Below are positions 1 through 64,000 of a stretch of DNA of 64,000 nt, piece after piece. This stretch comes from Octopus vulgaris. Taxonomy: Eukaryota. Location of the stretch: NCBI GenBank assembly GCA_951406725.2, contig OX597820.1, positions 74,896,001 to 74,960,000 of the forward strand. The letters are read 5' to 3'. A model generated the notes under the pieces. It was not told where the DNA came from and did not search any database. It worked only from the letters and a program-made list of their open reading frames with translations. Position numbers and translations under genes: made by a program. The stretch's first letter is position 1; the number at the start of each line of letters is the position of its first letter.

Positions 1-1862
1 CTCTCACTTCACAGTTTCTCCCTCTCCCCTCTCTCTCTCCTTATCGCCATGTGTATTCTCCTGTGCGCACACTTGTGGCTGTGTCTGTGTGTCTCCAAAA
101 CACCTGCACCAATTTATCACACACCGAGAATGATTTGCGATTTTATTTCAACCCTCAGTTTCTTAAGTATAAATCACGCCAAGATCAACTTTGATTTTCA
201 TTTCTTCAAATGTCAGTCTAGTGTGTTAGCGTTGTTAGAATGCCCGACGATGTGCCTTGCACGCAATCTATTCTTGGTCTGTGTTTTTTCAGTTCAAATC
301 TTGCGTCAAGAATTGTGACCGACAACATATTGACAATCTAAGAATCAAGAGATTTTTTGCTTTTATACGTTTTAGTCAAGAGCGAAGGCAGCCTTTATGA
401 TTTTTCCCACGGTATCCAGGACAACTGAGAAGGAAGGCAAGAGGAATGTGTCCTAAAACTAAAAAACAAAAAAATGCCCCTTTGCTTTCGGCCAAATAGG
501 CATAATTTTGGATGATACTCCGTACGCAATTAATTCTCTCTACATTTTCTGTTGAGCAAAACGCTTTTTTTATTTCCTAGACGCAAGAACACATAATTCT
601 CGTTACCGGTTTCCACGACGTATATGTAGCCGTGATCACAACACTCCTCTTCAACGGAAAGCCGATTCGTTGCGGGATCCAATGCTAGCAATTTTTAGGG
701 GTAGGTCGATTAGATAGACCCCAGTACTTGGTTTGTTCTTTAATTTATCGCCCCCTCCCTAACCTTAACGCCCCGCCCACCAAATTGATTAAAACAAAGT
801 TGACCTTGGTGGGATTTGAACTCTGAAAGTATAAAGCCGGAAGAAATGCTGCTAGGTATTTTTTCAGATGTGCTAATGATTCTATCAGTTCGCTGCGTTT
901 GCTAATTAGAATAAATAATGAAGAATTTTAGAGCGTTGTACAAAATGTCGAACATTTACTCACGACTCTTTAAATGCTGTGGGCCGAATCTCATTGAAAT
1001 CAACGGTTCATTTCAATCTCGCATGGTTGGTAAAACAAAATGTCAGTGAAGCACAAGGAATCATGTGTATAATAATCTCCAGTATCCTCCACCAAACTTC
1101 CGTTTTGCGATCATATCAAACATAGATTTCTAGATACTGATATTTCTATATTAATTTCACACTACATCTAAATGAACTTAAACTGTCACCTTTCTGCGGA
1201 TAGCAAAAAGGAAATGGTTAGAGTATTTGAGAATTCCATATTTCTGTTCTTCTATCTATGTCAAGAACAAATATTTTTTATCAATGTCTAAATTATCTAG
1301 ATTTTGTTTCACTGACGATGAGTAGGGTCTTGGATTACGAATAGGGCAGATGGCAGTTGTATGTTTTACTAACATTGAATTGTCTTTATCTTTTTGACAC
1401 TTACATTTTAATGGAACAGTCAGCCTGTGACGAAGTTGTTTCGTTCTCGTCTGTCGATAACGAAAAGTATACTGATGGTTATTTCGATGGATACTATAGT
1501 TAGATGACCCCTTCAAAAGGGATGTGGTTTAATTAATCTGTATTTTTAGAGGTCTGACATCCTGTCCTTAGAAATCCACCATTTATAAGATACAGAAACA
1601 AAGGGTCGTTTCCCATGCACAAATACGCACACACATAGGGGCATACAAAAACAATATGTGTATATGAGAGACAGACAGAGAAACGCCAGTCAATCGTCTG
1701 CTTTTAATGATAAATTTAAACCTTTTAGAAAATATTGAGTAAGGGAACCTCATTACTGTTTGATTATTTTCACAAAAAAAACACACATGTACATATATAT
1801 ATGTGTGTGTACGTATACATGCATACATGCATACATACATACATACATGCATACATACATAT

Positions 1863-1893
<31 letters not shown>

Positions 1894-2159
1894 CATACAT
1901 ACATACATACGTATGGGGATAAAGATACGAGGTGGTACCCAAAAGAAACCGGAATTTTGGAATTTTATTGTATTCACTTAGTTTTTACATGTTTACATTT
2001 TATCGCATTCGAAGTATTCCCTATTCGAAGCAATGCATACGTCCAGGCATATTTTCCACTATTCGAATCATTGCTGGAACTCTTGCGAAGTGATGCCTTT
2101 CAACACATCTCTCGTATTTTTCTTCCCCTTTTCCACATCTGCAAATTCCATAACACCAT

Positions 2160-2302
2160 TATGTACATTATTTACAATTGACGGATATTTGTCCTCATCT
2201 TGTTTGTTGTTCACACAACGTTTCGGCTGATATACTCTCCAGCCTTCATCAGGTGTCTTGGGGAAATTTTGAACCTGCGTTCTCATTCGTAAGGTATTTT
2301 TC
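2160..2302 (-). mobile_element. Penelope-like element terminal-repeat fragment inserted in the mariner
   Basis: Carries a minimal hammerhead motif typical of Penelope-like repeats; abuts (TTA)n(GTA)n. Confidence 0.55.
2213..2256 (-). ncRNA. Minimal type I hammerhead ribozyme motif
   Basis: Minus strand reads ACAC-CUGAUGA-A-GGCUG(gagaguauau)CAGCC-GAAAC-GUU-GUGU: intact core, 5-bp helix II, 4-bp helix I, palindromic ACGU helix III. Confidence 0.7.
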
Positions 2303-2310
2303 TATATTAC

Positions 2311-2446
<136 letters not shown>

Positions 2447-3227
2447 CCTCATCTCTTAAATTATTATAGTTCTTCATCTCTTAAATATGGAACAGTATTT
2501 CCAAGCACCAGTCATGCCCTTCGGAAAAAACTTTCAATTCCCGACACGCATTCTGTCGTGACTGCTTTTGATCTTCCGTGAGAAAGCGATGCAGAAATTT
2601 TGCTGCAACTCTTTTCATTCACAGTACCTCGTTCAAAAATTGTTGGCAGAGAGGCTCCAGGATACACCACGTATCAACAATTTTGTCAATTCTTCGGTGA
2701 AGTTCCTCTAAAATCAGTTCGTGAATTTTCATGATGATTTCATTCGTTCGGGAGATCAACGATAGTCCTAAACGAGGTTGTTCTTCAAGCGACAGGTGAA
2801 GCATGAAAATCACTCGTAAACTTGTGTTTTGCTCATGGCAGCGGCCTTGTAGGGTTTTTTGAAGCATGACAATTGTTTCCGCCGCCGCCGCCGTCGTTTT
2901 CCCCAGCAGATATCAGAATTTCATGGAAGCACGATATCCTTCCGTTTCAGCCATCTCAGATTTCGACTAACAGAGCAGAAGCAGTGCATAACAAAGATAC
3001 ACCACTTAGTGCGGCTACACCCGACGAAGCCAGTCGATAGATTGATGCTGAAGGGTTGCAACAGGGCGCTTCTTGCGGCGGAAGGCTGAACTACAAATGC
3101 TTGCCCCACTGAGAACGTTTCCGGTTACTTTTGTGTACCCCTCCTATATGTATACATATACACATGCATACATACATACATATATATATATATACTTACA
3201 AATATATACACACATATATATGCATGT

Positions 3228-3260
<33 letters not shown>

Positions 3261-3957
3261 TATGTATAGAGAGAGAGAGAGAGAGAGAGGGAAGGAGGGA
3301 GAGAGATACGCAAACACGCATATTCATAGAAAGATATATACATTTAAATATCCACGTCACCGTTTCCTCTCGCCTTCTCACTCTTCCTCCTTGACTATCT
3401 CGTTGCTGACACGTGACGAAAGGCCATCTATATCTTTCTTTTTTCTATTTCCTTCCTAAAGACAAGACGTGCTTTTACCTGTCTCTTCTCAAAGCTCGTT
3501 TTTCTAGCGTTCGTAATCTTCACACCGTCTTGACTAAACAGCCCTCACCGTTTGTTTTTACCGTCATTTTCTCACTGTCTTGTTTTTGTTACCACTTTCA
3601 CCTTCCGCAAAAAAATCCCGAATTCTATTTAATTTGCTTTGCGGGAAAGACTGTTTTAACGCAGCCGCGTCGTGTCCTTACCTTCTAAAACGCGGGGTAG
3701 ATGAAACAGCGGACAACTGATCAAGGGAATATTCTTTATGCTGCATGTCTCGGTTCTCTGCTTGTTATCTTTCGTTGTTCGAAAAAAGTTCGTTTTCTAT
3801 GTTTTTGTTTTTTATGTTCTCGTTTCTCATTCTGTCTACGTTTCTTTGTTGGCTTGTACCCATATATGCATGTATATAAACATACATATATGTATGTATA
3901 TATACATATATTTATATATTATACATATTATTATACATATACATGTATATAATATAT

Positions 3958-4175
3958 GGAATTAATCCACCGCAGAAAAAAAGAATGAAGAACAAGTACA
4001 AGAACAAAAACCCGAATACGTGTAACGTGCTAAATATTAGTACACACTCAGGGAAGGAAAGAAAGGGAGTTTTACGTTTCGAGCAAAGCTTTTCGTTAGA
4101 AACAGGAGACAGAGGAATGTCTAAGAGAAAAGAAAGATGGAGGAAAATACTCGCCAACGATCCACATGTGTTTAG
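3958..4175 (-). mobile_element. Penelope-like fragment with decayed hammerhead
   Basis: Minus strand GTTT-CTAACGA-A-AAGC-TTT-GCTC-GAAAC-GTA-AAAC at 4069-4103; resembles 49090-49205. Confidence 0.5.
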
Positions 4176-4185
4176 ATTACATATA

Positions 4186-4242
4186 AATATATATATATAT
4201 ATATATTTACGTTCTTGGCCCAGTTTGTATTTTTCTACATAA

Positions 4243-4297
<55 letters not shown>

Positions 4298-4330
4298 CGT
4301 TCTTGGCCCAGTTTGTATTTTTCTACATAA

Positions 4331-4413
<83 letters not shown>

Positions 4414-4446
4414 CGTTCTTGGCCCAGTTTGTATTTTTCTACATAA

Positions 4447-4515
<69 letters not shown>

Positions 4516-4682
4516 TAGATAGATAAATAGATAGGTAAGTAGATAGATAGATATAGATATATTTTTAATTAAAAACAGAAAAAAACAAACAACATGAGTA
4601 TATATATATAGGAATGTATATATGTATATATATACATACATATATATATATATACATACATATATATATATATACCTATATA

Positions 4683-4736
<54 letters not shown>

Positions 4737-5479
4737 TACATGTATGTATGTTTATGTGTGCGTTGAGTGAAGCGTGCGTGAGTACGTACGTAAATATGTA
4801 TGTATGTATAAATATACATATATATATATACATATATATGTGTATATATATCTATATATATGCATACATGTATATATGTATATATATGTGTTTGTGTTGA
4901 GTGTGTGTGCGTTAGTACGTACGTACGTATGTATGTAATCCACGAAAAGCGGCTAAAAAATGCAAAATTTCACATCTTTAATGGTTAGGATCCAACAGAA
5001 TTACTAAAATCTATGAATGTAAAAATAGGTTTAGTAAAACGGCAATTATCTATGGTAGTTCGTTTTTTCATATATATCATTTCTCCAATCACAACATGTC
5101 ATGTTATCGGCTATATAATCAAACCGTATTTAGAGATAACTTCACCCTACTCCAGCCCCAAATACCCCTCTATTCCATATTCGTCTTTACGCCTGTTCCT
5201 TCACTTTTACTCGCTTTGACACTCCGCGTTCGAAAATCGTTCTCATATATCATATGTGGCAGATATACTTCTATATTTCTCCAGAATCTCAATTAATGAA
5301 AAAAAAAAAAGAACTCTCTTTCTCTCTCTCTCTCTCGCTCACTGTCTATCTCTCTTTATGTATGATTACACACAAACACAAACACAGTTATATATATTCA
5401 TTTCTGTGTGTGTTTGTATGTATGTGTGTGAATATATTTATGTGTAAGCTAAACGTAATTACATCGAAGTTTATGTATT

Positions 5480-5523
<44 letters not shown>

Positions 5524-6653
5524 TATATGTATGTATATTTATGTATATACATATATATATACATATATATATATGCATATTTATGTATATACATATATAT
5601 ATATAGACATATATATATATATTTATATGCATGTATATATATATATATATACATGCATATAAATCTGTGTATATACGTATGAATATCTATCTATCTATCT
5701 ATCTATATCTGTATATATATTTATAAACAGATATAACATATATGTGTATATACATATATATAAACCTAAATGCGTGTATACATATATATAATTATGAGTA
5801 TATATACATGCTGATACATATACGAATATATATTTATGAATATTTATAGATATATGTACATGTATGTATAGCTGTTATACGGACACACACACACACGCAC
5901 ACACCAGTCACCCACACACATATATGCACAAACACACACACCCACACACGTACATATGTATATATACAGAAAAACACGTGCATACAGAATACTATATACA
6001 CAAATTTCTACACTCAAGCACACCCGACGAAAGTAAGTATTTCTTGTATTTTAAATTTTTTCCTTTCTATTTCCCCACAGCATAAAACTTGCTGAAGAAT
6101 TTATGAAGTATCGGTATTGAGGAGTTGAGGAGCCATGGTTCTCCATAGTTATGCAAATGGTTTTCTTAAGAAAATCCAATTCTTAACCATCTTTAACCGG
6201 CGATGAAGTAGACAGGTTCATAGAAATTGCATCAATTGAAGAATACATAGAGGAAGAAAATAAAGTATAAATATTATACAAGTAACTAAGAAAACATACG
6301 AAACGAAACGTTTTTGTATTATTTTGGTTTTCAGCATCAACGGAATTCATATTGATTTCTCTCATAACTACTATTTCATCGCAATGAATTTAGTTCACGT
6401 TTTTTCTGTGTCGTAGTATATGCGTGTGTTTTTGCGTGCGTATGTGAGCGTGTATGTGTGTGTGTGTTTGTGCGTGTGAGAGAGAAAGTGAGAGCGAGAG
6501 AGAGAGAGAGAGAAAAAAAGGGACCGAGAGAGAGAGAGAGAAAGAAAGAAAGAGAAAGCGTGTGTATGTAGGAATCTGTATATATGTGTATGTGTCCGTA
6601 TATGTATGCATATCGTACGCGCTCACACTCATATATTTATGTGTGTATACATA

Positions 6654-6706
<53 letters not shown>

Positions 6707-6713
6707 TGCATTG

Positions 6714-6748
<35 letters not shown>

Positions 6749-6906
6749 CACCTATATATCCATTCATATATATGTATCTATATATGTATATTGATAGAGT
6801 GAGTGAGAAAAAGAGATTTATACATATATGCATAGGTATATAAAATTATATTCGTATGTATGTGTATATATATTTACACACATATATATTTGTAAATATA
6901 TTCATG

Positions 6907-6938
<32 letters not shown>

Positions 6939-7140
6939 AATATATATAAATGCATGTATATCTATATGCACACACATGTAGGCATCATCTGTATGTGTGT
7001 ATGTATATCTATCTATCAATATGTATATGCATATACATATATACACACATATATATGCATACATATACATATATATATATATACATACTTATATACTTAT
7101 ATATATATGTATATAACTCTATTCATACCTATACATACAT
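4186..7140. repeat. Field of (AT)n/(AC)n/(AG)n/(ATAG)n microsatellites with short unique spacers
   Basis: Seen directly; source of the YI/HT/CV-repeat ORFs. Confidence 0.9.
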
Positions 7141-8296
7141 AGGTAAGTGTGAGCATGCGTAGATGCACCAGTTAGCTCATATGTCACACCACCCTCATAT
7201 CAGAAGGACCTCTCATTCACTCTCATTGAAATATTATTTCCTGCCACTCCAAATTATATAATATTCTCTTTTGTCTTCCTGAGTGTCTCTCTCTCCTCTC
7301 TCTTTCTCCCTCTCCCCCTCTCTCTGTCTGTCGTTCTTCTTTTCTTCTGTATCTCTCATCCTCTATTTTTCCCTTCCTTTTATTTTATTCTTCTCTCTCT
7401 CCCTCTCTCTCTGTTTCGCCATTGCAAAAGACAGAAAGTTAATAGCAACTTAAATATATGTTTACTACCTGCTAACTGTATATTCGTTATGAATCTTCCA
7501 TGAAGTCAATATTACTATCAGTGATTTATTATAAAACAAACGATGACGTTTTCTTTGTCGCAATCATTTTACATTGAACATCGACAGCAAGTATTAACAC
7601 TGGCATTTGTTGCCGTGGAGTATTGCTATGCATCATAAATATTAGGCAACAGTTTTATTGTATAATATTCGTTATTAACTTTGTGGTTTTACGGTATTGG
7701 TGGTAGTGAATATTACACTGAAAAAATGCGGCAAACGGGAAGGATCTTTAGAGCATTGAAATAAGGTTTCACGGCCCTTGTTGCTCTTCTTTGCATTTTG
7801 AGCTCAAATGCCTCCTATGTTGGCTTTGCCTTTATTCTTCTGGGGGTTGATAAAATGAAGTACCAGTCAAAATCCTGGGGTTGATCAACTGAAGTACCAG
7901 TCAAACACCTGGGCTTGATGTAATCGGTTACCAGGTCCCCGAAAATCTAAGGCCTTGTGTTGTTCTTAGAAAGCTGTATTAAACCGTTAGGGGGACATCG
8001 CGCTAATCGGCGCAACGGAGATTTGAAGAAAATACTTTGTTCCTGGCATTTTCCATCTGAGTTCAAATGCCACCGATGTTATTCTTTTATTTATTTCAGT
8101 TATTAGATTACGCCCATGCTAGGGCACTGCATTGAAGAATTTTTAGTCGAATGAATCGACGCCAGTTAAGTTACCATTCTTTAGAATGTCTATAAAACAC
8201 TATACCAATCAAGTATTGGGTTGATAAAGTCTATTATTCGCTCCACTCAAAATTTCTGACCTTGTGTCTAAATCGGAAACCTGTTATTAAAGAGAC

Positions 8297-8510
8297 ATGA
8301 TTGTTGTTGTTGTTGTTGTTGTTGCTGCTGCTTTGTTTTTGCGTATCCCTCAGTCAAGGAAATAGGCTTAGGAAGAGGAAGATTCCAAATGTGGCCACCC
8401 TGTTTCGTTATCGGTATTTAGAGAAACATAATATTCGATGTCTCTTTTCGTTGCTTGCTTGTTGTTTGATTTTATTTTTCATAGATTCAAAAGAGTTAAA
8501 GAGAGAGGGG

Positions 8511-8548
<38 letters not shown>

Positions 8549-9582
8549 GGCGCGAGGGAGATAGGTAGTGAGATCTAGCTGTTATTTCTTGTGGGACGAA
8601 AAATAACGTCATAACCTTTCCTTCCACTTTGATCATTCAGTCTTATTGAATGGTGAAGAATTGTACTTGACTGGTACTTTGAAACTTATTGCAGCTGTGG
8701 TAGTAACTGTAGCAGTCGAAGTGAAAATCTACTTCTTTTATTTTTTACCTAACGAGGTAGAATGATACCGAACTGTACTAAAGATTAAATTACGAAGGTG
8801 ATAAGGGTGATATAGCTTTTACATTCTGAGACATAAACTTTCAAGCACAGTAAACTCATTCTGACGAGTAACTAAAGGTGGTTCGGTTTAGTGGTTTTTT
8901 GCGGTTAATGGCAAAAAACCACTAAACCGAACCACCTTTAGTTACTCGTCAGACTAGAACTACTAGCTAAATTCTCCATTACATCCAAACGGAGCCAGAT
9001 TAAAAGATGCAAATGGTACGTGAGAATGAGTTTACTGTGCTTGAAAGTTTATGTCTCAGAATGTAAAAGCTATATCACCCTTATCACCTTCGTAATTTAA
9101 TCTTTAGTACAGTTTGGTATCATTCTACCTCGTTAGGTAAAAAAAAAATTGAAAACCAGAAAAAGAAGTAGATTTTCACTTCGACTGCTACAGTTACTAC
9201 CACAGCTGCAATAAGTCTCAAAGTACCAGTCAAGTACAATTCTTCACCATTCAATAAGACTGAATGATCAAAGTGGAAGGAAAGGTTATGACGTTACTTT
9301 TCGTCCCACAAGAAATAACAGCTAGATCTCACTACCTATCTCCCTCGCGCCCTCCTCTCTCTCTCTCTCTCTCTTTCTCCCCCTCTTTCTCTAACTCTTT
9401 TGAATCTATGAAAAATAAAATCAAACAACAAGCAAGCAACGAAAAGAGACATCGAATATTGTTTCTCTAAATAAAGATAACGAAACAGGGTGGCCACATT
9501 TGGAATCTTTCTCTTCCTAAGCCAACTTCCTTGACTGAGGGTTACGCAAAAACAAAGCAGCAACAACAACAACAGCAATCAT
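8297..9582. repeat. Long inverted repeat (arms 8297-8862 and 9023-9582) with inner 43-bp perfect hairpin (8860-8953)
   Basis: Arms are reverse complements with scattered differences; the mirror ORFs 8301+ and 9578- give near-identical peptides. Confidence 0.95.
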
Positions 9583-9902
9583 TGTTTGATTGCCGAAGGT
9601 GTAGTAGATGAAGTAGTATTTATGGTGATATCTATAAAAGAACACTCGTGAGGTTAACTTCGGGTCAGCCCTAAACGTAGCACAACTATGTTCAGAGACC
9701 GCATATATTCCAGCTACGTCCATGCTGTCTTATGTTAGTCACAGCATATGTAAGTTCACTGAGGTTTTAGTTTCTTCTTCGTAGACCAATTAATCTACTC
9801 AAAGAAATGGATTGCTATCTCTAAGCAATCGAGCGTTAGATTAGAGTTCTTCCGCGTCTGTGTGTTGGGTCTCTATTTTCAGTAATCTCTCTCCTCATAC
9901 TT

Positions 9903-10142
9903 TTAAAGCCTAGCCAGGCTCATGGGCCCGGTTTCCCGGTTTCAATGGCGTATGTGTTCCCCAGCTAGATGGGACGCCATTCCATCGCAGCGTTACTCAT
10001 TTTTTTCCAGCAGAGTGCACTGGAGAAACGTGAAATGAAGTGTTTTACTCAAGAACACAACGCGTCGCCCGGTCCAGGAATCGAAACAACAATCTTACGA
10101 TCATAATGCTGACAACCTAACCACTAAGCCACGCGCCTCCAC
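9903..10142 (-). mobile_element. tRNA-derived SINE, family C (CORE-like middle)
   Basis: Minus-strand A box TGGCTTAGTGG and B box GTTTCGATTCC; related copies at 14037, 20705, 27070 and (head only) 56325. Confidence 0.8.
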
Positions 10143-11214
10143 ATTTTCATTAATGATTGCTCAAAATTATATTGCGATAATTCACTGTTAGTACGTGTGA
10201 ATGGAGCTTCCCGCATACATGGGCGTTTTTAGATTGTTATGTATGTATATTTTTCTCGGTTATTTTACGTGTATTCGAATATCCTATGTAGAACAATTGT
10301 TTGTACACGCATTAACACACCTATTAAGTTTTATTAACGTAGGTTTTTCATACTTGCTTCGTTATCATTTCTACTTTACATTGAACAATAGGTTTCCCAA
10401 CCCAATAGCATTTTTAGTGGCCCTTATCATCTGAACGAAATGATAATAGCGCTAATTTGTTGTTGCGTTGTATAGTAAGCAATAAATGATCATGGAAATA
10501 ATAATATACCAAGTAAACTCATTATCACCGGAAATTAATATTGATTAGCAATAAACTGCCAGTTAGTTTTATATTTATTTCACGCCCTGCGCAATATTTG
10601 TTTGGTGGATTTTATATTTTGTTTCAAGATTAACTTCTGTGGCTATACAACTTATTTTTCATGGAATTCCACACAGGATCTTAGTGCGATCAACTAAAGT
10701 TATGTTGTCTAGTTTTTCTTTCCAGTTTTTCTTTTTTTGTGTTAAGCATTATAATACGCTGTGACTGTTTCTTTCGTGTAAATGCATGCTCATCGAACGA
10801 GAAAGATTCTTTTCTACCTATTAAAAATAAAACTTCTACAAAACTTCGCTATTGATCTTTCATCCAGGTGTGAAGATGAAAATGAAAGAAATTTAAACAG
10901 TTATTGACTTTGTAAAATTAATTTTTTTGAACTTATCCTAATTAGGAAATATGAAAAATCCTCAACAAAATGAACGTTATACATACTTACGCACACACAC
11001 ACATACACGCGCAAACGCTTAGAGACGCACTGGCATGGAGACATATATTAGATATTAGCAACGTCATGTCTTCTAAATAACATGGTTGAAAGAAACTTTA
11101 AAATCTGTTTTCCCTATAAATACACATACATGAATAACGTTTGTTATTATGTTCAGTTAAAATAAATTAATCTCAAGGGTTTACCTACACTTTTGTAGTG
11201 TACCATTTTTTATT

Positions 11215-11430
11215 ATTCTTTTCTACTCTAGGCACAAGGCCAAGAATTTTGGGGAGGGGGATAGTCGATTATATCGACCCCAGTACGCAAGTGCTACTTA
11301 ATTTATCGACCCCTGAAAGAATGAAAGGCAAAGTCGACATCGGCGGAATTTGAACTCAGAACGTAAAGCCAGACAAAACACCACTGAGCATTTAGCCCGG
11401 TGTGCTAATGCTTCTGCCAGATCGCCGCCT
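11215..11430 (-). mobile_element. tRNA-derived SINE, family B (Meta-like middle), near full length
   Basis: Head GGCGATCTGGCAGAA..GAGTTCAAATTCC; middle CTTTGCCTTTCATTCTTTC..GTCGATAAATTAAGTA; tail CCTTGTGCCTAGAGTAGAAAAGAAT. Confidence 0.85.
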
Positions 11431-11777
11431 TACGAATTTTATTATTCTGAAACCAGACCTGATAGTGAATTCGAAATTTCAACCAGCACTACGATAATGC
11501 CATAGCTGACCAAAGCTTCGAAGTCACAATTAATAATGTTCTTCTTGAAAAATTACACACACACACACATACTATTTTACTCGTTTCAGCCATGCTGGAG
11601 CACCGGGGAAACAATGATTTCGTTTCTGCCTGTGCTTGAAAGTGCTTGAAACTCTCAGCTTTGAAGAACTTTGTAACTTTTCTCAATTAAAAGAAAATAA
11701 ATATAATAACATTAATAATATACTCATATCTTCAACTCTAAGTATCCTGTTTGTACTATCAAAACAGCATATGTGTG

Positions 11778-11825
<48 letters not shown>

Positions 11826-11981
11826 CACACACACACACACACATAGTAAAGTTTATTTGGCAACATAATGTGGCAGTCCTGACTAAAACTGTTACTACTT
11901 TTTAACCCCAGGAAAACACACACACACACACATGTATATGTATATATATATATATATATATATACATATGTGTCTGTGTGT

Positions 11982-12016
<35 letters not shown>

Positions 12017-12674
12017 GATGTGTGTGTATGTGTAAACATATATATATACAAACATACACATGTACACGCAGGCACACGCAGGCACACGCATGCACACACA
12101 CACAAACACACACACATTCTAGTATACAAATAAATGTAAAAGTATGTGTGTATTGGTACGTGTGTAAGTGTGTGTGTGTCTATGTGTGAGAGAGGTATAT
12201 ATATGTATATAAGTCAGAGAGAACAAAAGCGTTGGGAGAAAAAGAAAGTGAAAGGGAGAGGAAAAGTGAGAGAAGGAAAGTGTGTGAAAGAGAAGGAGAG
12301 AAGGGAGAGATATAGATCAAGAAATAAAGAGAGAGGGAGTTGGGGAGAGTTACACTATTTTTCGCGGTAGTAATGATAACGGTGTCGACGGCTTCTGCAT
12401 TATATTGCAACGGTGGTTGTGACAGCGGCGACGGATACCTGAAGCCATGAGTATATTGGCGACAATACTTGGGAAAGGCATTGCTAGTTGTTACAGCGGT
12501 AACTGCCGTGGCGGTGACGACGTTGATATTCGTTGTGCGGTTGTCAGAGTGACACAATACTCCTGTCACAACTGCAGGAGTATTATTAGGCGCAGATGGA
12601 GTTAAAATGGCGATGGAATTAGGCGGTTTATAAAGATTTCGTAAAGCTGATTGTATTAGTGGATGTTGTGCCTG

Positions 12675-12703
12675 TAAAATTATTATTATTATCATCATCA
12701 TCA

Positions 12704-12760
<57 letters not shown>

Positions 12761-13235
12761 GTAGTAGTAGTAGTAGTAGTAGTAGCAGCAGCTGTGGCAG
12801 TGCCTGTGGTGCTGGTTTGACGTGACTGCTACAATGGGGATTGCAGTAATAGTAAAAATTTGGCGACTGCTATTGGTAAAAGTGGTGTTGTTAGCGATTG
12901 TATGCGCTCTGTTTGTGATAATGCTGTTAATAAGGATAGCGAATGATTTCAATAATAACTGTAATAATGAAGCTGTTGTTAATAACGGCAATGGTGATGG
13001 TGGTGGTGGTGATAGTGGTGGTGGTGGTCGTCGTCGTTGTAATGGTGTTGTTAGTGGTCGTAGTGGTGGTGTTGGCGGTGCTGGTGTTTGTGGTAGTGGT
13101 AATAGTTGTGGTAATGGTAAGTTCGTGGCAGCGTTGGCAGTGGTGGTGCTGATAGTAGTAGTGTTGGTAGTGGTGGTATAGGTGGCAGTGGCGTTGGTGG
13201 CGGATGTTGTGGTGGTGGTGGTGGTGGTGGTGAAG
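12675..13235. repeat. Compound trinucleotide array (ATT/ATC/GTA/GGT and degenerate derivatives)
   Basis: Seen directly. Confidence 0.9.
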
Positions 13236-13711
13236 GCGGATTTATTAGTCCATGCTGATTGTAATTTTTGGTTTAGGCAGTGTTTGTTGTTGTTTTGATC
13301 CATATCAGCCTTGATCCATATCATCCTTGAACGAACAAACCTATGATGAAACGATGCCATAGCATAGCCGCATTCTTTGGTCTGAAACATATGTACGAAA
13401 GGCGAGTTACAACCGTGGCCATCCTGTTTGTTTTTAATTTTGATTGTCTAGCTATTGCCGAACCCTGAAAACAATATTCAATGTAAACTTCTTTTATGAT
13501 GGCGTGGCTGTGTGGTAAAAAGATAGTTTCCCAATCTCATAGTTGCGGGTTCAGTCTCTCTTCGTTACATCTTGGGCGAGTGTCTTCTGTTATAACCTCA
13601 GACCAACCAAAGATTTGTGAATGAATTTGGTTGACGGAAAGTGAAAGAAGTCCGTTGTATATGTATGTGTGCATGCGCGCACGTGTGTGTGTGTGTTTGT
13701 GTATGTGTGTG

Positions 13712-13911
13712 TTCAAAGGTGTACTGAAAATTTCCTGTTTTGGGGGTAAAAAAAATATAATGGGGAATCAGTTAATTATGATTTTATTCAACATATTCCC
13801 CTCTCAGATTCACTTGCATATTGCAGCAGTCCTTCAGTGTTTTCAAGTCATGTAAAAGAACTGGGAAGGTTGGGCCTTCAACCAGGTCTTTGGCGATACC
13901 CTTAAAGCCAG
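13712..13911 (-). mobile_element. Mariner 3'-end fragment / MITE
   Basis: TIR-like CAAAGGTGTACTGAAAATTTCCTG; minus-strand peptide LKDCCNMQVNLRGEYVE* resembles a mariner C-terminus. Confidence 0.6.
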
Positions 13912-14036
13912 TATGTGTGTGTGTGTTCGTGTTTGTTCCTCTCCTCCCCCCGTTTGACAGCTAGCGTTGGTGTGTGTATGTCCTATAACTTAGTGGTTTA
14001 GCAAAAAGAACCGATAGAATAAGTACCAGGCTATAT

Positions 14037-14318
14037 TGTATGTTCCTTCTCGAGCCATTCCTGGCTCATAAGGGCCGGTTTCCCGGTTTCCTTAGCGTAA
14101 CGGTTCCCCCACTTGGACTGGACGCCGGTCCGTCGCAGGTGAGCTGCTATATGGAGGAGGAAAGAGTGAGAGAAAGTCGTGAAAGAGTTAGCAGAAGTTC
14201 GCCATTACCTTCTGCCGAAGTCGCGTGGAGCTTAGGTTTTTCGCTCGGTCTGAGATTCGAGCCCGCGATCCCTTGACCGCGAGGTCGCTGCTCTAACCAC
14301 AAGGCCATGTGCCTCCAC
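14037..14318 (-). mobile_element. Family C-related SINE with 13-bp TSD
   Basis: TACCAGGCTATAT (14024-14036) and TATCAGGCTATAT (14319-14331) flank it; A/B-box-like head on the minus strand. Confidence 0.75.
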
Positions 14319-14780
14319 TATCAGGCTATATAATAAAAAGAAATAATTATTAGGGTCGATTCATTCGAGTAAAATCATGACGGCGGCACTCCAGAATGGC
14401 TGCAGTCCAATGATCGAAGCAAGTAAAGAGAGGAAACCCAAACGTCTTGCTTAAGTCGGTGATTTGAGAGATAATTAATAGCTTTTGCCTTAATGAAAGT
14501 AAGGAAAAGCCATCACTGGTGGTGGAGGTGGTGGTTGCCGTCGTCGTTGTAGTTCGTTCTCGTCGTCGTAGTCGAAGTAGTAATGATTTTGATGATGGTG
14601 GTGATGATAATGGTTATGCTGAAGTGGAATGTAAGTTACCATTGCTGATATTGCCGTTATTTAGTCCCATCTCAATCCGGATCGAACAATAATTAAACGG
14701 ATTCGAACAACAACCTGTTTCTGTCTTTTTATTTTCGTTTGGGGAAGGGTTTCGTAGAATAAAATCTTGTCACATATTAG

Positions 14781-15100
14781 ACACTAGGGTGTGATGTAAG
14801 AGAGATTTGCTGATATTTCCACGTATAAGATACTAGGGTGGGATGCTTGATATTTCCACATATAAAAATACTAGGGTTTGGTACTAGATATTTCTACGTT
14901 TAAGATACTAGGGTGTGATACATAATATTTCCACGAACAAGTCACTAGGATGTGATATGAGAGAGATTTGCTGATGTTTCCACGTATAAGATACTAGGGT
15001 TTGGTACGTGATATTTCCACGTATGAAATACTAGTGTTCGAAACGTGATATTTCTATGTTAGGGTGTGATTTGAGAGAGTTGGCAGGTATTTCCAGCATG
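14781..15100. repeat. Minisatellite, 37-49 bp units
   Basis: About eight units of ATACTAGGGT..GATATTTCCACGTATAAG. Confidence 0.9.
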
Positions 15101-15259
15101 TCGAGTGAAATTAATAAGGCCCCATCATTAATAGTGATAATTATGTGTATTACAATGTTTACTTGTACTTGTAGCTACTTAGCCCTAGGTCAGACCTGAT
15201 CAAGGTAAACCATCCATGTCCTGTCCAGCCTTTGGTACGTTATAACTTTGTTTTTCCTC

Positions 15260-15685
15260 TTCTTTTACTTTTTTCCTGTTATTAAACTATGGTCATGCTG
15301 GATTATCAACTCGAAGAATTTTAGCCGAAAGAATCGAATCCAGTCCATTTTTAAAGCCATGTACATATTCTACCAATTTTTTTGTGAACTGCTAAGCCAC
15401 GGGGACGTAAACATAAGAACACCGGTTTTCAAGTGGTGTTAGAAAACAAAAACAGACACAAAGACACACACACACACACACACACACACAATCTCTCTCT
15501 CTCTGTCTCACACACAAAAATACACACACACATATATGCTTAGACGACGGGCTTCTTTCAGCTTCCGTCTAAAAAATTCGTTCACAAGACTTTGGTCGGC
15601 TCCAGGCTGCCCAAGGTACCATGCAGTGGGACTGAACCGGGAGTCATGTTCTTGGGAAGCAAGCTTCTTACCACACAGCCAGGAC
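15260..15685 (-). mobile_element. SINE family A
   Basis: Reverse complement of the 58981 copy with internal (CA)n. Confidence 0.8.
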
Positions 15686-15714
15686 TAAAATATCTAATGA
15701 GCTAGGTTCTAATA

Positions 15715-16100
15715 TTGGTTTCAAATTTTGGCAAGAGACCAGCAATTTTGAGGTAGGTGTGGGTGAGGTGAGATAAGTTCATTACATCGATTCTTTTGAT
15801 CAACTGGTACTTATTTCATAGACCTCGGAAGAATAGAAAACAAAGTCGACCTTGGCTGAACTTGAACTTAGAACGTAAAGACGGACGAAATACTAGTGTC
15901 AACTTTTGGCACAAGACCAACAATTTCGGGGAGGAGATAAGTTGAGTACATGGACCCAGTATTCTACTGGTACTTATTTTATAATCTCCGAAAGGATGAC
16001 AGTAAAAGCCAACCTGGGTACGATTTGAACTCAGTAAAGACAGACAAAATATTGCGAAACAATTTGCCCGACGCTCTAACTATTCTGCCAGCTCGCCGCC
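15715..16100 (-). mobile_element. Two tandem SINE family B copies
   Basis: Repeated CTGGTACTTATTT..AAAGTCGACC..GAACT motifs; head CTGCCAGCTCGCCGCC. Confidence 0.75.
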
Positions 16101-16502
16101 CTATGCTGGATTGTAATATTGGTTGTGATGGTGATGCAGTTGATAGCCATTATGATGGTGTTGTTAGTAAGGGATGCGGGAGGCGATGATTGCTTGCTAG
16201 CTGACTGGCTGGCTGGCTTGGTGGATGGTAATGTGACAATGGTGTTCCTGGCTGTGCTGAGCTGATGCCAGCTGCCGATGAGTCATACAGTTTTCCCCAG
16301 TTTTTAATGTCTTACCTCTTCCACCATCGACAACACACAAAACACCCAACGCCCTCATACGCACACACACACACACACACACACACACCTATCTTCTCAC
16401 ACACACACACGGACACACATATACACGCCCTCATTCACGCATATATTTCTCAAGCACATCGCGCTAAACTCGTCCTTCCATTTCAGGTCGCTTCATAGAA
16501 TT

Positions 16503-16826
16503 TCATCAACATCAGCAACATCAGCAACATCATCATCATCATCATCATCATCATCGTCGTCGTCGTCGTCGTCGTCGTCGTTGTTATTGTCGCTATCGCC
16601 ATCTTCCCCTCCGTCGCTGCCACCATCACTGCCACTAAAACCAAAACCACCACCACACTACCACCACCACCACCACACTACCCATTACTACCATGGCTAC
16701 TACCACCAACATTATTACCATCACCACCACCATATCATCATCAGCATCATCACCACCACCACCACCACCACCACCATCACCTCCATCATCATCTCCATCA
16801 TCATCATCATCATCATCATCATTATT

Positions 16827-16863
<37 letters not shown>

Positions 16864-16865
16864 CT

Positions 16866-16926
<61 letters not shown>

Positions 16927-17126
16927 CTATCATCATCACCATCATCACCATCATCATCGTCGTCGTCTTCGTCGTCGTCGTCTTCGTCGTCGTCATCATC
17001 TTCAATATTATCACCATTATCGTCACCAACAGCATTATTATCCAATTTCAGCTTATATTGTCTCCAAGATTCCGATTCCTTTTGCCCCATTGTTAAGAAG
17101 CTTGTTGATATTGTTGTTGTTGCTAA

Positions 17127-17207
<81 letters not shown>

Positions 17208-17210
17208 TGT
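16503..17210. repeat. Compound (CAT)n/(CGT)n/(CAC)n/(ATT)n array
   Basis: Seen directly; produces poly-D/S/I/M ORFs. Confidence 0.95.
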
Positions 17211-18212
17211 ATTTGTTGCCCTCCTTCTGGCTGTTATAATAGTTATTTTCTTTTATTTCTTTTTCTTTTACTTTTTATAGCTTTATTTTGGCTTCTTTCT
17301 CCTTCTCTCCTTCTCTCCCCCCTCTACCTCTCTCCTTCCATATTTCCTCCAGTGATTTCGTTCCTTGCACATATATATCCCCCCACCACTTCTCAAATCC
17401 CTACCAAGCCCTCTTCCAGCCATCACTGTCTTCTTCGACTCCATAGCCCAGTCCTTTTTAGAAACCACTTGCTCGCCTCAAGACGAAGGCTGCCTGTAGA
17501 AGAATGTCACATTTCTTAGCTTCTGTAACCTTCCTAACCTCACCTCATTCGCCCCACCGAACCCTTTAAATCTTCTTCCCATTACTTCTGTTCGCCCGTC
17601 CCTCACCCAATCCTTCTTGTATTGCATTCCATCGCATTACATTACACCGCTTTGCTTTCCTTTCCATTGCTTTGCTTTACATTGTATTGAATGGCAGGCA
17701 CCATCTTATCCAGAAACACACCCCAACCAGCCTAACAAACCTCCGCTGTCTCTACCAAACATTCCATTAGACTGCCGTGATAAGCAACCTAACATCTGAG
17801 ACGTGAAATGCAATTGGTTATTAACGAGAAGAGAAAATGTCACGTGAATGTCTAGAAGATGGAAATTGATGCTGGTAGAAAACGGAAATGCTAGTGTTGG
17901 TTCTTGGTGTTGAGGGTGTTAGTAGCAATGTTGATTACAGTGGTTGTATTAACGATTTGGTTTATCCCCATAATTCAACTCTTAAGCAAGGCGTTCCACC
18001 ACTGCCTATCCTGTCTTTTTGTATTTAGTGTTCCTAGGAAATTATACTGGAAAAATAAAACGAAGCAATGCAAAAAACGGAAGTATTAGCGCTGGTTATC
18101 TTTGCTATTAAAGTTATGCAAGGCGTTCCATCACTGCCTATCTCTACTTTCATTTACTGTTCCTACAAAATTATACTGACATAAAACGAAAGTGCTGCCG
18201 CTGGTTATTAGT

Positions 18213-18835
18213 AGCGGTGAGCTGATAGAATCGTTAGTACACTGGCCGAAATGCTTAGCGCTATTTCACCCGTCGCTATATTCCGAGTTCAAATTCCACC
18301 GAGGTCGACTTTGCTTTTCATCCTTTAGGGTCGATAAATTAAGTACCAGTTGTGTACGGGGGTCGATCTAATCGACTGGTGCCCTCCCCCAAAATTTCGG
18401 TCCCTATGTGCCTAGAGTTGAAAAGATTAGAGGGGTGAGCTGGCAAAATTGTTAAAACGCTAAACAAAATTGCTTAGCAGCATTTCGTCCGCTTTTCTGC
18501 ACAGAGTTCAAAGTCTGCGGAGGTCGACTTTATCTTTCATCCTTTCGGGATTCGATAACATAAGTACCAGTTGATTACTGAGGTCGATGTAATGAACCTA
18601 TCTCCCCTCGCCAAATCAATTTTGTGGTGGCTATTAAAGCGGTGAAGCAGGCCGGATGAAATGCTAAGGGGTGTTTCGTTATATTTTGTTCTGAGTTCAA
18701 ATGCTGCCAATGTCAACTTGCCCTTTTCTCCTTTGAGGGTCGATAAAATACGTACCAGCTGAGGACTAGGGTCGATGGAATCATCTTAACCACCTCATCT
18801 CAACATGTTGGCCTTCTGCTAAAATTTACAACCAA
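18213..18835 (+). mobile_element. Three head-to-tail SINE family B copies
   Basis: Heads near 18213, 18432 and 18639, each with a GAGTTCAAA B box and the conserved middle. Confidence 0.85.
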
Positions 18836-20704
18836 TATTGTGCTGATTATTAGCGCTGACTCTTTTGCGTTGTTAGTGTGATAGCGTTGGAGAAGGTTGC
18901 ATTAACACTTTTGGTTTATCCATCAATTTGCTCTTCAAAAAGGCTTTCCGCCCCTGCCCATCATGTCTTATACTCTTTGTCCCTAGATAATTATGCTGGT
19001 GGGAAGTGGATATTTTGGCGTGAGTATATGCGTATTTTTTGTGATAGTGGTTACGTAGAAAGTAAGTGTGGTTGTTATGGCATTTCCGATTATCGACTCT
19101 AAACAAAGCGTTCCATCAATGCCCATCCTGCATTTTATTCAGTATTTCTAGAAAATTAAGCTGGAATAAAGCGAATACGTTGGCGCTATTTATTTGCAGT
19201 GTTGATGACGGCGATGAGGTTCGAAACGGTAAACGTCGGGCTGTATTGTATTCTTTTATACACTGTGGGAAGTCAGAAATTGCATTGAGAGTATTTCTGT
19301 GTTTTTTGAAATATTTTTGGATAGCTACTTTCACTATAATAAATGGGCCTTTTCATTTAAGTACCTAAAACCATGTTTTGCTATTTTCAAAATAATGTTT
19401 TTGTGTATCAGGTTTTTCTTTAAGGTTGTGAATCTCACCTTGTTTAGAATATTGTAAATAAAGAATGAAAAAAAAACCCCTCCAGTATTGTTCAGTATTC
19501 TTTGCGGGTTGGAACAAAACAGATAAGTGTGGAAGATCCACAATTCTGGATAGCATACCGAATGTTATTTAGAATGCTTATTTTTGCCCAAAGCAAGCTT
19601 CGAGACGTAATGAAATGTGCGCAAACCATCGATCTATACTGGAAAGATGGTTATGCGTTTGAATATGTTACAATCCTTTAGCTATTCTCGAAATATTGAA
19701 AGAGCTGAAGAAGCAATCCTGTTGCTGTTGTATCTGCTTCATTGATAGGAAAGTTGAGAGAACTGAAATTCTTCAGCAATGAAGTTAAAAGACTGGAATT
19801 AAGTATGGAAAGATTTCTGAATTACCGTACATCTGAAGAAGCATGCTCAGTGTAGCAATTATTTGGTTCTTAGAGAAAATCAGTGTCACAACGAAAGCGT
19901 GAATGCTTCGTTTACCGAAGCTGTAGCGAAATATGTTTACAAAAAACGGTGACTGTTCATAGCCAGTGCAACGTAACGTTTCGAAGTGTTTTACTTCAAA
20001 ACGAAAATCGCTATTCATCTCTATCTTATGAACACTCGGAACAAAGAAAATATAGAACCTCCCCAACCCCACAAAAAAACAACAACAAAAAAACAAACAA
20101 AACAAGTCAACAATCATGCAACCACTTTTTGAAATCAACAATGTAGAATTTAATTATGATGATTTCAAAAACTTCTTTTTATGTATTGACTGTGAATATG
20201 CAAAATATGTTTGATACGCTTATTGGAAACGAAAGCGCTTCGTCTTCGTTACCAGGAGGTTGAATTACCTTACTCGACGAACAGGATTACAAAAAGAAAG
20301 TTTAAAGGATATCCAACAAACTTTTTACGCAGACTAAAGAATTATTACTATTCCCATTATTCAACTTGGGACTGAAAACGCACTTTCTAATGGCAAATGT
20401 GTTTGAGGACAGAAAAATGTCTCAAGGGATATACATCATGTTTCTAAAGGTCTATGATTCCTAACTCAAGGGCACTGCATTTGATGGGTCACAATTCAAT
20501 GAGATATTGGAGTGAGGATAACTTGAAAGATAGATTAGTAGAATAGACAACGAAACCAGGTAACCACAGCCACGCAGTGGATACCGAGCTTTATGGAAAT
20601 AAACATGAATATACAACATGAAAATAAGCAAGCGCCCTCGCGCGCACACACAGGGGTTCGCATGCATGTAGAAACACATAGACACACCTATTTATTTATT
20701 TATG

Positions 20705-20970
20705 CGCCATTTTCAAGCCTGGTCAGTCTCATGGGCCCAGTTTCCCGGTTTCTGAGGCGTACGTGTTCCTCCCAGATGGACGGGACGCCAGTCCATCGCA
20801 GCGTTACTCAAGAAACGAGGGAGAGAAATTTGTGGCGAAAGAGTACAACATGGGTCCCCTGAGACTCGTGGAGCTTTAGGTGTTTTCGCTCAGTAAACAC
20901 ACGCAACACCCGGTCTGGGAATCGAAACCGCGATCCTCCGCTGCCCTAACCACTGGGCCACTGCGCCTCA
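20705..20970 (-). mobile_element. SINE family C-related
   Basis: Shares CTCATGGGCCC.GTTTCCCGGTTTC..GGGACGCCAGTCCATCGCAGCGTTACTCA and CCTAACCACT with the 9903 copy. Confidence 0.75.
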
Positions 20971-21144
20971 ACAGAGAGATACATACATACAAACATATAT
21001 GTGTTTGTGAAATATAGTTTATATGCATATTAACATGACACACACATGCATGCATACATATATATTTATATCTATATACATGTGTCTGTATGTGTATGTC
21101 TGTGTGTGTGTGTGTGCATATATATATACACACATATATATAGA

Positions 21145-21196
<52 letters not shown>

Positions 21197-21306
21197 TACA
21201 TATATACATATATGTACACATAATACCTATATATATATATATTTATAAATGTATCTATATGTATATCCATCTATCTATCTACCTATCTCCCCCCCTCTCT
21301 CTCTCT

Positions 21307-21354
<48 letters not shown>

Positions 21355-22008
21355 TTTTATCTTTTTTTGGTACACATAATACCTATATATATATATATAT
21401 ATATATATTTATAAATGTATCTGTATGTATATCCATATATCTATCTACCTATCTCCCCCCCTCTCTCTCTCTTTCTCTCTCTTTATATATATATATATAT
21501 ATATTATTTTATCTTTTTTATATATATATATATATATAGGTGTGTTTGTGGGTACATGTACATAGTTCATAAAGCTAGATATCTTATCCAAATAAGTCAT
21601 TTCGTCAGAGAGAAAAGAAATGTCAACTGGTTCTGAAGGATAAATAAATGGGAATCTGTTGTGAAGAATAGTAAGGTGACGAAAAGAAGTGGGGGAAGTG
21701 GTGGCACTCATTAATGGACAGGATGAGAAAATATAAGGGAACGCGTGAGGATTTGATAAACCTTGAGCGATGGAGGAGAGCTAATTAGGCGCCTATTGAA
21801 ACGTACCTCATTTTCATTCACAATAGGCTATGTATACATATACATACATAGATACACACACGCTCTCTCTCTCACACACATACACACATACACGCACACA
21901 CATGCGAATGCATACGCGCACACACACAGACATACGTACGTACATATGTATTTACATACATGCATATATACATATGTGCACACACACACACACATATATA
22001 TATATACA

Positions 22009-22196
22009 CTTTTACTCTTTTACTTGTTTCAGTCATTTGACTTGCGGCCATGCTGGAGCACCGATTTGGTCGAGTAAATCGACCCCAGGACTTATTCTTT
22101 GTAAGCCTAGTACATATTCTATCAGTCTCTTTTGCCGCTAAGTTACGGGGGCGTAAACACACCAGCATCGGTTGTCAAGCAATGTTAGCGGGACAA

Positions 22197-22227
<31 letters not shown>

Positions 22228-22405
22228 CATATATACATATATAAACGGGCTTCTTTCAGTTTCCGTCTACCAAATCCACTGACAAAGCTTTGGTCGGCCA
22301 GAGGATATAGCAGAAGACACATGCCCAAGGTTCCACGCAATGGGATTGAACCCAGAACCATGTGGTTGGTAAGTAAGCTATTTACCACACAGCCACGCTT
22401 GCGCC
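22009..22405 (-). mobile_element. SINE family A, full length
   Basis: Collinear reverse complement of 58981-59399. Confidence 0.9.
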
Positions 22406-22674
22406 TATGTATATATGTTGTGCAAGGACAAAAGAATGCGATAAGATACAAAAAGAAAACAGGACAAGTTAAAACAATTTGTAGTTTTTGCCTTATATCT
22501 CTGTATTTCGGGGATCCATGTCACCTCTTTCAGGACATATAGAAGAACAAGCGAAGAAAAGGGTTGTTTCTCAGATGTGAGAGAGGAGGAGGGTGAACGA
22601 CAAAGAGGGATGCTGATATGCACAGACTTTTATTGCAGTAGTAACCAACCTGCTTCATTTATGTACACGTAATG

Positions 22675-22758
<84 letters not shown>

Positions 22759-22789
22759 TGTATGTATGTATGTATGTATGTATGTATGT

Positions 22790-23021
22790 ATATTTCTTTA
22801 TTGCCCACAAGGGGCTAAACATAGAGGGGACAAACAAGGACAGACAAAGGGATTAAGTTGTTTACATCGACTCCAGTGCGTAACTGGTACTTAATTTATC
22901 GACCCCGTTAGGATGAAAGGCAAAGTCGACCTTGGCGGAATTTGAACTCACAACGTAACGACAGACGAGATACGGCTACGCATTTCGCCCGGCGTGCTAA
23001 CGTTTCTGCCAGCTCGCCGCC
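22790..23021 (-). mobile_element. SINE family B, variant tail (type 2)
   Basis: Tail TATTTCTTTATTGCCCACAAGGGGCTAAACATAGAGGGG next to (TATG)n; intact head. Confidence 0.85.
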
Positions 23022-23064
23022 ATTTATATATATATGTATATTGTCACCACACAGTATAAAATTA

Positions 23065-23390
23065 ACGGTGGAACTCGAAGCAATCGAACGAAGTCGGGAA
23101 AGATATGCCGTGCTACACATCTAGAAAATCTTAGAAGTCCTTGTACCAAACTTTGACATTGAGAGACCTACAAAGTGTGGATGTAGGTGTCTTCAAAACA
23201 AAACTGGATTTCCTGCTGTTAAGGGTTCCAGATGAGCCATCTTCACAGAAGGAAATACAGATGAGGGCAGCAGAATCAACCTTTCTTATTCACCAAATGC
23301 CACATATCAGAGGATTTTTCAAACAATGGTGTAGCACAGTCAACAGTGGTGCACCAGCATGAACGCAGCTTTGAAGCTGAAACAATTTAA
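23065..23390 (+). mobile_element. CR1-group LINE 3' fragment
   Basis: Peptides IERSRERYAVLHI*KILEVLVPNFDI and VFKTKLDFLLLRVPDEP..RAAES, typical of the ORF2 C-terminus. Confidence 0.7.
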
Positions 23391-23461
23391 AGGTTTAAAG
23401 AGATCAAAGATTTATATATATATCCCTCCTTCTCTCCCTTTTTCTCTCTCTCTCTCAACCA

Positions 23462-23745
23462 TTGTTGTAACGTTTAGTAGATATGAGCGATGGGTTACTG
23501 GCCCGTCAAAAGTGTATGGTCCAATAACATGACGCTCATTAAGTGCTGCCCACATAATGAAATGCGGAGTGTTGTATTCAGTTTCTATATAATGAAGATT
23601 CTCTTTTACCCAGAAGTAAATATTTCTTGCCCGACTCGAGCAGTAATCTGTGCACTCGTAGGTTAACATCACTTTTCCTCGAGAAGGAATCGTATTGAAT
23701 AACATAATAACGTATGGACGGGTAGGGACTTATGGGCCTCCCTGT
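23462..23745 (-). mobile_element. Tc1/mariner-superfamily transposase relic
   Basis: VMLTYEC..RNIYFWVKEN..PHFIMWAAL..IGPYTFDGPV..SYL; TIR-like GGGACTTATGGGCCTCCCTG|TA. Confidence 0.65.
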
Positions 23746-23759
23746 ATATATGCGTGTGC

Positions 23760-23790
<31 letters not shown>

Positions 23791-23874
23791 TGTATGTATT
23801 TATGTATGTATGTATTTATGTATGTATGTATGTATGTATGTATGTATGCATGTATGTATATTTCTTCTGCATAT

Positions 23875-24245
23875 CACAGGCAGAAACCAAGGCTGCGATT
23901 TAAGGACTGTGTCAAGTCCTCATTAAAGGCCTGTGATATGCAGGAGACTAACTGGGAGAATAATGCCTGTCATTGCCACAGATGGAGGAATAAGGTTAAG
24001 GAGGGAGTCGGCACCTTTGTGAGAGCATGTATTCTGCATGAAGAACTTAACCGTGCTGCTCGAAAGCGCACCGCTTGTGTAGTGAATGAGGAAAGATTGA
24101 TTTGCAATGTTTGCAGTCGTGTATGTTTGTCAAGAGCAGGGCTCATTAGACACCAACGGAAACGCAAATACAAAATATATGAGCGCACAATGTTCCTGAA
24201 GGTTAGCAATGGTCTTCCTCGGTCACGAAAGGACGACCATCATGT
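23875..24245 (+). mobile_element. RTE-clade LINE 3' fragment
   Basis: KPRLRFKDCVKSSLK..WENNA..WRNKVKEG..CNVCSRVCLSRAGLIRHQR (C-terminal zinc-finger-like motif). Confidence 0.75.
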
Positions 24246-24354
24246 ATATAAGTGTGTAAGTATATATATATACGCAAACACACACAACCATAAAAATATA
24301 TCCCTGAAATATGTGTAATCACATTCCCCCATGCTCTACTCTAACTGCTTTAAC

Positions 24355-24758
24355 AATTTCATATAAGGGCAGACAGCTTCATTGCTTGCTTCTTTTATAT
24401 CGACCCCAAAATGATGAAAGGAAAAGTCGACCTCGGTGGGGTTTGAACTCAGAACATAAAAAAACGGACGGAATACTACTAAGCATTTTGCCCGGCGTTT
24501 TAAAAATTCTGCCACCTCACCGCCTTATAATAATATTTTAAGAATCTTTTCTACTCTATTCTCAATGCTTGAAATCTTTGGGGACGGGGTCAGTCGATTA
24601 GATCCTCCCCAGTACGCAACTGGTACTTAATTTATCGACTCCGAAAGGATGAAAGGCAAAGTCAACATCGGCGGAATTTGAACTCAAAACGTAAAGACAG
24701 ACGAAATACCGCTAGGCATTTCGCCCGGCGTGCTAACGTTTCTGCCAGCTCGCCGCCT
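24355..24758 (-). mobile_element. Two tandem SINE family B copies
   Basis: Conserved B-family motifs occur twice. Confidence 0.85.
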
Positions 24759-25310
24759 TTCTACAAACATAATACCCTATACTACTACCTCGTTTTATCC
24801 ACTCTGAACTTCATAGTTCTAGTTCTCCCTTTTCTCAAGCGAGAAATTTTTCTCGGCGACAAACTTCAGTGTAAGACCTTTAAGATTTAGCGTGTTTGAA
24901 ACATATTCCAACTGCTCCTTAAATGTGTATTCTTTCTGTCTCTGCTTCGTGTATCTACTCTGAAATATGTTCAAGACTCGCGACGAATGTACAGTATATC
25001 AGTTTAAAATATCGGCTGATGTACGATGACTGAATCAAAACTGTCAGTCAATTAAGAGCTGCGATTTATGGTATCTGGTACTGAGGAGAACGAGTTCGAA
25101 TTTCATCTATCATTCCAATAGAAGACGCTCTGATCTCACTTCAGTGTTTTAACATCTTATTGTCATGAGGAAGAATAGCTTCCCACGACAAACTACAGTG
25201 AAATTCCTTTACAGGCTGAAATATTTCTCAAACATATTTGAACTCGTCATAAGTTTGTATTCATGCATATACACCAATACATACATAACACATACATGTG
25301 TACACATATA

Positions 25311-25537
25311 TATAGGGTTGGCCAAAAGCACCCGACAGTAAATCAAAATTCCATAAATACTTGATATTCAATTTATTTTATTCATTCCAGTTATGAACGT
25401 TTAATAATTGAATGCGGTGAGTTAAAATCGCCATTTGTCTATTTATTAGCGAAATCTCATATAAAATAATTGTTTGTTTTCATCTTGGAATTAAATGGTC
25501 TTGATTTATTGTCAGTTGACTTTTGACTAACCATGTA
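25311..25537. mobile_element. Tc1/mariner-type MITE
   Basis: Degenerate TIRs TATAGGGTTGGCCAAAAGCACCCGACAGTAAATCAA and TTGATTTATTGTCAGTTGACTTTTGACTAACCATGTA; TA flanks. Confidence 0.65.
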
Positions 25538-25616
25538 TATATGTGTGTGTGTGTGTGTGTGTACGAATACGTCATGCGCCCATGAAATACATGCAAATAT
25601 ACACTCCCTCACGATT

Positions 25617-25672
<56 letters not shown>

Positions 25673-26424
25673 ATACACGCACAAGCACACATGCATACAA
25701 ACACACACAGACATATGTAAGCGAAATAAGCTCATATAACACCCCTGGTTGCAACAATATTTTAATCTTTAGCTAATTAATATGCGCATTACGGAACAAT
25801 TAATACCCTCCTATGTGTTCGTTAGATCGAATTGAAACAGATGTTGAATCTAACTGAAATCATTTATCACTGTTATGAAACAGGACACATTGTATGATAT
25901 TGTCCTTGATATTGCACGACACCTAAACAGATAAAGAAAAAGGGGAGAACGGCCACGACTATAGAGATTTTGATCATAAACTTGTGATAAACACCGTACT
26001 GAATAACAACAGCGATGTTTCTTTAGGCCACAAACATCAAAGAGACATGTCTCAAAACACTCATGTATACTTATTTCTACTATGTTAGACACTCTACGAA
26101 TAAATCATAAAGTATACATTGTTTTGTTAAAGTGTAATTACATTTCACCTTCGTAAATAACTTATATAGTATGACATTACGTGGGAGCTTGACTTAAGTC
26201 AACAACCAACGTATTTCTCCTTCCGATTTAATAAAGAAAAAAGAAAAACAAACATACAAAAAAAACAAGTATCGATAATGAGATAATACTTCAAGAAACA
26301 AAAGCACCATTAACAACTACATCTCTCTTTATATCTGTCATCTTTGTTCAGTTTCCTTCACTGCCTCCCTTAGTCTTGCGTCGGTTTCTAAACTTAGGCT
26401 GGTGACCATAAATTTCTATTTACA

Positions 26425-27020
26425 TTAGTTTCAAATTTTAGCACAAGGCTAGCAATTTTCAGGGGAGAGTAAGTCTGTTAAATCGATCCTAGTGCTCAAC
26501 TGATATTTATTTTATCGACCCTGTAAGGATAAAAGGAAAAGTCGACATCCGAGTTTTTTTTTTTCTTCTCTAGGCAAAAGGCTCGAAATTTTTTGCGGGA
26601 GGGACCAGTCAAGTAGATGAATCCCAGTACGTACATGTTACTTAAATTATCGACCACGAAAGGATGAAAAGCGAAGTCGACATCGGCGGAATTTGAACTC
26701 AGAACGTACAGACAGACGAAAGTCCGCTAAGCACTTCGCCCGGCATGCTAACGATTCCTCCAGCTCGCCGCCTTTTTAAATATTTTGTATACCCTTTTCT
26801 ACTGTAGGCGCAAGGCCCGAAATGTTGGGGGAGGAGACCAGACGATTAGATCGAGCCCACTACGTATCTGGTACTTAATTTATCGACCCCGAAAGGATGA
26901 AAGGCAAAGTTGACCTTAGCGGAATTTGAACTCAGAACATTTCTGCCAGCTCGCCGCACAGAATGTATAGACGGACGAAATATCGCCCGGTGAGCTAACG
27001 ATTCTGCCAACTCGCCGTCT
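26425..27020 (-). mobile_element. Three tandem SINE family B copies
   Basis: Conserved motifs; last copy has an internal rearrangement. Confidence 0.85.
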
Positions 27021-28229
27021 TAGGTGTCTATTTAAATTTAAAATCAAAGAACTATTTCGAGTTGTAGGGTTCACAGGGGCGATTAGTCGATTTCTATGCG
27101 TATATGTGACGTGGATCACAACATACCTTTGAACGGGACACTCGCAGTTCGCAGAATTAAAGGACTGGGCCAACGTGAAATAAGTGTTTTGTACAATAGC
27201 TCAAAGTACCTCCCCGGTCCGTGTAGTGAAACTACGATCTTGCGATCGCGAGCGTAACACCCACTTTATATTAAAGAGTGAATTTGTTAGAACGGTGCGA
27301 GTGATTCGAATTAATATTGGTATAGCATAATCTTTATTTAAATTTCGTTTCTATAGTTAAGGTAAAATCTATTTGCCAACGTATAGTGGGAGCCTTGCTT
27401 AGGACGATGTTACTACTGTTTAGCCCATCTTTTCCAGTTGGCTACTGACACGTCATCTGTGTTTTCATGCACTGTAAGGGCGCTAATGCTCCCGTCCAGC
27501 CTCAGCGATATCAGCAGACCAATGGTTTCTATGTAATTTCCCTTCCTCAGTACAGAACAATCGCTGGTTAGAGGTGGCAGCTACTCGTCCGCACTCACAG
27601 TATATACTTTAAAAGTGACACACAGTCGCTGACCTCGTAAAGAGAAAAACAACTAGTTTTAAATCTCTGAGCGAGAAATATGTAGTAACAGTACTACATA
27701 GTAAAGTTTATGCACCAACGTAATTTTCCAGAAATCAAGAACCTTATAGAATAATACTTGTTGAAAGTTTCTCCACACCAAACATGTGCATGTTATCACA
27801 AAAATACATTTCTTAAGATACCTAATCGAGGACTCTGCAGATAGTATTTAAAAAAAATGAGATTCACTTTTCGTTTGCAAAAAGAAAGTTTGAATTTATA
27901 CAATAGCATAAACAAATAAAACAAACAAATAGCAGGAACCTTTTGATACATTAAATTACTACTCTTCCAATTCAGTAAAATGCGCAACAGCTTTTAAAAG
28001 ACTGGAAATATAAATCTAACAAGCCCTCGAAATTTCGGAAAAAGTCATATTTAAGGCGTAGATCACTACGCATACGACAGTCTGATAGTACCGTTTGCCA
28101 AAGCATATGGTAAAAATGCGAAAATGTAATTAGGTTCAGAGCAATAATAAATAAAATATAGAAGTATGTCAAAGCTGAAGAGACTTAGATACACTAAGAA
28201 ATACCAACACACACACATCCATTCTTCTT

Positions 28230-28230
<1 letters not shown>

Positions 28231-28261
<31 letters not shown>

Positions 28262-28385
28262 TGTATGTATGTATGTATGTATGTATGTATGTATGTATGT
28301 ATGTATGTATGTATGTATGTATGTATGTATGTATGTATGTAGGTAGGTAGGTATGTAGGAAGGTAGGTAAGTAGGTAGGTAGGTT
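28231..28385. repeat. (ATGT)n then (AGGT)n tetranucleotide microsatellite
   Basis: Seen directly. Confidence 0.95.
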
Positions 28386-30773
28386 GATAAGTAGGAGGGT
28401 ATGAAACAGGAATTCCAATTACAAGTTGTTGTGGATATGGTTTTTATTAGAACTGAAAATATGATAACCTCCTCTCGAAGTAAAATCCCCTTTCGTCGAG
28501 GGGACACCTTATCTGATTTTGAAGTTAAATTGTAATTGTGGCTATAAATTTAGAGGATGAAGTCTTTGCATAGAAAATGTGTTCCTATTTTTAATCTTTT
28601 GGGCAGCTAGAAATAAGCTGCCTTGAAGGTTCAAACTATTCATGGTAATCTGAGCCACTATTCCCTTTTTTCTTTAATATAATGTTTTTTTTAGTCCTTT
28701 TCGTACTTTTATCATTCAATTTGATAATTGGGTCATTGAAAATGGCGAAAGAAATTAGCGCCATGAAGTTAATCATTCAAATTCATTTTTCAATTATTCA
28801 ATTTCGCATTTCGGTCAAAGAATTTTCTGGAGTAGAACAAGTAGACGGGTTCATTCCCATTCCGATAGTTGAAGAAAGAGGTGGCTCAGACTAAATAGTG
28901 CTCATTACGGCAGCGACGTGCTGCCGTAATGGAGACACGGCAGCCACGCGCTGCAGCCTTACACTTCGCACTACACTTCCCATCCAGTTCATATAGTCAC
29001 TCTATCATAGTCATTGTTACCTGCAAACCCGTTTCTGCCTATCTAGCCATCGAGGACATGGGTGCAGAGGTTATGGGCCCAAATAACGTTGCAAAAATAT
29101 TCCAGTTTTCAGCGTTAATCTATCGTCATTAGATTTCTATACTCTCCAATCTAATTCGTTATTGAAATGTTATTTATACGGATTGAGTTATGAACGTAGT
29201 TAATGTGATTAATCACGACGCAATTATAGAGTTTCCTTTTTCCATTTTCTTTTTCATTGTTGCTGTGACTTATCTCTAGGTTAACCTTGATCGAAATTCT
29301 TGAGAAGAAAAGAATTTTAGCTGTGATTATTTGAAATTTTTCCAAAACGTAATTCCATGCAACAAGCAAACTTCTGAAGGAAAGAATTTTCTGTAACTAG
29401 CAAAAGTAAAAATTACTTTATCGAAAAGTCACCTTTTTTCTAAGAAGGACCTATATAATTCGGTATCGTTTTGGCTGCAAACAGATCGAATGACTTTATC
29501 GAAGATCTGTTTGTGGATCTTAGTCTATGTTCACAAATAAGGGTTACAATGACATTTATATTTTTCAAAACATTATTAGCAACATAAAAGATATGATTTA
29601 AGTGCTGTTAGAAATCGATAGGTAGATAGTTCAGCCGGGTCATCTTATCTCACACATTGCAGTTTTCTCTCCTCTATCACTGATTAATAACGCTTTTCTT
29701 CCATAACGATACAATTTATCGACTCTTCAGGAGCAAAAAGAAGATATGAAACCATAGAATTCTTACTTAACAAGAAGTGGGACGAAGTTAAATGCCATAA
29801 AACATATAATTCCGTCAATTTCAAATTCTTCTATGAATAAGCGCAAATATATCACAATTTAAAGAAAATTAGAATCATAAAATTCCTGCTCTACGGAACC
29901 GAACTGCAGTGAAAGTACTTGAATTTGTCATTAAAGGCATTTTGCAGCCTGCAAATGCTGCCTAGATTTTCATGAAATTGCTTAGAAGTGCCATATTTTG
30001 AGGTAATGGGAAAGGAAGGTGTACATCTCTTATCTATGTGCATTCTGTGACAGACTGAGGAGTGAATGTTACAAAGTAGTATTGAAACTTTTATTGCGAT
30101 TATTTTCGACAAAAGTTTCCTTCTGACTCATTCCGTCGCAAGGACCTACGACCATATTTAGCAGAATGAGCAGAGTGGGGAAGAAAATACCTTGCAATAT
30201 TTGGTGACGTGATTCTGCGATGACGATTGAATTCCAGTCGAATTCGAACTTTGTGATTTTCGTCTTTTCAGGGTTGACAAGATCTGTATCAATCAAATAG
30301 AGTATTTGATCAAATTGACTTTCGTATTTGAGCGATTATTTCTCACGGTAATTTCGGAATCTCATTTGATCTTCTGGCACCGTTAGAAATTATATATTTT
30401 ATCTTTTACTTCTTTCTGCCTTTGGATAGCGGCCATGCTGGGACACCGCCTTAAAGGGTTGAATCAAACAAATTTATCGTAAAATTCACTCACGGTGCAT
30501 TGGTCAGTCTGGGGTAACACAAGAAGACACTCGCCTAAGATAACAGGCAACGAGATTGAACTCGAAACCACGTAGTCGCAAGGTAAATTTCTCAATCAGT
30601 TTATTCCTTTAGAGGATTCCACGTGTTAGAAACAAGTCTTCCGACTGGAAACCAAGTGTATGGCCTACAAAACAGTTTGAAAGGTGCATTACCGTTCTCG
30701 TTCAGTCACTAACAAAACTAACAAAATATTTCTGAAAACGTGACTCGTAGTAGCCCTCGATATTATGAGCACG

Positions 30774-30814
<41 letters not shown>

Positions 30815-31034
30815 ATACCGTATCCGTTTCGCATATTATAATTGCAGATACACAGCCAATCCCGACAAGAAATGTATGAACCAATACGGGAATATCAGCG
30901 CGATGGTTCGAGCGCTAGATATAGCAGCCAAAACATAGCATTTTCTGTCTTTCCTTCTTAATAAAGAAAGGTTGTATGCACACTCTTCCAGATATACTTT
31001 GGATAAATAAAAAAATAATTGAATTTTTTTTAGA

Positions 31035-31142
31035 CACAGTCGAAGAAGCTTGCTTCTCAACCACATGGTTCAGGGTGCAGTCCCACAGCTTTGAGTTGAT
31101 GGAAACTGAAAGAATATATATATGTAGAGTGTGTGTTTGCGT

Positions 31143-31187
<45 letters not shown>

Positions 31188-31385
31188 TCCCCTACCACCG
31201 ATTGACTAGCTGTGCTGGTGTTTACGTTCCTGTAACTTAGAGGTTCGGCAAAAGGGTCAGATAAGATTCGTACCAGGCGCGAAAAAAAAAAGAATAAATA
31301 TCGGGGTCGATACATTCGACTACAATTTCAAAGCGGTGCCCCAGCATGGCCAGCATTCATAATGACTGAAACAAAAGATAAAAGT
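31035..31385 (+). mobile_element. SINE family A (internally deleted)
   Basis: CCACATGGTT..GGAAACTGAAAGAA..GCGGTGCCCCAGCATGGCC. Confidence 0.75.
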
Positions 31386-31399
31386 CATTTTTTAATACT

Positions 31400-32240
31400 G
31401 GTTTAGAATTGGTACGAGGCAAGCAGTTTCCGGTGAAGGGTTTAATCGATTAAACCCCTCACCTCAGTGTTCAACGGGTACTTATGTTATCGACCACGAA
31501 ACGATGAAAATCAATTTCGACCTCAGCGGAAATTGAACTCAGAACATAAAGAAAGACGAAACACCGCGTGCTAACGTTTCTGCCAGCTCGCCGCCTTAAA
31601 GATGTTTTTTAATATTCTTTTCTACTCAAGGCCTAAAATTTGGAGGGAGGGGGCCAGTCGATTAGATCAACCCCAGTACGCAACAGGTACTTAATTTATC
31701 AACCCCGAAAGGATGAAAGACAAAGTTGACCTCAGAGTATAATGGCAGACGGAATGCCTATTTCTTTACTACCCACAAGGGGCTAAACACAGAGAGGACA
31801 AACAAGTACAGACAAAGGGATTAAATCGATTATATTGACCCCAGTGCATAACTGGTACTTATTTAATCGACCTCGAAAGAATGAAAGGCAAAGTTGACCT
31901 CGGCGGAATTTGAACTCAGAACGTCGCGACGGGTGAAATAACTCTTAGCACTTCGTCCGTTGCGCTACAGTTTCTGCCAGTCGACCTGGGCGGAAATTGA
32001 ATTCAGAACTTAAAGACGTACAAACCGTTGCTAAGCTTTTTACCCGGCGTGCTAACGATTATTTTCTACTATAGGCAGAAGGCCTGAATTTTGGGGGGAG
32101 GAGGCCTGTCGATTCGATCGACCCCAGTACGCAAAGTACTGTCGACCCTGGCAGAATTTGAACTCAGAACATAGCGACGGGCGAAATAGCGCTAAGTACT
32201 TCTTCCGGTGGGCTGCTGTTTCTACTAGCTAGTCGCCTTG
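31400..32240 (-). mobile_element. Cluster of about five SINE family B units
   Basis: Repeated GAACTCAGAAC B boxes; includes a type 1 tail junction at ~31758. Confidence 0.85.
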
Positions 32241-32591
32241 AAATTGCCTTTTAATATTGTGCGAGGATCACGGTTGTTTCGCAGGAATATTAAATATTAA
32301 TGATTTGCAGGAATTAGTTTCAGGAATTTTCACGTAAAATAATAACAGCTCAGATAAGACCCGAATAACCATCATACTGCAGATATTTAAGTTGATTAAT
32401 TTAATGGTGTTCATTACTGCTCAGGTATTTCATTGAAACTGGAAGGATAAAAGGCAAATTTAATGTGTATGCGTTGTGTGTGTGTGTTTCTCAGGTGGTC
32501 AGGTGGAGATTATCTGAGACTATAAAGCGTCGTAATTAGCGAACAACAATCAATTACATTTTAATTCCAACTCCTTTGTTCAAACAAAACC

Positions 32592-32960
32592 TGGCATGGC
32601 TGTGTGGTAAGAAGTTTGCTTCCCAACCATATAGTTCCGGGTTCAGTCTCACTGCGTGGCACCTTGGGCAAGTGTCTTCTACTGTAGCCTCGGGCCTCTC
32701 AAAGCCTTGTGAGTGAATGTGGGGGACAGAAACTGAAAGAAAACTATCATATATATGTATATGTATAAATCTTTATGTGCGTGTCTTTGTACCAAAATTT
32801 TTCACTCACCACCGCTTGACAACCAGTATTGGCGTATTTTCTTCGCCGTACATTAGCGGTTCAGCCAAAGAGAGCGATAGAATAAGTACTTGGGTTGTTC
32901 GACTAAAGCTCGTGAATACGGCATCCCAGCATGGTTGCAGTCATATGACTGTAACAATAA
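32592..32960 (+). mobile_element. SINE family A
   Basis: TGGCTGTGTGGTAAG..GGTTCAGTCTCACTGCGTGGCACCTTGGGCAAG. Confidence 0.85.
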
Positions 32961-33559
32961 AAAATAATAATAACTTCTTTCTTCTTCTCCATCTCTCTGG
33001 CTCCACCCCCAAACACCTTCATACTCATCTATGTATGTATTCATGACGAAATAACCGTGTTTGAAATAACAAATAACAAATTATCTTAGTATTAGGTACT
33101 CAGTCCCCTACGAACATACACCTTCCCCTGTTTGTATGGCTATTGTTCCTTACATCGACTGCATTCTCTATACTCTGTTGTAAAACGTAGTAATACTTGT
33201 GTCTTTACGATTCTAAAAAGTTCACATCCTAGACCGCACATAGTGTGTAGGGCTTAAGAAAACTTGTCTGAACGTGAGTACTAAATAATTATTACGTGAC
33301 CATTTTTTGTCACTTCCCTCTTAATAACTGCTGTAATTGTTATGTTGTATTGAAACCTTTCAAACAGAACCAATACTACATCTGTTTCGTTTGGATATCT
33401 GTTATATAGGTTGGATTTCACAAACGCCTAGTTTGTGTGTGAATCTTCAGTTTTTAGGGTCGATGCTTTTTCTGACCTGTGAATTGACATTTGAAAAAAT
33501 ACACACGTAAGTTTTTGAATAATCTCCTCTTCGTCTTGAATGTTATACAAAACAAAGCA

Positions 33560-34092
33560 TTTCGAAAATTGAATCAGCCCAGAGGGCATTTAGTAAATGA
33601 ATTAGGGGCATGACTGATCTCGATTATTGGGACCGCCTTGAAGCATTGAAACTCTATTCTCTCCAGCGCCGCTGTGAGCGATGCATCATTTGCACGAAGT
33701 GGAGAATATAAATGACCTCAACATTAGTTTCAGAATTCATCCAAAGCTAGGGCCATGGACCATACGTCTCCTATCCAATTCAGGATCACAACACACAAAT
33801 ACACTGCAACACAATTTTTTCCTCAGCAGGCCCTGCCCCATTTAACGTTGTCCCGAAACATCAAAGTGGAAATAGATCTCATCACCTTTAAACGGAATCT
33901 GGATAAATTTCTTCAAGGGATACCAAATAAGTCACCTATACCTGGATACAATTCGCTCAACAAGAACTCACTACTCAAATGGACCACGATGCTATAAAAC
34001 TTGACTTAAAAAGGATTTAGATAATCGTATCAGGTGGTGCTATTATGTTAGACATGGCCTGGACCAATCTGTAGTTGAAACATATCCAAGTT
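33560..34092 (+). mobile_element. CR1-group LINE 3' end
   Basis: IESAQRAFSK*IRGMTDLDYWDRLEALKLYSLQRRCER and FKRNLDKFLQGIP..GY..NKNSLL, with stops and frameshifts. Confidence 0.8.
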
Positions 34093-34109
34093 ACAAGCAC
34101 ACACACACA

Positions 34110-34151
<42 letters not shown>

Positions 34152-34741
34152 CATACAGGTGGATAGATAGCTAAATAAATAGATATGAAACATACCTGCA
34201 AACAAACCAAGAATTCCGAGGTGAACCTAGAAGAATATTAGCCCACATATAAAGGTATGATTATTAAACTGTGTTGTGAAACACTTTCGTATACGATTGC
34301 GGAACTCTAAGTAAATTTGATAACTTCACAAATATAACCTCAAATTGATTGTTTCTTATATTGATTATTAGGTTAGATATTGCTCAAAACCACTCTTTGC
34401 GTGTGTTTGCTTGTGTATGTGTGTAGAAAATGTGTACGCATGTCTCTGTCATAAAGTGAGCGTGTATGTGTGCCTGTGATGGGATGTGTCTTCATGTGTG
34501 TGCTCGTGTCTAATTTACCGTGTCCGTCCACTGTGGTAATCTTGTCTGAAACCGCAGTTTGAGCATTAATTTAATAAGAAAATATAATAGCATAAACGAT
34601 CGAAAGTCCAAGGTTGCGTTGTATAAGTTCAGCAGCGATTAAAGTTGGGAAGAAGTTCTGCATCAAACGACAGCAATCTCATGCTTGGGATAATCAACTA
34701 ACCATAGTGCTGAAAATGTCTACATTGATCACACACACAAA

Positions 34742-34786
<45 letters not shown>

Positions 34787-34942
34787 CATACACACACACA
34801 TACACACACACATATTTATGTATCTATATATAGATTCATACAGATATACATATAGCCACATACATATATATCTATATATATCTATACACACACATATATA
34901 TATACATGTATGCATATACATACATATGTATGTGAATATATG

Positions 34943-34987
<45 letters not shown>

Positions 34988-35046
34988 GACTATATGTATG
35001 TGAGTGTGTGAATATATAACTATTTATATAGAGATATGAATATGTA

Positions 35047-35118
<72 letters not shown>

Positions 35119-35748
35119 GGAATATATATAAATAAATAACATTTATTATATATATATATATTATATATATGTATATATATATATGTATATATGAATATAT
35201 ATGAAATATATATATATGTGTGTGTGAGTGTTTGTGTTAGTTTGTGTGTGTGCACGCGCGTGTGAAGTAACTGAATAATGGTTAAATTAGTGACTAAGAA
35301 TTAGTGCTCTGATATGTCGTATAAAACGAGACAAACGAATGTAATGCATCATGTGGTGACCAGACTCATTGTTCGAATTCAACGGCATTTTCTGCAAACA
35401 AATGCACTTGTGCACGCGTGCGCGTGAGAGACTGATAGATACATAGCTAGAGGTAGAGGAAGTGTGTGGGGGTGCCTGTTGTTTTGTGTGTGTGTGTGTG
35501 TGTGTAAGTGTGTGTGTCTGTGTGTGTATGTGTGTGTGTCTGTGTTTAATACACTAAGGAAAAGTATAAACGAAACATCATTCATAAATATCTACTTGCT
35601 TTGCTCTTTGCGAGTGTGTGTTTATGTGTATATATATATATAGATAAAACTTATTTGGAAAAAGATGCGTGGCGTTCAATCATATAATAATATAAATAAT
35701 ATATGTATATATATATATATATGTATATATATACACATATATATACAT

Positions 35749-35798
<50 letters not shown>

Positions 35799-35823
35799 GC
35801 ATATATACATACGTATACGTACG

Positions 35824-35854
<31 letters not shown>

Positions 35855-36480
35855 ATATGTGGGAACATGAAGTCACAAAACATAAACAATCTCAAGAATT
35901 GAGAATTCTCCAAAGTTTTTATGCCATGAAGGAAAATTACATGTCTATTATCTGAAGATAAGAAGACAGACGTGACAAGTGTTTCCGTCTCGATAACCGT
36001 CATCAGCTTGACAATTTCCAGTAGCCAAAGGAATTTGATTTACGCAAAAAAGCAGAATACTTTTATGTCCTTAATAATTTGCATGAATTAAACAAACGAG
36101 ACAGAGAAAAATATCTCGTGCCCTGTATTTGAACATCATACGCGAATACAGGTATATTAAATAACATACATTCTTGATTTATGGAAATTTTCTTCGCCTC
36201 TACAGGATGTATAATTTGTGTGTGCGATCTAATTGAAATAGAATTTGAGGATTGATCTAATATCCAGTACAGAAAGCTATTCCAATAAATAAGAGCGAAT
36301 ATTTCATCCAATCAAATTCACGCAGAACTTCTCAAAGTGTCGGAAAGTGTGTGTATGAGTGTGTGTCTGTGTGTGTCTGTGTGTGTTTGTGTGCTTGTGT
36401 ATATGTGTGTATATATGAGAATGTTTGTATTGATAAGCATATACGTTCAGAGGCAAACACAAATGAAGGGATTGTACATA

Positions 36481-36880
36481 GCCGCAGAAGTGGCTGTATG
36501 GTAAAAAGCTTGCTTCCCAACCGCATGGTTCCAAGTTCAGTCCTACTGCGTAGCACCTTGGGCCAGTTTCTTCTACTATAGCCTCGCACCGATCAATGCC
36601 TTCTGAGTGATTTTGTAGATGGAAACTGAAAGAAGCTCGTCGTATATATATATATATACGTGTGTGTGTGTGTTTGTTACTTGTGTTTATGTTTGTCACC
36701 CATCATCGCTTGACAAATATGTTTACGTCCCCGTAACTTAGCAGTTCAGTAATGTTGTCCGATAGAATAAGTACTAGGCTTACAAAGGATACGTCCTGGG
36801 GTCGATTTGTTCGACTAAAGGTAAAGACGTGTTCCAGCATGGCCGCAGTCAAACGACTGAAACAAGTAAAAGAATAAAAG
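36481..36880 (+). mobile_element. SINE family A
   Basis: Collinear with the 58981 copy. Confidence 0.85.
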
Positions 36881-36985
36881 AAAAAAAGGTGCAAGCAAAT
36901 TCTCACACACACATATGTATGCCCATATATATATATATATAAGTACACATGCGTGCACATATATACATACACAAAAACATACATG

Positions 36986-37059
<74 letters not shown>

Positions 37060-37213
37060 CGCGCGCGCGCACACACACGCATAAATATATATATATATAT
37101 ATGTTAACCCTTCCGAAGAAATAGTAGTCTTATATTTCCCCTCCACACGAACGTTTTCCTTACCAATCCTCTCTCTCTTTCTTTCTTTCTTCATACATTT
37201 ATGCATATATGTA

Positions 37214-37283
<70 letters not shown>

Positions 37284-37288
37284 GCTAG

Positions 37289-37367
<79 letters not shown>

Positions 37368-37919
37368 ACTGAAACAAGATCTTCATCTGCGTAAAACGAT
37401 GTTCTGCGTATGGTGGGACTGGGAAGGGATTATCCTTTACGATTTGCTTGAACGGAACCAAACGGTCAACGCGAACTTAATGTTCAACAGATGTAATGAC
37501 TCAACATTGCTATTCAAGAGAAAAGTCCTAATCGGCAGCATGGAGTTCTGTTGCACGACAACGCCCGCCCTCATGTCGCCAATATGACCAAAGAAGCCAT
37601 TCAAACGCATGGCTGGGAAGTGCTGCCACACCCGCCCGTACTCTCCTGATTGGGCACCAACAGATTTCCACCCCTTTCGATCTCTTTCAAATGCTATGAG
37701 CGGAGTTTCGTTCAATACTGATGCAGAATTGAGAGGTTGGTTGGATCAATTTTCCGAGTCGAAACCGGGTGATTTCTATCAACGAGATATTGAAAATCTT
37801 GTTGAACGTTGGGAAGAAGTTGTAAACAAGATTATTGATTAATTAGTTGTTATTTTTATTAAACCTTTTAAAAAAATTAAATCTTAAAAAACCACGGGAA
37901 CTTAGTTGTCAACCCAATA
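37368..37919 (+). mobile_element. Mariner transposase 3' half (frameshifted) with right TIR
   Basis: [52 protein letters not shown]; ends GGGAACTTAGTTGTCAACCCAA|TA. Confidence 0.9.
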
Positions 37920-38390
37920 GAGTTGATATAATAGATATATAGATATATGGATATATAGATATATATAGATATAGATATATATTTCACTTTGGTGATACAT
38001 TTAACGTTAAAGAATGAAACATTTGGTTATGTGAATTTACTTACGATAAGCTGGATTTTATTTTGGACAACTGCTGTGAAGGTGTCAGACTATAGTGAAA
38101 TAGGTTTAAATACATAGATGGTCATTCGATAAAGACAAACAGCGTTTTCGTATTTGTGTATGAGTGTGTGTATGTGTGTATGTGTGAGCGTGTGCCTGTG
38201 TGCCTGGATGCATGTACCTATGTATTAATACATGGATATAGGTGTGTCTCTGTGTGTGTATGTGTCCATATATGTCTGTGTGAGAGAGTGTGTCTATACG
38301 TTAATATAGACACACTGTTGTTATTTTTGTTGATTAGGTGTCTCGAAATTGCATCCATATTTGTATTTAACGCACACCTTTTCCCTCCCT

Positions 38391-38434
<44 letters not shown>

Positions 38435-38805
38435 CCTGTTTCTCTTTCCCTGGTTCTCGCTATTTCTCCCCGTCTAATTTCTCCCACAATCTTCTGTACC
38501 GTACGCAGTTGTACCCGAACATCTTTGCGCATTTTCCAACACAGTCACGTAAGCATAAACTTGCTAACGACGACGTATTGACAAACAGAACAACACTTCC
38601 ACACGCACACGTACACACTGACAGCAATCCATAACAAAGAACGTTCATTTAAAGACTCTCAGGCGCCGCACGAACATGTGTGCAAACTCACACAAACACA
38701 TGGCCACATTCGTTACAACAAATGATGTCATGGAGTGTGAATACATATACCTATCTATACATACACACACACGTACATACGTACATACGTACATACATAC
38801 ATCTG

Positions 38806-38867
<62 letters not shown>

Positions 38868-39574
38868 TATGCACATTTATACATATATAAACATAGGTAT
38901 ATATACACATATATTTATATATATGCATATATATACATATATATATATATATATGAATATATATACATATAAATGTATATATATATATACATATGTATAT
39001 GTATATGTATACATATATATGTATAAATAGACATATATATATATATATATGTATATATATACATACACACACATATATATATATGTATATATATACATAT
39101 GTAAATACATATATATGTATACATATATATATATATATATATATACATATATATATGCATACGTATGCATGTATACACATATATTTATACACATATATAC
39201 TTGTATATATGTATACACGAATGTATACATATATGTAAATATGCATACAAATATACATACATACATACACGCACACATACACACAAACACACACACATAT
39301 GGGTAAAAGGTACAAAAACAGTGAGAGAGACAGTAAGAGTTAGACAGAAAAAGACACAGAAATGGTGTGGGGGAATTCGGTGAAGGTAAAAATGACGTGT
39401 CTTGAGTAGTTTCTGTGATTGAATATATTTCCAAAGATCGTATAAGTGAATTCTTTTCTACTGAAGCCGCCGACAACAACGTTGGTCCAACGTTAGCTAA
39501 GAATTACATCTAACTTAACATTTTTACTATTTTAGTGCTCTCTGTCACCGGACTGTAACCATGCTGGAGCACTA

Positions 39575-39950
39575 GGAGTGGCTGTGTGGTAAGTAGCTTG
39601 CTTACTAACCACATGGTTCCGGGTTCAGTCCCACTGCTTGGCACATTGGGAAAATATATTCTACTATAGCTACGGGTCGACCAAAGCCTTGTGAGTGGAT
39701 TTGGTGGACGGAAACTGAAAGAAGCCCGTCGCATATATGTATGTATATATATATGTATGTGTGCGTATATGTTTGTGTGTCTGCGTTTGTCCGCCAACAT
39801 CGCCTGACAACCGATGCTGGTGCTTTTACGTTCCTGTAACTTAGCGGTTCGGCAAAAGAGATCGATCGAATAAGTCCTGGGGTCGATTTGCTCGACTAAA
39901 GGCGGCGCTCCAGCATGACCGCAGTGAAATGATTGAAACAAGTAAAAGAG
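39575..39950 (+). mobile_element. SINE family A
   Basis: Collinear with the 58981 copy. Confidence 0.9.
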
Positions 39951-39969
39951 TATTGATATATATATATAT

Positions 39970-40260
39970 ATAATTAACAGAATGATTTTAAAATCCAAGG
40001 CTGTGAAAGATTTCAGAACATTTATAAAGAGAAAGTCTTACAGCTGTTTCCGGGATATTTCAAATATCCCTTTATCGGAGATGGTGCGAGAAAATGGTTA
40101 ACCAATAGTTATTCTAGGGAAGATATGAAATAGAGAGTGAAGTGGAGGAATAAGAATGTACGTGAGATATGTAAGGATATTGCATCTGCAGTTCCAATAT
40201 TTAAGCAGAATGGTGTACATATAAGTTTCCTGTAACTTGTGTGTAAGTCACAATAGTATT
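39970..40260 (-). mobile_element. Penelope-like fragment with decayed hammerhead
   Basis: Hammerhead-shaped motif at 40035-40082; element boundaries uncertain. Confidence 0.45.
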
Positions 40261-40329
40261 TAACATCGGTCATTCCAAGCATAGTGTTTGTAAACGGTGT
40301 TATTGGATCGAGGGTTTTTTGAAAACATA

Positions 40330-40520
40330 TATAGGCTCAGTAAAACATATGGGCTACTAGTAGAGGTTAAAGGAACTGGGACTCTACTCCCTGGAGAGGA
40401 GACGTGAGAGATATGCAGTGCTATACGCATGGAAAATAAGGGAGTGTCTAGGTCCAAATTTCGGAATAGAATCTGAAACAATCCCTGAATTGGACGGCAT
40501 TGCAGTGTACTAAAGATTTC
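40330..40520 (+). mobile_element. CR1-group LINE fragment
   Basis: SVKHMGY**RLKELGLYS/LERRRERYAVLYAWKI..PNFGIE; homologous to the 23065 fragment. Confidence 0.7.
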
Positions 40521-40535
40521 CATCGAGGATACGAA

Positions 40536-40589
<54 letters not shown>

Positions 40590-40785
40590 GAAATTTACAG
40601 AAAAACAATCGATGAAGACTGGTTTATAAACAACAAACAGGTGTGTTAGTTTAACGCTCGAGATTGTGAGAAAGCCTTTTACAAAGCTAAAGTATGCAGG
40701 GTGAAGCCGCTTCACAAAGATTGACCTTGAAGACTGCCGCGCAGGTTTAACGCTCTAGCTCAATTCTGCGGTTTATAGAAGTGCT

Positions 40786-40862
<77 letters not shown>

Positions 40863-41528
40863 TTATTTATTTACTCTATCTATCAATCTTTCACTTTTAT
40901 TCGTTTCAACCATGCGGCTGTGGTCATGCTGGAGCACCACCATGTATCTACCAATTTTATTTATTTACTCTATTTATCGCCCCATTCATACATACACATA
41001 TGTATATGTATGCATACATGCAAATACTTAAGTGTATCTTCGCCGTCTTTAAGTTCTGAGTTCAAATTCCGCCAAGGTGGACTTTGCCATTCCTCATTTT
41101 GTGGTCGATTATTAAGTACCAGTTGAACAGAGAGTTCGGTGAAATTGCTTTGACCCCTTCCTCAAAATTGCTGCTCATATACCAAATTCTGAAACCAATA
41201 TTAGAACTCCCTTAATGATGGCGAGCTGGCACAGTTCTTACTGCCTCGGACAAAATACTTTGCGGTATTTCGTCCATTATTATGCCTTTCCCTCTTTCAT
41301 GGTTAATAAAAGCATTAATTCTATAGTGGGGTCGATGTAATCGTCTAGCCTTCTGCCTTGTGATTTCTGGCCCAGTGCCAAAACCTGAAAGTAATATTAG
41401 AACTACCTTAAGTATCCCTACCCATTTAATGCAATGCAAAGGAAAAAAAAGTCAGGATGTAACATAGTAACAAGGGAGTCATAGAGCTGAAATAAACATA
41501 GGCAACAATCTCTTGATATTTCGAAGGA

Positions 41529-41579
<51 letters not shown>

Positions 41580-41709
41580 TATATATGAGTATGCATATCT
41601 ATTGAGTTCTAACACTAGATTATTGGTATCGCTATACCTGAGAGAAATCTATGTATCTTTCTCTACAGCTATCCATCTTTACGTATATGTATGTGTGTGA
41701 GCGTGTGTG

Positions 41710-41759
<50 letters not shown>

Positions 41760-41895
41760 TGCGCGACCGTTGGAGATGAATGAGCCAGTGATAGACATGT
41801 AAATAAAAACCTGAAGCTTTAATTTTTTTTCTATATATAAAATTCTTGTACAGAAATACGCATATCATTCAGTGTCTCTCATTCAGCTTACCATT

Positions 41896-41935
<40 letters not shown>

Positions 41936-42694
41936 GCACGTCTGCACGCTATACCCGCACACACACACATACATTCTCTCACGCACACAACACGCTCTTC
42001 TTGGTGCACGCACATGCGCACACGTGTTAAAAAAAAACCATTGTGCATGCAAACACCACCATGATGCAGTTGTCTCGCAATTATTTAGCAGTTTCGTCAC
42101 GGCAATTTTCGTATAATAAAATACACACTTATACAGGTAGACAAATACCAGACATTCTCAACATTTGTATAGCCCCATTATTTCTACATACCAGTTCATG
42201 CTTGGAAAATCTTTTCAGGAGCGAGGTGAAAGGATGACATTGCTATGAAATCTGCATGGAGAATATGTATATGTCTGCCAGCAATGTACATGAATACTTT
42301 TATTCATGAGTAGATTTGGCGATTACTTTACATTTTCAATGCATGTAGATGATTGTAAAACACCGTCACGCATATTTGGCTGATGTTTTTTTTGTTTTTG
42401 TTTTTCTGTATGTTGATAGTGGTAAAAAAAAAAGTAGTACACTTTCCAATAGAGATGGCAAAAATTACACGTGCATACACACATGCATAAACGCGGAAGG
42501 ATACACATAGTCAACACCTGTGTATATATATGAATGTGCGTTTATGCTTGGATATATGTGCGTATGTGTGTATGTATGTTTATATATGTGTGTATGTGAT
42601 AGAAATATGTAAATATGCCTCTCTCTCCCTCTCTCATCCTCTCTCTCTCTCTCTCCATCTCCAGCCATTTCCCTCTCTATATATATACATATCT

Positions 42695-42741
<47 letters not shown>

Positions 42742-42793
42742 CGTGTGTGTTTATGTATGTATGCATGCTTGTATGTATATGTGTGTCTGTCTG

Positions 42794-42832
<39 letters not shown>

Positions 42833-42920
42833 GCTATATATATACATATATAAATATACATATATATATATACACATATATATACATATATATATACACA
42901 CATATATATATATATAGATG

Positions 42921-42952
<32 letters not shown>

Positions 42953-42956
42953 ACTA

Positions 42957-43063
<107 letters not shown>

Positions 43064-43758
43064 ATATATATTCATATCGAGAGACGTGCATGCGCATATG
43101 TGGATGTATATGTGTAGCAGTGTTGAATAAAAAGAGAGTTACCTTGAAGTGTTATCGGGAGATGTTCTAAATATCTATGTTCTGATTTCAATTGTCCCTC
43201 GGTCAAAATTCCCTTCCATATTTTGAGGTTCGAGAGGCAAAGTACAACGGCAGTATAATTTTTTGGCTTGTTTTGATGGATGGCTACTGCGAACGGGGAC
43301 CATATTTTTTGCAAAATATTTTGACGATTCCCTGTGATCTGAATAAAATTCCTCACACTTGTTAGCGGAGAATTTATATTCTTACCTAAAGTGTTTATTT
43401 CGGAACTCCTCAAGACAGTACTAGGTATGAGAAGTTCTTAAGCAAGTGGAAAAGTATTTCAAGTGGTCTCTGAGAACGCCAGCAGGCTAGATGGCAAATC
43501 CCGTTTCATCTGTGAAAATACACACATACAAACACAGACATACATACATACATGCATACATACATGCACACAAACTTACACACACAAACACATATAAATC
43601 TCACCAAAAGCAATAAATTGCACGACTCAATACAAACGTAGAATATTCTTCTATGCGTTATAACTAAAAGGCTACTATTTCCACTACTCAGTTTCCAATC
43701 CCCAGCTGATGATCGGAAAGGAGCAACTCTGAGTACTCGAAAAGGTTGCCCGTCAGTT

Positions 43759-43793
<35 letters not shown>

Positions 43794-44365
43794 TCGTTCC
43801 CTTATTTTGTAAGGTATTTTGTAATATTTAAATCAGAGTCTTTACTTCGGTAACAGGGCAATCTATAACAGCCTGACATCACTTCTATTATAATTACTGA
43901 TGCTCGAAGTACAATTATTATTGTTATTAATATTATTACTATTACGCAAACATCTATAACTTTTTAAACTCAGCATCACTTATTTCTTCCCAATTATTCT
44001 GGTCTCTTTTCCTTACTTTATTATTCTTTTTTATACTTCTTTATTACTTTCCATAGAAACTATTTCATCCGTTTTGAGAAATTTTCTGTTAATAATTTCA
44101 GAGAGAACACGAGGTTGAAAACAAATTTATAACTCTGTCAGCTAATAAGAAATTAAGAATTATATACATATATATATAAGTTTATTTCTTCAAATATTGA
44201 GTACAATATTCAGAATGAGAAAGTGTAACTCATTTAAACGACGGATTGATATGCGTGCGCGCTTGTATGTGTTTGTGTTTATGTGTGTGTCTGACCGTCG
44301 AGTGTGTCACTGTGTATTTATGCTTATATATTTATTTCTAAATACATACATATATGTATGCGCAT

Positions 44366-44411
<46 letters not shown>

Positions 44412-44417
44412 TATATA

Positions 44418-44474
<57 letters not shown>

Positions 44475-45116
44475 GATATACATATATGTACACACACACA
44501 TATATGACATTGTATGTGAGTATGTATGTGAGTGTTCATATGTATATAAGTCTGTGTATATATATTTAGCCGGCGCGTACACACCTTCTCAGGAGACACA
44601 CAGACGTATGATGCCTGATAATAAAAATATAAGGAAATAAATATCAAGGCTCTGGCTGTTTCACTACTATTTTATAGTCATACTATTCTCAACTTGACGC
44701 TAAGTGAGTTAACAAGACTAGATAGTAAACTGTGGAAAATAACGATTATATCAGTAAGCACAGTAAATTCGACTAAGATTATATTTGCCGCCAAACCACA
44801 CAGCTTGATATTTTCTTTAAACAAGAAAAATTATTTAAACTAGAAAAATAAGAATCTGCTGAAGGTGAGAACCGAGCTACTGGAAATACGGCCACGATTG
44901 CAGCTAATAAGGGGCCTCCTCGAAAGCGGTGTCCCAGCATGTTTCATACCCAACGTATGAAAGTAGTAAAAACGTGTTGAATACAAAAATTTACGTTGAT
45001 AAAGGCTAGAAATGAAAAGAATAGCGTCTGATTAATATAGAATAATTACTGACTCTAATGTATCTGTGACGAAGACCCCTATACAGTATATGAATGATAT
45101 TTATGTTATTATAAGA

Positions 45117-45780
45117 CGGTGATCTGGCAGAATCGTTAGCACGACGGGCGAAATGCTTTGCGGTATTTCGTCTGTCGTTACGTTGTGAATTCAAATTCCG
45201 CCGAGGTCGACTTTGCCTTTCATCCTCTCGGGGTGGATAAATTAAGTACCACCTACGCACTGGGGTCGATGTAATCGACTTAATCCGTTTGTCTGTCCTT
45301 GTTTGTCCCCTATATGTTTAGCCCCTTGTGGGCAATAAAGAAATAAGAATGTTTAGCAAGCCAGACGAAATGCTTAGCGGTATCGCGTTTGTCGCTACGT
45401 TCTGAGTTCAAATTCCGTCGAGGTCGACTTCGCCTTTCATCCTTTCGGGGTCGGTAAATTAAGTACCATTTGCGTACTGGGGTCGATCTAACCGACAGGG
45501 TACCACCCCAAACATTTCGGGCCGTGTGCCTAGAGTAGAAAAGGATATTTATGTCATTACAAGGCGGCGAGTTGGCAGCATGTTTAGGAAGCCAGACAAA
45601 ATGCCTAGTGGTATCGCGTTTGTTTTTATGTTCTGAGTTCAAATTCCGCTGTGATCGACTTTGCCTTTCATCCTTTCGGAGTTGATAAATTAAGTACCAG
45701 TTGCGTACTAATCGATCGAATCGATTGGCCGCCGCCCCCAGAATTTCGGGCCTTGTGTCTAGAGTAGAAAAGGATATTTA
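45117..45780 (+). mobile_element. SINE family B cluster (three units, one with a type 2 tail)
   Basis: B boxes near 45190, 45405 and 45635; junction at 45346/45347. Confidence 0.9.
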
Positions 45781-47043
45781 TGTAATTATGAAAGCTTATG
45801 AAAAAAAAAAAAAAGAAGTAAAAACAAGTAAAATCCAAAGAAGCGCAGAGAGAATTTGATATCAGCATCCAAAATATGAACCCGTTTGTTCCTTCTTCCA
45901 TGAATATGTTCAAATGTTATACTTAAATAATATTAAATGCAAAGCAAAATCAGAATAAAATCCACATCTTTGATATAAGTCTTTCTAATTTTAACAGATA
46001 GCCGATAATTTTGAGGTGTGGCAAGGTAATTACATCGACATCTGTATGAGACTGTTAGTTTATTCTATCGACCACGAAAGAATGAAAGGCAAAGTTCACC
46101 TGGTGAGATTTGAACACCTCGCTCCCAGCCTTAATCTTTAACACCGTGAATCTTATCTATATGTAGCTCGTTAATCAAACTGGAAAAAAAAATCGAAAAT
46201 TTTTACTATGAAGAATCTCTGATATACAGCTTAATAAATTTATGAATCAAGATCAAATACGAAAATTAAATAAGCAAGAACTTTAGCAACTTTAGCAGGT
46301 TTCACTAATAATAATAAATGTAAGGACAAACTTCAGAATTAGTTATAAATTATGTGGTTTCTGCAAGAAGACTTTCAATGAAATCCTCAAATGATGGGAA
46401 TAGCGAAGGACCAGTGTTTTAAAGTTCAGGCTATTTTGCTATTGACGGCAACGAAACTTATTTATATATTTACTAGTTTAGATTTTAATGTAACATTATG
46501 TGAAGTCAAGGCATTGAAGACATAGACAATGTATTAATGTTTGGACGGTGGTTTATTTAAATATTCTTGAAATAAAACCAAAGGCAAACGTTTTACATTT
46601 GAGCAGACACTTTAAAGAGGTCTTTAAACAAAGCAAGGCATTTTGTCATCGTTTAAGCTTTTGACTATGAATTGCTCTTATAACATTCATGATAATTTCT
46701 AGCACATTCAAAGCTAAACATATTTGTTTCAAATGTTGGTAGGAGGCCACCAATTTCGGGGAAGGGAATAAATTGATCGATGAAAATGCTCAACTGGTAC
46801 TTAGGCTATCGATCTCGAAATTTAAACTCAGTACGTAAGAAATGCCATTAAGTGGCGTGCCAAGTTATGCCAGCTCGCCGCTTTATTCGAAGCTAATATT
46901 TTGCCGATAACTTGTATGTAACTGAAACTTTATTTTATCGGAGGTAGAAGGAAGATCTGGAACAAATACCGAAAATCATTTTGTTTGTTACTCAAAATAG
47001 TCTATCAATCCAAAATTTTATAGCGAAATAAGAGATGATTTAA

Positions 47044-47324
47044 CCTTCTTGCGACACCCGGGGCGATTGATCGGCCCAAGTAATACAAGTTGTACGAAAT
47101 TTGAGGCCGATCTATCGAACCGATGAAACAAACGTTTTGAAGTGTAATAAGCATATCAAGGGTAGTCTTTCAATAGATATAACATAAAACTATTTAATAT
47201 ATATAGTTTTACATACTAATAAAGTAGTTTTAGGCACTTTATCGATCGTTTCCTACTAAAAAAAAACAAAACAGCTTTGGTCTTTTTGGTTACACATAGT
47301 TAAACATCGTGTGTCTCAAAAGGG
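47044..47324. mobile_element. Possible piggyBac-type MITE
   Basis: TTAA|CCTTCTTGCGACAC ... GTGTCTCAAAAGGG|TTAA: 14-bp TIR with 3 mismatches and TTAA flanks. Confidence 0.5.
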
Positions 47325-48929
47325 TTAAGAGAGAGAGCATATAGAGTTAAACTAATCTCAATATTTAATTTTAATCGGTTAAGAAGGATGATACTGAAAA
47401 TTAACTTCTGCTAGATTAGATCCCAGAACATAAAGATATCTAAAACACTTTCTTAATCGCTTTAGTAAAAATAAGGCAGTGATGTTTGCATAGCTAGTTG
47501 AAAGCCAGTCTACGCGTATTTACCGATATTCAAAGTTTACTGCTTCATAGCGATTTCGAAAGAAAAAGAAAACGAAAAATAATGATATAAAAAAGGAACA
47601 GAAAATAGACCTGAAAATTCTTCCAGATGTTTATTATGGTTCTGGCTGTCTTTATTTTATTTTTTGCTTGTTTTCATTTTAGACGTAGCAGTGGTGTTGA
47701 TGTTAGTGGTGTTTTCAATGGCGGTGTAGAGGAGGATAGAGTGCGAGCGATATTGTTATATGTATATTTAAATATAGTAGTATGGTGAATGAATCCTATC
47801 ACGTATTATTTGTCATTATTGACGATCGGTTTCACGCTGAGACGAGGAATATAAATGTATAGCTTGTCTGAGTCAGAGCCTTCAGGCTAGATAGCTTCCT
47901 ATGAATCATAGTGTTTCAACAGTTGTCGACGTATCTGTTCTTGTCAGTGAAGCCACGAGGAAAAATGTGCACCCAGCTAACTCCTCATTCAAATCTCGCC
48001 GTGAAAGAAAATGCATATTTCGGTAATGATTTGCAATATATCTGTACTTGAAATAAAAGTAAATACAAAAGAAGAGGAAAAAGATTCAAATAAGACAAAA
48101 ATAAAACAGTCTATTTTAATCAAAGAGTAATTATGCAGAAAACAGAATACTGAGGGAAATAAGAAAAGACATAAAAATCAAGCAAATTACAAACTACTAC
48201 AACCACCACTAACACCACCACCTTCAGTACCAGCACCACCACCACCACCATAAGCACCACTATAATACTACTTCAAATTAGAATAATATTTTTGAGAAAA
48301 ATTACGTATATTTTATCAAGGTTCGCATTTCATAACACGCACATGCATGAGTGTATATGAATATGTGTGCGCGTGTGTATGTGTGTGTGTGTGTGTGTAC
48401 TTCATTCATATACAATAAACACTAACTATATATATATGCTTATATATATATATATGTATGTATGTATGTATGTATATATACGCGTATATATATATATATG
48501 TATGTATGTGTGTGTGTGTATGTATTTATGTATATATATGCATATATATATATGAATATATGTATACAGACACACACTGCCATACATATACACATGAATG
48601 GACAACACAAATTATTACACTCAAGATATTCCAGTAAATGAAATAAATGTAATTTACACTACCACATCTGTGTGTTTGTGTGTGTGAGTGCGCACGCGTA
48701 TTTGTGTGTGTGAGTGTGTGTTTGTGTGTGTGTGAACGTGTATCTGTGTGTGTGTGTTTATGTGTGTGTGTGTGTGTGTGCATGAACGTAGGATATGTAT
48801 ATACTCTTTTACTTGTTTCAGTCATTTGACTGTGGCCATGCTGGAGTACCGCCTTTAATATGTGTATATATTTATTCTTTTATCTGTTTCAGTCAATTCA
48901 CTGGGGACATGCTGGAGCACCAATTATAC

Positions 48930-49365
48930 AAAGTTGATTTCCAACCACATGGTTATGATTTCGGTCCTTCTTCGTGGCATCTTGGGCAAGTACCTTCTAC
49001 TATAGCCTCGAGTCGACCAAAGCTTTGTGAGTGGATTTTGTAGACGAAAACTGAAAGAAGCTTGTCGTGTATACATGTATATATATAAAGTTAATCCAAA
49101 CAAGAAAGCACAAAAAAACACAACACGAGGACGTGGAACAAATATAGTATTATTGGACGCTCAGGAAAGAAGGAAAGAAGGAGGGTTTAACGTTTCAAGC
49201 GGAGTGTTGTTTATATCCCCCTAAGTTAGCTGCTCGATAGAAAAGGAAAAATACCAGGCTCTAAAAAACAAAAACAAAAAGGACTCGTTCAATTTTTTCG
49301 ACTAAAAACACTTCATGTTGGTGCTCCAGCGTGGCTTCGGTCTAATGACTAAAACAAGTACAAGA
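48930..49365 (+). mobile_element. SINE family A interrupted by a Penelope-like fragment (49090-49205)
   Basis: SINE halves flank a segment ending TTTAACGTTTCAAGCGGAG (half hammerhead on the minus strand). Confidence 0.65.
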
Positions 49366-49399
49366 CAAAATCTATGTATAAAATGTGACTCGATGGCAC

Positions 49400-51010
49400 T
49401 TAACATTTAGAGTTCGAACCCCACCGAGGTGAACTTTGCCTTTCATTCCTTCGGGGTTGATAAAATAATCTACCATTCAAGTAGTGCGGGCGATGTGAAT
49501 CGATTTGTCCTCTCTCCTCAAAGAAATTTCTGACTTCGAACTCTGCGACGGACCAACGGACCAACGGATCAGGGCGAGTGTTATTCTTTTCCAAACTAGG
49601 CATAAGGTCCGAAATGTTGGGGTATAGGGGTGGAAGTCAATTTGATTAATCCTAGTACCCAACTGGTACTTAATTTATCCACACCGAAAGGATGAAATGC
49701 AAAGTCGACCTCGGCGGATTTTGAAGAATGCAAATTATATTAATTCTTTTCTACTCTAGGCACACGGCTCGAAATTTTGGGGGATCGACCCCAGTACGCA
49801 ACTGGTACTTAATTTATTGACCCCGAAAGGATGAAAGGTAAAGCTGACCTCGGCGGAATTTGAACTCAGAATGTAAAGATAGACGAAATACCTATTTCTT
49901 TACTACTCACCAGGGGTTAAACACAAAGGGGTCAAACAAGGACAGACAAACGGATTAAGTCGATTATATCGACCCCAGTGAGTAACTGCTACATAATTTA
50001 TCGACCCCGGAAGGATTTAAGGCAAAGTCGACATGCGCGGAATTTGAACTCAGAATGTAGCAGCAGACGAAATACCGCTAAGCATTCCGCGCGGCGTGCT
50101 TAACGTTTCTGCCAGCTCGCCGCTTTAGGACGAGTGTTATGATTTTTGTCAGGGAAACCGTGTAACTGAAGCTGTTTATGCCAGGGCTGTGGAGTGGTGG
50201 ATTCCTAGAACTGATAGAGGGTCGGACAAGATAGATCCGCAATATTTGTCCTATTTTTAGGGTGGCCAGCTGGCAGAACCGTTAGCACGCCGGGCGAAAT
50301 GGTTAGCTGTATTTCGTCTGTCTTTATGGTCTGAGTTTAAATTCTACTGAAATCGACTTTGCCTTTCATCCTATCGGGGTCGATAAATTAAGTATCAGTT
50401 GCATACTGAAATCGATCTAATCGACTGTGTACACCCCTACCCCCAAATTTCGGGTCTTGTGCCTAGAGTAGAAAAGAATATTTATCACATTTTTAGGGCA
50501 GCAAACTGGCAGAATTTGTTAGCACGCTGGGCAAAATGCTTAGCGGCATTTCGTCCTTGTTTACGTTTCTAGTTTAGGTCGACTTTAATTTTTTATTCTT
50601 TCGGGATCGATGAAATAAATACCAGTCTAAGTACTGGGATCGATCTAAACGACTAGTCCCCACCTACAAAATTTTAGTCCTTGTGGTTATAGTAGAAAGG
50701 GTATTTATCAAATTTATTTACATTCCGAATTCAGATACCGTGGAAATGAACTTTACTTTCTATCCTTTCGGTGGCGATAATATAGATAAGCCAACAAAGC
50801 GGCGAGCTGGCAGAAAGGTTAGCACGCCAGGCGAAATGCTTTGCGGTATTTCTTTTGCCGCTACGTTCTGAGTTCAAATTCCGCCGAAGTCGACTTTGCC
50901 TTTCATCCTTTTGGGGTTGATAAATTAAGTACCAGTTGCATACTGGGGTCCATTCAATCGACTGGCCCTCTCCCCCAAAATGTCGGGATCTTGTGCTTAG
51001 TGTAGAAAAG
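49400..51010. mobile_element. SINE family B cluster (one +, three -, three to four + units)
   Basis: Conserved B-family motifs; type 1 junction at 49892/49893. Confidence 0.85.
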
Positions 51011-51314
51011 ATTATATATAAGTCAATTACTGGTGCTGGTTTAAATCCATTTACATCTATTTTCCAAATTATGGGCTTGAGCATGCGTTAGAAATCATCG
51101 TACGCTATTCTTATTTAAACAAATTCAAGATGGAAAAGAAACAAATGTTTCTTAGCTCTTAATCGATCGATTTAATCATATTAAGATTCCTTCGCATTAT
51201 TGATGAAATAATCTCATCAATTTGGCTAATTGTTGATCCCTTAGGCTTAAAATTCAGAATCCGAAGCCAAGAAACACTCGGTATCATCTTTATCTCTTCA
51301 AAATTAATTAACAT

Positions 51315-51451
51315 GAGAGGCTGTTGGTAAATAGCTTGCTTCACAACCACATGGTTCCTGGTTCAATTCCAGGGCAAGTGTCTTCTACTATATCCTCGGG
51401 CCGACCAAAGCCTTGTGAGTGGATTTAGTAGACGAAAGCTGGAAGAAGCCC

Positions 51452-51497
<46 letters not shown>

Positions 51498-51505
51498 CGC
51501 GCGCG

Positions 51506-51553
<48 letters not shown>

Positions 51554-51760
51554 TATATGTTCGTGTGTTTGTGTTTGTCCCCCCACGATCGCTTTACAAC
51601 CGATGTTGGTGTGTTTACGTCCCTGTAACAGTGGTTTAGCAAAGGAGATCGACAGAATAAGTACTAGGCTTACTAAGAAGTCCTAGAGTCGATTTGATTA
51701 GACTAAAAGGCGTTGCTCCAGCATGGCCGACGTCAAATGACTAAAACTAGTAAAAGGTAA
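51315..51760 (+). mobile_element. SINE family A
   Basis: Collinear with the 58981 copy; internal (AT)n. Confidence 0.85.
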
Positions 51761-52269
51761 AGAAAAAACTTCCCTCTAAATATATATGTTGCAATGATCT
51801 GCAAAAATGATAATCAAATGGCGGAAGTCGATCCGACGAATAAGAAGGTTGAAGGAAAACCTTTATATTCAGTGCCATAATTTTCCTTGGGAGACTTGAG
51901 CAATATGTGGTCTTGCTTTATCTTGTAACAGCAATTACAGTGAGTAATTGACGTCTTTTTACGATTGACCAGAAACAGACAATTAGCCTGTGAACTCGAA
52001 TGCTTCCAATTAACAATGATATTTCTCCACATTTAACTCTTTCGTTTCATTTTAACACTTTATGTTTGGCTATATCTTTGTTTCCATCAACCACAAGAAA
52101 TTGATTCTTTTTTTTGTTCGGTGAAATTCTGGTTTTGGAACTATTACTTCTCTTTGGTTGCCAACCATTGTCGTATCATTGAATGCTTTATAGTTACGCA
52201 TTGGGTTGAACCCTTTTGCTAATTCCTGTGTAGTCTAATTTCGATCTGCCTCCGTTACCTTTTCAATAT

Positions 52270-52765
52270 TTTTCTGATCTAGGAACAAGGCCCGAAATTT
52301 TGCGGGAGGGGCCCAGTCGATTAGATCGATCCCAATATGCAACTGATACTTAATTCATCGGCGGAATTTGAACTCAGAACGTAACGGTTGACGAAATACC
52401 TATTTCTTTACTACCCAAAAGGGGCTAAACACAGAGAGGACAAACAAGGAGAGAGAAACGGATTAAGTCGATTTTATCGACCCCAGTGCGTAACTGGTAC
52501 TTATTTTATCGACCCCGAAAGGATGAAAGGCAAAGTCGACCTCGGCAGAATTTGAACTCAGTACGTAGCGGCAGATGAAATACGGCTAAGCATTTCGCCC
52601 GACGTGCTAACGTTTCTTATTTCTTTATTGCCCACAAGTGGCTAAACATAGACATAGAGGGAACAAACAAGGACAGACAAAGGGATTAAGTCGATTACCT
52701 GGACTCCAGTTCGTAACTGGTACTTAATTTATCGAGGATGAAAGGCAAAGTCGACATTGGTGAAC
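52270..52765 (-). mobile_element. SINE family B trimer with type 1 and type 2 junctions
   Basis: Junctions at 52400/52401 and 52616/52617. Confidence 0.85.
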
Positions 52766-52789
52766 TCTCATTAAACTCTCGAATTCGAT

Positions 52790-54520
52790 ACGCTCGCAGT
52801 CTTTCACACTTATCAGACCCCTTCCTCCATTTTCACTCTCTTCACATATAGGCAGTCCGTGCCTGCACGTGGATGATGGGCTCTATGCATCATTAGGAGC
52901 TTTCCTGACTTCCTGTTCATCTCCTTTAGCTCCTTCGCTGTTCACTTCAGGATTCCAGCGCCACACCGAACTACTGCGACTGCGCGCGAGTTTATTACTG
53001 AAATTATGTTTCTGGCGTTCAACTTTGAAACCAATATTTTTCTCACTCGCCGCAAGTACTCTCTTTTTGTCTTTTCCGTGAAGTTTGATTGTCTCTGCCT
53101 CAAGTATTCCAAAGTATTTATAGCTGGATTGAGGTTGAATTGCCGTCATCATTTCACCACTTGGCAACCATATGCCTTCTGTCCTGGCAACACTTCCTCG
53201 TCTTATCACTATCGTAACACATTTTGAGAGTACAGACTCCATCTTAATGTTATTGGATAAAATCCACACAGACTGTGCTAGCTGTCCAGTTCTGTCTCAG
53301 TTTTTGTGAATAGCTTCAGGTCGTCCATGAATAGCAATTGTTTCAGTTTTCCTTTATCTCTTCGCAGGTCATACCCTAACTTTGTTTTCTGTAGTATTTC
53401 AATCAAGGTGATCATTCCCAGCACGAATATCAGTGGGGACACACTGTCCCCTCGAAGATTCCTCTCTTGATGTTCGCCCCTCCTAGTACTTGCTTCCCTG
53501 CTGTCAATTTCATGCTATTTCATATAAAGCTTCTCCTATTCTCTGCTACTCCATACATTTTCATTGTTCTTGTCCATGAGTGTGATATCATATCGTATGC
53601 TTTGCAATAATCAACTCATGCCATGATCAGGTTTGTATGTCTTCTCTTGCAGTTCCTGATAATTAGATTATGAATTAAGAGATGATCCCTCGTTTCCCGG
53701 CTCCTTTTTTGGCACTCTTTCTCTTCAATAGGTAGCAACCAACTTTTTTCCAAGTATCCGTACATCTCACTGTCCAAAGCACCTTTTCAGGATCCTTGGA
53801 ACATAACAATGTATTTACCTTTGTCATCCAGTTGGGTACTGCCCCTTCCTGCAAACACTCATATATCTGTTCTTCTATCCTTTCAGGAAGCCCTCTCAGT
53901 TTCTTCCTCCAATACATTTGGGCTCTTCTAATTTGGGAAATTTTTAGATGCTTTTTTATCATTCCTGTAGTTATCTTTATGTGTTGTTGGACTTTCATAT
54001 TTCATGCAGCCAGTCCGCTTCAGATCCCTCAGACACCTCTCAGATCCTTCTCCAGAATGCCTTGTTTTCCTCTGCATCTGGTATCATTGTTACATGTATT
54101 TGCCCATCTAGATCCTGAAACAGTTTCTTCATATTTGCTTAAACCAATCTGTTTTGCCTTAATTGTTTTGTTCTATTGTCATATCCTTCCAGTTTTGCTC
54201 CGATTGCTACTACTCATTGTCTCATTTCTTCCAAAATCACATCATAACTTTTATCTCTTATCCTATATGATCTTCCCAGAATTATTCTGCTGCTTTCGTT
54301 AGGCAGTTTCCCTCTTCTCAATCTATCAATTTATCCTAAATGTCTTTTTAACTTTTTTCCCCACAAATTCGTCTACGCCAGTGTGGTTTCCAACGTTCTG
54401 TTTGTTCTTTTCTTTTGTTTCCAAATCTATCTGCAGCAACCATAGCTGCAGCCCAAATAACCTTACTTTACTTTCCTCTCCCAGCTTATCTCTCCATGCT
54501 GTGAGTTCAGTTCGCCACGT
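52790..54520 (-). mobile_element. Decayed R4/Dong-like non-LTR retrotransposon (RT region)
   Basis: Minus-strand motifs AAAMV..KPHWRRRI, MA*VDYCKAYDMISHSW, KRGIF-GDS-SPLIFV, LLFMDDLKLF (~53308-53337), IKM..KC..GIWLP..YKYFGILE; many frameshifts. Confidence 0.85.
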
Positions 54521-54529
54521 TGTCATTGA

Positions 54530-55060
54530 GTTTTATATTAACTTCAGGATATTGTGGAAGACATTCAGTAGTTTAGGTCATTCAATAATCTACGAGGGTG
54601 GGACCATGTCACATACTTTTCTGTAGTCCACCCATGCCATCGCCAAATTTTTGTGTCTCTTCTTGCAATCAGGCCAGATATCTTATCGATTTGTAATTGA
54701 TCGTTCGGTCCTCTGTTCTTATGTCAAAACCCTTTTTGTTCCACCGGTACTAGCTGATTCTCATCTAGGTACTTATGGATGCTGTTTGATATGATGCCCG
54801 TCATCAGTTTTCACATCAGTGGCAAACAAGATATTGGTCGGAAATTTCCAAACGCATTCCCTTTACTCGGATCCTTCTGCCATCCAGGCTGGTACTTGGA
54901 TGTCACTACTCAGTATTTCGTCCATCTGTCTCGTATTTCTCCTGTGCAGAGGTGTCAAGTTTTTAAGCCAAAAGCCTGAAACCCCACCTGGGCCAGGCGC
55001 TTTCCAGTTAGGAATATTCATGCACTGATTTCTAATCATATTCTCAGATCCTCCTGTCAA
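54530..55060 (-). mobile_element. Second R4/Dong-like RT fragment
   Basis: IPNWKAPGPGGVSGFWLKNLTPLH and DCKKRHKNLAMAWVDYRKVCDMVP. Confidence 0.8.
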
Positions 55061-55244
55061 TACCCTATAAACTCTCCTCCTCCTACTCCTCCTACTCCTG
55101 CTCTTCCTTGTTGTTGTTGTTCTTCTCCTCCTCCTCCACCCATCCTCCTCCTCATCATCATCCTTCTTCTTCTTTTTCTTCTTCTTCTTCTTTTTCTTCT
55201 TTTTTTTTCTTCTTTTTCTTTTTCTTCGTCTTTGTCTTCTTCTT

Positions 55245-55328
<84 letters not shown>

Positions 55329-55331
<3 letters not shown>

Positions 55332-55452
55332 TTGTTTTATTTTTATAGCGTGCTTTCACTTCACTACCGAGCGTAGCTCTGTGTGCCTTGGGTATGTGCT
55401 GTGATTTGTTGTGATACTCTGATGGTTATTGTATGGAAAGTGTTCTATACAA

Positions 55453-55510
<58 letters not shown>

Positions 55511-55720
55511 TCCCCTTTTCACCGGTTTTGCTGGAACTCCTGGAATTTTGCATGTGTAGCGGGCTTACTACGTGCAGCTTACCGTACCATGCTATCCGTT
55601 TTTTTTTCAGCTAAGGCTTTCCTTATTATTCTGGCTTTGCCAAGAGGACAAACCTTTTGTAACAGTTCTACTGGGCATTCTATTCTAATTTCCTTTATAT
55701 TCCCCTTATTCACTGTTTGA
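55329..55720 (-). mobile_element. Two R4/Dong-like 3' ends each abutting (TAA)n
   Basis: C-terminal peptides QKVCPLGKARIIRKAL and ILYRTLSIQ*, each followed by a short UTR and a TAA tract. Confidence 0.6.
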
Positions 55721-56324
55721 GAAATATAATAAGCGTTTTCCTTTCTTCAAAAATAATTAGGTACACTTTGGAAAACATGCATAAAATTGTTCAGTGTTAA
55801 AAATTTTTTGTAAGTGAATGCGCGAGAAATATGTAAATATCTCAGTATAACAATGTTCTGGAACGTGCCCTTGTTTGTCCATATAGGTAATCAGTCAATG
55901 TCTATACAGCACTGGACATATGTTATTCCATTCCCGTTGTACCAATTATAAATGGGGTGATGGACACATTCTTCTTTTGCCATATGTTTGTTTTAGTGCA
56001 ATAAATAGGTCACCATATATCTTTAGTGTTCGTTTCACTTCGCTTCTGAATAACATTATAATTACTTCATATTGTTATGTCGATAATTACTACACAATAT
56101 TCTATTTTGTCATAGAAAATGAAGTCAACCTCATTATGGTTTATCTGGTGGTCTATCTGTTGGCTTATTTCCAGAATATTTTTGCAGTTTTGTTCTAAAA
56201 CAAGGATAGATTTTTGTATAATTATCAGAAAGACTTCTCTCCATCTTGCTGAAACTGGGTTACCTGTCATATACGATTACAGATCAGCGAGGACACAATG
56301 GTGTGCTAGCGAGTTTACGCTATG

Positions 56325-56645
56325 TAGAAGGATCGTGGTTTTGTGGTTGAATGTAACCGGATCACGAATGTAAGGTTGTGAGTTCCATTCCCGGCAGCGT
56401 ATTGTGTCCTTGAGAAAGACACTTAATTTCACGTCGTTCCAGTCCACTCAACTGGAGAAATGAGTTGTGTCTTTAATTTAAAGTGCCTGCTTTGTAACAT
56501 TTTATGTCACACTGAACCTCTATGAGAATTACTCGGAGGGTACGCGTCTCTGTGATGCGATCAACCACGTTAATTTCACGAGTAGGCTGTTCCCGCGATC
56601 TGATCAAATGGAGCCCTCGTCAGGGTAACCGACGAAGTGCCAGTT
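56325..56645 (+). mobile_element. Old tRNA-derived SINE, head related to family C
   Basis: GTGAGTTCCATTCCCGG..TTGTGTCCTTGAGAAAGACACTTAATTTCACGT..CCAGTCCACTCA. Confidence 0.6.
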
Positions 56646-58099
56646 TTAATGTTTGTGTATGCAAGTTTTGGTATCCTCATACTATGTATCATATTGTATT
56701 AGAAAATAAAACGACTCATACAAAATTTGCTATCTATGTTGTAGATTCTTCGACTACAACTTTCTCTAAATCAAGTCGTTATAACCTCGTATGGCGAATA
56801 TCATTGCTTAGTTTATTTCATTTGTGTACATTTTTTTGTACAGTCTGGTGTAATTATCTATTAAGAAATGGGAAATTCAGTTCACGGAGGTTTTAGTTAT
56901 TTGTAGGCATACCTTAATGGCTGTTCCCCATGGTTAAAATATATGCAGTTTATATGTTATTTTAGTTTTCATTTTTGCATTTATTAGTGCAAAAATCTAA
57001 TCTAATTTCTCGAGAGGATTTTATGGCTGCAGCGATAATTGATTTTCTAAATTTTGGGTGATGGTAATTAACACGAGCAAAAGTAGTCATTATTTTGTAT
57101 GTGGAAAGATAGTTAACAGCAAAAGTAATAAACTTCATATATATCTCCCCTATCGCCTTTTCTTCCTCAGTTGCATAACTGTCTGAGGCAAATATTCTTA
57201 CGTAGCAACTTGTGTGATTTTTGAATACATTTCTTATACTACAGTCATTTGAATATAGGTATGTTACATTCAACAGAGCTCATTGTTTTAATTAACACTG
57301 GAAATATTTTAGTGTCAAACTGTTATTTCTCAATGTTCTTTTTTTATTTATTTCTCTTCAAAATCTTTTGACCTTGTCAAAATGTTCAGTTTTCATTCGC
57401 ATTCAGACACTTCTAAATTACATAGCTATATATTCATCTATACATATAAAACGGATTTATTTATCTCCTAGTTCTAAACCAGTTACCAGACTTACCAGTC
57501 CGCCTCTTTGTTTTTTTCACATTTCTTTTCATTTTTCAAGTTGATTTCCCCCCAATACTGAGGTGAAAAGCAGCCGAGAACCATTTATAACAATTTATTT
57601 TTAACATTTTTAAAGGAAAAAAAACTTGCATCTATTTTGGCTCCCATTCACTAAGTAGTATCCTAAGTAGAATCACTTTTCTGTTTCTTTGTTCTTTATC
57701 ACAAAGGCCCGTAACAGTGAATAACATAACGACCAGATGTGCTGCCATGCAGATACTTCGGATGGTTTAGGGCGCAAGTCACTTACGTGGGGTTAAATGA
57801 AACAACTTTGTCTAATCGAAAGTACCATACAGATTAAATTGACTACAAGAAATTGTATTACCGTCCACTAAGCACATTTAGTATTCAGTTTCGTCCTATT
57901 ATTTCTGTATTTCCAAATCTTACTATAAACGATATAAGTGGTCATTCTTTCATAATACATAAATGAAGTTCCAGTGAAATAACATCGATTTATCGATTTA
58001 ATTGACTAATGATTTGGTCCGAATTAAAACCTTCATACTTGATATTAATGAAGCCACATTGGGTAAAATATTCATTAGCAACAGTCTATGAAATATATT

Positions 58100-58312
58100 G
58101 ATTTCAAATTTTGACAAAAGGCCAACAGTTTTGATAGGAGGAGTAAGACGGTTACAATGACACCAGTGTTCTACTGGAACTTATTAAATCGACCCCGAGA
58201 GAATGAAAGACAAACTCGATCTCAGCAAAATTTGAACTCCGAACGAAAGGATCGACGAAATGCCGCTAAGCATTTTGCCCTGCACGCTAACGATTCAGCC
58301 ATCTCGCCACCT
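58100..58312 (-). mobile_element. SINE family B (diverged)
   Basis: TCGACCCCGAGAGAATGAAAG..TTTGAACTC..CGCTAAGCATTTTGCC. Confidence 0.75.
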
Positions 58313-58980
58313 TTACTGCATAAAATATATTGAGACCTGGTGTAGTCAGTTTCCTTAATTTTCACTGGAATCGTCGCTTTCACCAGCTACGTGAATATAT
58401 ACAGAATTTAGTCATGTTAAGAGAAATAGACGTGTTTGCGACTGGAAGTACATTGCCGTCTTAGTAATTGCATAGAATGTTATTCATGAAGATAATTAAA
58501 ATTATAATTGAAGACTGTAGGCAGCGGTTCAAGCAGATAACAATAAATAGGCCGCATTTTCGATAATATTTGGAGCTCCAAATTCATTTTGCAAAAGAAA
58601 CAATGCAGCTACATAATAACAGATGCTGAGCTAATTATTAACAAATACCCTAAGCGAGAAGAATTGTACAAGATCTGTGCTTTCAAAGGCGCCGTACGGA
58701 CTTAATTCTTCCTATCAGACGCACTCGAAGGAACCGGACCTGCTTGAAATAGCAACTTGGCCACTCCTATTATATAAATAAGAAGATAGCATATAAGTTA
58801 ATGTAGATTTACATATCCCTAAAAGAAATGGGTGGTCACGGCTGGAACGCATTTGAAGAAAGGTCTATTCCATCAAAGATATCATGAGGCTAAACATCAA
58901 CTACCAAGAACTGTTATTTCAACAGAAACAGCATAAGTGAAAACAAAAATAAAAAAAAAGAAAATAACTTAGTAACTTAG

Positions 58981-59399
58981 GGCGCAGGAGTGGCTGTGTG
59001 GTAAGTAGCTTGCTAACCATCCACATGTTTCCGGGTTCAGTCCCACTGCGTGGCATCTTGGGCAAGTGTCTTCTGCTATAACCCCGGGCCGACCAATGCC
59101 TTGTGAGTGGATTTGGCAGACGGAAACTGAAAGAAGCCTGTCGTATATATGTATATATAGGTATATGTATGTGTGTGTGTTTGTGTGTCTGTGTTTGTCC
59201 CCCTAGCATTGCTTGACAACCGATGCTGGTGTGTTTACGTCCCCGTCACTTAGCGGTTCGGCAAAAGAGACCGATAGAATAAGTACTGGGTTTACAAAGA
59301 ATAAATCCCGGGGTCGATTTGCTCGACTAAAGGCGGTGCTCCAGCATGGCCGCAGTCAACTGACTGAAACAAGTAAAAGAGTAAAAGAGTAAAGAGTAA
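58981..59399 (+). mobile_element. SINE family A, full-length reference copy
   Basis: A box TGGCTGTGTGG, B box GGTTCAGTCC, CORE-like CTTGGGCAAGTGTCTT, internal AT/GT microsatellite, (AAGAGTA)n tail. Confidence 0.92.
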
Positions 59400-59976
59400 C
59401 TACTCCACAAACATTCACAGTAACAGTTTAAACGAATTAACAAGAGTTCCTTAATAAATCGATTCTAGAAATAACAGCTAAATCTCCATCAAATCACCAT
59501 CGGACGTGAGGGGGCATGAGAGGATGTGGTACTAGATTATCCTTAAATGAAAGAATGGACGTTGCACTACAGCATTTTACAAGCGTTCTAGTCCTTCAAA
59601 TTTGACCTGGGATAAAAACTGCCAGCACCAGATCCGCCATCATCTCTACCATAAACAACAACAACAACAATATCGAATAAGAATACGAGCTCAAAAGGAA
59701 CTTGAATATGAATCAACAAGAGAACTCGTATCTAGTCGATTGTCCTTGCAGAAATTGTAACAAAAGTACTCTATATCTTACCATCTTACAAAACGGGGGA
59801 TATAGATGTATAGAATAACGGTATCTTAAATACACTAAGTTGAATTAAAGCGGTTATCACCAAGATAAATATATATTTGATCATATTTCTGCTCATTCAC
59901 GAATCCACAAGGCTAAAAATAGAAACTAAAAAAACAGCAATGAAAGCTGAATCAAGAGCACATGCATCAATATCGT

Positions 59977-60398
59977 GTCGTCGTCGTAGTTGACACCGTC
60001 TTTGAAGTTGACATCGTGGTAGTAGTTGACGCCGTTGTCGTAGTTGGGGTCATTGTCGTAATTGACGTCGTACCTGATGTCATCGTCGAGGTTGACGTCG
60101 TTGTCGTAGTTGACGTCGTTGTCGTAGTTGACGTCGTTGTCGTAGTTGACGTCGTTGTCGTAGTTGACGTCTTTGTCGTAGTTGACGTCGTTGTCGTAGA
60201 TGACGTCTTTGTCGTAGTTGACGTCTTTGTCGTAGTTGACGTCATTGTCGTAGTTGACGTTGTTGTCGTAGTTGATGTAGTTGTCGTAGTTGACGTCGTT
60301 GTCGTAGTTGACGTCGTTGTTGTAGTTGACGTCGTTGTCGTAGTTGACGTCTTTGTCGTAGTTGACGTCGTTGTCGTAGTTGATGTAGTTGTCGCAGT
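59977..60398. repeat. 18-bp minisatellite (GTCGTAGTTGACGTCGTT)n, about 23 units
   Basis: Seen directly. Confidence 0.95.
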
Positions 60399-60964
60399 TA
60401 GTTTCAAAGAGAAGCCATGAATGTTTTTAACATAGAAATCTAGATTTACTTAGGGAGACAGCAACTGAGTATCGCCTGAGGAGATACATATAGATCTTCT
60501 TATACAGGTAAATCGTTACATAATTTAATTTAAACTTAACTTTAAGCTCTGTATATACCAGGATCTGTATGTATCGAAACATTTGTAGTGATTAAAAAGC
60601 TGCCTAAACTTACTTACTCATCCTTCTCACTCTTTTACTTTTTACTTTATATATATATAGAGATAGATAGATAGATAGATAGATAGATACGCATGACAGA
60701 GAACATAGGCTTCAAATGATTGATTTTCACGCATAACAGTAAAAAAGAGGTTTTTCACAACTGTGAGTTGTATTTTGCTCAAATAATTTTTTTTTAGATA
60801 CAGCTAACTTCACAGTAAAACATCCTTATATAAAAAAAAGAGAAAAAATGGAACGGAGATTGCCGTGTCTCTCACATACAATAGACATTAGATAAGTGCA
60901 TGTAGTTATAAGTATACATACAGAGATATACATACACTCACACACACACACGACAACAAACTGC

Positions 60965-61068
60965 CCCCAGGATGTATTTTTGTAAGCCTGGTACTTATTC
61001 TATCGGTCACTTTTGCCGCACAGCTAGGTTACGGGTGGTAAACACACTACCATCGGCTATCAAGACAC

Positions 61069-61136
<68 letters not shown>

Positions 61137-61320
61137 GTGTGTGTGCGGGGGTGTATATACGACAGGTTTCTTTCAGTTTCTGCCTACCAAATCCACTCTC
61201 AAGGCTTTGATCGGCAGAGGCTATAGTAGAAGACACTTGACCAAGGTGCCATCCAGTGGGATTGAACCCGGAACAATGAGGTTCGGAAGCTAATTTTTTA
61301 ACATGCAGCCACGCCTGCGC
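60965..61320 (-). mobile_element. SINE family A
   Basis: Reverse complement of the 58981 copy. Confidence 0.85.
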
Positions 61321-61334
61321 TTATATATACTTTA

Positions 61335-61689
61335 ATAATAAAGCTGCAAAGACATCACAAAGGCTGTTCACGTTCCGCTTCGTTGAGAAGTGAAACTCTG
61401 AGTCGCAATTTTTGTGATGTCTTTGCAGCTTTTTTAATAAAGTATATTACTCTATCTCCGGTATTCGAGTACCAATCCCCCCATTGTTTCCCATTTATGC
61501 GCTTACTCAGATATATATATATATAAGGAGAATTCACAAAAAAAAACAAAAGACGACGACAATTGGTGTAGACTACAAACAGATGCATTAGTATCACGCT
61601 CGGGAAGTGAAAAAGTCATTAACGTTTCGAGCCTAGGCTCTCCCACAGAAAGGAAGACAGAAACAAACAAGGAGAGAAAATAAAAACAT

Positions 61690-61690
<1 letters not shown>
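61335..61690. mobile_element. Penelope-like fragments (inverted pair plus hammerhead-like motif)
   Basis: 22-bp inverted arms 61340-61361/61411-61432; hammerhead-like motif at 61615-61652; 61530-61625 resembles 40585-40682. Confidence 0.5.
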
Positions 61691-61726
<36 letters not shown>

Positions 61727-62241
61727 CACATACACACACATATATAATTAATAATATTTTACATTATGATATTTTTTATGCATGCTATGCGACTTGGTAT
61801 TATTGTAAACAATAATATACACATATTTATTTTTATTATTTATTATTCACTGCCATCACATTTTCAAATCTGTCGCAGCATTAAAAACGGTCATCACGCA
61901 CATTATTTGAGACGGGCAGTGTTTATGACCCGTGGGTCAGTGAGACTTGCTGATGAGAACTAAGTGGTATTTACACAAAGTTTGAAATCGTGATGATACG
62001 AGTGTCTGGTTTTTCAATCTACGACTCTTTTCGTTATTTCTGTGCCTTCCCCCGATTTCAATTAATGTGCATCAGTGTAAATGTGTGGTTGTAGTCGTCT
62101 TTTGACTGCTATCTTTAGCGTAGCACCCTTATTAATTAATAATTTTTTATCTTATTTTTTTGCACGCTATGCTACTTGATATTATTGTAAACAATAATAT
62201 CTTTATATATCTGTGTGTGTGTGTATGCATATATATTTGTA

Positions 62242-62623
62242 TCTCTCTATATGTAAACGGCAGTTTGTCTGTGTGTGTTTCTGTGTGTCTGTTTGGTTGT
62301 ACCCTCACTCTGACCACGGCTTTCAACCGATTCTGATGAAACTTGACACACACATAGCCCAATGTCATAATTCAAAACTAACGCAGCGAAAATTTTGAAA
62401 AGTTCCCCCAGTTCTGAAAAAGATCGATAAATTCGACATGGGGTCGACAATCAGAAACAAACCACAGATGGTCTAGGGGACGCAACTCGACCTTTTTAAC
62501 TATCAAAAAAATTTATCATCATTTTTCCCCCCATTTTTTTGCTATTTTTTGGCTATAACTCTCTAAAGATGCTTTATAGTTATTTCCGTTACAAACCCGA
62601 GCAACGCCGGGCGATACTGCTAG
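62242..62623 (+). mobile_element. Non-autonomous Helitron-like element
   Basis: A|TC start; subterminal hairpin CCCGAGCAACGCCGGG; CTAG|T end; no TSD; short GT-rich tract near the 5' end. Confidence 0.65.
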
Positions 62624-62764
62624 TATATACATAAAACTGGTGTGTTTGCAACATTGCGTACAAATAGTTATATTCGTCAACGGATTTTTTTTTTTTTTCT
62701 GTTACGCAATTCTACAATATTACATATCATATTAGAATACAATTACTTTCATGCATTTTTCTTT

Positions 62765-63535
62765 TTAACTGGTACATATCTTCTCGTTTTTATTGACCCC
62801 CGAAAGGATATAGGGTAAAATCGACCTCCACGTAATTTGAAATCACAACATAAAGACGGAAGAAATACAGCTAAAAAGTTTTCTCCATCATACTAACTTC
62901 TCTTATTTCTTTATTGTCCACAAGGGGCTAAACATGGAGAGGACAGACAAGGACAGACAAACGGATTAAGTCGATTACATAGACTCCTGTGCGTAGCTGG
63001 TATTTAATTTATCGACCCCGAAAGGATGAAAGGCAAAGTCGACCTCAGCGGAATTTGAACTCAGAACGTAACGGCAGACAAAATACCTATTTCTTTACTA
63101 GGCACAAGGGGCTAAACACAGAGAGGACAAACAAGGACAGACAAACGGATTAAGTCGATTATATCGACCCAGTGCATAACTGGTACTTACTTAATCGACC
63201 CCGAAAGGACGAAAGGCAAAGTCGACCTCGGCGGAATTTGAACTCAGAACGTAGCGGTAAAAGAAATACCGCTAAGCATTTCACCCAGTGCGCTAACAAT
63301 TCTGCCAGCTCGCCGCCTTCTACACGTTAATATCATTGGTTTCAAATTTTCGCCCACGGCTAAGAATTTCGAGAAAGGTGTAGTCGATTTTATGGACCGC
63401 AGTTTTGAACTGGTATTCATTTGATCGACTACGAATGTATAAAAGGAAAAGTCGGCGGAATTTGAACTCGTAAGGACGTACAAATGCCGCTAAGTACAAT
63501 GTCCAGCGTGCCATCTATTCTGCCTGCTGGCCGCT
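62765..63535 (-). mobile_element. SINE family B cluster (four units) with type 1 and type 2 junctions
   Basis: Junctions at ~62902 and 63087/63088. Confidence 0.85.
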
Positions 63536-64000
63536 TTCTGCGTAGTAGCAGGTGATGATAACTGAGAGTTCTGCTTCTACTACTACTACTACTACTTGGA
63601 TCTAAAGATAGTGCAAAGCATAAAACTACTTGTATTATTATAATGTCTAAAATTGTAAAAAGTAGTGTAAATCGTTGCGTAAAAATCAGTCTATGTTCGA
63701 ATTTCATTGCCTAACATACACACACACACACACACACATACATATTTATATGCATGTATATATGTGTTTGTGCGCGGGCGTGGGTGTCTACAATTGCATA
63801 TGCAACATGCAAAAGAAATAATCTATCACTCGGAGATAGTTGTAGAAGACAGAATCAAAGTAAACTGCGAGATGCAGTGAGACATATTTCAAATTCGATA
63901 AGACGCTTTTCGTGTTGAGAACGTCTAAAATTTCTTCAAGTATTTGAACTTAGCGGAACTGGTAAGAATATGATAAGAAACATCTCGACCGAATTTCGTT

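Follow-up and report, generated by a model that had tools for sequence, protein, structure and literature searches.

Fixed-site fusions between SINE copies in the Octopus vulgaris genome and how their targets may be chosen

Introduction

At 45.1 kb in a 64,000-nucleotide stretch of the Octopus vulgaris genome (the window), the tail of a short interspersed element (SINE) runs straight into another copy of the same element, entering it at body position 15. How does a retroposed copy come to be joined, to the base, to a fixed internal position of its own family? As a rule, the endonuclease is held responsible for where non-LTR retrotransposons insert, and the initial annotation of the window read its fused copies in this way, as two SINE subfamilies, each with its own site, mobilised by a sequence-specific enzyme that cuts the tRNA-derived head. 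How the 5′ end and the second strand are joined in the L1 group is, to our knowledge, still an open question. The octopus offers tens of thousands of natural events in a single genome, with built-in controls in the form of same-strand and opposite-strand sites, SINE and non-SINE sites, and nested and seamless joins. The matter also bears on repeat annotation, where chimeras of this kind would split one family into many and blur estimates of age.

Results

The SINE and its fused copies

The SINE has a consensus of 231 bp, with a single head and body that carries several types of tail: the variant tails S and C, and tails of the B type. Positions are numbered on this consensus, in which AGAAAC begins at 15 and GGTATTT at 48. 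Genome-wide counts cover 2.80 Gb in 227 contigs, whilst the 864-kb sample consists of the window and eighty 10-kb stretches chosen regardless of their SINE content. The element is short, non-coding, dispersed and abundant (50,455 exact S-type and 11,524 exact C-type tails genome-wide), and 45 of 64 full-length solitary copies carry a target duplication, compared with 6% after shuffling. Its head is tRNA-like, with A and B boxes that were judged by eye; ARAGORN found nothing within the 64-kb window, and Rfam nothing at window positions 45000–45900. The central stretch resembles what we take to be the CORE domain of the octopus elements OR1 and OR2. Folding of one solitary copy gave z = −0.25, and no special RNA structure is claimed.

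The locus at 45.1 kb lies on the plus strand. A 19-bp spacer that looks like, and was scored as, a target duplication (45096–45114) precedes a young SINE unit (45115–45345) with a tRNA-like head and a C-type tail, which differs from the consensus at 13 of 203 positions and whose tail is of L1/Tx1 type by alignment with LINE 3′ ends. This is followed by an older B-tail unit that starts from body position 15 (45346–45543), the presumed target. The spacer, read directly in each case, recurs at 45544–45562 and again at 45773–45791, on either side of a full-length B-tail unit (45563–45772). The two B units share nine non-consensus letters, clustered in the 5′ part, and have 15 (45346 unit) and 20 (45563 unit) letters private to each. 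Because the same spacer stands before, between and after the units and the nine derived letters are common to both B units, the target at this locus was local. The initial annotation had noted this sharing of changes with the neighbour, and the consensus-like state of the variant-tail unit, and both observations hold. B copies often stand in tandem with a target-like spacer between them: after 20 of 139 B-tails comes a short spacer and then a full SINE head, for example at window 45544–45562 and 24546–24529.

All seven tail-to-body junctions reported for the window were found at their places. Four lead from an S-tail to position 48, at 31758, 49892, 52400 and 63087, all on the minus strand, and three lead from a C-tail to position 15, at 45346 on the plus strand and at 52617 and 62903 on the minus strand. 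Two of them belong to simple minus-strand pairs of an S-tail unit and a B unit at position 48, namely 31616–31980 (junction 31759/31758, with a tail of the GGCATTCC variant) and 49745–50123 (junction 49893/49892). The remaining minus-strand junctions lie in two chains: a 5′-short C unit, an S unit from position 15 and a B unit from position 48 at 52268–52778, and an S unit, a C unit from position 48 and an old unit from position 15 at 62767–63317. The order of the S and C types is indeed opposite at 52.3–52.8 kb and 62.8–63.3 kb. The earlier set of junctions had left out an eighth variant tail, which belongs to a solitary full-length C-tail copy on the minus strand (22791–23021), lies in non-SINE DNA followed by (TACA)n, and provides an unfused control.

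Fused junctions of this kind are real, abundant and genome-wide. As many as 13,973 of the 50,455 exact S-tails run directly into the 11 letters GGTATTTCGTC found at body position 48, and 617 of the 11,524 exact C-tails are followed by AGAAACGTTAGC; both counts lie far above chance, so that the letters after the tails are not random. Among the 78 tails of the 864-kb sample, 32 join position 48 (three of them via a repeated GAAATA) and 10, including one that has an internal deletion, join position 15; one stands before a full SINE head, and 35 (about 45%) lie in non-SINE DNA, at sites that match only in the 3–5 letters after the tail. With 42 of 78 tails at two sites of its body, the SINE exceeds the 20% of flanks in one target that serves as the threshold for target-specific elements of the SINEU/Tx1-Mar type (PMC4494074, in part). 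The junctions are precise to a single base. The proposed pairing of each tail with one site was correct for S-tails, which are found almost exclusively at position 48, but C-tails use both 48 and 15, and a few ordinary B-tails (5 of 139) enter at positions 16–18. The site thus tracks the letters after the tail rather than the type of tail, and the notion of two subfamilies with a site each is not supported.

Younger copies within older ones

If a younger copy had inserted into an older one, the downstream unit should be the older of the two. In 46 of 57 pairs the downstream strict-B unit has diverged further than the unit that precedes it (383/4913 versus 235/4987, or 7.8% versus 4.7%; p=3e-7), as the initial annotation had predicted. 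The CpG decay of these downstream units equals that of solo B copies (39/108 and 52/147, respectively), their likeness to one another is not above that among solo B copies (0.059 versus 0.063), and second units carry several tail types. A single composite master was rejected on these grounds, and the earlier argument against it stands: the downstream units neither form one clade nor share the age of the upstream units.

Nested copies offer a second line of evidence. Genome-wide there are 240 exact nested heads, in which GGTATTTCG is followed within 2–14 bases by a new head. Among 30 rows viewed, 22 (21 loci) are S- or C-tail copies within another SINE with the GGTATTTCG stretch duplicated, three are the same event in non-SINE DNA and five are of other kinds. 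These nested, target-duplicated copies and the 45.1-kb locus, with its spacers and shared alleles, indicate insertion in place, and the view that younger copies had inserted locally was largely right. Unbiased fusions keep their outer duplications at about the rate of solo B copies (10 of 25 and 10 of 27, respectively), below that of solo S/C copies (40 of 64; p=0.06). The mismatch within such duplications does not rise with the divergence of the downstream unit (rho −0.37, n=36), which runs against the in-place model; dating by such mismatches was uninformative. No empty allele was seen among the contigs of four public runs at window 44600–48400, where paralogous SINE pieces numbered in the hundreds of thousands and no ortholog spanned the locus.

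Seamless joins and the age of the heads

A seamless, homologous 5′ join had been proposed for the 45.1-kb locus, and nearly all fusions do have a single head of intermediate age. In samples drawn without regard to the junction, just 4 of 106 first junctions keep two heads. Head divergence is 0.088 in seamless fusions, compared with 0.059 in solo S/C copies and 0.148 in solo B copies (p=0.002 and 4e-5, leaving out 30 loci chosen for being nested). It does not follow the divergence of the downstream unit (rho 0.11, n=43), and the heads of seamless fusions are without a clean 5′-to-3′ gradient of divergence. Upstream, the target letters directly past the junction are almost never retained (0 of 23 at positions 48–62, with the B-diagnostic pair in 1 of 23), and a plain 15-bp duplication hidden within the homologous join was rejected because none of the 23 shares these letters. 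The data fit a cDNA that anneals to the old head and partly replaces it; they fit composites too.

The latter are the alternative that survives best, although we consider it unlikely that they account for the junctions in general. Ready-made composites could arise from read-through RNAs of many nested loci, or from a reverse transcriptase that switches from B RNA to S or C RNA at shared letters. The mostly young heads agree with this, and composites or template switching would give the same absence of target letters past the junction. There is no T4 terminator within the SINE consensus unit, and a recognisable outer duplication surrounds 24 of 48 chains that end in a strict B tail, biased samples included. 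Composites do exist: at one locus (L187) the fused copy has a 5′ truncation that extends beyond the junction, and a duplication flanks the entire element. They look like a minority, however. Truncated composites with a duplication were seen once where 5.7 were expected (p=0.02), or 3.1 at a stricter cut-off (p=0.19), fused heads are older than solo heads, and in unbiased samples the ageing of outer duplications resembles that in solo B copies. The three matching spacers and the local sharing of alleles at 45.1 kb likewise tell against an imported composite.

The letters after the tail and the choice of site

In solo copies the target duplications begin with the letters that follow the tail, which fall mostly into GG, TA and AG classes. 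GGTA is present in the upstream copy of the duplication in 14 of 19 solos, and TAT in 15 of 21, whilst in several other solos the tail-adjacent letters are missing from the target. Our reading is that the RNA probably extends a few letters beyond the tail and that priming takes place where those letters match.

A match of this length does not by itself account for the use of the two body sites. In small samples of ends (29, 12 and 23 for the three sites considered here), position 48 represents 4.9% of GGTAT sites and 24.7% of GGTATTT sites yet receives 16 of 29 GG-class chain ends, and position 15 represents at most 4% of sites yet receives 7 of 12 AG-class ends. Microhomology of 4–5 bases alone was therefore rejected as the cause of the enrichment, since both shares exceed the supply of sites. 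SINE bodies as general hot spots were rejected as well, since the antisense GGTAC site of the same SINE is not enriched (3–5 of 23 ends, against 134 of 807 sites, or 17%). Visibly duplicated insertions at GGTATTTCG are divided 3:22 between non-SINE and SINE DNA, roughly in proportion to a supply of 4:46, so that the excess must lie in the same-strand seamless class. This excess, within samples that are small, points to homology. At four loci (L277, L279, L085 and L256) S-tail copies were seen head-to-head in the body of an opposite-strand SINE, at the GGTAC site, most of them with target duplications.

LINE relatives of the tail

The last ~40 bases of the SINE tail align with the 3′ ends of LINEs of the L1/Tx1 type, which encode APE and RT, and an RTE partner was dropped after this match had been made. 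One such family, found at (TATC)n, is young, with two ORFs and an intact ORF2 of 1149 amino acids that contains PF03372, PF00078 and PF13966 (APE, RT and zf-RVT) and has human L1 ORF2p as its best solved relative (E 3e-53). It thus has the two ORFs, the APE and RT domains, the C-terminal zinc motif and the relationship to L1 expected of the Tx1 clade; this domain reading covers the (TATC)n family, the LINE family with the closer tail having been read at its 3′ ends only. A homolog search and cluster look-up with the LINE protein returned no named Tx1 protein. Many copies of this (TATC)n LINE, represented at L343:3318-9192 (G000:C3:61573001-61583000), are identical in protein over the searched stretch.

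The (TATC)n family has 5,971 exact tails genome-wide, with TATCT next in 26 of 30 viewed, and in 14 truncated copies (TATC)n also lies 5′ of the element. Flanks vary in the family whose tail is closest, among the 100 listed of 191 matches; SINE-like next letters occur in two of these 100, one a SINE and the other a LINE in non-SINE DNA. In one copy of this family, located in non-SINE DNA, a near-exact C-type tail runs into AGAA. In the part of the LINE families sampled, no LINE with such a tail lies at position 48 or 15, and a SINE-targeting LINE may be among the families outside the sample. The autonomous partner that had been postulated, with the same tail and the same target, is thus supported as to its tail, which is common to L1/Tx1-type LINEs with target-specific members; the same target was not found in the families sampled. 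Judged from the tail sequence, the exact partner is likely to be some L1/Tx1-type family that shares it.

Could such a LINE provide an endonuclease that recognises the SINE head and nicks it at positions 15 and 48? The single-base precision of the junctions would be in keeping with such an enzyme, target-specific LINEs do occur in this tail group (TATCT after 26 of 30 tails in one family, and (CT)n, (ATT)n or fixed unique flanks elsewhere), and SINEU/Tx1-Mar provides a precedent (PMC4494074, in part). We nevertheless regard it as improbable. The 35 of 78 tails in non-SINE DNA sit at short matches only, GG does not follow any of the 5,971 exact tails of the (TATC)n family genome-wide, and twenty 3′ ends of other zf-RVT LINEs have (CT)n, (ATT)n, fixed unique or varied flanks, with none at the SINE. 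Moreover, the two sites have no common motif, and C- and B-tails choose between sites by their end letters. The head-cutting enzyme put forward in the initial annotation is probably wrong.

LINE 3′ ends at three loci on different contigs (L358, L359 and L361) share one flank that is not a microsatellite, which suggests another site-specific LINE family.

Arrays of three or more units

Where three or more units form an array, they share 44 of 198 private letters (null 1.6%); the corresponding counts are 6 of 67 for S–S pairs and 19 of 308 for S-to-B pairs (null 2.1%). At one locus (L374; G000:C1:4676000-4678300) ten near-identical S units are followed by a B unit that shares two private letters. 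From this sharing and the near uniformity of the ten-unit array it follows that long arrays grew locally after the first junction. The ten-unit array amounts to a SINE-derived minisatellite. That ordinary nested insertion, later collapse of adjacent heads by recombination and DNA-level duplication could explain the fusions as a whole is very unlikely: nested heads exist and the letters shared within arrays would suit it, but collapse alters the look of a junction and not the number of insertions, so that the excess over non-SINE sites stays unexplained unless priming is homology-driven, and unequal exchange cannot make the first fixed junction.

Discussion

We think it reasonably probable that the enzyme of an L1/Tx1-type LINE copies the SINE into nicked DNA, and that pairing between the target and the terminal letters of the SINE RNA sets the register. 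The fixed sites are likely to be owed to this pairing of the RNA end rather than to a site-seeking enzyme. The RNA would end a few letters beyond the tail (GGUAU.., AGAA.. or UAU..), the GGUAU end probably coming from read-through into a downstream SINE body, and a copy at position 48 would in this way give rise to an RNA that fits position 48 of other copies. These end letters would then prime reverse transcription at any match, in SINE or non-SINE DNA alike. Where the target is a SINE on the same strand, the cDNA would be homologous to the upstream head and could anneal to it and replace part of it, giving a seamless join without a duplication and raising the rate of success some tens of times. 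Some fused loci may later be copied whole via read-through, and arrays of three or more units would grow locally. The results point to homology of the RNA and cDNA as the main determinant of SINE target choice. As intact young LINE relatives are present, the model is testable in cells.

A more far-reaching version of the model is offered tentatively, as a possibility that we would not yet call probable. The SINE would be self-homing: it would carry its target address in its own RNA end, having acquired it by read-through into the previous target, and would enter its relatives through flap annealing at a single nick, in the manner of prime editing. Old copies would thereby be renewed with a fresh tail and promoter, at about 100,000 junctions if the 42 in 864 kb are extrapolated to the genome.

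Several described systems share features with the octopus SINE. In the crocodilian SINEU/Tx1-Mar system the LINE shares the Mariner-N4 target and tandem copies sandwich a duplication (Kojima, 2015; PMC4494074, in part). The likeness lies in a SINE biased to another repeat, often in tandem, with machinery of the L1/Tx1 type, whereas the octopus target is the SINE's own superfamily, its joins are mostly seamless and no LINE was seen at the site. Because the sampled LINEs lack the SINE target, we do not class the octopus SINE with SINEU/Tx1-Mar. Kibi and Koshi, of the Tx1 clade, are LINEs that occupy (TC)n and (TTC)n (cited in PMC4494074, in part), and the octopus LINEs with the same kind of tail similarly sit in (TATC)n, (CT)n and (ATT)n; this likeness concerns the LINE relatives, however, the SINE itself using GGTAT, AGAA and TAT sites.

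For the 5′ end, the closest parallel is R2. When R2 RNA carries upstream 28S sequence, the cDNA anneals upstream and gives precise 5′ junctions, a minority of them tandem-duplicated (PMC3774820, in part), and homologous annealing of this kind would explain the precise 5′ joins in the octopus. R2 is autonomous, however, with a site in the rDNA that is set by its protein, whereas in the octopus the homology is that of the SINE's own head. For the 3′ end, terminal RNA letters constrain the start of priming in RTE1_LA/AfroSINE and other LINEs, and a priming microhomology of 1–2 bases is discussed for animals (PMC6007223, in part); their ends are short tandem repeats, in contrast to the octopus end, which copies an internal SINE site. 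Squamate SINE-derived satellites (PMC10702118, in part) are likewise tandem arrays of SINE parts, although the octopus units start at fixed body positions and end at the tail. The octopus CORE-SINEs OR1 and OR2 (PMC4824008 and PMC4758252, in part) also combine a shared head and body with different tails, a likeness at the level of their descriptions.

By analogy, the octopus SINE appears to work like SINEU/Tx1-Mar with the 5′ annealing of R2 added, as a variant of target-biased retroposition. The octopus repeat annotation of 2026 counts 900 recently active SINE families, and the word 'nested' is absent from its main text (PMC13282606, in part). Among the titles and abstract openings listed in literature searches, none mentions a SINE joined to its own family at fixed sites.

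Other repeats were noted beside the SINE and its LINE relatives. At L373 (G000:C8:9604100-9605900), and also on C1 near 142.95 Mb, a tandem repeat of ~1,674 bp combines an open frame of 528 codons or more with a tail of the LINE type; 13 matches are listed on C8. Within the window, an 18-bp tandem repeat of ~24 copies occupies 59977–60399.
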